DNA of 32,000 bases. It comes from Planctomycetales bacterium (GTDB lineage Bacteria > 4484-113 > JAFGCY01). Positions 1-32,000 of the stretch are shown here, one piece after another. The stretch spans positions 2,490,001 to 2,522,000 of the forward strand of contig CP060262.1 of NCBI GenBank assembly GCA_022646745.1, in the 5' to 3' direction. The position numbers were made by a program, and so were the translations under genes. Numbering within the stretch: position 1 is the first letter of the stretch; the number at the start of each line of letters is the position of its first letter. The notes below the pieces were generated by a model, which was not told where the DNA came from, did not search any database, and worked only from the letters and a program-made list of their open reading frames with translations.

Positions 1-1397
1 GCGCCGTAGTACTGCAGGTTGGATGCACTGTTCAGCGCTGCCTTGATGTCCCAGTCCGGCTTGCTTTCGCCTGTGGTGCTGGTGAAGCAGCTCAGCCAGC
101 TCAGCGTATCGGTCGCTGTGACGTGAACCAGCCCGGGATGCCCGTCAGCCCACAGCAGGCCCACGGGGCTGAGCAGCTGGTTGCCGCTGCCCTCCAGCAG
201 GTTGACGTACTGGATCCAGTCCACCGGCCCGTCCCCGAGCACGCTGGTGCTGCGCAGATAGCTGACGCGATCATTGCCAAGGTCGTAGTAGCCGATCGCC
301 GGGTTGCCGCCGACCACCTGCAGTTGCGGGTAGTAGCCGGTGTCACCGCCGGATTCGATCGTGCGCTCATGCCAGTCCGCGCTGTGCATTCCGTCCGCGC
401 TGTCACTGTACGCATAGCGCAGTTCGTCAAAGCTGCCCGCCACCTGGTAGGCGATTGCCGGCTTGCCCTGCACCTCGGCAAGCGAGCTGCCCTCACCGGC
501 CCGGAAGTCATTGTCAACTTCCACAGCTGCCCCCCAGTTCGCCGGGGCCTTGCCGTGCACTGTGCTGCTGCGTACGTACTTCAGCGTGGAGCTGTCGCCA
601 TCCTGGTAGGCCACGGCCGGGTTGCCGCCGATCACCGCCAGGTCGGGATTGGACCCCCCGGCCGGATTGTCATTGATGGCGATGCTGAACCAGTCATCGG
701 GGTACAGGCCAAGCTCGGTCAGGCTGTAGGCATAGACGAGTTCTGAAGTGGTCGGACTGAGGTAGCGGCGTGAGATGATCGCCGGCCTGCCGTCAACTTC
801 TGCGATGCGGCACTGGCGTCCGACGTCACCCTCAGTCACGACCGGGAACACGTGCCAGCCGAGCTTGTTGACCGTGGTCGCCAGGTTGTTGGCAATGATC
901 TTGGAACCGCGTGTGGCGATCACCGCAATGTAGACATTCTTGGCCGGGGAGGCGTGCTTGAACAGGTCAACGCTGATGGTCTGCGTGCCGTCGGCAGCCG
1001 CAATGAAGTCCCAGCGTCCTGTTTCGTAATTGGAAATACCGATGTATCCGCTGTCCTCCGGGCCGAGCACGAGCTCCGGGCTGATCTCCAGCAGGGCGTC
1101 ATTCGTCGGCGGGAACTGCCAGATCGCCCAGGCCGGGACGAAGGCATTGGACTGCAGGATCGCCACTTCATTCAGGACCTGCACCCGTGGCGGCCCGGTG
1201 GAATCGATGAATGCACTGCCGTCAATCACGGCGCTGTATGGTTCGGAGATTTCCCTGCCAACGGGAATGCCGGGCAGGGGGATCGCGCTGTCCTCAGACC
1301 GGATGGGCGTTCCAATGGGCTCCACAGTGCGGTGCGAACATGACAATGAGCATGGAATCAGCAGCAGAAAAAACACAGCCAGCAGTCTCGGCTTCAT
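1..1397 (-). CDS. Secreted (possibly lipo-) protein with recurring G-[NK]-P-A-[IV]-x-Y units, beta-propeller-like; 3' end runs off the window
   Basis: Absent from the ORF track because it has no stop in the window. The reverse-strand ATG is at 1395-1397. Hand translation starts MKPRLLAVFFLLLIPCSLSCSHRTVEP... and stays open down to position 3. The hydrophobic N-terminus contains Cys residues. Repeats DGRPAIISRRY, GGNPAVAYQDG, QGKPAIAYQVAG and GGNPAIGYYDLG recur roughly every 45-55 aa. Confidence 0.75.
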   Translation of the reverse strand, partial: MKPRLLAVFFLLLIPCSLSCSHRTVEPIGTPIRSEDSAIPLPGIPVGREISEPYSAVIDGSAFIDSTGPPRVQVLNEVAILQSNAFVPAWAIWQFPPTNDALLEISPELVLGPEDSGYIGISNYETGRWDFIAAADGTQTISVDLFKHASPAKNVYIAVIATRGSKIIANNLATTVNKLGWHVFPVVTEGDVGRQCRIAEVDGRPAIISRRYLSPTTSELVYAYSLTELGLYPDDWFSIAINDNPAGGSNPDLAVIGGNPAVAYQDGDSSTLKYVRSSTVHGKAPANWGAAVEVDNDFRAGEGSSLAEVQGKPAIAYQVAGSFDELRYAYSDSADGMHSADWHERTIESGGDTGYYPQLQVVGGNPAIGYYDLGNDRVSYLRSTSVLGDGPVDWIQYVNLLEGSGNQLLSPVGLLWADGHPGLVHVTATDTLSWLSCFTSTTGESKPDWDIKAALNSASNLQYYG

Positions 1398-1494
1398 ATG
1401 CAACTCCCTGGATTGTCGATCAGGCCGACTTGCCCTGAGGGGGCATTATAGCCCAGCGAGCGGACTGCCAGGCCGCTGCAGCAGGCTTTGCTGC

Positions 1495-2082
1495 TCAGTC
1501 GGGCCTGTTGCCAGTTTCGCCTTCGGATTCGGATGAAACTGCCTTGTCCCCATCCAGCTCAGCCTGCATCTCTTCGCGCACTTCCTCGCGTGTGCGGCTG
1601 GCGCGCTGCTCAATCTGCTGCAGCAGGTATTCGATGCTGTAGCGCTTCTCAAGCGCGCTTTGCAGCTTGCTGAGTTGCTCGGGGGTGATGTAGCCGACAC
1701 CGAGCTTCATCATCAGCCAGCGCATGAACTCGTAACTGATGTCATGCAGCGGCTCCACGATCTTCACCAGCTGGCTGCCGGTGAAGTTCAGGTGCCGGTG
1801 GCTCTCGATCCAGAGGATCGCAGGAGTGCTCATCCCGCGGCGGTCGATGATCTCCGCAATGTTCTGCAGCACTTCCTTCTCCTCGGCGCTGAGGCTGTCC
1901 TCGGAGAATTCCTCGATCGCGAAGGCATAGCGCAGCCAGGCCATGATGCCCTTCGGCTTCTCCTGCTGCTCCAGCTCCGCCTGCGGCTGTTCGTTGTCAG
2001 TCACCACTGCGATTATATCCGTGGACCCCACAGGCGGCCTGCCTGTGACAGAAAAGCGCAATGGCCCCTTTGGGAGGGCCAC
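1495..2082 (-). CDS. Hypothetical protein, acidic C-terminus; start uncertain (alternative Met at 1944)
   Basis: 195-aa ORF in the same orientation as the flanking minus-strand genes, with GC3-rich codon usage. I recognise no family motif. Confidence 0.6.
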   Translation of the reverse strand: MALPKGPLRFSVTGRPPVGSTDIIAVVTDNEQPQAELEQQEKPKGIMAWLRYAFAIEEFSEDSLSAEEKEVLQNIAEIIDRRGMSTPAILWIESHRHLNFTGSQLVKIVEPLHDISYEFMRWLMMKLGVGYITPEQLSKLQSALEKRYSIEYLLQQIEQRASRTREEVREEMQAELDGDKAVSSESEGETGNRPD

Positions 2083-2127
2083 TGCAGGTGTACTAAAGGC
2101 TTATGCGAATAGGATGGTTATGCGTGG

Positions 2128-2292
2128 TTACATGGGCATCAGGCCCGTCATCGTGGCGGAGAGGGCGGTGCGCACTTCCTCGGCGGCACCGAAGCTGAAC
2201 AGCCCGATAACGGTGATCACTGAGACCACCACGAGTACCGCGATTGCCATTTTCTGGATCGTTTCAATGCCGCTTTCCCTGTTGCTGTTCAT
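2128..2292 (-). CDS. Small single-pass membrane protein
   Basis: I prefer the internal ATG at 2290-2292 because AAGGAG lies about 9 nt upstream on the minus strand. The product MNSNRESGIETIQKMAIAVLVVVSVITVIGLFSF... has one clear transmembrane helix. Confidence 0.55.
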   Translation of the reverse strand: MNSNRESGIETIQKMAIAVLVVVSVITVIGLFSFGAAEEVRTALSATMTGLMPM

Positions 2293-2375
2293 GACTCTCT
2301 TCTCCTTGATGGAATGCGGTCCGGGATTTCCCAAACCAGATGGGATACCCCGGGCCGCTGGAGTCTAAACAGTTC

Positions 2376-2942
2376 TCAGGAAATATTCTCGGCAGGCTTC
2401 GGATTCGCAGTGTAGTCCACCCGCTTGAGCGGCAGGCTGCTGCGGTCCAGCTCGGTCGGTTCAGCCTGCTCGGCCTCCCCGGCGCTGTTGATGCCACGGT
2501 GGAATTCACCGCTCAGCACATAGCCCGAGCCATAGTCATTGCGCTGCGAGAATACGGTGATGTAGTAGATGCCGGGCGTCAGCCAGGCGTCGACGTTCTC
2601 GTAGCGGCCGTAGCCCTCCGAGGAGTCGATCTCGTAGCGGTCGTCCTCCAGTGTGAGGTCGAGGTCGCCACTGCGGTAGTCGTCAACGGCCATCGTGATG
2701 TGCACGGTGCCGGACTGGCGCAGTTCGAAGTAGAACTTGTCAACATTGTCACCGTAGCCGCCGCAGTAACCGTCCACTCCGTAGAACGGGAAGGACGGGA
2801 TGTAGTCCGCGTAGTAGTCGGTGTCATTCGGTTCGTTCTCGTAATCCCCCGAGGGATTGCGCGGTGGGACTTCAATTGTCGCCCTGCAACCTGCAAGGAC
2901 ACTCAGGGTGGTCAGAATCGCCAGAAGATATGCATACTTCAT
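2376..2942 (-). CDS. Lipoprotein with pre-peptidase C-terminal (PPC)-like domain
   Basis: Signal peptide with canonical lipobox LAGC (MKYAYLLAILTTLSVLAGC). ENEPNDT motif followed by a beta-rich domain typical of PPC/collagenase-type domains. GAGGAG Shine-Dalgarno lies upstream of the ATG at 2942. Confidence 0.7.
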   Translation of the reverse strand: MKYAYLLAILTTLSVLAGCRATIEVPPRNPSGDYENEPNDTDYYADYIPSFPFYGVDGYCGGYGDNVDKFYFELRQSGTVHITMAVDDYRSGDLDLTLEDDRYEIDSSEGYGRYENVDAWLTPGIYYITVFSQRNDYGSGYVLSGEFHRGINSAGEAEQAEPTELDRSSLPLKRVDYTANPKPAENIS

Positions 2943-3050
2943 GGTCGCTCCTCTTTTCGATGTGCAGCCAGCTTGGCCACCATGCGCTGAGACGGATGGT
3001 GTTGCCAGAAGTTCATCACCCCATTATTACTATTCTGATTGGAATGGTTG

Positions 3051-3605
3051 TCAGTCGAAGCTGACCTTCGGCGCTTCGCGGGCGGCCTCGTTCTCCAGCT
3101 CGAAGTACTCCGCCGGGCGGCAGCCAGCCATGCCGGCCACGAGGTTGCTCGGGAACTGCTGCTGCAGGGTGTTGTAGCCGCGCACCACATCGTTGTAGTG
3201 CTGGCGGGAGTAGGCGATCTTGTTCTCGATGCTGGCCAGCTCCTGCTGCAGCATCAGGAAGTTCTGGTTGGCCTTCAGGTCGGGATAGGCCTCGCTCAGG
3301 GCGAAGATGCTCTTCAGCGCGCCGGTCAGCATGTTCTCGGCTTCCTGCTGGTCATGCACGCCACTGGCATTCATTGCCATGTTGCGGGCCTGGATCACCT
3401 TTTCAAGGGTGTCCTGCTCATGCTTGGCATAGCCCTTCACCGTTTCCACGAGGTTCGGGATCAGGTCGTAGCGCTTCTGCAGCTGCACATCCACCTGGCG
3501 CCAGCTTGACTCCACGCCATTGCGCAGTCCGACGAGCTTGTTGTAGGCACCGACCAGCACGATCACGAGGATCACGACGACTACGAGGACGATTATCAGT
3601 GGCAT
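3051..3605 (-). CDS. lemA: LemA family protein
   Basis: N-terminal transmembrane helix followed by YNKLVGLRNGVESSWRQVDVQLQKRYDLIPNLVETVKGYAKHE and, later, YNDVVRGYNTLQQQFPSNLVA, which is the LemA signature layout. GGAGGA Shine-Dalgarno upstream. Confidence 0.9.
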   Translation of the reverse strand: MPLIIVLVVVVILVIVLVGAYNKLVGLRNGVESSWRQVDVQLQKRYDLIPNLVETVKGYAKHEQDTLEKVIQARNMAMNASGVHDQQEAENMLTGALKSIFALSEAYPDLKANQNFLMLQQELASIENKIAYSRQHYNDVVRGYNTLQQQFPSNLVAGMAGCRPAEYFELENEAAREAPKVSFD

Positions 3606-3760
3606 TTGCAGGTTTCCTCCGTGGAATGGCGAGAGTTTAGCACTTGCGGTGCGACCTCATAAGTAATCAGACGCAGCTAAATTGCCAGCGGTTTTCTTGA
3701 ACTGGCAAGCGCAGTCAACGTCTTGGCGATTGTGGAAGGGTTTCCGCAAAAGGAGCAGAC

Positions 3761-4468
3761 ATGAAGAAAGCAGGAATCACAATCGCCATAGCTATGGCAG
3801 GGCTGGTGCTGGTCAGCAACCAGGCCCTGTCCTACGGACAGCGCAAGGGCCCTGACCGGATCGGTGACGACCTCGACAGGGTGCTGCATGACCTCAGCGA
3901 TGAGCGCAGCATGAACCGCTACGAGATAAACGAGCTGCGTGACGACCTGGCGGAGATCCGCTGGCAGCTCGCCGAGCTGGAGGACAACTGGCAACCCGCA
4001 TGCAAGGGCTGCGGGCACTGTGACTACTGCTCCTGGGGTGGCAACAGCCACCGCGACAACGGAAGATACGACAGCGACTGGAAGGACTACGGCAACGGCC
4101 GGCGCAGCCGGCACAGCGGGTACGGCAACTTCGATGGCTGGGGTGCCAACGCCCACATCGACTACGACCTCGGTGACTACGGCGAGCTGCACGTGCACGT
4201 CAGCAACGACTACCGTGGCAACGACTACCAGGCGGACTGGGTGATTGACAACGCATGGGGCGCCAACGCGCGCTTCGAGATCCAGCGCCAGGACCGAGGC
4301 GACATCTACGTGGTCGTCAATGACGACTACGGCCACCGCCGCTTCCGCCTCGACAAGGGCGGGCTCGGCAGCAAGGTCTACTACGACGGCGATCTCTGCC
4401 CGTCGGACGCCTGGGACAGCTACAGGCGCAAGCCGCAGAAGCAGTCCAAGCCCCGCTACAGGCACTGA
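3761..4468 (+). CDS. Secreted hypothetical protein: signal peptide, short coiled coil, Cys cluster, Asp/Tyr/Gly-rich beta domain
   Basis: AAGGAG lies 7 nt upstream of the ATG. The signal peptide is MKKAGITIAIAMAGLVLVSNQALS. The C-terminal domain is paralogous to that of the next gene (see findings). Confidence 0.8.
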   Translation: MKKAGITIAIAMAGLVLVSNQALSYGQRKGPDRIGDDLDRVLHDLSDERSMNRYEINELRDDLAEIRWQLAELEDNWQPACKGCGHCDYCSWGGNSHRDNGRYDSDWKDYGNGRRSRHSGYGNFDGWGANAHIDYDLGDYGELHVHVSNDYRGNDYQADWVIDNAWGANARFEIQRQDRGDIYVVVNDDYGHRRFRLDKGGLGSKVYYDGDLCPSDAWDSYRRKPQKQSKPRYRH

Positions 4469-4485
4469 TCGGCTGATCCATCCTG

Positions 4486-4526
4486 CTGCCCCGTCCGGAA
4501 GCGTCCGGGCGGGGCAGTTCCTTTTT
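4486..4526 (+). terminator. Rho-independent terminator
   Basis: Stem CTGCCCCG (4486-4493) pairs with CGGGGCAG (4510-4517), with further inner pairing, followed by TTCCTTTTT. It sits 18 nt after the stop of the 3761-4468 gene. Confidence 0.7.
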
Positions 4527-4590
4527 ATCCGCATGCCCCCGCCGGTCGAATAACTTGCAGGGGCTGACCGCCCCGTACATGGAGAAGGCA

Positions 4591-5508
4591 ATGAGTTTTC
4601 CGCAGTATCTGACACGTGGCTTCCTGCTGCTCACGGCGCTCATCGCGCTGGCCGTCCCGGCCCAGGCCGAGGAAGTCAGCGGCAGCGACACCGGCGATGC
4701 GATCAACCGCATCCAGCGCAAGATTGAGGAGATGGCCGGTGTGCTCGCCCTCAGCAAGACCCTTGATGAGGAGCAGACCCGCGCCCTGATTGACGACCTT
4801 GCCGAACTGCACAATGAGGTGAAGGCACTCAGGCAGGCCAATGACCTGATGATGGTCGCACTGCGTGAAGCCATCAAGCAGCGCGCTGCGGAACAGCAGG
4901 CCGAGGCCCAGCAGGCTCCGGTGCAGCAGGAACAGCCCCCGGTGCAACAGGAAGTGGTTCCGCAGCAGGAACCCGTGCAGCAGCAGCCGGTGCAGCAGGA
5001 AACTCCCCAGCAGCAGCCGGTGCAGCAGGAAACTCCCCAGCAGCAGCCGGTGCAGCAGGAAACTCCCCAGCAGCAGCCCGTGCAGCAGGAAACTCCCCAG
5101 CAGCAGCCCGTGCAGGCGGATCCACCTGCAACTGATCCGGAGGCAGGCACGACCCAGCCTCAGAAGGTATATGACCAGTGGCAGCCCTACCTGGACTTCA
5201 AGCTAGAATCCACCCCGCAGGATGCGACCTACAACGGCTGGGTGGCGGATTCCTCGATTGACCTGCTGTGGGGCGAGTACGGCCAGATGATCATCAAGGT
5301 CAACAACGGCTACACGGCCAGCTGGACCATCGAGAACTCATACACGGGCACTGCTGACCCCAATATAGATACAAAGGCTGGTGGTGAAATCATCGTGCAG
5401 ATCCGCGATGACGAGGGCCTGCGGGAGTACTCACTGCGCAACGGCGGCCTCGGCCCGATCTTCATGCGCTGGATCAGCGAGACGCCGGTTGCCGGCAACC
5501 CCGCCTGA
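4591..5508 (+). CDS. Secreted hypothetical protein with a Gln/Pro-rich decapeptide repeat; paralog of the 3761-4468 gene
   Basis: I prefer the ATG at 4591 because GGAGAAGG lies just upstream. The signal peptide is MSFPQYLTRGFLLLTALIALAVPAQA. A coiled-coil segment is followed by QQQPVQQETP repeated about 4.5 times, then a C-terminal domain related to the upstream gene. Confidence 0.8.
   Translation: MSFPQYLTRGFLLLTALIALAVPAQAEEVSGSDTGDAINRIQRKIEEMAGVLALSKTLDEEQTRALIDDLAELHNEVKALRQANDLMMVALREAIKQRAAEQQAEAQQAPVQQEQPPVQQEVVPQQEPVQQQPVQQETPQQQPVQQETPQQQPVQQETPQQQPVQQETPQQQPVQADPPATDPEAGTTQPQKVYDQWQPYLDFKLESTPQDATYNGWVADSSIDLLWGEYGQMIIKVNNGYTASWTIENSYTGTADPNIDTKAGGEIIVQIRDDEGLREYSLRNGGLGPIFMRWISETPVAGNPA
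4981..5115 (+). repeat. In-frame 30-bp tandem repeat, about 4.5 copies, inside a CDS
   Basis: The unit CAGCAGCCGGTGCAGCAGGAAACTCCCCAG starts at 4981, 5011, 5041 and 5071, with a half copy at 5101. The last copies differ by one base (CCG to CCC). More degenerate copies lie upstream from about 4909. Confidence 0.9.
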
Positions 5509-5544
5509 GCCTGATGCGGGGAATTCCGTTGATAATCGTGAAAC

Positions 5545-5573
5545 TTGACGGCAAGGCCTTTGGAGCCTAATAT
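5545..5573 (+). promoter_or_regulatory. Sigma70-type promoter for coaD, probably giving a leaderless mRNA
   Basis: TTGACG (5545-5550), a 17-bp spacer, then TAATAT (5568-5573). The coaD ATG at 5581 begins 8 nt after the -10 hexamer, and there is no Shine-Dalgarno. Confidence 0.6.
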
Positions 5574-5580
5574 TTCCGCC

Positions 5581-6060
5581 ATGGCCACGGCCGTCTACGC
5601 TGGAACCTTTGATCCGGTGACCTACGGGCATCTCGACATCATCAAGAGGGCCGGGCAGGTCTTCGACCGGCTGATCATCGCGACCACTGAATCCCACTCC
5701 AAGAACCCGATGTTCTCGCTCGCCGAGCGCATGGACCTGCTGCGCCAGAGTGTGGATGAGATCGACGGGAACATCCAGGTGGAGAGCTTCACGGGCCTGC
5801 TTGTGGACTTCGCCCGCCGGAAAGAGGCCAGCGTGCTCGTACGCGGTCTGCGGGCCGCCGGGGATTTTGACTATGAGTTCCAGATGGCCATGATGAACCG
5901 CGCGCTGGCACCGGAGATTGAGACAAGTTTCTTCGTCACGAACCCCAGCTACATGTTCGTCTCCAGCAGCCTGATCAGGGAGATTGCGGCAGCCGGCGGG
6001 CCACTTGATGAGTTCGTGACTCCTCTGGTCCGGGATGCTATAATTTCCAGATTGGGTTAG
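5581..6060 (+). CDS. coaD: Phosphopantetheine adenylyltransferase
   Basis: MATAVYAGTFDPVTYGHLDIIKRA contains the nucleotidyltransferase T/HxGH motif. It has the typical approximately 160-aa length and VSSSLIREIA near the C-terminus. The upstream extension to 5545 in the ORF track overlaps the promoter and is rejected. Confidence 0.9.
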   Translation: MATAVYAGTFDPVTYGHLDIIKRAGQVFDRLIIATTESHSKNPMFSLAERMDLLRQSVDEIDGNIQVESFTGLLVDFARRKEASVLVRGLRAAGDFDYEFQMAMMNRALAPEIETSFFVTNPSYMFVSSSLIREIAAAGGPLDEFVTPLVRDAIISRLG

Positions 6061-6108
6061 TGCGGGTCAGACCGTGCGCCCTGCCATTTTCTGAAGGTTG
6101 AGATTGAA

Positions 6109-6669
6109 ATGCAGTCGAAGGACCCGCTGAATGAGATCGAACAGCTCCTTGATGAGCTGGAGTCGTTCGCGGAGAAGACCCCCTGGTACCTCGGCAACCG
6201 CATTGCAATCGGAGACGAAGACTTCTTCAGAATCACCAGAAGCATCCGTGAGCTCCTGCCCCAGGAACTTTCGGAGGCCCGCAAGGTGCTGGAAAAACAG
6301 GACCTGATCCTCAAGAACGCCAAGGAGGAGCACAAGCGGATCATCGATACCGCTGAGCGCCGCCTTGAGGACCTCACAAATGAGGAACAGGTCGTGATCA
6401 TAGCCAAGCAGCAGGCGGAGCATATCCGCGAGAAGGCACGCATGGAAGGTGAAAGCCTCAAGCGTGACGCACTGCTGTATACCACTGAACTGCTGGAGGA
6501 CATGGAACGGCAGTTCGTGGAGACGGTGGAGACCCTCCAGAAGGGCCGTGCGATACTTGAATCCGAGATCGGAAAGAGTGTCCAGGCCAATATGGAAGCG
6601 GTCGAAGATGATGATTACGAGCCGCCAGCCCCTCCTCTCGAGGAAGGACAGGCGGAATCCGGGACGTAG
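6109..6669 (+). CDS. Coiled-coil hypothetical protein with acidic tail
   Basis: 186-aa ORF rich in charged heptad-like sequence (KVLEKQDLILKNAKEEHKRIIDTAERRLEDL...). It has a loose resemblance to ATP-synthase b/H-type stalk proteins, but I cannot assign a family. Confidence 0.6.
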   Translation: MQSKDPLNEIEQLLDELESFAEKTPWYLGNRIAIGDEDFFRITRSIRELLPQELSEARKVLEKQDLILKNAKEEHKRIIDTAERRLEDLTNEEQVVIIAKQQAEHIREKARMEGESLKRDALLYTTELLEDMERQFVETVETLQKGRAILESEIGKSVQANMEAVEDDDYEPPAPPLEEGQAESGT

Positions 6670-6750
6670 GGCGTGTCAATTCCCGCGTCATGGGTATAAA
6701 ATGATTGCGATGGGACGAAGCTAATGCCACAGTTTCACAGAGGTGTTGAT

Positions 6751-8868
6751 ATGCGAATCGGGAATTACAACCGCCTTCTGGCGGTTTTGGTGTTTGTCAT
6801 TCTGGCTATCGGAGTGGCAAGCTGCGGTGGTGGGAGTGACCCGACTACCACCAATCCGGGCGAGATCAACGTAGGCAACAACAACCCGCCTGCGCAGAAT
6901 TTCGATGGCCCGAACCAGTACGACGGCAAGCAGCAGCCGGGAACTGCGGATCCCTTCGATCCCTCCCAGCCGATCCAGCAGAGCCTTGGTTCAAACATCT
7001 TCGCCGTTCCGACCAACAGCACCAACAACGCTCAGCTGCTGGCAAAGAGCTTCTCACCGGGCCAGAAGGTGGCCTTCGTGGCTGTGAACACGAACCCGGC
7101 CTACCTGGACGCCCACTACAACCCGGGCACCCAGAGCAGCCCGAACCTGCCCCAGTCGGCCTACTCCGTCAATGCGGACCTGGTCAGCAAGGGCACTTCC
7201 AGTGTGAACTACACGCTTGCGGACCTGCAGGCCGAGACCCTGCAGTCCCTGGGCGATATCAACAGTTACGCCGGCATGGACTACAGCCATATCCAGATGA
7301 GCCCGACCGCCCTCTATGAGCGCGAGGCCTATGCGAATGGCAATGTCCCCTTCGCTGCGGACGACACCATCAAGAGCACCTCCGCCCTGCAGAAGGGTGA
7401 GGTCCGCTACTTCCTGGCTGCCGAGCCGACCATCCCGCCGCCGACGATCAACCCCGGCCCCGAGGATCCGGAGAAGGACGTCCAGGACCTGCAGTGGCCG
7501 CCCGAGTACCTGTACAGCCAGGCCGGCCGCCTCGTGTCGATCGGTTCGCACTGCTACATCTGGCTGACCACCGAGGTCAACAACGGTAAGCCGGACAACG
7601 TGCAGTACACCGAGGCCCGCCTGAACCGCATGGCCCGTGAGTTCGACACGGTGATCTTCCCGACCCTGACCGAGGCCTTCGGTGAGGTCCAGAACTACGA
7701 TGAGCTCAACGTCTGGAAGGACCTTGACAAGAACGCAGTGCTGACCGGTGACGACTTCGACACCAACGGCGAGCTGCTGACCGAGCTGCCGGGCGAGCCG
7801 GATACCAACCTCCGCTTCGACCAGCGCATCAACATCTTCATCCACAACTCCTTCAACCCCGGCGGTTTCTACACCTGGGGCATCAGCCAGGAGACTGCGG
7901 ATGCACTGCGTGAGCAGGGTCGTGATGACCTGATCGAGCAGCTGGCAAACGTCGGTTCCACGCTCTACATCACTTCCGACAACTTCCCGAACAATGACGA
8001 CTCCTGGGATGCCGCCTTCTCCGTGATGGCGCATGAGTTCCAGCACAAGCTTTACGCTGACAACGGCATGCCGACCCGCCAGCGTGACCCCGAAGCCAAC
8101 TTCAGCTGGCTCAACGAGGGTATGTCCCAGCTTTCGATCCACCTCTGCGGTTACACCGTGAACAGTGGCAAGATCGTCCCCTGGGCCATCACCAACCAGG
8201 TGGTGCCCTACCTGCAGGACATCCAGCACGTGCCCGTGCCGACCGACGGTAACCCGCAGGTTGACACCATCTCCCAGTACGGCGCGACCTTCATGTTCTT
8301 CCTGTACCTGTACGAGCACTACGAGCCCGGCATCGGCAAGCGTATCTACGCTGCCGGCAAGAAGGGTGAGGAAGACCCGATCGCCCTCGTTGAAGTCGGG
8401 GCCCTGCAGAAGGTCGTGACGGACCTCGGCCCGGATGACACCCTCGGCACCGCCGACGATGTGGTCCAGGAAGTGAACGACACCTTCGAGCAGCTGTTCA
8501 CCAAGTACAGCATCGCGAACTTCATCGACGGCATCTACACCCCGCAGACCGCCGACCTGTTCGACCCGCGCTTCCACTACAACACGATTGACCTCAAGGG
8601 TACGATCAACCTCGCCGGCGGCACCGTGGTGCTGCCCGGTGTGAAGACCGGCGTGTTCCCGAGCAACGGTACCTACCCGATCAACTCGATCCACCGTGAG
8701 GTTCGCCCTTGGTGCTCCGATTACATCGTGTTCGGTGGCGGTGACGGCCGCGACCTGCAGATGAACTTCTACACTGACCAGCACATGAAGTTCTTCATGC
8801 TGCCCGTGACCTTCGATCCGGCGCAGAACGCAGTGACCATCACTCCGAATGTGGTGATCAACAACTAG
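6751..8868 (+). CDS. Lipoprotein, gluzincin-type zinc metallopeptidase (HExxH ... WLNEG)
   Basis: I prefer the ATG at 6751 because GAGGTG lies upstream. Lipobox VASC (LAIGVASCGGG). The metal site is MAHEFQHKLY followed 22 residues later by SWLNEGMSQ, a Glu third ligand as in M1/thermolysin-like clans. The exact MEROPS family was not determined. Confidence 0.7.
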   Translation: MRIGNYNRLLAVLVFVILAIGVASCGGGSDPTTTNPGEINVGNNNPPAQNFDGPNQYDGKQQPGTADPFDPSQPIQQSLGSNIFAVPTNSTNNAQLLAKSFSPGQKVAFVAVNTNPAYLDAHYNPGTQSSPNLPQSAYSVNADLVSKGTSSVNYTLADLQAETLQSLGDINSYAGMDYSHIQMSPTALYEREAYANGNVPFAADDTIKSTSALQKGEVRYFLAAEPTIPPPTINPGPEDPEKDVQDLQWPPEYLYSQAGRLVSIGSHCYIWLTTEVNNGKPDNVQYTEARLNRMAREFDTVIFPTLTEAFGEVQNYDELNVWKDLDKNAVLTGDDFDTNGELLTELPGEPDTNLRFDQRINIFIHNSFNPGGFYTWGISQETADALREQGRDDLIEQLANVGSTLYITSDNFPNNDDSWDAAFSVMAHEFQHKLYADNGMPTRQRDPEANFSWLNEGMSQLSIHLCGYTVNSGKIVPWAITNQVVPYLQDIQHVPVPTDGNPQVDTISQYGATFMFFLYLYEHYEPGIGKRIYAAGKKGEEDPIALVEVGALQKVVTDLGPDDTLGTADDVVQEVNDTFEQLFTKYSIANFIDGIYTPQTADLFDPRFHYNTIDLKGTINLAGGTVVLPGVKTGVFPSNGTYPINSIHREVRPWCSDYIVFGGGDGRDLQMNFYTDQHMKFFMLPVTFDPAQNAVTITPNVVINN

Positions 8869-8887
8869 TCTGAACGACTGCAAAACC

Positions 8888-8920
8888 GGCGCCGTCCCAT
8901 GGGGCGGCGCCATTTTTTTT
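8888..8920 (+). terminator. Rho-independent terminator
   Basis: GGCGCCG (8888-8894), loop TCCCATGGGG, CGGCGCC (8905-8911), then A plus a run of 8 T (8913-8920). It starts 20 nt after the stop codon. Confidence 0.9.
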
Positions 8921-8997
8921 GCGCAGATGAGACGGGATTGGCGTGGAAAGTGTCAGAAAGGTAGTATTAACACGGTATCCCTCCAAGGAGCGATTCA

Positions 8998-10824
8998 ATG
9001 TCCAGGCAGCTATCAGGCATCCTGCTCACCATGCTTCTGCTGCTGCTCAGCAGCACGGCCTTTGCGGCATTCCGCAACCAGGTCCTCGCCGTTGACCTGA
9101 AGCAGTTCGATGGCCGTGAGGTGCTGCTCGTACGCAGCTCACACGACATGAGCGTGCAGACGGGCTACAACCGCAACGCGGATGCCGGCACGATCAGCAT
9201 CCTGCTGCCAGCGGTGGACAGCGGCCAGTTCGCCAGCTACATCGGCGACCATTCGCTGGTCACCGGCTTTGTCCTGCAGGACGGCCCGGATGGCTGCGAG
9301 CTGCAGGTCGGCCTGGCCCGCCCGGAGCTGACCAGCCAGCAGTTCCTGCGCATCAGCCAGCCCAGCCGCAAGAGCCTGATGCTGGAAGTCTTCAACTCCG
9401 ATGAGGATCGCAGCAGGCTGTCCCCCGTGGTGAACCCGCTGGACAGCCTGCAGCCCGGTGAGCTGGCTGAATACGTCAAGCCTGAGAGACGCTCCACGCC
9501 TTCAGAGCCCCAGCTCCCGGCAGTTGAGGTTTCCAGCCTGAATATCGCGACATTTGACTTGAGCGGCATGGACAGCCAGCAGGTGCTGTCACATGCAGCC
9601 AGGAGCGGCCTGCTCAACCTGAAGGGCCGTGTGGTGGTGGAGACCGAGGACATCGGCTCCCTGACCGTCACGCCGGCCGGCCAGAGCCTGGCCAACTGGA
9701 TGCCGGCCCAGCCGCCGGGGGAGATCTACCTGTCCGGCAATAAGAAGGAAATCAACGAGTTCCTCAACGGCCTGGAGGATGGCAGCATCTACAGCCAGGC
9801 GCCGCTCGATGAGTATTGGACGGAGAACAAGCCGGGCCGGCGCAGCAGCAGCTACCGTGACGGCAGCTCCGTGGACAGCCGCCGGCGCCTGAAGGATGAC
9901 CCGCATTCAGGTCTCTACTACGACGGATTCAGCCCGCAGGACACCCAGCTCAGCGACATCCGCGTCACGCTGCAGGCCCCGGGCGGGATGAACCTCTATG
10001 ACGTGATCAACTACCTGTCCGAGATCAGCGGCATCAGCATCATGATTGACCCGTATGCCTTTGATGAGCCGACCGGCGGCGTGCGTGACCCGAAGGTCCC
10101 GGAACCGCCCTCCGGCGCGGACGGCACCCCCGGCTTCCGCGGGGCCGACCAGTTCATGCCGCAGAATGCGGCGCGCGGTGGCACCTTCGTTGGCAACCTG
10201 GTCAACGTGCCCTTCGATACCGCGCTCAAGCTGATCCTCGGCACGCATAACCTCGAGTTCGCGGTCTACGGCGGTGGTGGCCGGGCCGGTCAGTCCGGCA
10301 GCTCGATGTCCAGTGACGGCAAGGCCCGCGCCTATGGCGACAAGCCGGTGATCCTCGTGACCAGCCCCGAGCGCCTCAACCAGGAGCTGGCGGGCACCAA
10401 CGAGATCAACATGTTCCAGTTCCACTACGCTGATCCTGAGGTCGTGACCGACATGCTCGACAGCCTCGGCATGCTGCCCGGCACCGATTCCGGCTGGTTC
10501 ATCTACCGCGGAGGCGGTGGCGGTTCCTTTGGCAACGGCGGCGGCGGCGGCGGAGGCGGCTTCGGTGGAGGCGGTGGCAACGGGGGTGGCGGTGGCCGCG
10601 GCCGGGTCGGCAGCGGTGGCTTCGCTCAGCGCATGAGCGGCGACGATGAGCTTGGTGGAACCGCCAGCCTGCGACGCAGCCGGGGCATGCTCGTTTACCG
10701 GGGCAGCAGCCGCCAGCCTGTGCTGCAGGAAGTGAGCGAGGCCCTGGAACAGGGCCGTGAAGTGATCCGCCTGATCCTCTCCCCGGAGCAGGATGGCCAG
10801 CTCGTGACCCTGTTCGCCAACTGA
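8998..10824 (+). CDS. Secreted AMIN-like plus secretin N0/N1-like protein with a poly-Gly tract and no secretin pore domain
   Basis: AAGGAG Shine-Dalgarno. Signal peptide MSRQLSGILLTMLLLLLSSTAFA. The N-terminal beta domain is AMIN-like (VLAVDLKQFDGREVLLVRSS...LMLEVF). IRVTLQAPGGMNLYDVINYLSEISGISIMIDP and NVPFDTALKLILGTHNLEF follow the PilQ N0 pattern. NMFQFHYADPEVVTDMLDSL is N1-like. Then comes GGGGGSFGNGGGGGGGGFGGGGGNGGGGGRG and only about 70 more residues. Confidence 0.65.
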   Translation: MSRQLSGILLTMLLLLLSSTAFAAFRNQVLAVDLKQFDGREVLLVRSSHDMSVQTGYNRNADAGTISILLPAVDSGQFASYIGDHSLVTGFVLQDGPDGCELQVGLARPELTSQQFLRISQPSRKSLMLEVFNSDEDRSRLSPVVNPLDSLQPGELAEYVKPERRSTPSEPQLPAVEVSSLNIATFDLSGMDSQQVLSHAARSGLLNLKGRVVVETEDIGSLTVTPAGQSLANWMPAQPPGEIYLSGNKKEINEFLNGLEDGSIYSQAPLDEYWTENKPGRRSSSYRDGSSVDSRRRLKDDPHSGLYYDGFSPQDTQLSDIRVTLQAPGGMNLYDVINYLSEISGISIMIDPYAFDEPTGGVRDPKVPEPPSGADGTPGFRGADQFMPQNAARGGTFVGNLVNVPFDTALKLILGTHNLEFAVYGGGGRAGQSGSSMSSDGKARAYGDKPVILVTSPERLNQELAGTNEINMFQFHYADPEVVTDMLDSLGMLPGTDSGWFIYRGGGGGSFGNGGGGGGGGFGGGGGNGGGGGRGRVGSGGFAQRMSGDDELGGTASLRRSRGMLVYRGSSRQPVLQEVSEALEQGREVIRLILSPEQDGQLVTLFAN

Positions 10825-10846
10825 TAAATCGGGATTAAACGATAGG

Positions 10847-10893
10847 AAAATCCGGCTGCGGTTGCTGTAATGGTAACCAGGTCGGATTTTTTT
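10847..10893 (+). terminator. Rho-independent terminator
   Basis: AATCCG...CGGATT stem with imperfect inner pairing, followed by a run of 7 T (10887-10893), about 25 nt after the stop. Confidence 0.7.
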
Positions 10894-11178
10894 CCGTCAG
10901 AATATACAGGCGGTGTGCCCGCCATACTGAAGTGAATTGGTGTCGTTTGCGCAGCAATGCTGAAACTTACAAAACGCCGGTCCACTCAGATAGATGTAAG
11001 TCCCCGATGCCGGGATTGCATCGAGTCACTGGCATTCTACGTCTTTGAAATGAGGCTCAGGTATCGCCCTGCCTGAATCTGGACAGGGTGTCCGGAAGGT
11101 TTTCCGGTTACTTTCTCGGGCTTCGTGGTATAAGACTTGGTTAGTGATTGCCGGCCGATGCAGGGCGGGAGTACTTGA

Positions 11179-11727
11179 ATGGTAATGATAAGCAAGACAA
11201 CGCTTTCGATGATCTCCCTCGTGGGGGTACTCAAGCACAGGGATGAGGATGCCAGGCTGAATGCCGTTGCGGGGCTGAAGAACCAGCGCAAGCTCGCAAT
11301 GGTCGCCCGCCATGACCCCAGCTACGCCGTGCGCGAAGCTGCAGTGATGCATCTCGACAACCAGAAGGTGGTCAGCTACATTGCCTTGAACGATGAGGAC
11401 TTCCATGTGCGCCTGGCGGCCGTGAACCGGCTGACGGAGCAGTCAATGGTGGCCTACATCGCCCAGCGTGACCCTGACTACCATGTGCGCCTCGCCGCCG
11501 TGCGCCGCCTGGAGGACCAGCAGGTGCTGGCAGAAATCGCACTCTACGACGCCGAGTGGATCGTCAACAATGAAGCGATCGCCCGCCTCAATGACCGCAT
11601 GGCACTGAAGGCCATCCGCCGCAAGCATATCTCCATGCTGGCCCACAAGGCTGCCACGGAGCGCCTGCGCGTGCTTGATGAGCTGGAGGATGCGGCAAGG
11701 CTGGAAGCGCAGGAGAATAACGAGTAA
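11179..11727 (+). CDS. HEAT-repeat (PBS-lyase HEAT-like) protein
   Basis: Four to five tandem units of about 31 aa of the form D-x-[DS]-[YF]-[AH]-VR-x-AAV-x-x-L (DPSYAVREAAVMHL, DEDFHVRLAAVNRL, DPDYHVRLAAVRRL). A TGGTATAAG extended -10-like element lies at 11126-11134 upstream. Confidence 0.8.
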   Translation: MVMISKTTLSMISLVGVLKHRDEDARLNAVAGLKNQRKLAMVARHDPSYAVREAAVMHLDNQKVVSYIALNDEDFHVRLAAVNRLTEQSMVAYIAQRDPDYHVRLAAVRRLEDQQVLAEIALYDAEWIVNNEAIARLNDRMALKAIRRKHISMLAHKAATERLRVLDELEDAARLEAQENNE

Positions 11728-11805
11728 CAAGCGCCGGGGGGCGCAAGTAGGGCAGGGTAAGTGCCGAAAAAGCTGGCATGAATTCTTGCAAAGAGGTGCG
11801 CCTGG

Positions 11806-12003
11806 ATGATCAGGTTCAGTATCGTTTCAAATCCACCACTTGACCCTGCCATTGCGCTGTGCGACTACGAGGACATCCAGTTCGTTGAAGTAGTGGTGGA
11901 AGGGCCGGACATGCGCGCCGTGCTCAACAGTGCACCCGTGAAGCAGCTTGACCCCTATCCCCTGCGAAACGACCCATCCTACCTAACCAGGCGCAATCAG
12001 TAG
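11806..12003 (+). CDS. Possible small hypothetical protein (65 aa)
   Basis: ORF only, with moderately GC3-rich codons. It overlaps the 3' end of the convergent permease gene by 7 bp. No motif recognised. Confidence 0.3.
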   Translation: MIRFSIVSNPPLDPAIALCDYEDIQFVEVVVEGPDMRAVLNSAPVKQLDPYPLRNDPSYLTRRNQ

Positions 12004-13310
12004 GCCAGCTTCGAACTGAACAGTCGCGCGGCCAGCAGGAACAACGCGACCGCCAGGCCGAGCATCACGGCACAGGGCAGCAGGATGCCTGACAGGTCCT
12101 TGCCATACCAGAAGATGCCGGTGAAGCCTTCCATTGCCCAGCCGTTGAAAGTGAAGTTACCGAGCTTCTGCATAACCGCCGGCATGAACTGGCGCGGCAT
12201 CATGCTGCCGCCGATCGAGCTCATCACGAGGATCACCAGCGTGGAGATCGAGCTGACCTGTTCCACGCTGCGGCAGACTGAGGCCAGTACGATCCCGAAG
12301 GAGGTCGCTGCAAGGGCCACCAGTGCGCCGAACACGGCCAGCGAGGGCAGGGGCGTGATGATGTCCACCTTGAACACCAGCCAGCCCGCCAGCAGCATCA
12401 CCCAGGTCTGCAGGTAGGCGATCAGGAAGAAGGCGAGGTACTTGCCCAGCAGGTAGTGCACCGGTTTCGTGGCCGAGATCATGATGCGCCGGATCGTGCC
12501 ATTCTGCCGCTCGCGCAGCAGTGAGCCGCCGCTGGCCGCCACGGTGAACAGCATGAACATCGTCAGCACGCCGGCCACCTGGTGGCTGAACACGGGGTTT
12601 TCCTTGGCTTCACCGAGTACGTCCGTCACCTTGATGTCCACGAAGCCCTGCATGCCGCCGGAGCCAGTGTCCTCCGTCTCTCCATCCCCTGTGACAGTCC
12701 CAGCGCCTGATGGACCCCATTGCGCATTGCTGTCCATCCAGTCCTGCATCATGGCGACCGTAGCCGGGTCCATCCCGAGGTCCTCCCCCATGAACTGCAT
12801 CCCGGTGCTGGCCACGCTGTTGCCGGCAGTCATGAATGTCGCCTGCATCAACATTCCCTGCAGGATGGCGTTGTCAATCTGCAGGCTGCTGTCCGACAAA
12901 AGCTCGATTTCCGCCCGATTCTCGTTGAAGTCCATCTGTTCCAGCTGCGTTCCGTAGCCCGCCGGCACGACGATAGCCAGCCCGGTCTTCCCGTCCCGGA
13001 TGCGCTGCAGGGCCAGTTCGCGGGTGTAGGGCACTTCGTTGCCAGCTTCGTCTGAATACGTTGCCAGCAGCGTTAGCCCGTCCAGCGCCAGCAGGGCATC
13101 ACGCAGTGCCGTGCTGGCCTCGCTGCCGTCCTCGTCAACGAATATCGCACGCACCGGGCTGGAATCGCCGCCGCCTCCACCCATCCCGCCGAACACGAAG
13201 CCGAACACGGTCATCACCACCACCGGTACCAGCAGGCTGACCATCACGGCCACTGGCTGGCGTGCCCAGATCCGCAGGGACGTGGCGCAGATTGACAGGA
13301 TGCGCTGCAT
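11997..13310 (-). CDS. ABC-2 type transporter permease
   Basis: N-terminal transmembrane helix, a large extracytoplasmic loop, then a C-terminal bundle of 5 transmembrane helices, as in ABC2_membrane_3 proteins. It starts 1 nt after the stop of the upstream ATPase gene. Confidence 0.8.
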   Translation of the reverse strand: MQRILSICATSLRIWARQPVAVMVSLLVPVVVMTVFGFVFGGMGGGGGDSSPVRAIFVDEDGSEASTALRDALLALDGLTLLATYSDEAGNEVPYTRELALQRIRDGKTGLAIVVPAGYGTQLEQMDFNENRAEIELLSDSSLQIDNAILQGMLMQATFMTAGNSVASTGMQFMGEDLGMDPATVAMMQDWMDSNAQWGPSGAGTVTGDGETEDTGSGGMQGFVDIKVTDVLGEAKENPVFSHQVAGVLTMFMLFTVAASGGSLLRERQNGTIRRIMISATKPVHYLLGKYLAFFLIAYLQTWVMLLAGWLVFKVDIITPLPSLAVFGALVALAATSFGIVLASVCRSVEQVSSISTLVILVMSSIGGSMMPRQFMPAVMQKLGNFTFNGWAMEGFTGIFWYGKDLSGILLPCAVMLGLAVALFLLAARLFSSKLAY

Positions 13311-13311
13311 G

Positions 13312-14256
13312 TCAGTCCTCCCTCAGGCTGCGACCGGTCAGGTGCAGGAACACATTCTCCAGGTTGGCACGCTCGACCGCCAGGTCGCTGATCCTTGCCG
13401 CATGCTCACCGAGCGCTGCGCTGACAGCCGCCAGCTGGCGGCCGGCATTGTCAGCCTGGATCAGGAGCATGCCCCGCTCAACTGTGGCTCCAAAGCTTGC
13501 CAGTTCCCCGTCGGCAATCTCCTGCAGGGCATTGTCGTCCGGCCCGTCCAGCCGGATGCGGATCATGTCGCGCGCCGGCAGCAGCTCCAGCAGTTCGTCA
13601 ACGCTGCCTTCCGCGATCATGTCACCGTGGTCCATGATGCCGATGCGGCTGCAGAGGCGCTGGGCCTCCTCCATGTAGTGCGTGGTGTAAAGCACGGCTG
13701 TGCCATTCGCGGCCAGCCCGCTGATCAGTTCATAGATGTAGTTGCGGCTCTGGGGGTCGACACCGACGGTCGGCTCATCCATCAGGATCAGGTGTGGTTC
13801 GTGCAGCAGGCTGGCGCCGATGTTGATCCGCCGCTTCATCCCGCCGCTGTAGCTGCCCAGTCTGCGCCCGCCATCCTTCGCCAGCCCGACCTGTTCCAGC
13901 ACCTGCTCCACCCGCTGCCTGAGAGCATTGCCGGACATGCCGTAGAGCGTTCCGAAGAAGGCCAGGTTCTCGCGGCCGCTCAGTTCGTCATACAGTGAGA
14001 TCTCCTGCGGCACCACACCGAGCTGCGGCCTGATCAGCTCAGGCCTGCCGGTCAGGTCGGCGCCCTTGAACAGGATGCGCCCGCTGTCAGGAGTGAGCAG
14101 GCTGGCCAGCATGTTGATCAGGGTCGTCTTGCCGGCGCCGTTGGGGCCGAGCAGGCCGTAGACCTCACCCGCCTCGACATGGAAACTCACGCTGCCAACT
14201 GCACGCTGCTGGCCGTAGCTGTAGCCAAGCGCCTCAGCCGAGATGATGCGCTGCAT
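13312..14256 (-). CDS. ABC transporter ATP-binding protein
   Basis: Walker [10 protein letters not shown], signature YSGGMKRR, Walker [13 protein letters not shown] and an H-loop TTHYMEE. I prefer the ATG at 14254-14256 because GGGAGGGGGA lies immediately upstream. Confidence 0.92.
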
Positions 14257-14316
14257 TCCCCCTCCCTGTGCCGCTCTCGCCACGCGCCATCAGACGCAGG
14301 CCCCGGCAGTCCGGTT

Positions 14317-15087
14317 TCACTCCTCGAGGCGGCGGCTGCCGACCACCATGTAGTAGCCGGGGCGCTGGTGCTTTACCTCACGCGCCGGCAGCTGGGTGGT
14401 CTTCACCAGGTTGACAAGCTCCGACGGGTTGTACACATAGCGCAGCACACCGGTATGGCTTTCGCGCTTGCGGTCATAGGGGTCGCGCAGCAGCACTTCC
14501 TCGCCATCCTGGCTGATGAAGATCGGGTTCAGCACATGCGTGCCGCTCTCCTTGTCGAGGAAGGACTCGCTCAGGAAGTAGCCGTCGTTGATGCGCTGCC
14601 AGCGGTGGCTGGTGGCCAGGCCCTCGCGCAGCGGGTTGTCAACCAGCAGCACGCCGTCACGGTGCAGCGAGCCGACCGCGCGCTGGATGATGCGGTACTC
14701 GTCGTCGTCATTCAGCAGGCCAAGCGTGTCAAAGCACAGCACGGTGCCGTTGTTGCCCGGCAGCTGGGAGTCGGTCGTCAGGTCGGCATGCACGAAGGTT
14801 GCATTGAGGTTCTCCTCGATCGCCATGTCGCGCGCGAAGCTGATCATCACCTGGCTGCGGTCGATGCCGATCACGCTGTAGCCGCGGCGCGCCAGCGCCA
14901 GTTCGATGCCGCCCTCGCCACAGGCCAGGGAGAGCACAGGGCGGTCCTTCTGCAGGCCGAAGGTCTTCTCCAGCCATTCGGCGCGGCTGTCCGCCACCTT
15001 GCGGTAGGCCTCCCACTGCCCCTCGAACATGTCGATGCGCAGCAGCTTCGCCCAGAAGCCGTCCCAGCTTTCCTCGCGTCTGATCAT
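14317..15087 (-). CDS. Class I SAM-dependent methyltransferase
   Basis: Motif I VLSLACGEGGIELALARRGYSVIGIDRS, followed by the acidic post-I residue and the motif II region FVHADL. Confidence 0.8.
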   Translation of the reverse strand: MIRREESWDGFWAKLLRIDMFEGQWEAYRKVADSRAEWLEKTFGLQKDRPVLSLACGEGGIELALARRGYSVIGIDRSQVMISFARDMAIEENLNATFVHADLTTDSQLPGNNGTVLCFDTLGLLNDDDEYRIIQRAVGSLHRDGVLLVDNPLREGLATSHRWQRINDGYFLSESFLDKESGTHVLNPIFISQDGEEVLLRDPYDRKRESHTGVLRYVYNPSELVNLVKTTQLPAREVKHQRPGYYMVVGSRRLEE

Positions 15088-15149
15088 TGTGTTGTCCTCA
15101 TCATCCCGCCCTTATTGTCCCGCAAGCATGCGCTTGCTGCAAGCCCGCA

Positions 15150-15863
15150 TCAGCCTGCCTCAGGCTGCTTCCCGGAGGTCTTCATGGACTGGTAGGCGGT
15201 CACGTAGGCATGCAGGAATCCGGCCACCATCGCGGTGCAGATCGTTGCCAGCGGGCCGCCGCCGGCCTGCGCCATCCAGCTCAGGGCCAGGCTGCCGACG
15301 AGCACCGACAGCGCCCATGCCGGGTTGAGGCGCAGCAGCAGCTCAAGGATCGCCGTTGCCAGCAATGCCGGCCCGAGCCCGTAGATCTCCAGCATCAGGG
15401 CCAGCACGCAGCCGCGGAAGAACAGCTCATGCCCGAGCGGTTCGAACAGGCTGAGCTGCAGCACGCTGCGGTTGATCACGCCGAGGTCGGACGGGTTGCG
15501 CAGCAGCTGCTCCGCGGGCAGCACGAACGCACTGCCGCCGAACATGCGCCGCCCCAGCCCTATGAGGCGCATGCGCAGGCCCCACAACAGCAGGCCGGCG
15601 GGCAGGGCCCCGAGCAACCAGGCCCAGAGGGGCTGTGGCAGCTGCGGCATGGGCACGTGTCCGGCCAGCATCAGCCACAGTGACACCGCGATGAAGAACA
15701 GCGAGTTGATCAATCCGTTGGCAGCGGCGGCCTGCAGCAGGCGCTCGCGGCCGGCCGCATTGCCACGCGCGATCCCCCGCAGGCGCAGGTTGAGCAGCAC
15801 CTGCAGCAGGAAGTAGGCCCCCAGGCACCAGGCAAGGGGCAGGGCTGAGCCATGCTCGGGCAT
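15150..15863 (-). CDS. CPBP family intramembrane glutamic endopeptidase (CAAX protease-like)
   Basis: Polytopic membrane protein. EPLGHELFFRG matches CPBP motif 1 (E-E-x-x-x-R), and a later GFLHAYV has the His motif. Confidence 0.7.
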   Translation of the reverse strand: MPEHGSALPLAWCLGAYFLLQVLLNLRLRGIARGNAAGRERLLQAAAANGLINSLFFIAVSLWLMLAGHVPMPQLPQPLWAWLLGALPAGLLLWGLRMRLIGLGRRMFGGSAFVLPAEQLLRNPSDLGVINRSVLQLSLFEPLGHELFFRGCVLALMLEIYGLGPALLATAILELLLRLNPAWALSVLVGSLALSWMAQAGGGPLATICTAMVAGFLHAYVTAYQSMKTSGKQPEAG

Positions 15864-15906
15864 GGACTGATTATCTCCGATGCCCGGAACGTGATAACGT
15901 CATTGC

Positions 15907-16623
15907 GTGGAACTCCCCGTCGGCACCATCGTGAATGCGCTCGCTGTCATCTGCGGCAGCCTGCTGGGCCTGCTCCTGCGCCATGGCCTGCCTGAGCGCC
16001 TGCGGGAGATCGTGTTCCAGGGGATCGGGATCTGCACGCTGCTGATCGGGATGCAGATGGCGCTCAAGGTACAGAACCTGCTCGTCGTCGTGTTCGCCGT
16101 GCTGCTCGGTGGCCTGCTCGGGGAATCGGCACGGCTGGAGGACCGCCTGCGCGCGCTGGGTGACCGGCTCAAGCAGCGCATGAAGAGCAGCGAGGGCAAG
16201 TTCACCGAGGGCCTGCTGATGGCCTTCCTGATCTTCTGCGTCGGCAGCATGACCGTGGTCGGCGCTCTGGAGGAAGGCACGCGCGGCAACCCGCAGCTGC
16301 TGTACGTCAAGAGCGTGCTCGATGGCTTCACCTCGATCGCGCTGGCGGCCACATATGGGCTTGGTGTGCTGTTCAGTGTGGTGCCGCTGCTGCTTTACCA
16401 GGTCGCGCTGACGCTGCTCGCGGGAGCCGCCCAGCCGCTGCTGAGTGATGTGCTGATCAGCCAGATGAGCGCAGTGGGCGGTGTGCTGATCCTCGGCATC
16501 GGGCTGAACGTGCTGGAGATCAAGACGGTGCGCGTCACCAACTTCCTGCCGGCGCTGTTCATCGTGATCCCGCTGCAGCTCTGGTTCGCCCCGCTGCTGG
16601 ACCGGCTGACCGGCAGCGCCTGA
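15907..16623 (+). CDS. DUF554 (YqgA-like) membrane protein
   Basis: GTG start. The N-terminus PVGTIVNALAVICGSLLGLLLRHGLPERLREIVFQGIGICTLLIGMQMAL is typical of YqgA/DUF554, and about 6 transmembrane segments follow. Confidence 0.7.
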   Translation: MELPVGTIVNALAVICGSLLGLLLRHGLPERLREIVFQGIGICTLLIGMQMALKVQNLLVVVFAVLLGGLLGESARLEDRLRALGDRLKQRMKSSEGKFTEGLLMAFLIFCVGSMTVVGALEEGTRGNPQLLYVKSVLDGFTSIALAATYGLGVLFSVVPLLLYQVALTLLAGAAQPLLSDVLISQMSAVGGVLILGIGLNVLEIKTVRVTNFLPALFIVIPLQLWFAPLLDRLTGSA

Positions 16624-19600
16624 TCAGTCCCCGGAGCCAGCCTGCTCAAGCACCTGCTGCAGCACGTCGCCAAGTTCCTTCAGCTTGAGCGGTTTGTGCA
16701 GGTATTCCGTGATGCCGATGTCCCGTGCGCGTTCAGGGGCCAGGGTCTGGCTGTAGCCGGTGCACATCACGACCGGGATCCCGGGGCGCAGTTCCAGGAT
16801 GCGCCGTGACAGTTCCTCGCCTGTCATCTGCGGCATCGTCTGGTCGGTCAGCACCAGGTCGAATGCGTCCGGGTCCGCACTGAAGCAGCGCCAGGCCTGG
16901 GGCCCGCCCTGGCAACTGGTGACCTCGTAGCCCAGCACGGTGAGCATCTCACTGACGATCTCGATGATCATCGCCTCGTCGTCAACCAGCAGCACCCGGC
17001 CACGGCCGCTGCGCTGGGCCTTCTCCAGTGACTCGCCACTCTGGCTCTCAGTCTCACACAGCGGCAGGTAGACGCTGAAGCGCGTCCAGTGGGCCGGGCG
17101 GCTGCGCACCTCGATCACACCCTGCAGGCTGTGCACGATGCCATGCACGACTGACAGGCCCATTCCTGTGCCCATCCCGACCTCCTTCGTGGTGAAGAAG
17201 GGCTCGAAGATGCGCGAGATGTGCTCCTCGGCGATGCCGTCCCCGGTGTCCTCCACGTCGAGGCGCAGGTAGGGGCGCAGCTGAGTGCCGGAGTGCTGCA
17301 TCAGGAAGTCGTCATCCGGCAGGAATTCCGTGAGGCTGACCGTCAGCGTGCCGCCCTGTTCCATCATCGCATGCCCGGCGTTGGTGCACAGGTTCATCAG
17401 CAGCTGGTGGACCTCCGTGGCGTTGGCAAGCACGGTGCTGTTGGCCGCCTCCAGCCGCTGCACGATCTCAACGGTGGCCGGCAGCGATGCCCGCAGCAGC
17501 TTGAGCACCTCGCGCACCAGCAGGTCGACGCGCAGCGGGTTCTGGCTGCTCTCCTTCTTGCGGGCGTAGGACAGCACCTGGCGCACCAGCTCGGCGGCCC
17601 GGCTGCTGGCATCGATGATCGCCTGCAGGTAGTTGCCCGCGCTGCTGTGCTGCGGCAGGCAGTCCATCGCGATCTCTGCGTTGCCAACGATCGCGAACAG
17701 GATGTTGTTGAAGTCATGTGCGATGCCGCCCGCCAGCGTGCCGATCGCCTCCATTTTCTGGCTCTGCTTGAGCTGCTCCTCCATCGCAAGCTGGCGCGTC
17801 ACGTCACGCTTGACCGCCACGTAGCCGGCCAGTTCACCACGGCTGTCGCGCACGGGTGAGATGGTGGCCTCCTCCTGGTAGATCGAGCCGTCCTTGCGGC
17901 GGTTGATGAAGGTGCCGTGCCAGACCTCGCCGCGGCTGATCTGCTGCCACATCTCTCGGTGGAACTGCTCCTCCATCTCGCCGCTGGACAGCAGGCGCGG
18001 CGTGCTGCCGATCGCCTCCTGCCGGCTGTAGCCGGTGATCGCCTCGAAGGCCGGGTTTACATAGGTGATCACACCGCGGCTGTCGGTTGTCATGATCGCC
18101 TCATGCGCGCTCTCCACCGCGATCACCACCTGCCGCAGCTGGTTCTCCGCCGCATTCTGTTCCGTCACGTTCCGTACAATCGCCAGGCTGACACCGTGTC
18201 CCGAGGGGTCGATCGACATCTCGCAGTCCAGCAGCACGTCAATCAGCGTGCCGTCACTGCAGATGTAGGTGAACGGGATGTCGTGGATCCGGCCGACGCG
18301 CTGGAACTGCGGGTCCACCACCTCGCGCATGCTCTGTACCGACTCCGGCGTCATCAGGAAGTCCCCGCGGTGGCCGATCACCTCCTCGCGGCTGTAGCCG
18401 GTCTCGTCCAGCCACTTCTGGTTTACGTCGATGATGAAGCCCTCACTGTCAATCGAGTACATCATCACCGGCGCGTTGTGGTAGAAGTGGCGGAACTTCT
18501 CCTCGTTGGCACGCAGCAGCTCAAGAGTGCGTTCCTGCTCGGTGATGTCCTGCACGATGCCGCTTGAACCGAGGAAGCTGCCGTCGCTGGCTGTGTTCGG
18601 GTTCGAGCTGATGAGGCAGATGCGCTGCTCATCATCACTGCGCGTGATGCGCAGGCGGTAACTGCTGCCCATCCCGGCCTGGCGCAGGCGGTCCTGGCGG
18701 TTGACAACGGAGACCTGGTCATCGTCAAGGAATTCCGTGATTGCCCGTCCGTCCAGCCCGCCCCGCTCCACGCCCATGATGCGCTCAAGTGCGGGGTTGG
18801 CGAACCGGAAGCGGTTCTCACCATCGACCACGAAGATGCCCTCGCTGATGTCATTCACCAGCGTGCGGTACTTCTCCTCACTCTCCCGCAGCACCTCCTC
18901 GGTGCGCATCTGTTCCGTCACGTCACGCACAAGCGCCAGGCTGCCGATGTATTCACCATCCTGCGAGAAGCGCGGGCTGGCGGTCACCAGGGCGATGCGT
19001 ACCGGGCCAGAGAGGGGGCGGATGCGCATCGTGTAGCTGTTGCTCTGGCCCTGGCGGCGCAGTTCCTGCTGCCCGTTGATCCGCTGCCGTTCCTGCTCGT
19101 CCATGAACTCGTACATGCTGCGCCCGCTGGCGCTGCCCTCGGCCAGCCCGAGGATCCGCTCCAGTGCGGGATTGGCAAACTCGAACACACCGCTGGCATC
19201 CACAGTGGCAAGGCCTTCGGACATCTGCTCCACCAGCGTGCGGTAGCGCCGCTCGTTGTCGCGGATCGCCTCCTCAGCCTGGCGCATCTCGGTGACGTCC
19301 TGCACCAGTGCGTGGCTGCCGATGAAATCGCCGGTGCTGTTGTAGCGCGGGGACACCGACAGGTAGAGGTCGCGCACCTGGCCGTCAGCGCGCTGGATGC
19401 GCAGTTCGTAGCGGTTGGAGCTGCCCCCGCGCCGCAGGTCATGCTGGCGGTCCGCCACCTTGATCATTTCGCCACTGAGGAATTCACGGATGTTGCGGCC
19501 GACCAGGTGCTCCGGATGCAGGCCCATGATCCGCCCCAGGGCTGGGTTGGCATAGACGAAGTTGCCGTCCGGGTCCGCCATGCTCAGGCCCTCGAACATG

Positions 19601-21414
19601 GTGTCCACCAGGCCGCGGTACTGCCACTCGCTCTCGCGCAGGCGGTCGGAGGATATGCGGCGCTGGATTGCCAGCGCAATGTATCCGGAGAGGTAGCTCA
19701 CCAGCTCCACGTCCTGCTGGCTGTACACGGCATAGGTGCGGTAGTCCTGCAGCACGATCACACCGTTGACATTCTCGCCGTCTGACAACGGAACACCGAG
19801 CCAGGACATGCTGAGCGGCCCATGGGGCCTGATCAGGCCCTGCGTGCGCATCTTTTGCTGCTCATCGCGGTTGACAACCATTGGCCGGCCCTCGCGGCGC
19901 ACGATGTCCGTCAGGCTGCCATCCATCGGCTGCGGCTGGAAGTCCTCGTCCAGCTCATCAATGTGGAAGGGAAATTCGTACAGCTCGGTCTGCGGGTTGT
20001 ACAGCGAAACGTAGAAATTGCTGGCCGGTACGAGGCTGCCCAGCGCCCGGTGCACCGTTGCCAGCAGCTCCTCCAGGCTGGCTGTACGGCTTGTGGCCTC
20101 GGAAATCTCCAGCAGCAGGGCCTGGATGCGCTCCGCTCGTTCCCGCTCTGTCACATCCTGCGCCATGCCCACCAGCCGGCGGGGAACGCTTGCCGGGCCG
20201 GGCATCATCCGGCCACGCACGCGCAGGATGCGCTGGCGACCGGTACTCGTAAGTATCCGGATGTCGCAGGAGAGTTCCTTGCGGTCCTGCAGTGCGCTGC
20301 GGTACTGGCGCAGCAGCTGGCTGCGGTCCCGTGGCATCACATGACGCAACAGGCTGGAAATCGCCACCGGTTCACTGGGGGACAGGCCGAAGATGCGGCT
20401 GAGCTCATCAGTGAGGATGATCTGGTCCTGTCCGGCCTCGTATTCCCAGCTGCCCATGCCGGCCAGTTCCTCGCCGATCGCAAGCCGGGTCTCGCTTCGT
20501 TCGATGCTTGAGGCGGTGCGGCGCGCTTCGGTGATGTCGGTTGTCAGCAGTGCCAGGCCGATGATGTGCCCGCTGGCATCGCGGATCTCCAGCTGCCGGG
20601 CGCTCACCGAGACCAGCTCACCGGAGGCGGAGACAAACTCCAGCTCCTGTTCGGCGGAAGCCGGCAGGGCAGGCAGGCCGCCGCTTCGCCATGAGCGGGA
20701 ATCCTGCAGGATTCCGCCTGGCTGCAGGCTGCTGATGCTGCGCCCTTCGATGCCCATCAGGCTCAGGCCGAGCATCCCGCAGAATGCGGGATTGGCAGTG
20801 ATGATCGTCTGGCGGTCGCGGGTGTCCAACAGCACCATCCCCTCGCGGCTGTTGTCAAAGAAGCACTGCAATGTCGGTGAGAGTGCCGGGTCGCTGGAGG
20901 GCGGGGCAGTGTAGCCCGCTGGTTGGCTGAATGACAGCCTGACGGAACTGAGGGGCTGGTCATTGCCGGACTGGCTCTGCAGGCTGGCATGCAGCACCCG
21001 CGATCCACGCTGGCCGCGGTCCAGTTCACATTCGAACTGCATGCTGCTACCCGGCTGGCGCAGGAATTCCAGCAGGCGGGTCTCGATGTCCACACTGCAG
21101 CGCCCCAGCAGGCTGAGTACAGCCTGGTGCACACTCAGGCCGCTTTCTCCCGGGTCCGCCAGTGCCATGAACTCCGGGCTGGGGTCCACCCAGTGGATCA
21201 GTGCGTGGATGTCTTCCGGCAGGTTGATGAATGGTCCACTGAGGTCTGTGTTTCCGCTTTGTCCGGGGTTGAGGCTGGCCAGCTTTGCAGCCAGACGGCG
21301 CAGGTCGGCGCTGACACTTGCCCGGCCGGGCTGCTGCCGGGATTCTGCATGGAGCTGGACGGCTTCGCTTGCCCCATGCTTTTCCCTGTTTTCCGCTGGA
21401 AGCTTACCTTCCAT
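16624..21414 (-). CDS. Hybrid sensor histidine kinase with about 7 PAS modules, a GAF-like segment, HisKA, HATPase_c and a C-terminal receiver
   Basis: H-box GGIAHDFNNILFAIVGNAEIA, G2 box GTGMGLSVVHGIV and receiver RVLLVDDEAMI...DLVLTDQTMPQMTG. PAS cores recur as NPA[FL]xxI[LMT]G. A GAF-like block runs LEELLATVHRALGSLVP...NGVIVLQDY. Confidence 0.95.
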   Translation of the reverse strand: MEGKLPAENREKHGASEAVQLHAESRQQPGRASVSADLRRLAAKLASLNPGQSGNTDLSGPFINLPEDIHALIHWVDPSPEFMALADPGESGLSVHQAVLSLLGRCSVDIETRLLEFLRQPGSSMQFECELDRGQRGSRVLHASLQSQSGNDQPLSSVRLSFSQPAGYTAPPSSDPALSPTLQCFFDNSREGMVLLDTRDRQTIITANPAFCGMLGLSLMGIEGRSISSLQPGGILQDSRSWRSGGLPALPASAEQELEFVSASGELVSVSARQLEIRDASGHIIGLALLTTDITEARRTASSIERSETRLAIGEELAGMGSWEYEAGQDQIILTDELSRIFGLSPSEPVAISSLLRHVMPRDRSQLLRQYRSALQDRKELSCDIRILTSTGRQRILRVRGRMMPGPASVPRRLVGMAQDVTERERAERIQALLLEISEATSRTASLEELLATVHRALGSLVPASNFYVSLYNPQTELYEFPFHIDELDEDFQPQPMDGSLTDIVRREGRPMVVNRDEQQKMRTQGLIRPHGPLSMSWLGVPLSDGENVNGVIVLQDYRTYAVYSQQDVELVSYLSGYIALAIQRRISSDRLRESEWQYRGLVDTMFEGLSMADPDGNFVYANPALGRIMGLHPEHLVGRNIREFLSGEMIKVADRQHDLRRGGSSNRYELRIQRADGQVRDLYLSVSPRYNSTGDFIGSHALVQDVTEMRQAEEAIRDNERRYRTLVEQMSEGLATVDASGVFEFANPALERILGLAEGSASGRSMYEFMDEQERQRINGQQELRRQGQSNSYTMRIRPLSGPVRIALVTASPRFSQDGEYIGSLALVRDVTEQMRTEEVLRESEEKYRTLVNDISEGIFVVDGENRFRFANPALERIMGVERGGLDGRAITEFLDDDQVSVVNRQDRLRQAGMGSSYRLRITRSDDEQRICLISSNPNTASDGSFLGSSGIVQDITEQERTLELLRANEEKFRHFYHNAPVMMYSIDSEGFIIDVNQKWLDETGYSREEVIGHRGDFLMTPESVQSMREVVDPQFQRVGRIHDIPFTYICSDGTLIDVLLDCEMSIDPSGHGVSLAIVRNVTEQNAAENQLRQVVIAVESAHEAIMTTDSRGVITYVNPAFEAITGYSRQEAIGSTPRLLSSGEMEEQFHREMWQQISRGEVWHGTFINRRKDGSIYQEEATISPVRDSRGELAGYVAVKRDVTRQLAMEEQLKQSQKMEAIGTLAGGIAHDFNNILFAIVGNAEIAMDCLPQHSSAGNYLQAIIDASSRAAELVRQVLSYARKKESSQNPLRVDLLVREVLKLLRASLPATVEIVQRLEAANSTVLANATEVHQLLMNLCTNAGHAMMEQGGTLTVSLTEFLPDDDFLMQHSGTQLRPYLRLDVEDTGDGIAEEHISRIFEPFFTTKEVGMGTGMGLSVVHGIVHSLQGVIEVRSRPAHWTRFSVYLPLCETESQSGESLEKAQRSGRGRVLLVDDEAMIIEIVSEMLTVLGYEVTSCQGGPQAWRCFSADPDAFDLVLTDQTMPQMTGEELSRRILELRPGIPVVMCTGYSQTLAPERARDIGITEYLHKPLKLKELGDVLQQVLEQAGSGD

Positions 21415-21632
21415 TCAATCCTTTCCCGACGCCGGTTCGGCAACCTCCGGCAGGAGATCCGCCTTGTGGCGTGCCCCGGTATGCAATTAGATCAGAATGC
21501 GGCCCATGCCGGGCCTGCGCTGCGTTGTACTCTGCAGCCGCATCTATTTACAATAACCTATAGGGGCTGTTTGCATGGCTGTGCCAGGACCTGCTCCCAG
21601 TTTTCATAGATTAAATTCTGGTTTCACCACTA

Positions 21633-22718
21633 TCAGCCTGCTACGGCATCCGGCCACATCCCTGCCAGCTTAAGCTCCATATATCGACAGGATTGTGCCA
21701 TGCCTTGGAGTCTGGCATGTCGTTCGTGGCAGCCCTGTAGTGCTTTCAGGCTGGCCAGCAGCCTGCAGCGGTCGGGGACGCTGTCCCTTTCCCGCTCACT
21801 TTCCAGCAGTTCCGGCAGCCAGGCCAGCATTGTCGCCAGCCAGGCGAGGTTCCCGGCACTGAACAGCTCAGCAGCGCTGCTTTCCTGCAACCCAAATCCC
21901 TCAATCCACTTTCCTTCGAGCATCCTGATCGCTGCGGAATCCAGCCGTGTGCAGTGGTAGCAGCGCAGGGAGCGCATTCCTGGCCAGGCCGCGTCTATTG
22001 CCGGATGCCGCAGCCCGGCGACCTCGAAGTCATAGATCACGAGCCGGCCATCAATCAGGGCAACATTACTCGGGCAGATATCCGCATGCGTCAGGCAATG
22101 AGCTGAGGAATCCGCCAGCAGGGTCCGGCAGTGTGCCAGTTCATCCAACGCCGGTGAATCCAGCTCAATGGACAGGCTGGCGAAGTGTCCGGGCAGTTCA
22201 TCTAGCAGGCGGGGCAGGTGTATCGCCGCATGGCCGGTCCGGTCTTCCGGCAGGCTGGATTCCCGTAGGGCGCTGATGCCATCATTGTCAATTCCGTGCA
22301 GCCGGTTGAACCGGCCGAGGGCTTCCATCAGGCGCGCCAGCAGCTCCAGGTAGCTCCCGTGATCCATGTTGTCTCGCAGGTCCGCCAGCCTGTTCCCATC
22401 TATCTCGCCAAGGTCGCCCAGCAGCAGCAGGCCGGCCTCCTCGTCCGCTGCCAGCAACCTGGGCATGGAGATGTCTGGCAGGGCCTCATGCCTGATGCAG
22501 CGCAGCACCTGTGCCTCATTGCAGCCATGCCCGCCACCGAGGTTTGACTGCTTGAGGATCAGCGTTTCCGGGCCAGCTCCCCCACTGAGAGAGCAGCGCC
22601 AGACCGTGGAGCGGCCCCAGTCGGCTGCGACCAGTTCCTGCAGGGGTTCGAGCCGGCAGGCGGAGCCGAACTGCGCGTGGCACAGCTGGCTGGCAAGCTG
22701 CAGTACATCCTGGTCCAT
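21633..22718 (-). CDS. Phosphotransferase (APH/choline-kinase-like) family protein
   Basis: Brenner-type motif THADICPSNVALIDGRLVIYDFEVAG (HxDxxxxN ... DFE). I prefer the Met at 22718 (MDQDVLQL), which leaves a 70-bp divergent spacer to ogt. Confidence 0.65.
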   Translation of the reverse strand: MDQDVLQLASQLCHAQFGSACRLEPLQELVAADWGRSTVWRCSLSGGAGPETLILKQSNLGGGHGCNEAQVLRCIRHEALPDISMPRLLAADEEAGLLLLGDLGEIDGNRLADLRDNMDHGSYLELLARLMEALGRFNRLHGIDNDGISALRESSLPEDRTGHAAIHLPRLLDELPGHFASLSIELDSPALDELAHCRTLLADSSAHCLTHADICPSNVALIDGRLVIYDFEVAGLRHPAIDAAWPGMRSLRCYHCTRLDSAAIRMLEGKWIEGFGLQESSAAELFSAGNLAWLATMLAWLPELLESERERDSVPDRCRLLASLKALQGCHERHARLQGMAQSCRYMELKLAGMWPDAVAG

Positions 22719-22788
22719 TGCAGTGATTGTAGGGAGCAGCCGCAGGGTGGGCAAGTGCCGGCCGGCAGTCAGGGAATATAATCCGGCA

Positions 22789-23322
22789 ATGGCGGACGCC
22801 GGCACAGCCTTGTACTGGGACAGCTTCGAGACACCCTTCGGTGAGATGTATGGCGTTGCCAGCGAAAGCGGCTTGCGAGTGCTGATGCGGACAGATGCCC
22901 GCTATGCCGCGCGTTGCCATGATGCGCTGCACGACGCCGGGCAGCCGCTGTTTGGCCTACTGCGTCGCGAACTGGTGGACTATGCCGCCGGCAGGCTGCA
23001 GCGCTTCAGCATCCCGCTTGACCTGCAGGGGACTGAATTCCAGAAGCAGGTATGGGGGGCAGTGGCCGCGATCCCCTTCGGTGAGACGCGCAGCTACAGC
23101 GGCATCGCGCGAGAGCTTGGCAACGATGGTGCGGTACGGGCAGTCGGGCATGCCAACGGGCGTAACCCCGTGCATATCATCATTCCCTGCCACCGGGTGC
23201 TTGGGGGGGATGGATCACTGCGCGGCTACGCTGGCGGACTGGACATGAAACGGAGGCTGCTGGAGATAGAGGGACATCCCGCCGTGATGGCAGGTGGCAG
23301 GCAGGAAGCGCTGTTCGGCTGA
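22789..23322 (+). CDS. ogt: Methylated-DNA--protein-cysteine methyltransferase
   Basis: Active-site IIPCHRVLG, upstream FQKQVWGAVAAIPFGETRSYSGIA and NGRNP. The ATG is at 22789. The 141-codon upstream extension in the ORF track is Ser/Pro/Arg-rich antisense sequence of the neighbouring gene. Confidence 0.9.
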   Translation: MADAGTALYWDSFETPFGEMYGVASESGLRVLMRTDARYAARCHDALHDAGQPLFGLLRRELVDYAAGRLQRFSIPLDLQGTEFQKQVWGAVAAIPFGETRSYSGIARELGNDGAVRAVGHANGRNPVHIIIPCHRVLGGDGSLRGYAGGLDMKRRLLEIEGHPAVMAGGRQEALFG

Positions 23323-24675
23323 TCAGCTGCGCTGGCTGGCCTGGAAGCCGATGTTGTCAACGGCCTCGATCAGTTGCTGGACCTCCATCCCGGTTCCGCT
23401 GACGATCGCGGTGCCACTGCCGAGGTCCACCTTCACATTGCTGACCCCGGGCTGCTGCTCAAGTGCCTTCTGGGCCGAGCTGGTGCAGTGGCTGCAGGTC
23501 ATCCCGCGGATCTCAAGCACTGTGGACTGCGGCGCTCCGCTCTCGGGTTTGAGATCCTCCGCCGCAAGGCCTTTGGCCGGCAGCACAGCCACAACGAGCA
23601 TGGCCGCCAGTGCCGCGGCACTCAGGTGGTGGAACCAGTTCAGGCTTTCGGCGTGCATGTGGACATAGTTGCCCAGCTCGATCGGGGGCAGGAAGCTGTC
23701 GAGGATGAAGCCACTCAGTAATGCCAGGCCGGCCACGGTGAGAAGGTAGATGATCGAGGTACGCCGTCCGAGGATCTTCCACAGGGTCACGATGGAAGCA
23801 AGGTTAGTGGCCGGGCCACTCACGAGGAATACGAGTGCGGCTCCTGGGGAAATTATGTCCTTGGCCAGCAGTGGCACCACCATCGGCACGCTGCCCGTCG
23901 CACAGACGTAGAGCGGGATGCCCAGCAGCATCAGTGCCAGGTAACCGATGATCCCGCCGCCAATGCTTTCAGGCAGGGCGTGGTCCGGGATGAACACATT
24001 GAAGACCGCCGCCAGCAGCAGGCCGAACATCAGGTTCTTCGCCAGGTCGCGCGGCAGGGTGATGAAGCCGTAATGCAGGGCCTGCAGGAAGCGGTTGGCC
24101 CCCTTGGGGCCAGGGACATCGCAATGGTCGCAGGCATCGCCATGGCTATGGTTATGACCGTGGGAATGACCGTTATGGTTATGCAGCTGGCCATTGGAGG
24201 ATGCCTTGCCCGTAGGCTGGCTACCCTCGGCCTTCTGCGAAGGTGTGTCCTCGCCGAACAGGTCCGTCAGCACTCCGCCCACGATGCCGGAAATGAAGGC
24301 CGCCACGGTCCGGTAAATGGCGAATACGGGCCCGAGCATGCCCCAGGTGATGGCGATGCTGTCCACGCCAGTCTGGGGGGTGCTGAGCAGGAATGACACG
24401 GTGCTGCCGCGGCTGGCACCATTGCGCCTGAGTCCGGCAGCCACGGGAATCACGCCGCAGGAGCAGATCGGGATCGGTACACCCACCAGGCTGGCCTTGG
24501 TCACCGGCCAGAGCCCTCGTCCGCCCAGGTGCTTCTCGATCCAGCTTTCCGGGATCAGCACGTGCAGCACGCCCGCAATCAGGAAACCGAGCAGCAGGTA
24601 GGGTGCCATCAGCGCGGTTGTGGTCCAGATTGAGTCGAGCAGTTGCTGGCTGTAGGACAGGGCGACTTCCATCAC
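23323..24675 (-). CDS. SO_0444-like metal permease with His-rich loop and C-terminal heavy-metal-associated (HMA) domain
   Basis: Permease motif VPIPICSCGVIPVAAGLRRNGAS. Cytoplasmic loop HNHNGHSHGHNHSHGDACDHCD. C-terminal LEIRGMTCSHCTSSAQKALE contains the GMTCxxC HMA motif. Confidence 0.8.
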   Translation of the reverse strand: MMEVALSYSQQLLDSIWTTTALMAPYLLLGFLIAGVLHVLIPESWIEKHLGGRGLWPVTKASLVGVPIPICSCGVIPVAAGLRRNGASRGSTVSFLLSTPQTGVDSIAITWGMLGPVFAIYRTVAAFISGIVGGVLTDLFGEDTPSQKAEGSQPTGKASSNGQLHNHNGHSHGHNHSHGDACDHCDVPGPKGANRFLQALHYGFITLPRDLAKNLMFGLLLAAVFNVFIPDHALPESIGGGIIGYLALMLLGIPLYVCATGSVPMVVPLLAKDIISPGAALVFLVSGPATNLASIVTLWKILGRRTSIIYLLTVAGLALLSGFILDSFLPPIELGNYVHMHAESLNWFHHLSAAALAAMLVVAVLPAKGLAAEDLKPESGAPQSTVLEIRGMTCSHCTSSAQKALEQQPGVSNVKVDLGSGTAIVSGTGMEVQQLIEAVDNIGFQASQRS

Positions 24676-24726
24676 TCTAAGAATATATCGAACCCGGTCA
24701 TGGATTTACCTTTTCCGGGGGAACTT

Positions 24727-24744
24727 TTACACGATTTCGTGTAA
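24727..24744. promoter_or_regulatory. Perfect 8-2-8 palindrome, candidate operator
   Basis: TTACACGA-TT-TCGTGTAA, 52 bp upstream of the permease start (24675), in the 404-bp lower-GC spacer shared with the divergent TetR gene. Confidence 0.5.
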
Positions 24745-24847
24745 TAAGAGATTCTCAATTATCAACATCGTTGAAATCGGATTGAAGGGGAGTTGATGGC
24801 TGTTGATTGCCGGGGATGCGTTGGGGATTTCCCTAGAAAATGAAAAG

Positions 24848-24887
24848 CTCGAGAGAGGGAGGTGCTTCCTCACCCCCCTCTCTCGAG
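24848..24887. promoter_or_regulatory. 12-bp perfect inverted repeat (stem-loop or operator) in the divergent spacer
   Basis: CTCGAGAGAGGG (24848-24859) pairs with CCCTCTCTCGAG (24876-24887) across a 16-nt spacer. On the minus strand a T-rich tract (AGCTTTTCATTTTC) follows, but no minus-strand gene ends here. Confidence 0.4.
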
Positions 24888-25085
24888 TTTCCCATAATAC
24901 CAGAAAGGATGGAGGTTAACGCTGTAGACACCCAGTAAGACCGGGCACCCGAAGTAATTGTTCCAGAAAATTCTGAAAATGTAAGCCCTTTTAGTCAAAC
25001 TAACCCGAAGATTAGACAAGACAACCCACGCTGAGCATTGATCAATACTAGATCGAGCTAATTAATATGACCAGTCGTCTTGCAT

Positions 25086-25093
25086 GGTATAAT
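25086..25093 (+). promoter_or_regulatory. Extended -10 promoter element (TGGTATAAT) for the TetR gene
   Basis: TGGTATAAT matches TGnTATAAT exactly. It lies inside the TTG-started ORF of the track, which argues for the downstream in-frame GTG at 25104 as the real start, with a very short leader or none. Confidence 0.5.
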
Positions 25094-25103
25094 CAGGCTG
25101 TTA

Positions 25104-25727
25104 GTGCCCAGAAATGCGAACAATCGGGAGCTGATCCTGGATGCGGCATGGTCCCAGCTGTGGCAGCACGGCTACCATGCGATGAGCATCAGCGATGTGG
25201 CTAAGGCCGCCAAGCTCCCGAAGGGATCGATCTACAACTACTTCCAGAGCAAGGAAGAGCTGGCCGAGGAAGCGCTTTTGCGCCTGCGCCACCAGTATGA
25301 GAACACGATGCGCGTGCGGGTGCTCTCCGGCACGATATCCCCGGCTGAGATCATCCGGCGCTTCCTCGACTACTACGAACAGCAGTATGCCGAGGTCGGC
25401 TACGGGCGCGGCGACCCGCTGATGAGCCGGCTCAATGAACTGGCGGATACCAACCCCGACCTGGCCAGCCGGCTGGCGGAGCTGGCGGACGTCTGGCGCT
25501 CCGTCGTGGCACAGAAGATCTGGGGTTATGCCACGGCACACCATGTGCAGGGCCTGGTGGACCATGCCGAGTCAATTGCGGGCATGATCCATGCATCGCT
25601 GCAGGGGGTGCTGCTTAACATGAAGGTGCGGCACAGCGCGGAACCGATCCAGGAGGCGCGGCGGATCCTGCCGGCGATGATGGACAGCTACGTCACCAGC
25701 CTGGCGGCCGGTGAGATCGTGGACTGA
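25104..25727 (+). CDS. TetR/AcrR family transcriptional regulator
   Basis: N-terminal helix-turn-helix: RELILDAAWSQLWQHGYHAMSISDVAKAAKLPKGSIYNYFQSKEELAEEAL. The start is either GTG 25104 (preferred, see promoter) or TTG 25080. Confidence 0.85.
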   Translation: MPRNANNRELILDAAWSQLWQHGYHAMSISDVAKAAKLPKGSIYNYFQSKEELAEEALLRLRHQYENTMRVRVLSGTISPAEIIRRFLDYYEQQYAEVGYGRGDPLMSRLNELADTNPDLASRLAELADVWRSVVAQKIWGYATAHHVQGLVDHAESIAGMIHASLQGVLLNMKVRHSAEPIQEARRILPAMMDSYVTSLAAGEIVD

Positions 25728-28040
25728 TCAGAAGCCGCCGTTGAGGTAGTCCACCGGGTTGAAGCAGGAGGTCGGCTTGTTGTGGATGAACAGCACCTTC
25801 TCGGTGATGCCGATGCGATTCTTCACGATGTCCAGCACGGCGAACTCGCTGTTCATCTCGCGGAACTCATCGCTTTGCATGTGCTTCTGCTCGATCTCGG
25901 CCAGCTTCTGCTGGATCTTCGTGACCTTGCCCTCGAGCGGTGTTCCGGAGTAGCTCTCGCGGTAGTACTCCTTCAGCTCATCGAGGTTCGTGCGCAGGCG
26001 CGAGATCATGAACACCGTGTCGGCGAACTGCGTGCTGTGCAGCAGCTCGAGCACGGCCGGGTTGTTCTCCAGGAACTGGTGGGTGCTGTTGCCACGGTTG
26101 AAGTACTCAAAGGTGGCGAGGATGGTGACGTCCAGCTCGCGGGCCATCGCCTTTAAGTGGCTCGTGAGGATGTCAACGTCTATCTCGCGGCCGCCCGTTC
26201 CGTCTCCGTTGAGGCTGGCCTTGCCGCTGCGGGCTCGCAGCATGGCGACCATCAGCTGCAGGGAGTCGATCACCAGAAGCACGCTGGAGTGGTTCGCACC
26301 CTGCTCCTCGAGTTCGAGCTTCTTGTCCAGCACCAGCTGGCGGATCCCCTCCAGGCTGCCGGCTGCGCTGCCTTCGAGGATCGTGATGTTGTCACTGAAG
26401 GTCTGGTACTTCTCGAAGGCCGAGAACATCCTGCGGTTGAATTCCTTGTCCTCGTACAGCTCGGAGGGCTTGCGGCGCTTGTCGTCAATCATCGGGCTGG
26501 GGATCTTGCCGATGTAGGACAGGCTGCGCTTGAAGACCTCCTCCACACCACGCTGCAGGCCGACGAACAGGCACTGCGCGTCACTGTTCATCGCCGCCTC
26601 ATTCATCATCTGCAAGACGAAGGTCGATGTACCGGTGCCGGGGATGCCGGCCACGACGTACAGGTTGCCGGGATACAGGCCACCGGAGAGCGTACGGTTC
26701 AGGTGCTCGCTCTGGGTCGGCAGCACCTGGCGGCGGTCGTCGAACAGGCGGCGCAGTAGCGTCGGGCCGAGCTGCTTCAGGGAGGTGATCCCGCCGGCGG
26801 ACTCAGCCTGGCTGTAGAAGATGTTGGCGATCACGTCCCGCTCGTCAGACTTGGAGTCACGCTCCAGGCTGGCGCGGAAGGACTTGAAGAAGTCACTGGC
26901 CTTGCTGATCGTCTCCGGCCAGCGGCTGCGTGAGGGCAGGTCCGGGCGCCTGAGCGAGAACTCGTGCAGGCGCTGGTAGCTCATCTTCTTGAAGGCCGTG
27001 TAGCTCATGCGGATCTTGTAGATCTCGCGGCCGTCGATTGTCAGGATCGTGCCCGGGATGTTCGTGATCAGGTCCGGGCGGTAGGCTGACAGGTCAATCT
27101 GGCTGAAGGCCGCACTGCGCTCCGGGTTGTCAGGGTCGACACCGATCGTGGCGCAGGTCATGCGGCGGAAGATCTCATGCAGGTTGCGGCTCGGGGTGAT
27201 GCCGAACACGGTGTAGTCCACGTGCACGCTGATGTGCTGGCTGGTGTAATACACCGTCACCGCGTCATAGGGGACGTCGTAGTTCTGCTTGAAGCGCTCG
27301 ACGAGGTCGATCGCCTGGTTGATGGCGTGCACGATCTCGGCGGAGCTGCCGGCCTTGAACACCACGTAGTAGTCGCCCAGCAGCATCACGCGGCTGCTGC
27401 CGATCTGCTTCTGCAGTTCCTCGTGGTTGCCGGTGTTGTACAGGAAGTGCGAGCAGTACACATTGCTTCGGTACTGGCTCATGAATTCCTCGAGCTGGTC
27501 CAGGCGGATCATCAGCCCGCGGCCGAAGCCGCGCTGGCCGGCGTAGTTGATCTGCACCGGGCGCAGCTTGCCGTCGTCACTTTCAGAAGGGGCGAAGTGC
27601 CCGACCTCGACGAAGCGGAACTCACCGAGGTCCTCGCTGGCAATGGCGGACTGGCCAGTGCTTTCAGACACCGATTCACCTGAGTCGGCGGCTCCGCCAC
27701 CGATTTCCTCGAGCTCGACATTGAGCGTGCGGGCGAGGTCGGCGGCCGCCTGGTTGTACTCCTTGCCGAGGATCAGCGCGAACATGGTCAGCAGGTCCTC
27801 CCCGCCGTAGTTCATGTTGCTGGCCTCGCAGTACAGGTTGCGGCAGTAGGCTGTGCGGGAGTCCTGCTCGATCACGAGCGTCATCTTGGAGCGGTCGTTG
27901 CAGACGGGGCAATAAGCCTGGATCTCGTTGTCAGTGGCGTGGTAGTCACCCTTGCTGACACCCAGCTCCTGCAGGAAGGTGGACGCATCGAGCCGGGCCC
28001 GCAGCTTGTCCAGCGATTCCTTCGTGTACTTCTGATTCAT
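25728..28040 (-). CDS. Three-domain protein: CHC2-like primase zinc finger, AEP (PriS)-like domain and DnaB-like SF4 helicase C-terminal domain, with substituted catalytic motifs
   Basis: 770-aa ORF with native GC3-rich codon usage. The zinc finger is AYCPVCNDRSKMTLVIEQDSRTAYCRNLYC...GGEDLLTMFALILGKEYNQAAADLA. The middle segment has LLGDYYVVF, VYYTSQHISVHVD and IDLSAYRPDLITNIPGT in the order of AEP motifs I-III. The C-terminus has GGLYPGNLYVVAGIPGTGTSTF, LLVIDSLQLM, HLKAMARELDVTILATFEYFNR, FADTVFMISR and LDIVKNRIGITEKVLFIHNKPTSCF, colinear with DnaB motifs H1-H4. Confidence 0.85.
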   Translation of the reverse strand: MNQKYTKESLDKLRARLDASTFLQELGVSKGDYHATDNEIQAYCPVCNDRSKMTLVIEQDSRTAYCRNLYCEASNMNYGGEDLLTMFALILGKEYNQAAADLARTLNVELEEIGGGAADSGESVSESTGQSAIASEDLGEFRFVEVGHFAPSESDDGKLRPVQINYAGQRGFGRGLMIRLDQLEEFMSQYRSNVYCSHFLYNTGNHEELQKQIGSSRVMLLGDYYVVFKAGSSAEIVHAINQAIDLVERFKQNYDVPYDAVTVYYTSQHISVHVDYTVFGITPSRNLHEIFRRMTCATIGVDPDNPERSAAFSQIDLSAYRPDLITNIPGTILTIDGREIYKIRMSYTAFKKMSYQRLHEFSLRRPDLPSRSRWPETISKASDFFKSFRASLERDSKSDERDVIANIFYSQAESAGGITSLKQLGPTLLRRLFDDRRQVLPTQSEHLNRTLSGGLYPGNLYVVAGIPGTGTSTFVLQMMNEAAMNSDAQCLFVGLQRGVEEVFKRSLSYIGKIPSPMIDDKRRKPSELYEDKEFNRRMFSAFEKYQTFSDNITILEGSAAGSLEGIRQLVLDKKLELEEQGANHSSVLLVIDSLQLMVAMLRARSGKASLNGDGTGGREIDVDILTSHLKAMARELDVTILATFEYFNRGNSTHQFLENNPAVLELLHSTQFADTVFMISRLRTNLDELKEYYRESYSGTPLEGKVTKIQQKLAEIEQKHMQSDEFREMNSEFAVLDIVKNRIGITEKVLFIHNKPTSCFNPVDYLNGGF

Positions 28041-28167
28041 CTGCTACCTGTCACGACCTTGATTGCCCGAAGGCGCATTTTAGCACGACCACATCCGGCA
28101 GGCGGAAGGCCGGCCCGATGAGATCAGTTGCGTGTCACGACCCAGGCGGCTGCGATGTCCGTGGAAG

Positions 28168-28210
28168 TTATCCACCTGGCTGCTGGATTGTACTGTATTT
28201 CCGTGGATAA
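28168..28210. promoter_or_regulatory. Pair of inverted DnaA-box-like 9-mers
   Basis: TTATCCACC (28168-28176, plus strand) and TTATCCACG (reverse complement of 28202-28210) each match TTATCCACA at 8 of 9 positions. Both are embedded in a repeated TCCGTGGA context, 130-170 bp upstream of the 25728-28040 gene. Confidence 0.35.
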
Positions 28211-28325
28211 GTGCGAATGGCATATCAGCGGAAGTCACACATCAAACCCACCTGAGCTTGATACCCGGAACCGAAGTTCCTACATTTATATGTACATGTC
28301 CCCGGCCAGGTTTCGGTACCTGAGG

Positions 28326-28359
28326 ATTCCGGGAAAATCGGGGGACATTTTGCCGGAAT
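28326..28359 (+). promoter_or_regulatory. Strong stem-loop or palindrome upstream of the TolB-like gene
   Basis: ATTCCGG-g-AAAAT-cgggggac-ATTTT-g-CCGGAAT gives 12 paired positions with one G/G mismatch. It lies 55 bp upstream of the ATG at 28414, and no T-run follows. Confidence 0.3.
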
Positions 28360-28413
28360 TGACCAGACATATTACTTTCTAGCTCCGGGAACAATCGTGC
28401 TACAATTCTCGAT

Positions 28414-29649
28414 ATGCAGATCAAGTCAGTGAACATCAGGATTCCGCTGCTGGCGCTTGCCGGCATTGCCGTCAGCGCGCAGCTGTATGTCGTGCAGGCG
28501 CACACCATCGACGTGGACCAGCTCACAGTGTCTGTGCAGTCGGAAGGTGAGACGGAAGCTGGCAGCACCGCTGGTTCACCGCATGGGCATGGCGCAGCGC
28601 CGCAGCCGCGTGAGACCGTCGGCCCGCTGGACCAGTCCATGCTGCATCCCGAGGAAGTGCACCTGAAGAACGTCCGCCAGCTGACCTTCGGCAATTTCAA
28701 GGATGACCCGCAGATCGCCGCTGCCAATTATGCTGAGGCCTACTGGGCACCGGATGGCCGCAGCCTGATCCTGCAGGCGGCGGTGAACGAGTTCCCCTGC
28801 GACCAGGTGTTCCGCCTGGACCTGCTGACCGGCGCACTGGAGCTGATCAGTTCCGGCGAGGGCCGCGTGACCTGCAGCTACTACACGGCGGACATGCAGC
28901 ACTTCATCTACTCCAGCACGGAGTTCAACAACGGGCCGGAATGCCCGCCGACGCCGGACTTCAGCCGCGGCTATGTCTGGCCGGTGTACGACAGCTATGA
29001 CATCTACCTCGCTGACATCAACACCGGCGAGATGCTGGAGAACCTGACTGACAACCCGGGCTATGATGCCGAGGGTACGATCGACTGGAACACCGGCTGG
29101 CTGTACTACGCCAGCAAGCAGAATGACGACATTGACGTCTACCGCTACAACCTCAACACGAAGGAGCGCGAGCGGCTGACGGATGCCTACGGCTATGACG
29201 GCGGCCCGTTCATCAACTACGACGGCACGAAGATCGTCTACCGCCGCAGCATGTTCAAGGACCAGGCCGAGGAGGACGATTACCGCGCCCTGCTGGCTGA
29301 CAACCTGATCCGCCCCGGCGTGCTTGAGCTGTGGGTGATGGACAGCGACGGCAGCAACAAGCGCGAGCTGACCAACGACGGCGCGGCCAACTTCGCGCCC
29401 TACCTGCACCCTGACAACGACACCGTTGTCTACTGCAGCAACCGCCACGCACCGGACGGGCGCAACTTCGACGTCTACATGCTGAAGCTCAGCCAGCCCG
29501 AAATGGAGCCGGTGCGCATCACCTGGGACGAGGAATTCGACGGCTTCCCGATGTTCAGCCCCGACGGCAAGCACATCGTGTGGTGCGCCAACCGCAATGG
29601 CAGCGTGACCGGCGAGACGAACGTGTTCATCGCGGAGTGGGTGGACTAG
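28414..29649 (+). CDS. TolB-like periplasmic beta-propeller protein (PD40/WD40-like repeats)
   Basis: Signal or anchor sequence MQIKSVNIRIPLLALAGIAVSAQ. Propeller-type repeats include APDGRSLIL, INYDGTKIVYRR, LWVMDSDGSNKRELT, FAPYLHPDNDTVVY and PMFSPDGKHIVW. Confidence 0.75.
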   Translation: MQIKSVNIRIPLLALAGIAVSAQLYVVQAHTIDVDQLTVSVQSEGETEAGSTAGSPHGHGAAPQPRETVGPLDQSMLHPEEVHLKNVRQLTFGNFKDDPQIAAANYAEAYWAPDGRSLILQAAVNEFPCDQVFRLDLLTGALELISSGEGRVTCSYYTADMQHFIYSSTEFNNGPECPPTPDFSRGYVWPVYDSYDIYLADINTGEMLENLTDNPGYDAEGTIDWNTGWLYYASKQNDDIDVYRYNLNTKERERLTDAYGYDGGPFINYDGTKIVYRRSMFKDQAEEDDYRALLADNLIRPGVLELWVMDSDGSNKRELTNDGAANFAPYLHPDNDTVVYCSNRHAPDGRNFDVYMLKLSQPEMEPVRITWDEEFDGFPMFSPDGKHIVWCANRNGSVTGETNVFIAEWVD

Positions 29650-29679
29650 GCAGGGCCCCGGCCATGCTAGGATACGCAG

Positions 29680-30087
29680 ATGCAGGTCGCACACGCTGAA
29701 ATCATTTCGGCCATCAACCAGGCGCTGGCCAGCCGTGGACTGAGCGGCAGGGTGGCGCTGCTCGAAATCGAGCCGCCGCGTGACTGGGGCGTGAGCAGCA
29801 ATGTCTGCTTCATGCTTGGGCGCGAGGCCGCCGCGGATGAGATATCCAGGCAGACCGAGGGGCTCGGCAAGAAGGAAGCCAAGCAGCTCAGCGGCCAGCT
29901 TGCCAACGAGGCAGGCGTGCGGCTGGCGAGTGAACTGGCCGGCGAGCTGCAACGGGCCGCGCTGCCATACATTGGCAGGGTGGAGGCCGAGGGTGCCTAC
30001 CTGAACTTCTACTACGATGCGCAAAGACTCAGTGCGCATGTGCTGAGCAGCGTGCTGGCACAGGGCGCGCAGTTCGGCGGCGAGTAG
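29680..30087 (+). CDS. argS: Arginyl-tRNA synthetase N-terminal (Add-1, tRNA-binding) domain as a stand-alone 135-aa ORF
   Basis: IEPPRDWGVSSNVCFMLGRE and RVEAEGAYLNFYYDAQRLSAHVLSSVLAQGAQFGGE align with E. coli ArgRS QFGDYQANGMMAVAKK and [27 protein letters not shown]...LG. The ORF stops at TAG 30085-30087, exactly where the catalytic core should begin. Confidence 0.6.
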   Translation: MQVAHAEIISAINQALASRGLSGRVALLEIEPPRDWGVSSNVCFMLGREAAADEISRQTEGLGKKEAKQLSGQLANEAGVRLASELAGELQRAALPYIGRVEAEGAYLNFYYDAQRLSAHVLSSVLAQGAQFGGE

Positions 30088-30147
30088 GCAGAAGAAGTTG
30101 GCAGTTGGCAGAAGCAGAAGCAGAAGCAGAATGAGAATCAGGAACAG
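30087..30147 (+). repeat. Purine-rich hexamer microsatellite (GCAGAA-like units) at the left end of the argS insert
   Basis: GGCAGAAGAAGTTGGCAGTTGGCAGAAGCAGAAGCAGAAGCAGAATGAGAATCAGGAACAG. Confidence 0.8.
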
Positions 30148-30335
30148 TGGGCAGGGGAGCGCGTAGCGCAGGCGAAGCCCAAGCTGCGCAGACCATTGCA
30201 GACTTCATCACAGGTCAAACCTGCAAAGTTTGTTGGATCTGGAATTCTGCTTGATTAACCTCCTTTCATTTGGAATCTCTTGATTGCCAACTACGTGATC
30301 GGTCAAGGAAAGCGTAGCTTCCTCACGCCTCCGTT

Positions 30336-30432
30336 GTGCGACTTGCGCCGCACTTCCATTGCCTGGCTTGCGCCAGACCGTCGCGCCGAGCTTGCGCTCG
30401 ACCTCCGCGCCTGGCTTGCGCCAGACCTCCGT
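30336..30432. repeat. Four tandem 24-bp units, each a 5-bp stem with a TTGC-centred loop
   Basis: u0 30336-30359 GTGCGACTTGCGCCGCACTTCCAT. u1 30361-30384 GCCTGGCTTGCGCCAGACCGTCGC. u2 30385-30408 GCCGAGCTTGCGCTCGACCTCCGC. u3 30409-30432 GCCTGGCTTGCGCCAGACCTCCGT. The stems are CTGGC/GCCAG in u1 and u3 and CGAGC/GCTCG in u2. Confidence 0.85.
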
Positions 30433-30768
30433 GCAGTAGAACTGCCGGCAGTTTCCGCATTGCTGCGAATATGTCCTCCGTACACAGGTATTCGCGGGAG
30501 CACCTTCAAGCTCCGCTGGGCCAGTGACCGCCTCCGGAGAGCACACTACCTTGGTTGGTTGCCAGACTTTCGCCAGGCCTCTGAAGCCTGAATGACATCA
30601 GGCCTCCGATGCCGGACTCATATCCAGCCTCCGTGGGACACCGTCCCCGCGTCCGGGATGGCAGTGGGAAAGGGAGCCATCCGTGTCGTACATGTACTTT
30701 CGCTAGCTGTTCCTATTTTCCTTAACAATCGTAAAGTGTCAAGGAATATGAATGTTAAAGTACAAAAA

Positions 30769-30801
30769 GAGCAATGAAGATTGAGCAATGAGCAATGAGC
30801 C
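30769..30801 (+). repeat. Heptamer microsatellite (GAGCAAT-like, 4 units) near the right end of the argS insert
   Basis: GAGCAAT GAAGATT GAGCAAT GAGCAAT GAGCC. AGCAATGAG (30791-30799) can pair with CTCATTGCT (30857-30865). Confidence 0.8.
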
Positions 30802-30900
30802 AGACAGGCACCGAGGTGACATCTGTGCTGGCAGTCTCTTTGATCAGTCTTCAGCACTCATTGCTTCTTCAGCAGGCACTAAAATAGGCAGTCCCTAGCT

Positions 30901-32000
30901 ATGACTGAGTCACTGCACAACAAGCGCCGCATCATGGTTGAGTACGCGCAGCCCAATACCCACAAGGATTTCCACGTGGGACACCTGCGCAACGCGAGCA
31001 TAGGCCAGGCGATCGCCAACCTGCTGGAATTCCAGGGGCACGGCGTGTACAAGGCGACCTACATCGGCGATGTCGGGGCACATGTGGCCAAGGCGATGTG
31101 GGGCGAAATTCACCTCAGCGATCAGCAGTACGCCGATCAGTTCGCCGAGGCGATTGCGGTGAAGGACAGCCCTGACAGGCTGCTGTTCTGGGGCAGCTGC
31201 TACCGTGCAGGCAACCTGTTGTCGGATGATCCTGAGGTCAAGCAGCAGCAGCGCGCCTGGCTGAAGGCCTGGGAGGACAACCCGGATGGCGAGGAGCGCA
31301 GGAGCTGGATGCAGTCGCGCAACGAGTGTGATGAGGCCTTCCGGGCGATCTTCGATGAACTGCTGCTGCAGTTCACCGCGGAGCCGGACCTGTGGTTCTA
31401 CGAGTCCACGGTTGACGACACCAAGCTCGGGCAGAAGACCGCCCAGGAGCTGCTGGAGCGCGGCATCGCTGAAATTGACGACAGCGAGGAATACAAGGGC
31501 TCGATGTTCGTCGACTTCGAGAAGCAGGCTGATGCACTGAAGCCTGACGGCACACCGGTGTTCCGTGACGACGAGAAGAAGAAGATCCGCAAGCTGGGCA
31601 AGATGGTGATCCTGCGCAGCGATGGTACCAGCCTGTACCAGACGAAGGAGCTGGGGCTGGCCAAGCACAAGTTCGACCTGATCCGCGAGACCACCGGCAG
31701 CGAGTTGCAGGAGAGCCTGTACGTCGTCGGCGCTGAGCAGAAGCTGTACTTCCAGCAGGTGCTGGCGATCCTCAGGCTGTGGGGCTTCCCGAACGCGGAG
31801 AACTGCCGCCATATTGACTACGAGCTGGTCGTGCTGCCCGAAGGCAAGATGAGCAGCCGTGCCGGAAGCATCGTGTCCTACCGCGACCTGCGGGATGAGG
31901 CACTGCGCCGCGCGGAGGAGACCGTGCGCGAGAAGGGCATCATCACGGATGAGGCGCAGATCAGGGAGACGGCGCAGGCGATTGCCATCGCAGCGATCAA
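30901..32000 (+). CDS. argS: Arginyl-tRNA synthetase catalytic core (class I), separate ORF; 3' end runs off the window
   Basis: Absent from the ORF track because it has no stop in the window. Hand translation gives MTESLHNKRRIMVEYAQPNTHKDFHVGHLRNASIGQAIANLLEFQGHGVYKATYIGDVG... with the HIGH-type motif HVGH. Later come ILRSDGTSLYQTKELGLAKHK and GKMSSRAGSIVSYRDL, the ArgRS counterpart of KMSKS. It is colinear with E. coli ArgRS from about residue 118 onward. The 300-aa minus-strand ORF 30910-31812 in the track is its antisense shadow. Confidence 0.92.
   Translation, partial: MTESLHNKRRIMVEYAQPNTHKDFHVGHLRNASIGQAIANLLEFQGHGVYKATYIGDVGAHVAKAMWGEIHLSDQQYADQFAEAIAVKDSPDRLLFWGSCYRAGNLLSDDPEVKQQQRAWLKAWEDNPDGEERRSWMQSRNECDEAFRAIFDELLLQFTAEPDLWFYESTVDDTKLGQKTAQELLERGIAEIDDSEEYKGSMFVDFEKQADALKPDGTPVFRDDEKKKIRKLGKMVILRSDGTSLYQTKELGLAKHKFDLIRETTGSELQESLYVVGAEQKLYFQQVLAILRLWGFPNAENCRHIDYELVVLPEGKMSSRAGSIVSYRDLRDEALRRAEETVREKGIITDEAQIRETAQAIAIAAI

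Follow-up and report, generated by a model that had tools for sequence, protein, structure and literature searches.

The gene described here lies on the minus strand of a 32,000-nucleotide stretch of DNA (the window) and encodes a 770-amino-acid protein. Its three modules are a zinc-binding domain of the DnaG type, a domain with the fold of an archaeo-eukaryotic primase (AEP), and a RecA-fold domain of the DnaB type. Phage and plasmid AEP + DnaB_C primase-helicases contain homologues of the AEP module and of the DnaB_C module, and throughout the family both Asp residues of AEP motif I, the motif II His, the motif IV Arg, the Walker A Lys, and the catalytic Glu are replaced. Judged from its sequence, the protein is probably a doubly inactivated pseudoenzyme that arose by exaptation of a replication protein of mobile elements, and it may serve as a scaffold or ring that binds nucleotide or DNA without hydrolysis.

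Gene, family, and zinc-binding domain

The open reading frame starts with ATG, and its product is identical to NCBI "hypothetical protein H7A35_09880" (P0001), which is encoded on a 4.1-Mb contig (Table 1). The family comprises 56 homologues that are 32 to 100% identical, and uninterrupted open reading frames of ~740 to 780 amino acids are found in >40 genomes and metagenomes at identities down to 32%. Since the entire pattern recurs across the 56 homologues, its features stand far above chance. Profile and fold searches with the three segments recovered the folds that had been proposed from the sequence alone, namely, DnaG-type zinc-binding, AEP, and DnaB_C.

Table 1. Features of the gene and its product (positions are those of the window)
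Feature	Position	Strand	Basis
Whole gene, 770 aa + TGA stop	25728..28040	-	Identical to P0001
Residues 1-114, DnaG-type zinc-binding domain	27699..28040	-	Foldseek 1d0q; CHC2-type phage matches; ligand conservation
Zinc ligands C44, C47, C66, C71, followed by GGEDLL helix	27909-27911 (C44), 27900-27902 (C47), 27843-27845 (C66), 27828-27830 (C71)	-	
Residues 115-137, Gly/Ser/Glu-rich linker, disordered, evolving fast	27630..27698	-	pLDDT <50; length and sequence variable
Residues 138-400, AEP-fold domain, catalytic residues substituted	26841..27629	-	BFVD, PDB, profile search, hhalign
V227-F228-K229, AEP motif I (DxD) position	27354..27362	-	Family alignment
S233-E248 (SAEIVHAINQAIDLVE), near-invariant family-specific helix after motif I strand	27297..27344	-	
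T266-S-Q-H-I-S271, AEP motif II (SGxGxH) position	27228..27245	-	Family alignment
I315-D316, AEP motif III (hD) position	27093..27098	-	Family alignment
T326-N-I-P-G-T331, AEP "R-h-P-G-S" flange (motif IV) position	27048..27065	-	Family alignment; motif IV role, PMC5862659
Residues 401-436, flexible segment and conserved linker helix LKQL.PTLLRRLFD before RecA fold	26733..26840	-	
Residues 437-770, DnaB_C (SF4, RecA-fold) domain	25731..26732	-	PF03796; Foldseek
G465-I-P-G-T-G-T471-S-T, Walker A, Thr (ACA, 26628-26630) for Lys	26622..26648	-	
V-G-L-Q496-R-G-V-E-E, Gln for DnaB catalytic Glu (FSLEMS)	26538..26564	-	
L-V-I-D592-S-L-Q595-L-M, Walker B/H2, kept	26250..26276	-	
I-V-K740-N-R742-I-G, arginine-finger motif, kept	25809..25829	-	
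TGCTAAAAT, extended -10-like element, 37-45 nt upstream of ATG	28077..28085	-	Consensus match only

The predicted fold of the N-terminal segment matched the DnaG zinc-binding domain 1d0q (Foldseek, probability 1.0, TMt 0.76). As in a DnaG-type CHC2 domain, a zinc-ribbon fold with four zinc ligands precedes a helical bundle. The sequence-only reading had correctly recognized the CPVC pair, but the second pair that it gave as C..C is C66-x4-C71. Among the 43 family members that carry the domain, C44 is present in all 43, C66 and C71 are each present in 42, and position 47 is Cys in 31, His in 11, and Arg in 1; the remaining 13 of the 56 homologues are missing the domain, some of them possibly because they are fragments. 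The zf-CHC2 model (PF01807) was reached by 4 of 20 relatives (CPFH clade, best E value of 1.3e-7) but not by the window protein, and a precomputed PF01807 match exists for P0042 to P0044.

The middle domain has an AEP fold with substituted catalytic residues

When the N-terminal 436 residues were compared with Pfam and NCBIfam, no model matched significantly; no AEP model (e.g., PF01896) was matched by the window protein or by any of 20 relatives, and an N-terminal profile compared with PDB sequences produced a chance match only. The AEP fold was established via structure prediction and a profile search of 1.84 billion proteins. A viral fold search (BFVD) with the middle domain, which is the best-conserved part of the protein, returned "AE_Prim_S_like" (E value of 5.7e-17), and the top PDB fold matches were nearly all AEPs (LigD-Pol, Prim-PolC, and PriS). 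The profile search retrieved 117 nonfamily proteins, of which most are AEP+PriCT primases. Over 207 columns, hhalign aligned the middle domain with active phage AEP-PriCT primases (99.8%, E value of 5.4e-29), which in turn match PriS 1zt2 and PF01896. Its closest active relatives are Bacillus phage 0305phi8-36 ORF181, "BcMCM" from prophage phBC6A51 of B. cereus, and the Thermus phage P23-45 and G20c primases. These proteins share with the family a G[DN][FY][YF] block before motif I, "P-G/N-[ST]," and "LYKI.LS"; they differ in being phage encoded, standalone or fused to MCM, in keeping their catalytic motifs intact, and in carrying a PriCT_1 domain, whereas no PriCT domain was matched in the window protein or 20 relatives (Pfam).

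The earlier equation of DxD with GDYY proved to be misplaced, as hhalign and the family alignment put motif I at V227-F228-K229; the "GD" of GDYY belongs to a conserved pre-motif that is also found in active relatives ("GDFYADFD"). The family consensus at the DxD position is [VI]-F-x. In the 55 members aligned here, the first residue is Val in 47, Ile in 5, Thr in 2, and Ala in 1, and is thus never acidic, while the third is N, E, K, D, or another residue. Motif II does fall within TSQHISVH, as had been suggested; its His position, S271 in the window protein, is occupied by Glu (41 members), Ser (6), Gln (4), Thr (2), Ile (1), or Lys (1) and by His in 0 of 55. The motif IV Arg is likewise substituted (N, P, A, H, and others; N327 here), with the P-G-[TS] that follows it kept. 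The proposal that the catalytic positions are substituted therefore stands for motifs I, II, and IV but not for motif III, whose Asp is retained in the window protein (D316) and in 40 of 55 members, with N, K, S, or R in the others. The canonical triad is intact in ~100 of the 117 nonfamily relatives, so these substitutions represent a derived state.

Changing DID to LIL in motif I or Arg to Ala in motif IV (R231A in PolpTN2) abolishes AEP activity (PMC5862659). Loss of the motif II His is not diagnostic by itself, because some active AEP families lack that residue (PMC5862659).

The DnaB_C domain lacks the Walker A Lys and the catalytic Glu

The C-terminal region is colinear with DnaB, as first noted from its motif order: residues 440 to 760 match PF03796 (DnaB_C; E value of 1e-17; 64.9 bits versus a gathering score of 27), and its predicted fold matches G40P (TMt 0.73), the E. 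coli DnaB C-terminal domain (0.70), and T7 gp4 (0.66 to 0.70), with E values down to 4e-13 (Foldseek). In a phmmer alignment with E. coli DnaB, T471 falls on the Walker A Lys, Q496 falls on the catalytic Glu (VGLQRG/FSLEMP), FEYFNR falls on SQLNR, and ELLHST-QFAD falls on DLRESG-EQDAD. This alignment confirms the ACA-encoded Thr and agrees with the interpretation of VGLQRG, FEYFNR, and LLHSTQFADTV as degenerate DnaB blocks. Across the family, the Walker A Lys position is T, S, M, I, A, or V and is Lys in 0 of 56 members, and the catalytic Glu position is Gln in 55 of 56. A Glu-to-Gln change of the same kind is present in T7 gp4 E343Q, a mutant deposited with single-stranded DNA and dTTP (6n7i).

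Other pocket residues have been retained, including D592 and K740 (both 56/56), Q595 and R742 (both 54/56), and the near-invariant P-loop glycines and S/T472. The two members that diverge most, one of them P0056, have lost the KNR arginine; since it and the zinc-binding domain are each missing in some members, neither is strictly essential. That the pocket is fixed while its Lys and Glu are replaced suggests a site that may bind without hydrolyzing, and the family thus offers a natural experiment on the DnaB ATPase site in which only Lys to Thr and Glu to Gln have changed around otherwise fixed residues.

When orthologues were searched for the canonical residues, no Walker A Lys was present in 56 members and no acidic first residue of motif I was present in 55. 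Since the orthologues lack canonical GK[ST] and DxD, the window gene is not a sequencing variant, nor is it in decay. Of the two options raised by the sequence-only reading, a scaffold that has lost its chemistry is much better supported by these counts than a very divergent enzyme. A still-active NTPase, helicase, and/or primase that uses noncanonical residues would fit the near-invariance of the remaining NTP pocket, Arg finger included, the retention of D316, the tolerance of motif II His loss in genuine AEP families, and the new invariant polar and acidic residues of the AEP domain (E145, E248, D275, D323, and H238). We nevertheless regard such activity as improbable given the loss of the Walker A Lys and catalytic Glu, the invariably hydrophobic replacement (V/I/T/A) of the first motif I Asp, the loss of the motif IV Arg, the inactivity of PolpTN2 carrying equivalent changes, and the derived nature of the substitutions.

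The automatic JGI name, "replicative DNA helicase," would make the protein the lineage's own DnaB orthologue, possibly with a priming function. DnaB_C is the sole Pfam domain detected in the window protein, the gene is single copy per locus in housekeeping surroundings, and the relative P0075, which lies between secA and guaB, has an intact P-loop (GEGKT). Yet the match to the replicative DnaB equivalog TIGR00665 scores 61.2 bits against a cutoff of 385.25, the DnaB N-terminal domain (PF00772) has no Pfam match and is replaced by the zinc-binding and AEP domains, and the Lys and Glu required for translocation are missing. Every known bacterial replicative helicase is an active ATPase. An orthologous replicative helicase is thus very unlikely, and the still stronger claim that these genomes contain no other DnaB homologue has next to no likelihood. 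In 24 loci, no second DnaB-like gene was found near the family gene. The automatic label is almost certainly wrong and would distort reconstructions of replication for these genomes.

Relationship to mobile-element primase-helicases and to gp4/Twinkle

Fusion of an AEP domain to a DnaB, RepA, or MCM ATPase is a described architecture of the PrimPol-PV1 supergroup of mobile elements (PMC5862659). The statement that no described family has this combination must therefore be narrowed: the fusion itself has been described, and what we did not find described is a chromosomal form with an N-terminal zinc-binding domain and both enzymatic parts inactivated.

Mobile-element AEP-(PriCT)-DnaB_C primase-helicases, such as WP_320002361.1 from the Cyanobacterium aponinum plasmid pAL20118a and P0094, likewise have the AEP upstream of DnaB_C. 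The plasmid protein aligns to residues 397 to 768 (E value of 4e-23), so that residues 401 to 436 pair with its prehelicase segment, and it shares the linker, a long helical insertion, and the C-terminal subtype; its motifs are intact (DID and SGNRGFH in the AEP domain, GKST and FSFEMS in DnaB_C), as are those of P0094, and a PolA-like gene follows that of the plasmid protein. Such proteins keep DxD, SGxGxH, GK[ST], and the catalytic Glu, have a PriCT region but no N-terminal DnaG-type zinc finger, and are encoded by plasmids or phages beside a polymerase gene. In contrast, the window protein is chromosomal and carries a zinc-binding domain; no PriCT is detectable in it, and its two active sites are both ablated.

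The order of modules matches that of T7 gp4 and Twinkle, as had been proposed, in that an N-terminal Cys4/CHC2 zinc-binding domain and a primase precede a C-terminal SF4 RecA fold. The primase domain type does not match: in gp4 and Twinkle, which are active NTPases, it is Toprim/DnaG-type, whereas Pfam and fold searches of the window protein found no Toprim domain. Because the primase module here is an AEP, the likeness is one of analogy rather than membership. In metazoan Twinkle, the primase part is also degenerate. Relative to bacterial DnaB, the window protein has the DnaB_C fold, the H1-to-H4 order, Walker B, Q, and the Arg finger in common but differs in lacking the DnaB N-terminal domain and in its replaced Walker A Lys and catalytic Glu.

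The same zinc-binding domain and dead-AEP core are found in P0068 and in the P0075 family (one member of which is labeled Acidobacteriota), and P0057 consists of a dead AEP without the zinc-binding and DnaB_C domains. All three are uncharacterized and lie in housekeeping chromosomal contexts. The combination of a dead AEP with a live P-loop in the P0075 family is consistent with stepwise inactivation, the AEP before the ATPase.

The gene is a resident under purifying selection

The view that the gene is a resident rather than plasmid or phage cargo was borne out. Its codon usage is host-like (GC3 of 0.90; RSCU r = 0.95 versus the other window genes), and its synteny with argS, ACS-CODH-like, and YbjN genes is conserved in 8 to 9 loci at identities of 34 to 100%, a pattern consistent with vertical inheritance of a chromosomal gene. 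No integrase, phage, or other mobile-element genes lie near it, as had been remarked, and Rfam and tRNA scans of the window found nothing. Amino acid identity is 87%, near the top of the neighborhood range, and dN/dS is 0.17 to 0.22 in each domain at a dS of ~0.37, so purifying selection acts on every domain of the protein; these ratios hold for the L002 and L003 comparisons only, the distant orthologues being saturated (dS of >1 or undefined). A conserved -10-like element upstream of the gene also fits a resident. The argS neighborhood is probably neutral synteny, with no functionally informative conserved gene partner.

Because its nearest relatives with intact enzymatic motifs are encoded by phages and plasmids, the gene might have been suspected of being a remnant of a prophage or plasmid, or of being in decay or mis-sequenced. 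The intact reading frames, dN/dS of ~0.2, codon usage, and chromosomal synteny effectively refute this explanation, as does the recovery of no family member from 2.9 million viral contigs (IMG/VR) and of only partial, DnaB_C-region matches from 50,697 phage and 72,556 plasmid records. A host-kept dead copy could instead act as a dominant-negative decoy that coassembles with, and poisons, the replication proteins of invading AEP-DnaB phages and plasmids. The origin from a mobile-element primase-helicase type would suit such a role, as would the loss of catalysis with retention of oligomerization-type features (linker helix and Arg finger). PADLOC found no defense-system match, however, neither the window nor the conserved positions show a defense-island context, and the deep argS synteny and purifying selection differ from the patchy distribution typical of defense genes; we consider a decoy highly improbable.

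A proposed noncatalytic role in replication or repair

If the pseudoenzyme interpretation is correct, the protein would still form a DnaB-like oligomer with nucleotide bound, and not hydrolyzed, at the subunit interfaces, where it could act as structural glue or as a switch. We propose the oligomer and its nucleotide binding because the rest of the pocket is near-invariant and the linker helix is conserved. The zinc-binding and dead AEP domains would then be DNA- or partner-binding modules of an accessory that is neither motor nor primase and that would act in chromosome replication or repair, for example as a ring, clamp, or adaptor during helicase loading or at the fork. When the Walker A Lys is lost, nucleotide binding is usually weakened along with hydrolysis; binding without hydrolysis may therefore be the wrong interpretation, and the pocket may have a different ligand. 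The family would exemplify exaptation in nature, in that a replication enzyme of mobile elements was captured by a host and kept over tens of percent divergence after both of its centers had been disabled.

A bolder possibility, which we think rather unlikely, is that this doubly dead phage-type primase-helicase is a core structural subunit of the host replication apparatus in this uncultivated lineage, i.e., a nonhydrolyzing, nucleotide-binding DnaB-like ring or adaptor that loads, tethers, or regulates the true replicative helicase or primase. It might, for example, contribute the Arg finger that it has kept to a hetero-oligomer, or it might take the place of a DnaC/DciA-type loader. If true, this would be a new case of mobile-element replication genes domesticated into bacterial chromosome replication. 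Participation in the replisome or in helicase loading would also add a new loader or adaptor solution to DnaC, DnaI, and DciA and would place an archaeo-eukaryotic-type primase fold within a bacterial chromosomal replication system.

Upstream region

The leader repeat GGTCGTGAC was dropped as a candidate element, since it is not enriched across the window (14 observed versus 8.3 expected) and is limited to the close clade. A DnaA-box-like pair upstream of the gene is real, locally improbable, and conserved in the closest relatives only, and we treat it as a lead rather than as evidence. By consensus match only, an extended -10-like sequence, TGnTA[GA]AAT, recurs at the same upstream offset in nearly all orthologous loci.

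The window gene and its homologues

The gene under study runs from an ATG start to a TGA stop, and its product (here, the window protein) is identical to the database entry 'hypothetical protein H7A35_09880 [Planctomycetales bacterium]', which lies on a 4.1-Mb contig. Searching 5.8 billion proteins with a word index, we recovered 53 homologues, mostly full length, with identities down to 32%; all come from metagenome-assembled genomes (MAGs) or metagenomes, and several bear the automatic JGI name 'replicative DNA helicase'. Adding three more divergent representatives from an exhaustive profile search gave the 56-member family analyzed here (see table).

Features of the window protein, its gene and the surrounding region
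Feature	Location	Window protein	Compared form	Residues in the family or remark
Gene	25728-28040 (-)	770 aa
Zinc-binding domain	residues 1-114	C44, C47, C66, C71		ligands
AEP-fold domain	residues 138-400
AEP motif I (DxD)		GDYYV227-F228-K229	G[DN]FY.D.D (active relatives)	first D: V47/I5/T2/A1; second: N25/E9/K8/D4 and others
AEP motif II (SGxGxH)		YYT266-S-Q-H-I-S271	YFSGxKGxH (active relatives)	His: E41/S6/Q4/T2/I1/K1
AEP motif III (hD)		I-D316-LSAYR	.D..hYD (active relatives)	Asp: D40/N9/K3/S2/R1
AEP motif IV (Rh, flange)		N327-I-P-G-T	R-h-P-[GN]-S (active relatives)	Arg: N22/P10/A9/H7 and others
DnaB_C domain	residues 437-770			Pfam match 440-760
Walker A		GIPGTGT471ST	..SMGKTT / GPANGKST	Lys to Thr; 471: T46, S3, M3, I2, A1, V1
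Catalytic Glu block		VGLQ496RG	FSLEMP / FSFEMS	Glu to Gln; 496: Q55, E1
Walker B		VIDSLQLM	IDYLQLM	Walker B and Q kept
H3		TFEYFNR	LSQLNR
H4		ELLHSTQFAD	DLRESG..EQDAD
Arg finger		VKNRIG	DKNRTG	kept
Extended -10-like element	28077-28085 (-)			TGCTAAAAT
DnaA-box core octamers	28168-28175 (+); 28203-28210 (-)			TTATCCAC, both exact
Interrupted argS	29680-31941 (+)
ArgRS residues 38-146	29752-30078			ORF stop at 30087
ArgRS residues 154-461	30928-31941			same frame
Hybrid histidine kinase	16624-21414 (-)			1596 aa
Adjacent ORFs	6724-8868 (+); 8998-10824 (+)			714 and 608 aa

The record labels differ, with 'UBP7' appearing in the isolate names of two MAGs (loci L001 and L002) and 'Planctomycetales bacterium' in others. 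Genomes of GTDB phylum UBP7 measure 0.8-1.4 Mb at 36-53% GC (PMC11382960). These values are incompatible with a 4.1-Mb contig of ~62% GC; the 'UBP7' label is unreliable and the taxonomy of the lineage is unsettled.

A DnaB-type domain with both catalytic residues replaced

The window protein's C-terminal region matches Pfam DnaB_C along almost the full length of the model (E = 1e-17, 64.9 bits versus a gathering score of 27), and its score against the NCBIfam DnaB equivalog (61 bits) lies far below the cut-off of 385. Although our structure models were built on alignments of just 20 to 30 sequences, their confidence is high (pLDDT 81.3 for the full-length AlphaFold model). Fold matches of this model were the E. 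coli, Vibrio, Geobacillus and Aquifex DnaB proteins and SPP1 G40P (E ~1e-12 to 4e-13), with a TMt of 0.70-0.73 for ATPase domains in isolation and 0.66-0.70 for the helicase domain of T7 gp4.

Motif correspondences were taken from a phmmer alignment to E. coli DnaB and a BLASTP alignment to a plasmid primase-helicase, which agree. An earlier sequence-only reading had assigned the Walker A lysine position to T471 (codon ACA, 26628-26630), and this assignment is correct; none of the 56 family members carries a lysine there. The rest of the pocket is retained, in the P-loop (G465 in 54, P467 in 56, G468 in 55 and G470 in 56 of the 56 members, with position 472 Ser in 42 and Thr in 14), the Walker B region (D592 56/56, Q595 54/56), further pocket positions (T643 56/56, E645 55/56, Q671 54/56, D674 56/56) and the Arg-finger motif (K740 56/56, N741 55/56, R742 54/56). 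Since the two catalytic residues have given way to specific alternatives while the remaining pocket is fixed, the pattern, as judged from the aligned sequences, is unlike that of a decaying site.

Glu-to-Gln is the classic hydrolysis-dead substitution, and the E343Q mutant form of T7 gp4 was deposited with single-stranded DNA and dTTP (entry 6n7i, among our fold-search matches). By analogy, the window protein probably binds nucleotide without hydrolyzing it. It probably also still oligomerizes like DnaB or gp4, given that the linker helix (residues 421-434) and the Arg finger are conserved.

An archaeo-eukaryotic primase fold without its catalytic motifs

Curated profiles from Pfam and NCBIfam and a PDB-sequence profile search gave no match to the middle domain, and four independent lines of evidence show that it has an archaeo-eukaryotic primase (AEP) fold. 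In the PDB fold search, almost every one of the best 30 matches, after that to the zinc-binding domain, was an AEP (LigD PolDom, Prim-PolC, Pyrococcus PriS, human and yeast Pri1, and CAPP), with modest E values of 2e-3 to 1e-1. The viral fold search gave a strong best match (E = 5.7e-17, TMt 0.60) and an 'AE_Prim_S_like domain containing protein' at 1.5e-13; its matches include Pseudomonas phage PMBT3 and the Salinibacter phage M8CC-19 DNA primase. When an HMM of the middle domain alone was run against 1.84 billion representatives, it detected 123 proteins at E ≤ 1e-3, 6 from the family and 117 from outside it (outsiders). Among the outsiders sampled were proteins ~340 aa long, with PriCT_1 and a weak PF01896 match, and others 650-980 aa long and fused to DnaB_C, MCM or DUF3987. 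Annotated primases that match one of these proteins, P0063, come from Bacillus phage 0305phi8-36, the BcMCM prophage phBC6A51 and two Thermus phages, P23-45 and G20c. Profile-profile comparison (hhalign) aligned the family with 22 active relatives at 99.8% (E = 5.4e-29, 207 columns), and the profile of these active relatives matches Sulfolobus PriS (1zt2).

The AEP motifs were mapped with MAFFT, hmmalign and hhalign, which were concordant. All three place TSQHIS at motif II, as the sequence-only reading had proposed. That reading had also equated GDYY with DxD, an assignment misplaced by three to five residues, since DxD aligns to V227-F228-K229 and GD is a pre-motif present in active enzymes too. 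This one correction to the motif mapping aside, its observation and interpretation of a primase-helicase architecture with replaced catalytic positions were essentially correct.

Because DxD, SGxGxH and hD persist in ~100 of the 117 outsiders, the substituted motifs of the family are the derived state. PolpTN2 loses its primase as well as its polymerase activity when DID is changed to LIL in motif I or Arg to Ala in motif IV, although some active AEP families can do without the motif II His (PMC5862659). We infer that the window protein is a pseudoenzyme.

A DnaG-type zinc-binding domain at the N terminus

The model of the N-terminal 436 aa (20-sequence alignment, pLDDT 82.8) has a disordered stretch at residues 115-137. 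Its top PDB match is the Geobacillus stearothermophilus DnaG zinc-binding domain (1d0q; prob 1.0, TMt 0.76, predicted structure), followed by the Aquifex primase zinc-binding domain, and the viral fold search returned many phage 'Zinc finger CHC2-type' proteins. The second ligand pair is spaced C-x4-C, and position 47 is His in a distant clade (CPFH). Pfam PF01807 was matched directly by 4 of 20 relatives, all of them members of this clade (best E = 1.3e-7). The domain is missing from 13 of the 56 members; in the six of these that were inspected (P0031, P0034, P0039-P0041 and P0045), the protein starts near the AEP-like domain.

Intact relatives on mobile elements and inactivated relatives in chromosomes

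Fusion of an AEP to a DnaB-family domain is already known as a mobile-element architecture, and enzymatically intact forms occur on such elements. One of them is an 875-aa protein encoded by Cyanobacterium aponinum plasmid pAL20118a, where a PolA-like gene follows; it has intact AEP motifs (DID, SGNRGFH) and intact DnaB_C motifs (GPANGKST, FSFEMS, IDYLQLM, DKNRTG). Its alignment with the window protein covers residues 397-768 of the latter (E = 4e-23), and the two have in common a long helical insertion that precedes the last strands. Both sets of motifs are likewise intact in another AEP-DnaB_C protein, P0094. P0069 joins the N-terminal zinc-binding domain of the family to an active AEP and DUF3987.

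Other lineages carry partly or wholly inactivated relatives, in housekeeping contexts. One small family, that of P0075 (~10 proteins, one labeled Acidobacteriota), combines the zinc-binding domain and a dead AEP with an intact GEGKT P-loop in DnaB_C, and could be either an intermediate stage or an active noncanonical helicase. This family has a long Ala/Pro-rich linker and is encoded between secA and guaB (P0075 itself at L017, 10001-12493). In P0068 (L023, 10001-12793), which gave no Pfam match whatever, the zinc-binding domain is joined to a dead AEP and the P-loop is degenerate. Closest to the family among outside relatives (E = 9e-26) is P0057 (L019, 10001-11119; also L020 and L021), a stand-alone 372-aa inactivated AEP in which IQFK replaces DxD. 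Its context, infB-rbfA-DHH, the gene, then rnc-nusB-rpmF, is conserved.

These distributions are consistent with capture of a mobile-element primase-helicase, after which primase chemistry would have been lost first and ATPase chemistry later. Binding of DNA or of partners may be the task of the AEP shell and the zinc-binding module, and we hypothesize that the window protein acts as a replication or repair accessory, a loader or adaptor, or a clamp. In the literature searched, we found no description of a chromosomal, lineage-wide fusion with both enzymatic parts inactivated and an N-terminal DnaG-type zinc finger.

The gene is a chromosomal resident under purifying selection

Against orthologues at 87% identity, the overall dN/dS was 0.22, with a dS of ~0.37, so that the comparison is unsaturated. 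Values by domain were 0.17-0.19 (zinc-binding), 0.20-0.22 (AEP) and 0.21 (DnaB_C). Neighboring genes ranged from 0.12 to 0.37, and the family gene had the lowest dS among them. Its GC3 is 0.90, and its codon usage correlates with that of the other window genes (RSCU r = 0.95).

Among the products encoded nearby are a convergent TetR regulator, an ArsP-type permease carrying an HMA domain, a PD40 beta-propeller protein, an ABC transporter and a large hybrid histidine kinase with multiple PAS domains. We found neither integrase nor phage or conjugation genes in the window, and scans for tRNAs and Rfam families were negative. Among 16 orthologous genome loci (GC 42-67%), the gene is divergent beside argS, an ACS/CODH-like gene and a YbjN-family gene in 8 or 9, the most distant clade included. 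No family member was found in 2.9 million viral contigs, and similarity to phage and plasmid records is confined to the DnaB_C region and its linker (≤48% of the protein, <30% identity). A PADLOC defense-system search gave no match. Taken together, these data show that the gene is chromosomally resident and under purifying selection.

The hybrid histidine kinase, with GAF, at least five PAS, HisKA/HATPase and receiver domains, is conserved beside the locus in the close clade. Elsewhere in the window, two large adjacent ORFs had no Pfam match; their codon usage (GC3 0.85) is host-like.

The upstream region and an interrupted argS

An extended -10-like element lies upstream of the gene start, and nearly all orthologous loci (L001-L016) share the pattern TGnTA[GA]AAT ~35-45 nt upstream of the start codon, which suggests a dedicated, conserved promoter with a short leader. 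Farther out, 130-170 nt upstream, are two DnaA-box core octamers in inverted orientation, the sole two in the 32-kb window (0.28 expected). One is kept in L002 and L003, a variant occurs in L004, and the distant clade has none.

In the window, argS is interrupted, either as a functional split gene or by an insertion. The 850-nt spacer separating its two ArgRS-coding parts matches no Rfam family and is 93% identical in sister strain L001 but mostly missing from L002 and L003. It is low in GC (0.54) and rich in repeats (CAGAAG four times, CCTGGCTTGCGCCAGACC twice and GAGCAAT three times).

Follow-up and report, generated by a model that had tools for sequence, protein, structure and literature searches.

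A probable fission of argS into separate Add-1 and catalytic core genes in a clade of uncultured bacteria

In the 32-kb window analysed here (the whole stretch of DNA under study), the gene argS, for arginyl-tRNA synthetase (ArgRS, a class Ia enzyme), is divided into two open reading frames (ORFs), one for the N-terminal Add-1 domain and one for the catalytic core. The most probable explanation is that argS underwent fission in the ancestor of a clade of uncultured bacteria, leaving the two pieces as separate genes whose proteins are both made and act together. The fission appears to be real and apparently undescribed, rather than a product of damage or assembly error. An earlier note on this DNA had offered three mechanisms for the arrangement, namely two associating polypeptides, a core that functions alone, or removal of the intervening DNA at the RNA level. 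Two polypeptides are most likely, because the break is kept in seven lineages, purifying selection acts on each half, and the residues that bind tRNA are retained. RNA-level removal is rejected, with no intron family recognised and spacers that range from 13 to 813 nt.

The split locus

The argS locus lies at 29680-32000 of the window, in a host genome of 4.1 Mb. ORF analysis resolves it into argS-N (29680-30087, plus strand), which encodes a free-standing Add-1 domain (the N-terminal, tRNA D-loop-binding domain of ArgRS) of 135 aa ending in ...AQGAQFGGE-TAG, and argS-C (30901-32000, plus strand), which begins MTESLHNKRRIMVEYAQPNTHKDFHVGH. The latter encodes the catalytic core, which has a Rossmann fold and an HVGH motif, together with the first part of the anticodon-binding region, and continues past the window end. 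Its whole product has 511 aa (protein P0006, with which the part in the window is 100% identical). The two ORFs are 813 nt apart.

An alignment with fused relatives locates the break precisely. Where these read ...FGRGNPTGKRIMVEY, the window has ...FGGE*, followed by MTESLHNKRRIMVEY at the start of the core. Together, these two stretches cover the whole of the fused sequence, so no residues have been lost, and the earlier estimate that essentially none are missing is borne out.

The two ORFs share one reading frame (30901-29680 = 1221 = 3 x 407). Past its TAG, the N frame remains open for 56 codons and ends at a TAA at 30256-30258, a continuation that the earlier note had described correctly, as re-reading of the sequence confirms. 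Its wording that this frame never rejoins that of the core was mistaken, the frame being shared, but its substance holds: readthrough cannot fuse the ORFs, as eight in-frame stops lie between them.

Identity of the two products

The assignment of the core is straightforward. Its match to TIGR00456, the argS model, begins at position 109 (E 4e-44), and Pfam tRNA-synt_1d (PF00750) aligns with residues 5-366, from profile position 16 (E 2.5e-37). Its HVGH motif, of the HIGH type, occupies residues 25-28. A precomputed match of P0006 to PF05746 (DALR anticodon-binding domain) falls beyond the window end.

The N piece, annotated as 'hypothetical protein' in public records, was identified by homology. 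It matches TIGR00456 weakly, at positions 55-105 (E 5.6e-4), while PF03485 (Arg_tRNA_synt_N) gave no match to the window protein and only a faint precomputed one on the orthologue P0003. By tblastn, it shares 48-56% identity (E 1e-35 to 6e-40) with sequences in the fused loci L010, L014, L015, L017 and L018, where the matches sit immediately 5' of the cores. Its AlphaFold model (pLDDT 86) was compared with the PDB using Foldseek, and the top three matches were the N-terminal regions of solved ArgRS structures (2zue_A, 1iq0 and 5b63_A), at modest scores (TMq 0.42-0.51, best E 8e-3). The model contains a long helical insertion, with a helix at 64-93, and the Pfam Arg_tRNA_synt_N profile does not recognise it. 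Taken together, ORFs, profiles, tblastn and the seven lineages described below uphold the earlier placement of the split at the Add-1/core junction.

Across five N-fragment clusters, 80 of the 135 positions are invariant, among them VEAEGAYLNFYYD. Within this stretch, Y107 and N109 (invariant in 5/5 clusters) align with yeast F109 and Q111 and, in a manual alignment, also match E. coli F82 and N84. In E. coli ArgRS, F82 stacks on, and N84 hydrogen-bonds to, A20 of the tRNA D-loop (PMC8975779). Judged by these alignments, the N piece retains the aromatic and Asn residues that would serve D-loop position 20. Neither the window nor any of 13 related loci contains a tRNA-Arg gene from which nucleotide 20 could be read.

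Distribution and ancestry

A comparison of relatives, such as the earlier note had proposed for the insert, found the break at the same place in seven lineages: the window, L011, L012, L013, L009, L004-L006 and L001/L002. In each, the N piece lies directly 5' of the core, with spacers of 13, 60, 174, 233, ~566, 805 and 813 nt across the lineages. These loci come from independent assemblies (ENA, Logan runs, JGI and NCBI metagenome-assembled genomes, or MAGs), some of them labelled UBP7, and the window's own N protein is recorded on 19 contigs.

The next relatives outward (56-65% identity) carry a fused gene at the same locus. In a neighbour-joining tree of the core, the split loci form one clade, with the fused loci L014, L015, L017, L018 and L010 outside it. 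L010, the one fused locus checked for gene order, shares the genes downstream of argS with the split loci. On these grounds, the fused gene is taken as the ancestral state. Fused relatives also carry insertions of up to ~50 aa exactly at the N/core junction, which indicates that the junction is a permissive linker.

In a genome scan, each UBP7-related MAG had one argS locus of this subfamily, with patterns that would miss other ArgRS types. JGI metagenomes scanned with the N-fragment alignment yielded no further split loci, which suggests that the clade is absent from that collection. An exhaustive profile search for stand-alone Add-1 domains returned 52 matches, of which the short ones examined were contig ends or frameshifted genes (P0137 and P0143 are unplaced on contigs). 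One candidate for another stand-alone Add-1, L091, was rejected, as it is a frameshifted argS in three ORFs.

Selection on both halves

Both argS halves are under purifying selection. Nei-Gojobori dN/dS values are 0.18-0.28 for N and 0.12-0.23 for the core, at dS of 0.55-1.3, and the N ORF is free of stops and frameshifts in six of the seven split lineages, the exception being L013. N diverges faster than the core by a factor of 1.5-2.3 in split pairs and 1.2-2.0 in fused pairs; fission was thus followed by no marked relaxation. The suggestion that the cell tolerates the split arrangement is thus supported, both by this selection and by the persistence of the break in seven lineages.

Promoter-like elements

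Each half is preceded by a hexamer resembling a -10 element. Upstream of argS-N, TAGGAT (29668-29673, plus strand) ends 6 nt before the ATG, and TAGGAT or TAGAAT stands at the same distance in L011, L012, L001, L003 and L004. Its promoter role is putative, and its spacing suggests a leaderless or near-leaderless argS-N mRNA.

A second hexamer, TAAAAT (30880-30885, plus strand), precedes the core ATG by exactly 15 nt. The window, L011, L012, L013, L009 and L001 all have it at this distance, while L004 has TAGAAT there; the core-only locus L152 has TAAAAT 11 nt from the core ATG. The hexamer is kept although the rest of the spacer differs among the split lineages, and its TAA is the last in-frame stop before the core ATG. 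This conserved sequence likely serves as the -10 element of a promoter from which the core gene is transcribed separately. No convincing candidate for a sigma-70 -35 element was found for this promoter, and the promoter scanner did not call the site. Sequence reading showed no Shine-Dalgarno before the ATG at 30901, so that both this and the position of TAAAAT are as the earlier note had recorded.

The spacer

The intergenic spacer of the window (30088-30900, 813 nt) is the longest of the seven lengths in the clade. The earlier note had taken these 813 bp for an insert that interrupts argS. Comparison of the loci contradicts this, since the same break occurs with spacers of 13-813 nt, and points instead to lineage-specific expansion after the split. 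Clade spacers are mostly non-homologous on alignment. That of L011 is 92.4% identical to that of the window, whereas the argS ORFs on either side are 81-85% identical at their third codon positions.

Within the spacer, 30259-30632 holds eight CCTCC motifs (GGAGG on the minus strand), interleaved with short hairpins. Seven of the eight are CCTCCG, out of 17 CCTCCG in the whole window. Three tandem 24-nt hairpin units (30361-30434), of the form GCCTGGC-TTGC-GCCAGAC with CTCCGC linkers, have GCAA loops when read on the minus strand. Besides the window, CCTCC/hairpin units occur only in the spacers of L011, L012 and L013, and among 90 loci the hairpin unit is confined to the argS spacers of L011-L013. 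Matches to it elsewhere (3 in viral contigs; 57, single, in metagenomes) were attributed to chance, as blastn matches the seed only. That the spacer is a copied repeat or mobile element was considered and rejected, as the window holds no second copy.

A candidate sigma-70-like promoter (30715-30742, minus strand; TTGACA-16-GAAAAT, 10/12 matches) faces into the spacer, and in the aligned L011 sequence TTGACA is kept and the second hexamer is GACAAT. When 30290-30710 was folded, the minus strand gave z = -3.0 and is predicted to be structured, whereas the plus strand folded no better than shuffled sequence (z = 0.0). Rfam returned no match at gathering score in the whole window on either strand, and nothing relevant in 29900-31100 at E up to 10; CsrB and RsmX/Y/Z were not matched in the spacer region. 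A Csr/Rsm-type sponge sRNA on the minus strand was rejected, since the GGAGG motifs have predicted unpaired probabilities of 0.04-0.46, which do not exceed the RNA average of 0.38. A protein gene was rejected as well. In the window as in L011, the longest frames are open on either strand, but they show many non-conservative differences, non-conserved starts and no domain matches.

Proposed mechanism and alternative explanations

In the proposed scenario, the fission of argS would date to the shared ancestor of this clade of uncultured bacteria, to which MAGs labelled UBP7 are the nearest public genomes. The break would have fallen in the linker between Add-1 and the catalytic core, which varies in length in this ArgRS subfamily. 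The 135-aa argS-N would then be transcribed from directly behind its -10-like hexamer and the 511-aa argS-C from its own TAAAAT, with no Shine-Dalgarno; we infer both the separate promoters and the expression of both proteins. The free Add-1 would most likely bind non-covalently to the core, either alone or in complex with tRNA. Such association in trans is suggested by analogy with other split synthetases. Once docked, Add-1 would supply the pocket for D-loop position 20 of tRNA-Arg, so that two chains make up a normal ArgRS. The DNA between the halves would have become ordinary intergenic DNA, free to grow; in this genome and L011 it has reached ~810 nt.

Some lineages raise the question of whether the N piece is needed at all. 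The sister lineage L007/L152 has only the core, preceded by the TAAAAT hexamer and followed by the downstream genes of the split loci; no N fragment was found within 10 kb upstream or 4.5 kb downstream (16 kb in all). In L013, the N ORF has frame-shifting indels and its -10-like hexamer reads CAGGAG (positions 1 and 6 changed), beside an intact core that is 94% identical. Searches of a set of 5.8 billion proteins found only five stand-alone N clusters, and none could be assigned to the L007 lineage; these searches also missed the N domains of fused relatives and are therefore too insensitive to prove that N is absent there. Moreover, mutation of the D-loop contact residues leaves the kinetics of yeast ArgRS unchanged (PMC8975779). 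The core may thus cope without N in some lineages. It could be that the core alone is the working ArgRS, and that the free Add-1 is dispensable for aminoacylation and either has another role (tRNA binding, chaperoning or regulation) or is slowly being lost. As a general account this is rather unlikely: N adjoins the core in seven lineages, its residues for recognition of position 20 are invariant, and its dN/dS at near-saturated dS indicates that it is kept functional in most lineages. In addition, assembly errors may account for the indels in L013, and the L007 lineage may have its N gene elsewhere in the genome. An extended form of the two-polypeptide reading, in which Add-1 binds tRNA-Arg as a subunit acting in trans and has a promoter of its own, the Add-1:core ratio tunes charging or isoacceptor choice, L007 and perhaps L013 are Add-1-free, and the minus strand of the spacer encodes a new structured GGAGG-plus-hairpin RNA, is distinctly improbable as a whole.

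The remaining alternatives would deny that there are two working genes. It is very unlikely that the locus is a decaying pseudogene whose work is done by an intact paralogue elsewhere, an outcome that the earlier note had named as a refutation. Frameshifted argS genes do exist in metagenomes, and the first break of L091 is near the same junction; such decay or sequencing error, however, leaves a gene garbled after single-base shifts, and the window is unlike that. Values of dN/dS of ~0.2 contradict decay, as do the identical break in seven lineages at dS of 0.55-1.3, the lack of accumulated stops and frameshifts outside L013, and the single argS locus of this subfamily per UBP7-related MAG (other ArgRS types would have been missed). 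Removal of the 813 nt as RNA, by a group I or II intron or other splicing, or its bypass by recoding, would yield one fused protein, and the ORFs do share a frame in the window, L001 and L009. In L004-L006, however, the ORFs occupy different frames, separated by just 13 nt. The predicted structure of the central spacer is on the wrong strand for an argS intron, the plus strand being no more stable than shuffled sequence. With no Rfam intron or other family on either strand at E up to 10, relatives' spacers mostly non-homologous, eight in-frame stops in the window, a core with its own conserved ATG and upstream hexamer, and an N piece with its own stop, such removal or bypass is extremely improbable. 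That the split is an assembly or sequencing artefact, the other refutation named earlier, is hardly credible. All the sequences are metagenome-assembled, but the same architecture has been assembled independently more than 10 times, by different projects and with different assemblers, and the junction is identical across three sequencing runs (L004, L005 and L006) and in ENA/Logan assemblies (L001 and L002).

Significance and comparison with known systems

Natural fissions of aminoacyl-tRNA synthetases are rare, and each is a ready-made experiment on which domains need covalent linkage. The present clade and its relatives form a graded series, from fused genes through split loci with both halves and split loci with a damaged N to the core only. 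This makes it testable how far ArgRS needs its D-loop (A20) domain, and whether that domain works in trans. The split argS also offers a clean marker of one clade within an uncultured lineage, and it is an annotation trap, since genome-completeness and pathway tools would read a truncated argS and an orphan ORF. The importance of the finding is moderate, as it leaves the general view of synthetases unchanged. We know of no description of a free-standing ArgRS Add-1 domain, and literature searches returned neither this nor a split ArgRS.

The LeuRS of Aquifex aeolicus, a class Ia enzyme, is encoded by two genes that lie far apart; the break falls inside the catalytic/CP1 region, and the chains must assemble. 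This heterodimeric alpha/beta LeuRS has been studied experimentally (PMC2377443). Like it, the split ArgRS is a class I synthetase naturally encoded as two polypeptides. In contrast, argS is divided cleanly between two domains, its halves are neighbouring genes, and the smaller of them encodes an entire accessory tRNA-binding domain. The A. aeolicus chains have been shown to associate, whereas for the split ArgRS association is putative.

Comparable cases are the split pheT (PheRS beta) of Altiarchaeales and the split genes of Nanoarchaeota (e.g. AlaRS), where a weakly conserved linker is broken throughout a lineage; these fissions recur in several MAGs and serve as clade markers (PMC4975002). 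The argS case is likewise a lineage-wide fission of a translation enzyme at a linker, and it too marks a clade. However, the archaeal cases concern other enzymes and domains, and the Altiarchaeales halves are on different contigs, whereas the argS halves are adjacent with a length-variable spacer.

Accessory synthetase domains also exist as proteins of their own that act in trans on tRNA, such as Trbp111/Arc1p-type proteins, AlaX, YbaK and the crenarchaeal ThrRS-cat/ThrRS-ed pair. The free Add-1 resembles Trbp111/Arc1p, AlaX, YbaK and ThrRS-ed in being an accessory domain with its own protein, and its action in trans is putative. Canonical single-chain ArgRS (E. coli, T. thermophilus, P. horikoshii and yeast) shares with the split enzyme the order of Add-1, a Rossmann core with HxGH and a DALR anticodon-binding domain, as well as the aromatic and Asn pair that contacts D-loop nucleotide 20. 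It differs in that, in the clade described here, Add-1 would be a separate gene product with a long helical insertion.

Structure of the split argS locus

The proposal in the earlier note that argS is divided into two ORFs is borne out by re-reading the sequence. An N-terminal ORF (argS-N, 29680-30087 on the plus strand, 135 aa) ends in ...AQGAQFGGE followed by TAG, and after a gap of 813 nt the core ORF (argS-C) begins on the same strand at ATG 30901 with MTESLHNKRRIMVEYAQPNTHKDFHVGH and runs past the window end. The suggestion that the two reading frames never rejoin is wrong as put: both ORFs share one frame (an offset of 1221 nt, or 3 x 407), but eight in-frame stops lie between them. The core ORF matches Pfam tRNA-synt_1d from profile position 16 (E 2.5e-37) and, beginning at position 109, the NCBIfam argS equivalog TIGR00456. 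The N ORF, for which a Pfam search gave no match, weakly matches TIGR00456 at positions 55-105 (E 5.6e-4), placing the break between model positions 105 and 109. When the junction is aligned with full-length relatives, these read ...FGRGNPTGKRIMVEY, whereas in the window ...FGGE and a stop codon precede MTESLHNKRRIMVEY; no residues are lost at the break.

Distribution and history of the split

A search of protein collections recovered stand-alone N fragments (135-139 aa, 71-87% identity to the window N protein) and stand-alone cores (493-511 aa, 73-90% identity). The contigs of matching proteins were retrieved and one genome per species was scanned, revealing an N ORF directly 5' of a core ORF in seven distinct lineages. 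The spacer between them measures 13 nt in L004/L005/L006 (with a junction identical in three sequencing runs), 60 nt in L009, 174 nt in L001/L002 (where the ENA and Logan assemblies agree), 233 nt in L012 (MAG 'UBP7 HKST-UBA03'), about 566 nt in L013 (MAG AC1.30), 805 nt in L011 (MAG 'UBP7 HKST-UBA01', core 97% identical to that of the window) and 813 nt in the window. The window's own N protein is recorded on 19 contigs. An assembly artefact is ruled out because many independent assemblies carry the split.

The next relatives out (L014, L015, L017, L018 and L010; core identity 56-65%) have a single continuous argS, and neighbour-joining on the core region groups the split loci into a single clade that sits within the fused sequences. 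The simplest history is one fission in the clade ancestor, after which the newly intergenic DNA could lengthen freely. Spacers are non-homologous between lineages, except for the last ~30 nt and a short hairpin segment common to the four closest genomes. The split thus predates the 813-nt gap and is independent of it; the gap itself is an intergenic spacer that has expanded in a lineage-specific way, most of all in the window genome and L011. In L010, the one fused relative whose gene order was inspected, the two genes downstream are the same as at split loci, namely an ACS_CODH_B_C-like gene (566-568 aa) and one of ~143 aa. In L001, L004, L009, L007 and L010 the former overlaps the argS stop codon (4 nt) and the latter comes next. 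This order, kept in every lineage examined, fused or split, looks like a conserved operon.

At the same junction, fused relatives carry inserted stretches that reach about 50 residues; this junction is a hypervariable, permissive linker in this ArgRS subfamily. This permissiveness explains how a fission at the Add-1/core junction could survive. The insertions themselves differ in character: ~20 aa and Cys-containing in L014 and L015 (ICSGMQPGDECYRGYDCMP), ~50 aa and Gly-rich in L018 and protein P0127, and Pro/Asp-rich repeats in L017 and P0129.

The N fragment as a selected Add-1 domain

Pairwise Nei-Gojobori dN/dS values, at dS of 0.55-1.3, lie between 0.18 and 0.28 for argS-N and between 0.12 and 0.23 for argS-C. 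The ratio of N-domain to core divergence rates is 1.5-2.3 in split pairs and 1.2-2.0 in fused pairs, indicating no obvious relaxation after detachment. Across five N-fragment clusters, 80 of the 135 positions are invariant, VEAEGAYLNFYYD among them. HMMER aligns this block with yeast ArgRS 103-115, which pairs Y107 with yeast F109 and N109 with yeast Q111; a manual alignment sets the same residues opposite E. coli F82 and N84, which stack on and hydrogen-bond to A20 of the tRNA-Arg D-loop (PMC8975779). Modelled with AlphaFold, the N protein reaches a mean pLDDT of 86, and the three PDB entries nearest to its model are ArgRS from P. horikoshii, T. thermophilus and E. coli. They match it with modest TM-scores, about 0.5, to which a long additional helix (residues 64-93) contributes. 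The dN/dS values and invariant residues mark the N ORF as a bona fide Add-1 domain under selection, and the idea that it is a decaying remnant is rejected.

Putative expression signals

The TAA preceding core ATG 30901 is in-frame, and this ATG is the first possible start after it. That TAA, the last in-frame one, lies within a TAAAAT hexamer (30880-30885, plus strand) exactly 15 nt 5' of the ATG. The same hexamer occupies this position in all seven split lineages, although in L004 it reads TAGAAT and shares bases with the stop codon of the N ORF; beyond it, the remainder of each spacer is unrelated between lineages. The N gene has TAGGAT or TAGAAT 6 nt 5' of its ATG. Other window genes have either a GGAGG-type Shine-Dalgarno or a similarly close TAnnnT, so the genome seems to use both leadered and short-leader/leaderless mRNAs. 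On sequence grounds, TAAAAT is a putative -10 element of a separate core-gene promoter; it has no convincing -35 element, and a promoter scanner did not call the site.

How the enzyme may be rebuilt

The most likely mechanism, and one we consider probable, is that the N and core proteins are expressed separately and would together rebuild ArgRS. The main alternative, rather unlikely but kept alive by two sets of loci, is a core that works alone with the Add-1 protein as an accessory. L007/L008/L152 form a sister branch of the split clade (core identity 73%), and the L007/L152 locus (L152:9084-11482, on a 59.6-kb contig of ENA ERZ28493029) is core-only, with the TAAAAT and the same downstream genes. 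There, an NTP-transferase gene lies 179 nt 5' of the core, whose ATG, 11 nt after TAAAAT, lengthens the N-terminus into a basic tail, MASSRQGTETAVSADQRVARAPRRRIMVEF. No N-like sequence occurs in 10 kb upstream or 4.5 kb downstream of this core, a stretch of 16 kb in all; its N gene has either been lost or sits at another place in the genome. The word-indexed protein search found stand-alone N fragments only, missing the N domains of fused relatives (~50% identity by tblastn), and its negatives for a relocated N gene are therefore weak. In L013 (3025-3440; JAWLAZ010000002.1), several small indels within ~60 nt shift the N-ORF frame and the hexamer before it is changed from TAGGAT to CAGGAG, next to an intact core (94% identity). 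These indels may reflect real decay and early loss of the Add-1 gene, or assembly error.

Other mechanisms are rejected. The earlier note had also raised removal of the insert at the RNA level, but neither an intron nor any other Rfam family matches on either strand, shuffled sequence folds just as well as the plus strand of 30290-30710 (z = 0.0), and relatives' spacers shrink to 13 nt. Readthrough or recoding fails on the window's in-frame stops and on L004-L006, whose ORFs lie in different frames. Frameshift debris is also dismissed, as the window is clean compared with the garbled sequence that follows single-base shifts in L091 (4001-6124; JGI 3300076002). This distant argS lies in three ORFs (141, 212 and 289 aa), with its first frameshift near the same Add-1/core junction, and is likely a sequencing error or pseudogene.

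Content of the spacer and other window features

The window spacer (30088-30900) is non-coding, with no conserved ORF or domain match. It holds eight CCTCC motifs at 30259-30632, interleaved with short hairpins; seven are CCTCCG, out of 17 in the 32-kb window. Three tandem 24-nt units (30361-30434) have loops reading GCAA on the minus strand, and this strand folds with z = -3.0 across 30290-30710, versus 0.0 for the plus strand. A minus-strand promoter match directed into the spacer (TTGACA-16-GAAAAT, 30742-30715) aligns with TTGACA-16-GACAAT in L011, and the two spacers are 92.4% identical compared with 81-85% at third codon positions of the flanking argS. Folding predictions do not put the minus-strand GGAGG motifs in exposed positions, and scans of metagenomes and viral contigs found no homologues. 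On thin evidence, with two homologous copies only, these features might reflect a structured RNA on the minus strand or a local hairpin-repeat family. Most relatives lack the element, so it is not needed for the split. The spacers of L012 (3768-4000) and L013 (3435-4000) carry a ~190-nt palindromic element absent from the window, with nested inverted repeats (CACGAAG/CTTCGTG and CACAAAG/CTTTGTG; marker TTTGTGATCCGGAAAA). L012 has a single copy and L013 a tandem pair; the element adjoins the same CCTCCG-hairpin units as in the window and resembles a small mobile or repetitive sequence that has targeted the argS intergenic region.

Elsewhere in the window, a DnaB-like helicase (25728-28040, minus strand, 770 aa) is much longer than usual, with DnaB_C only in residues 440-760; L001 and L003 encode 766-768-aa proteins in the same position. 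Its long N-terminal part may be an additional domain or reflect a wrongly called start. A 1596-aa hybrid sensor kinase (16624-21414, minus strand) combines GAF, at least six PAS, HisKA, HATPase_c and receiver domains, its PAS repeats visible as ~370-nt direct DNA repeats. Within plus-strand ORF 4555-5508, tandem 15- and 30-nt repeats at 4860-5125 (GTGCAGCAGGAAACTCCCCAGCAGCAGCCG) encode a repeat rich in Gln and Pro (roughly VQQETPQQQP); the 317-aa product is without Pfam match. Two plus-strand ORFs with high GC3 (6724-8868, 714 aa; 8998-10824, 608 aa) lack Pfam matches at an E threshold of 1e-5.

Comparison with known split synthetases

In public annotation the N piece is a 'hypothetical protein', and a literature search turned up neither a split ArgRS nor a free Add-1 protein. 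The split is both an annotation pitfall and a useful natural experiment on ArgRS domain connectivity. It is of moderate importance and not a conceptual surprise. Free-standing relatives of accessory synthetase domains are a known kind of protein, and crenarchaeal ThrRS, a pair of catalytic and editing proteins, is a known two-gene synthetase. In summary, this is a real, conserved and selected argS fission at the Add-1/core boundary. It adds to the known split synthetases, among them the two-gene LeuRS of A. aeolicus (PMC2377443) as well as split pheT in Altiarchaeales and split genes in Nanoarchaeota (PMC4975002).
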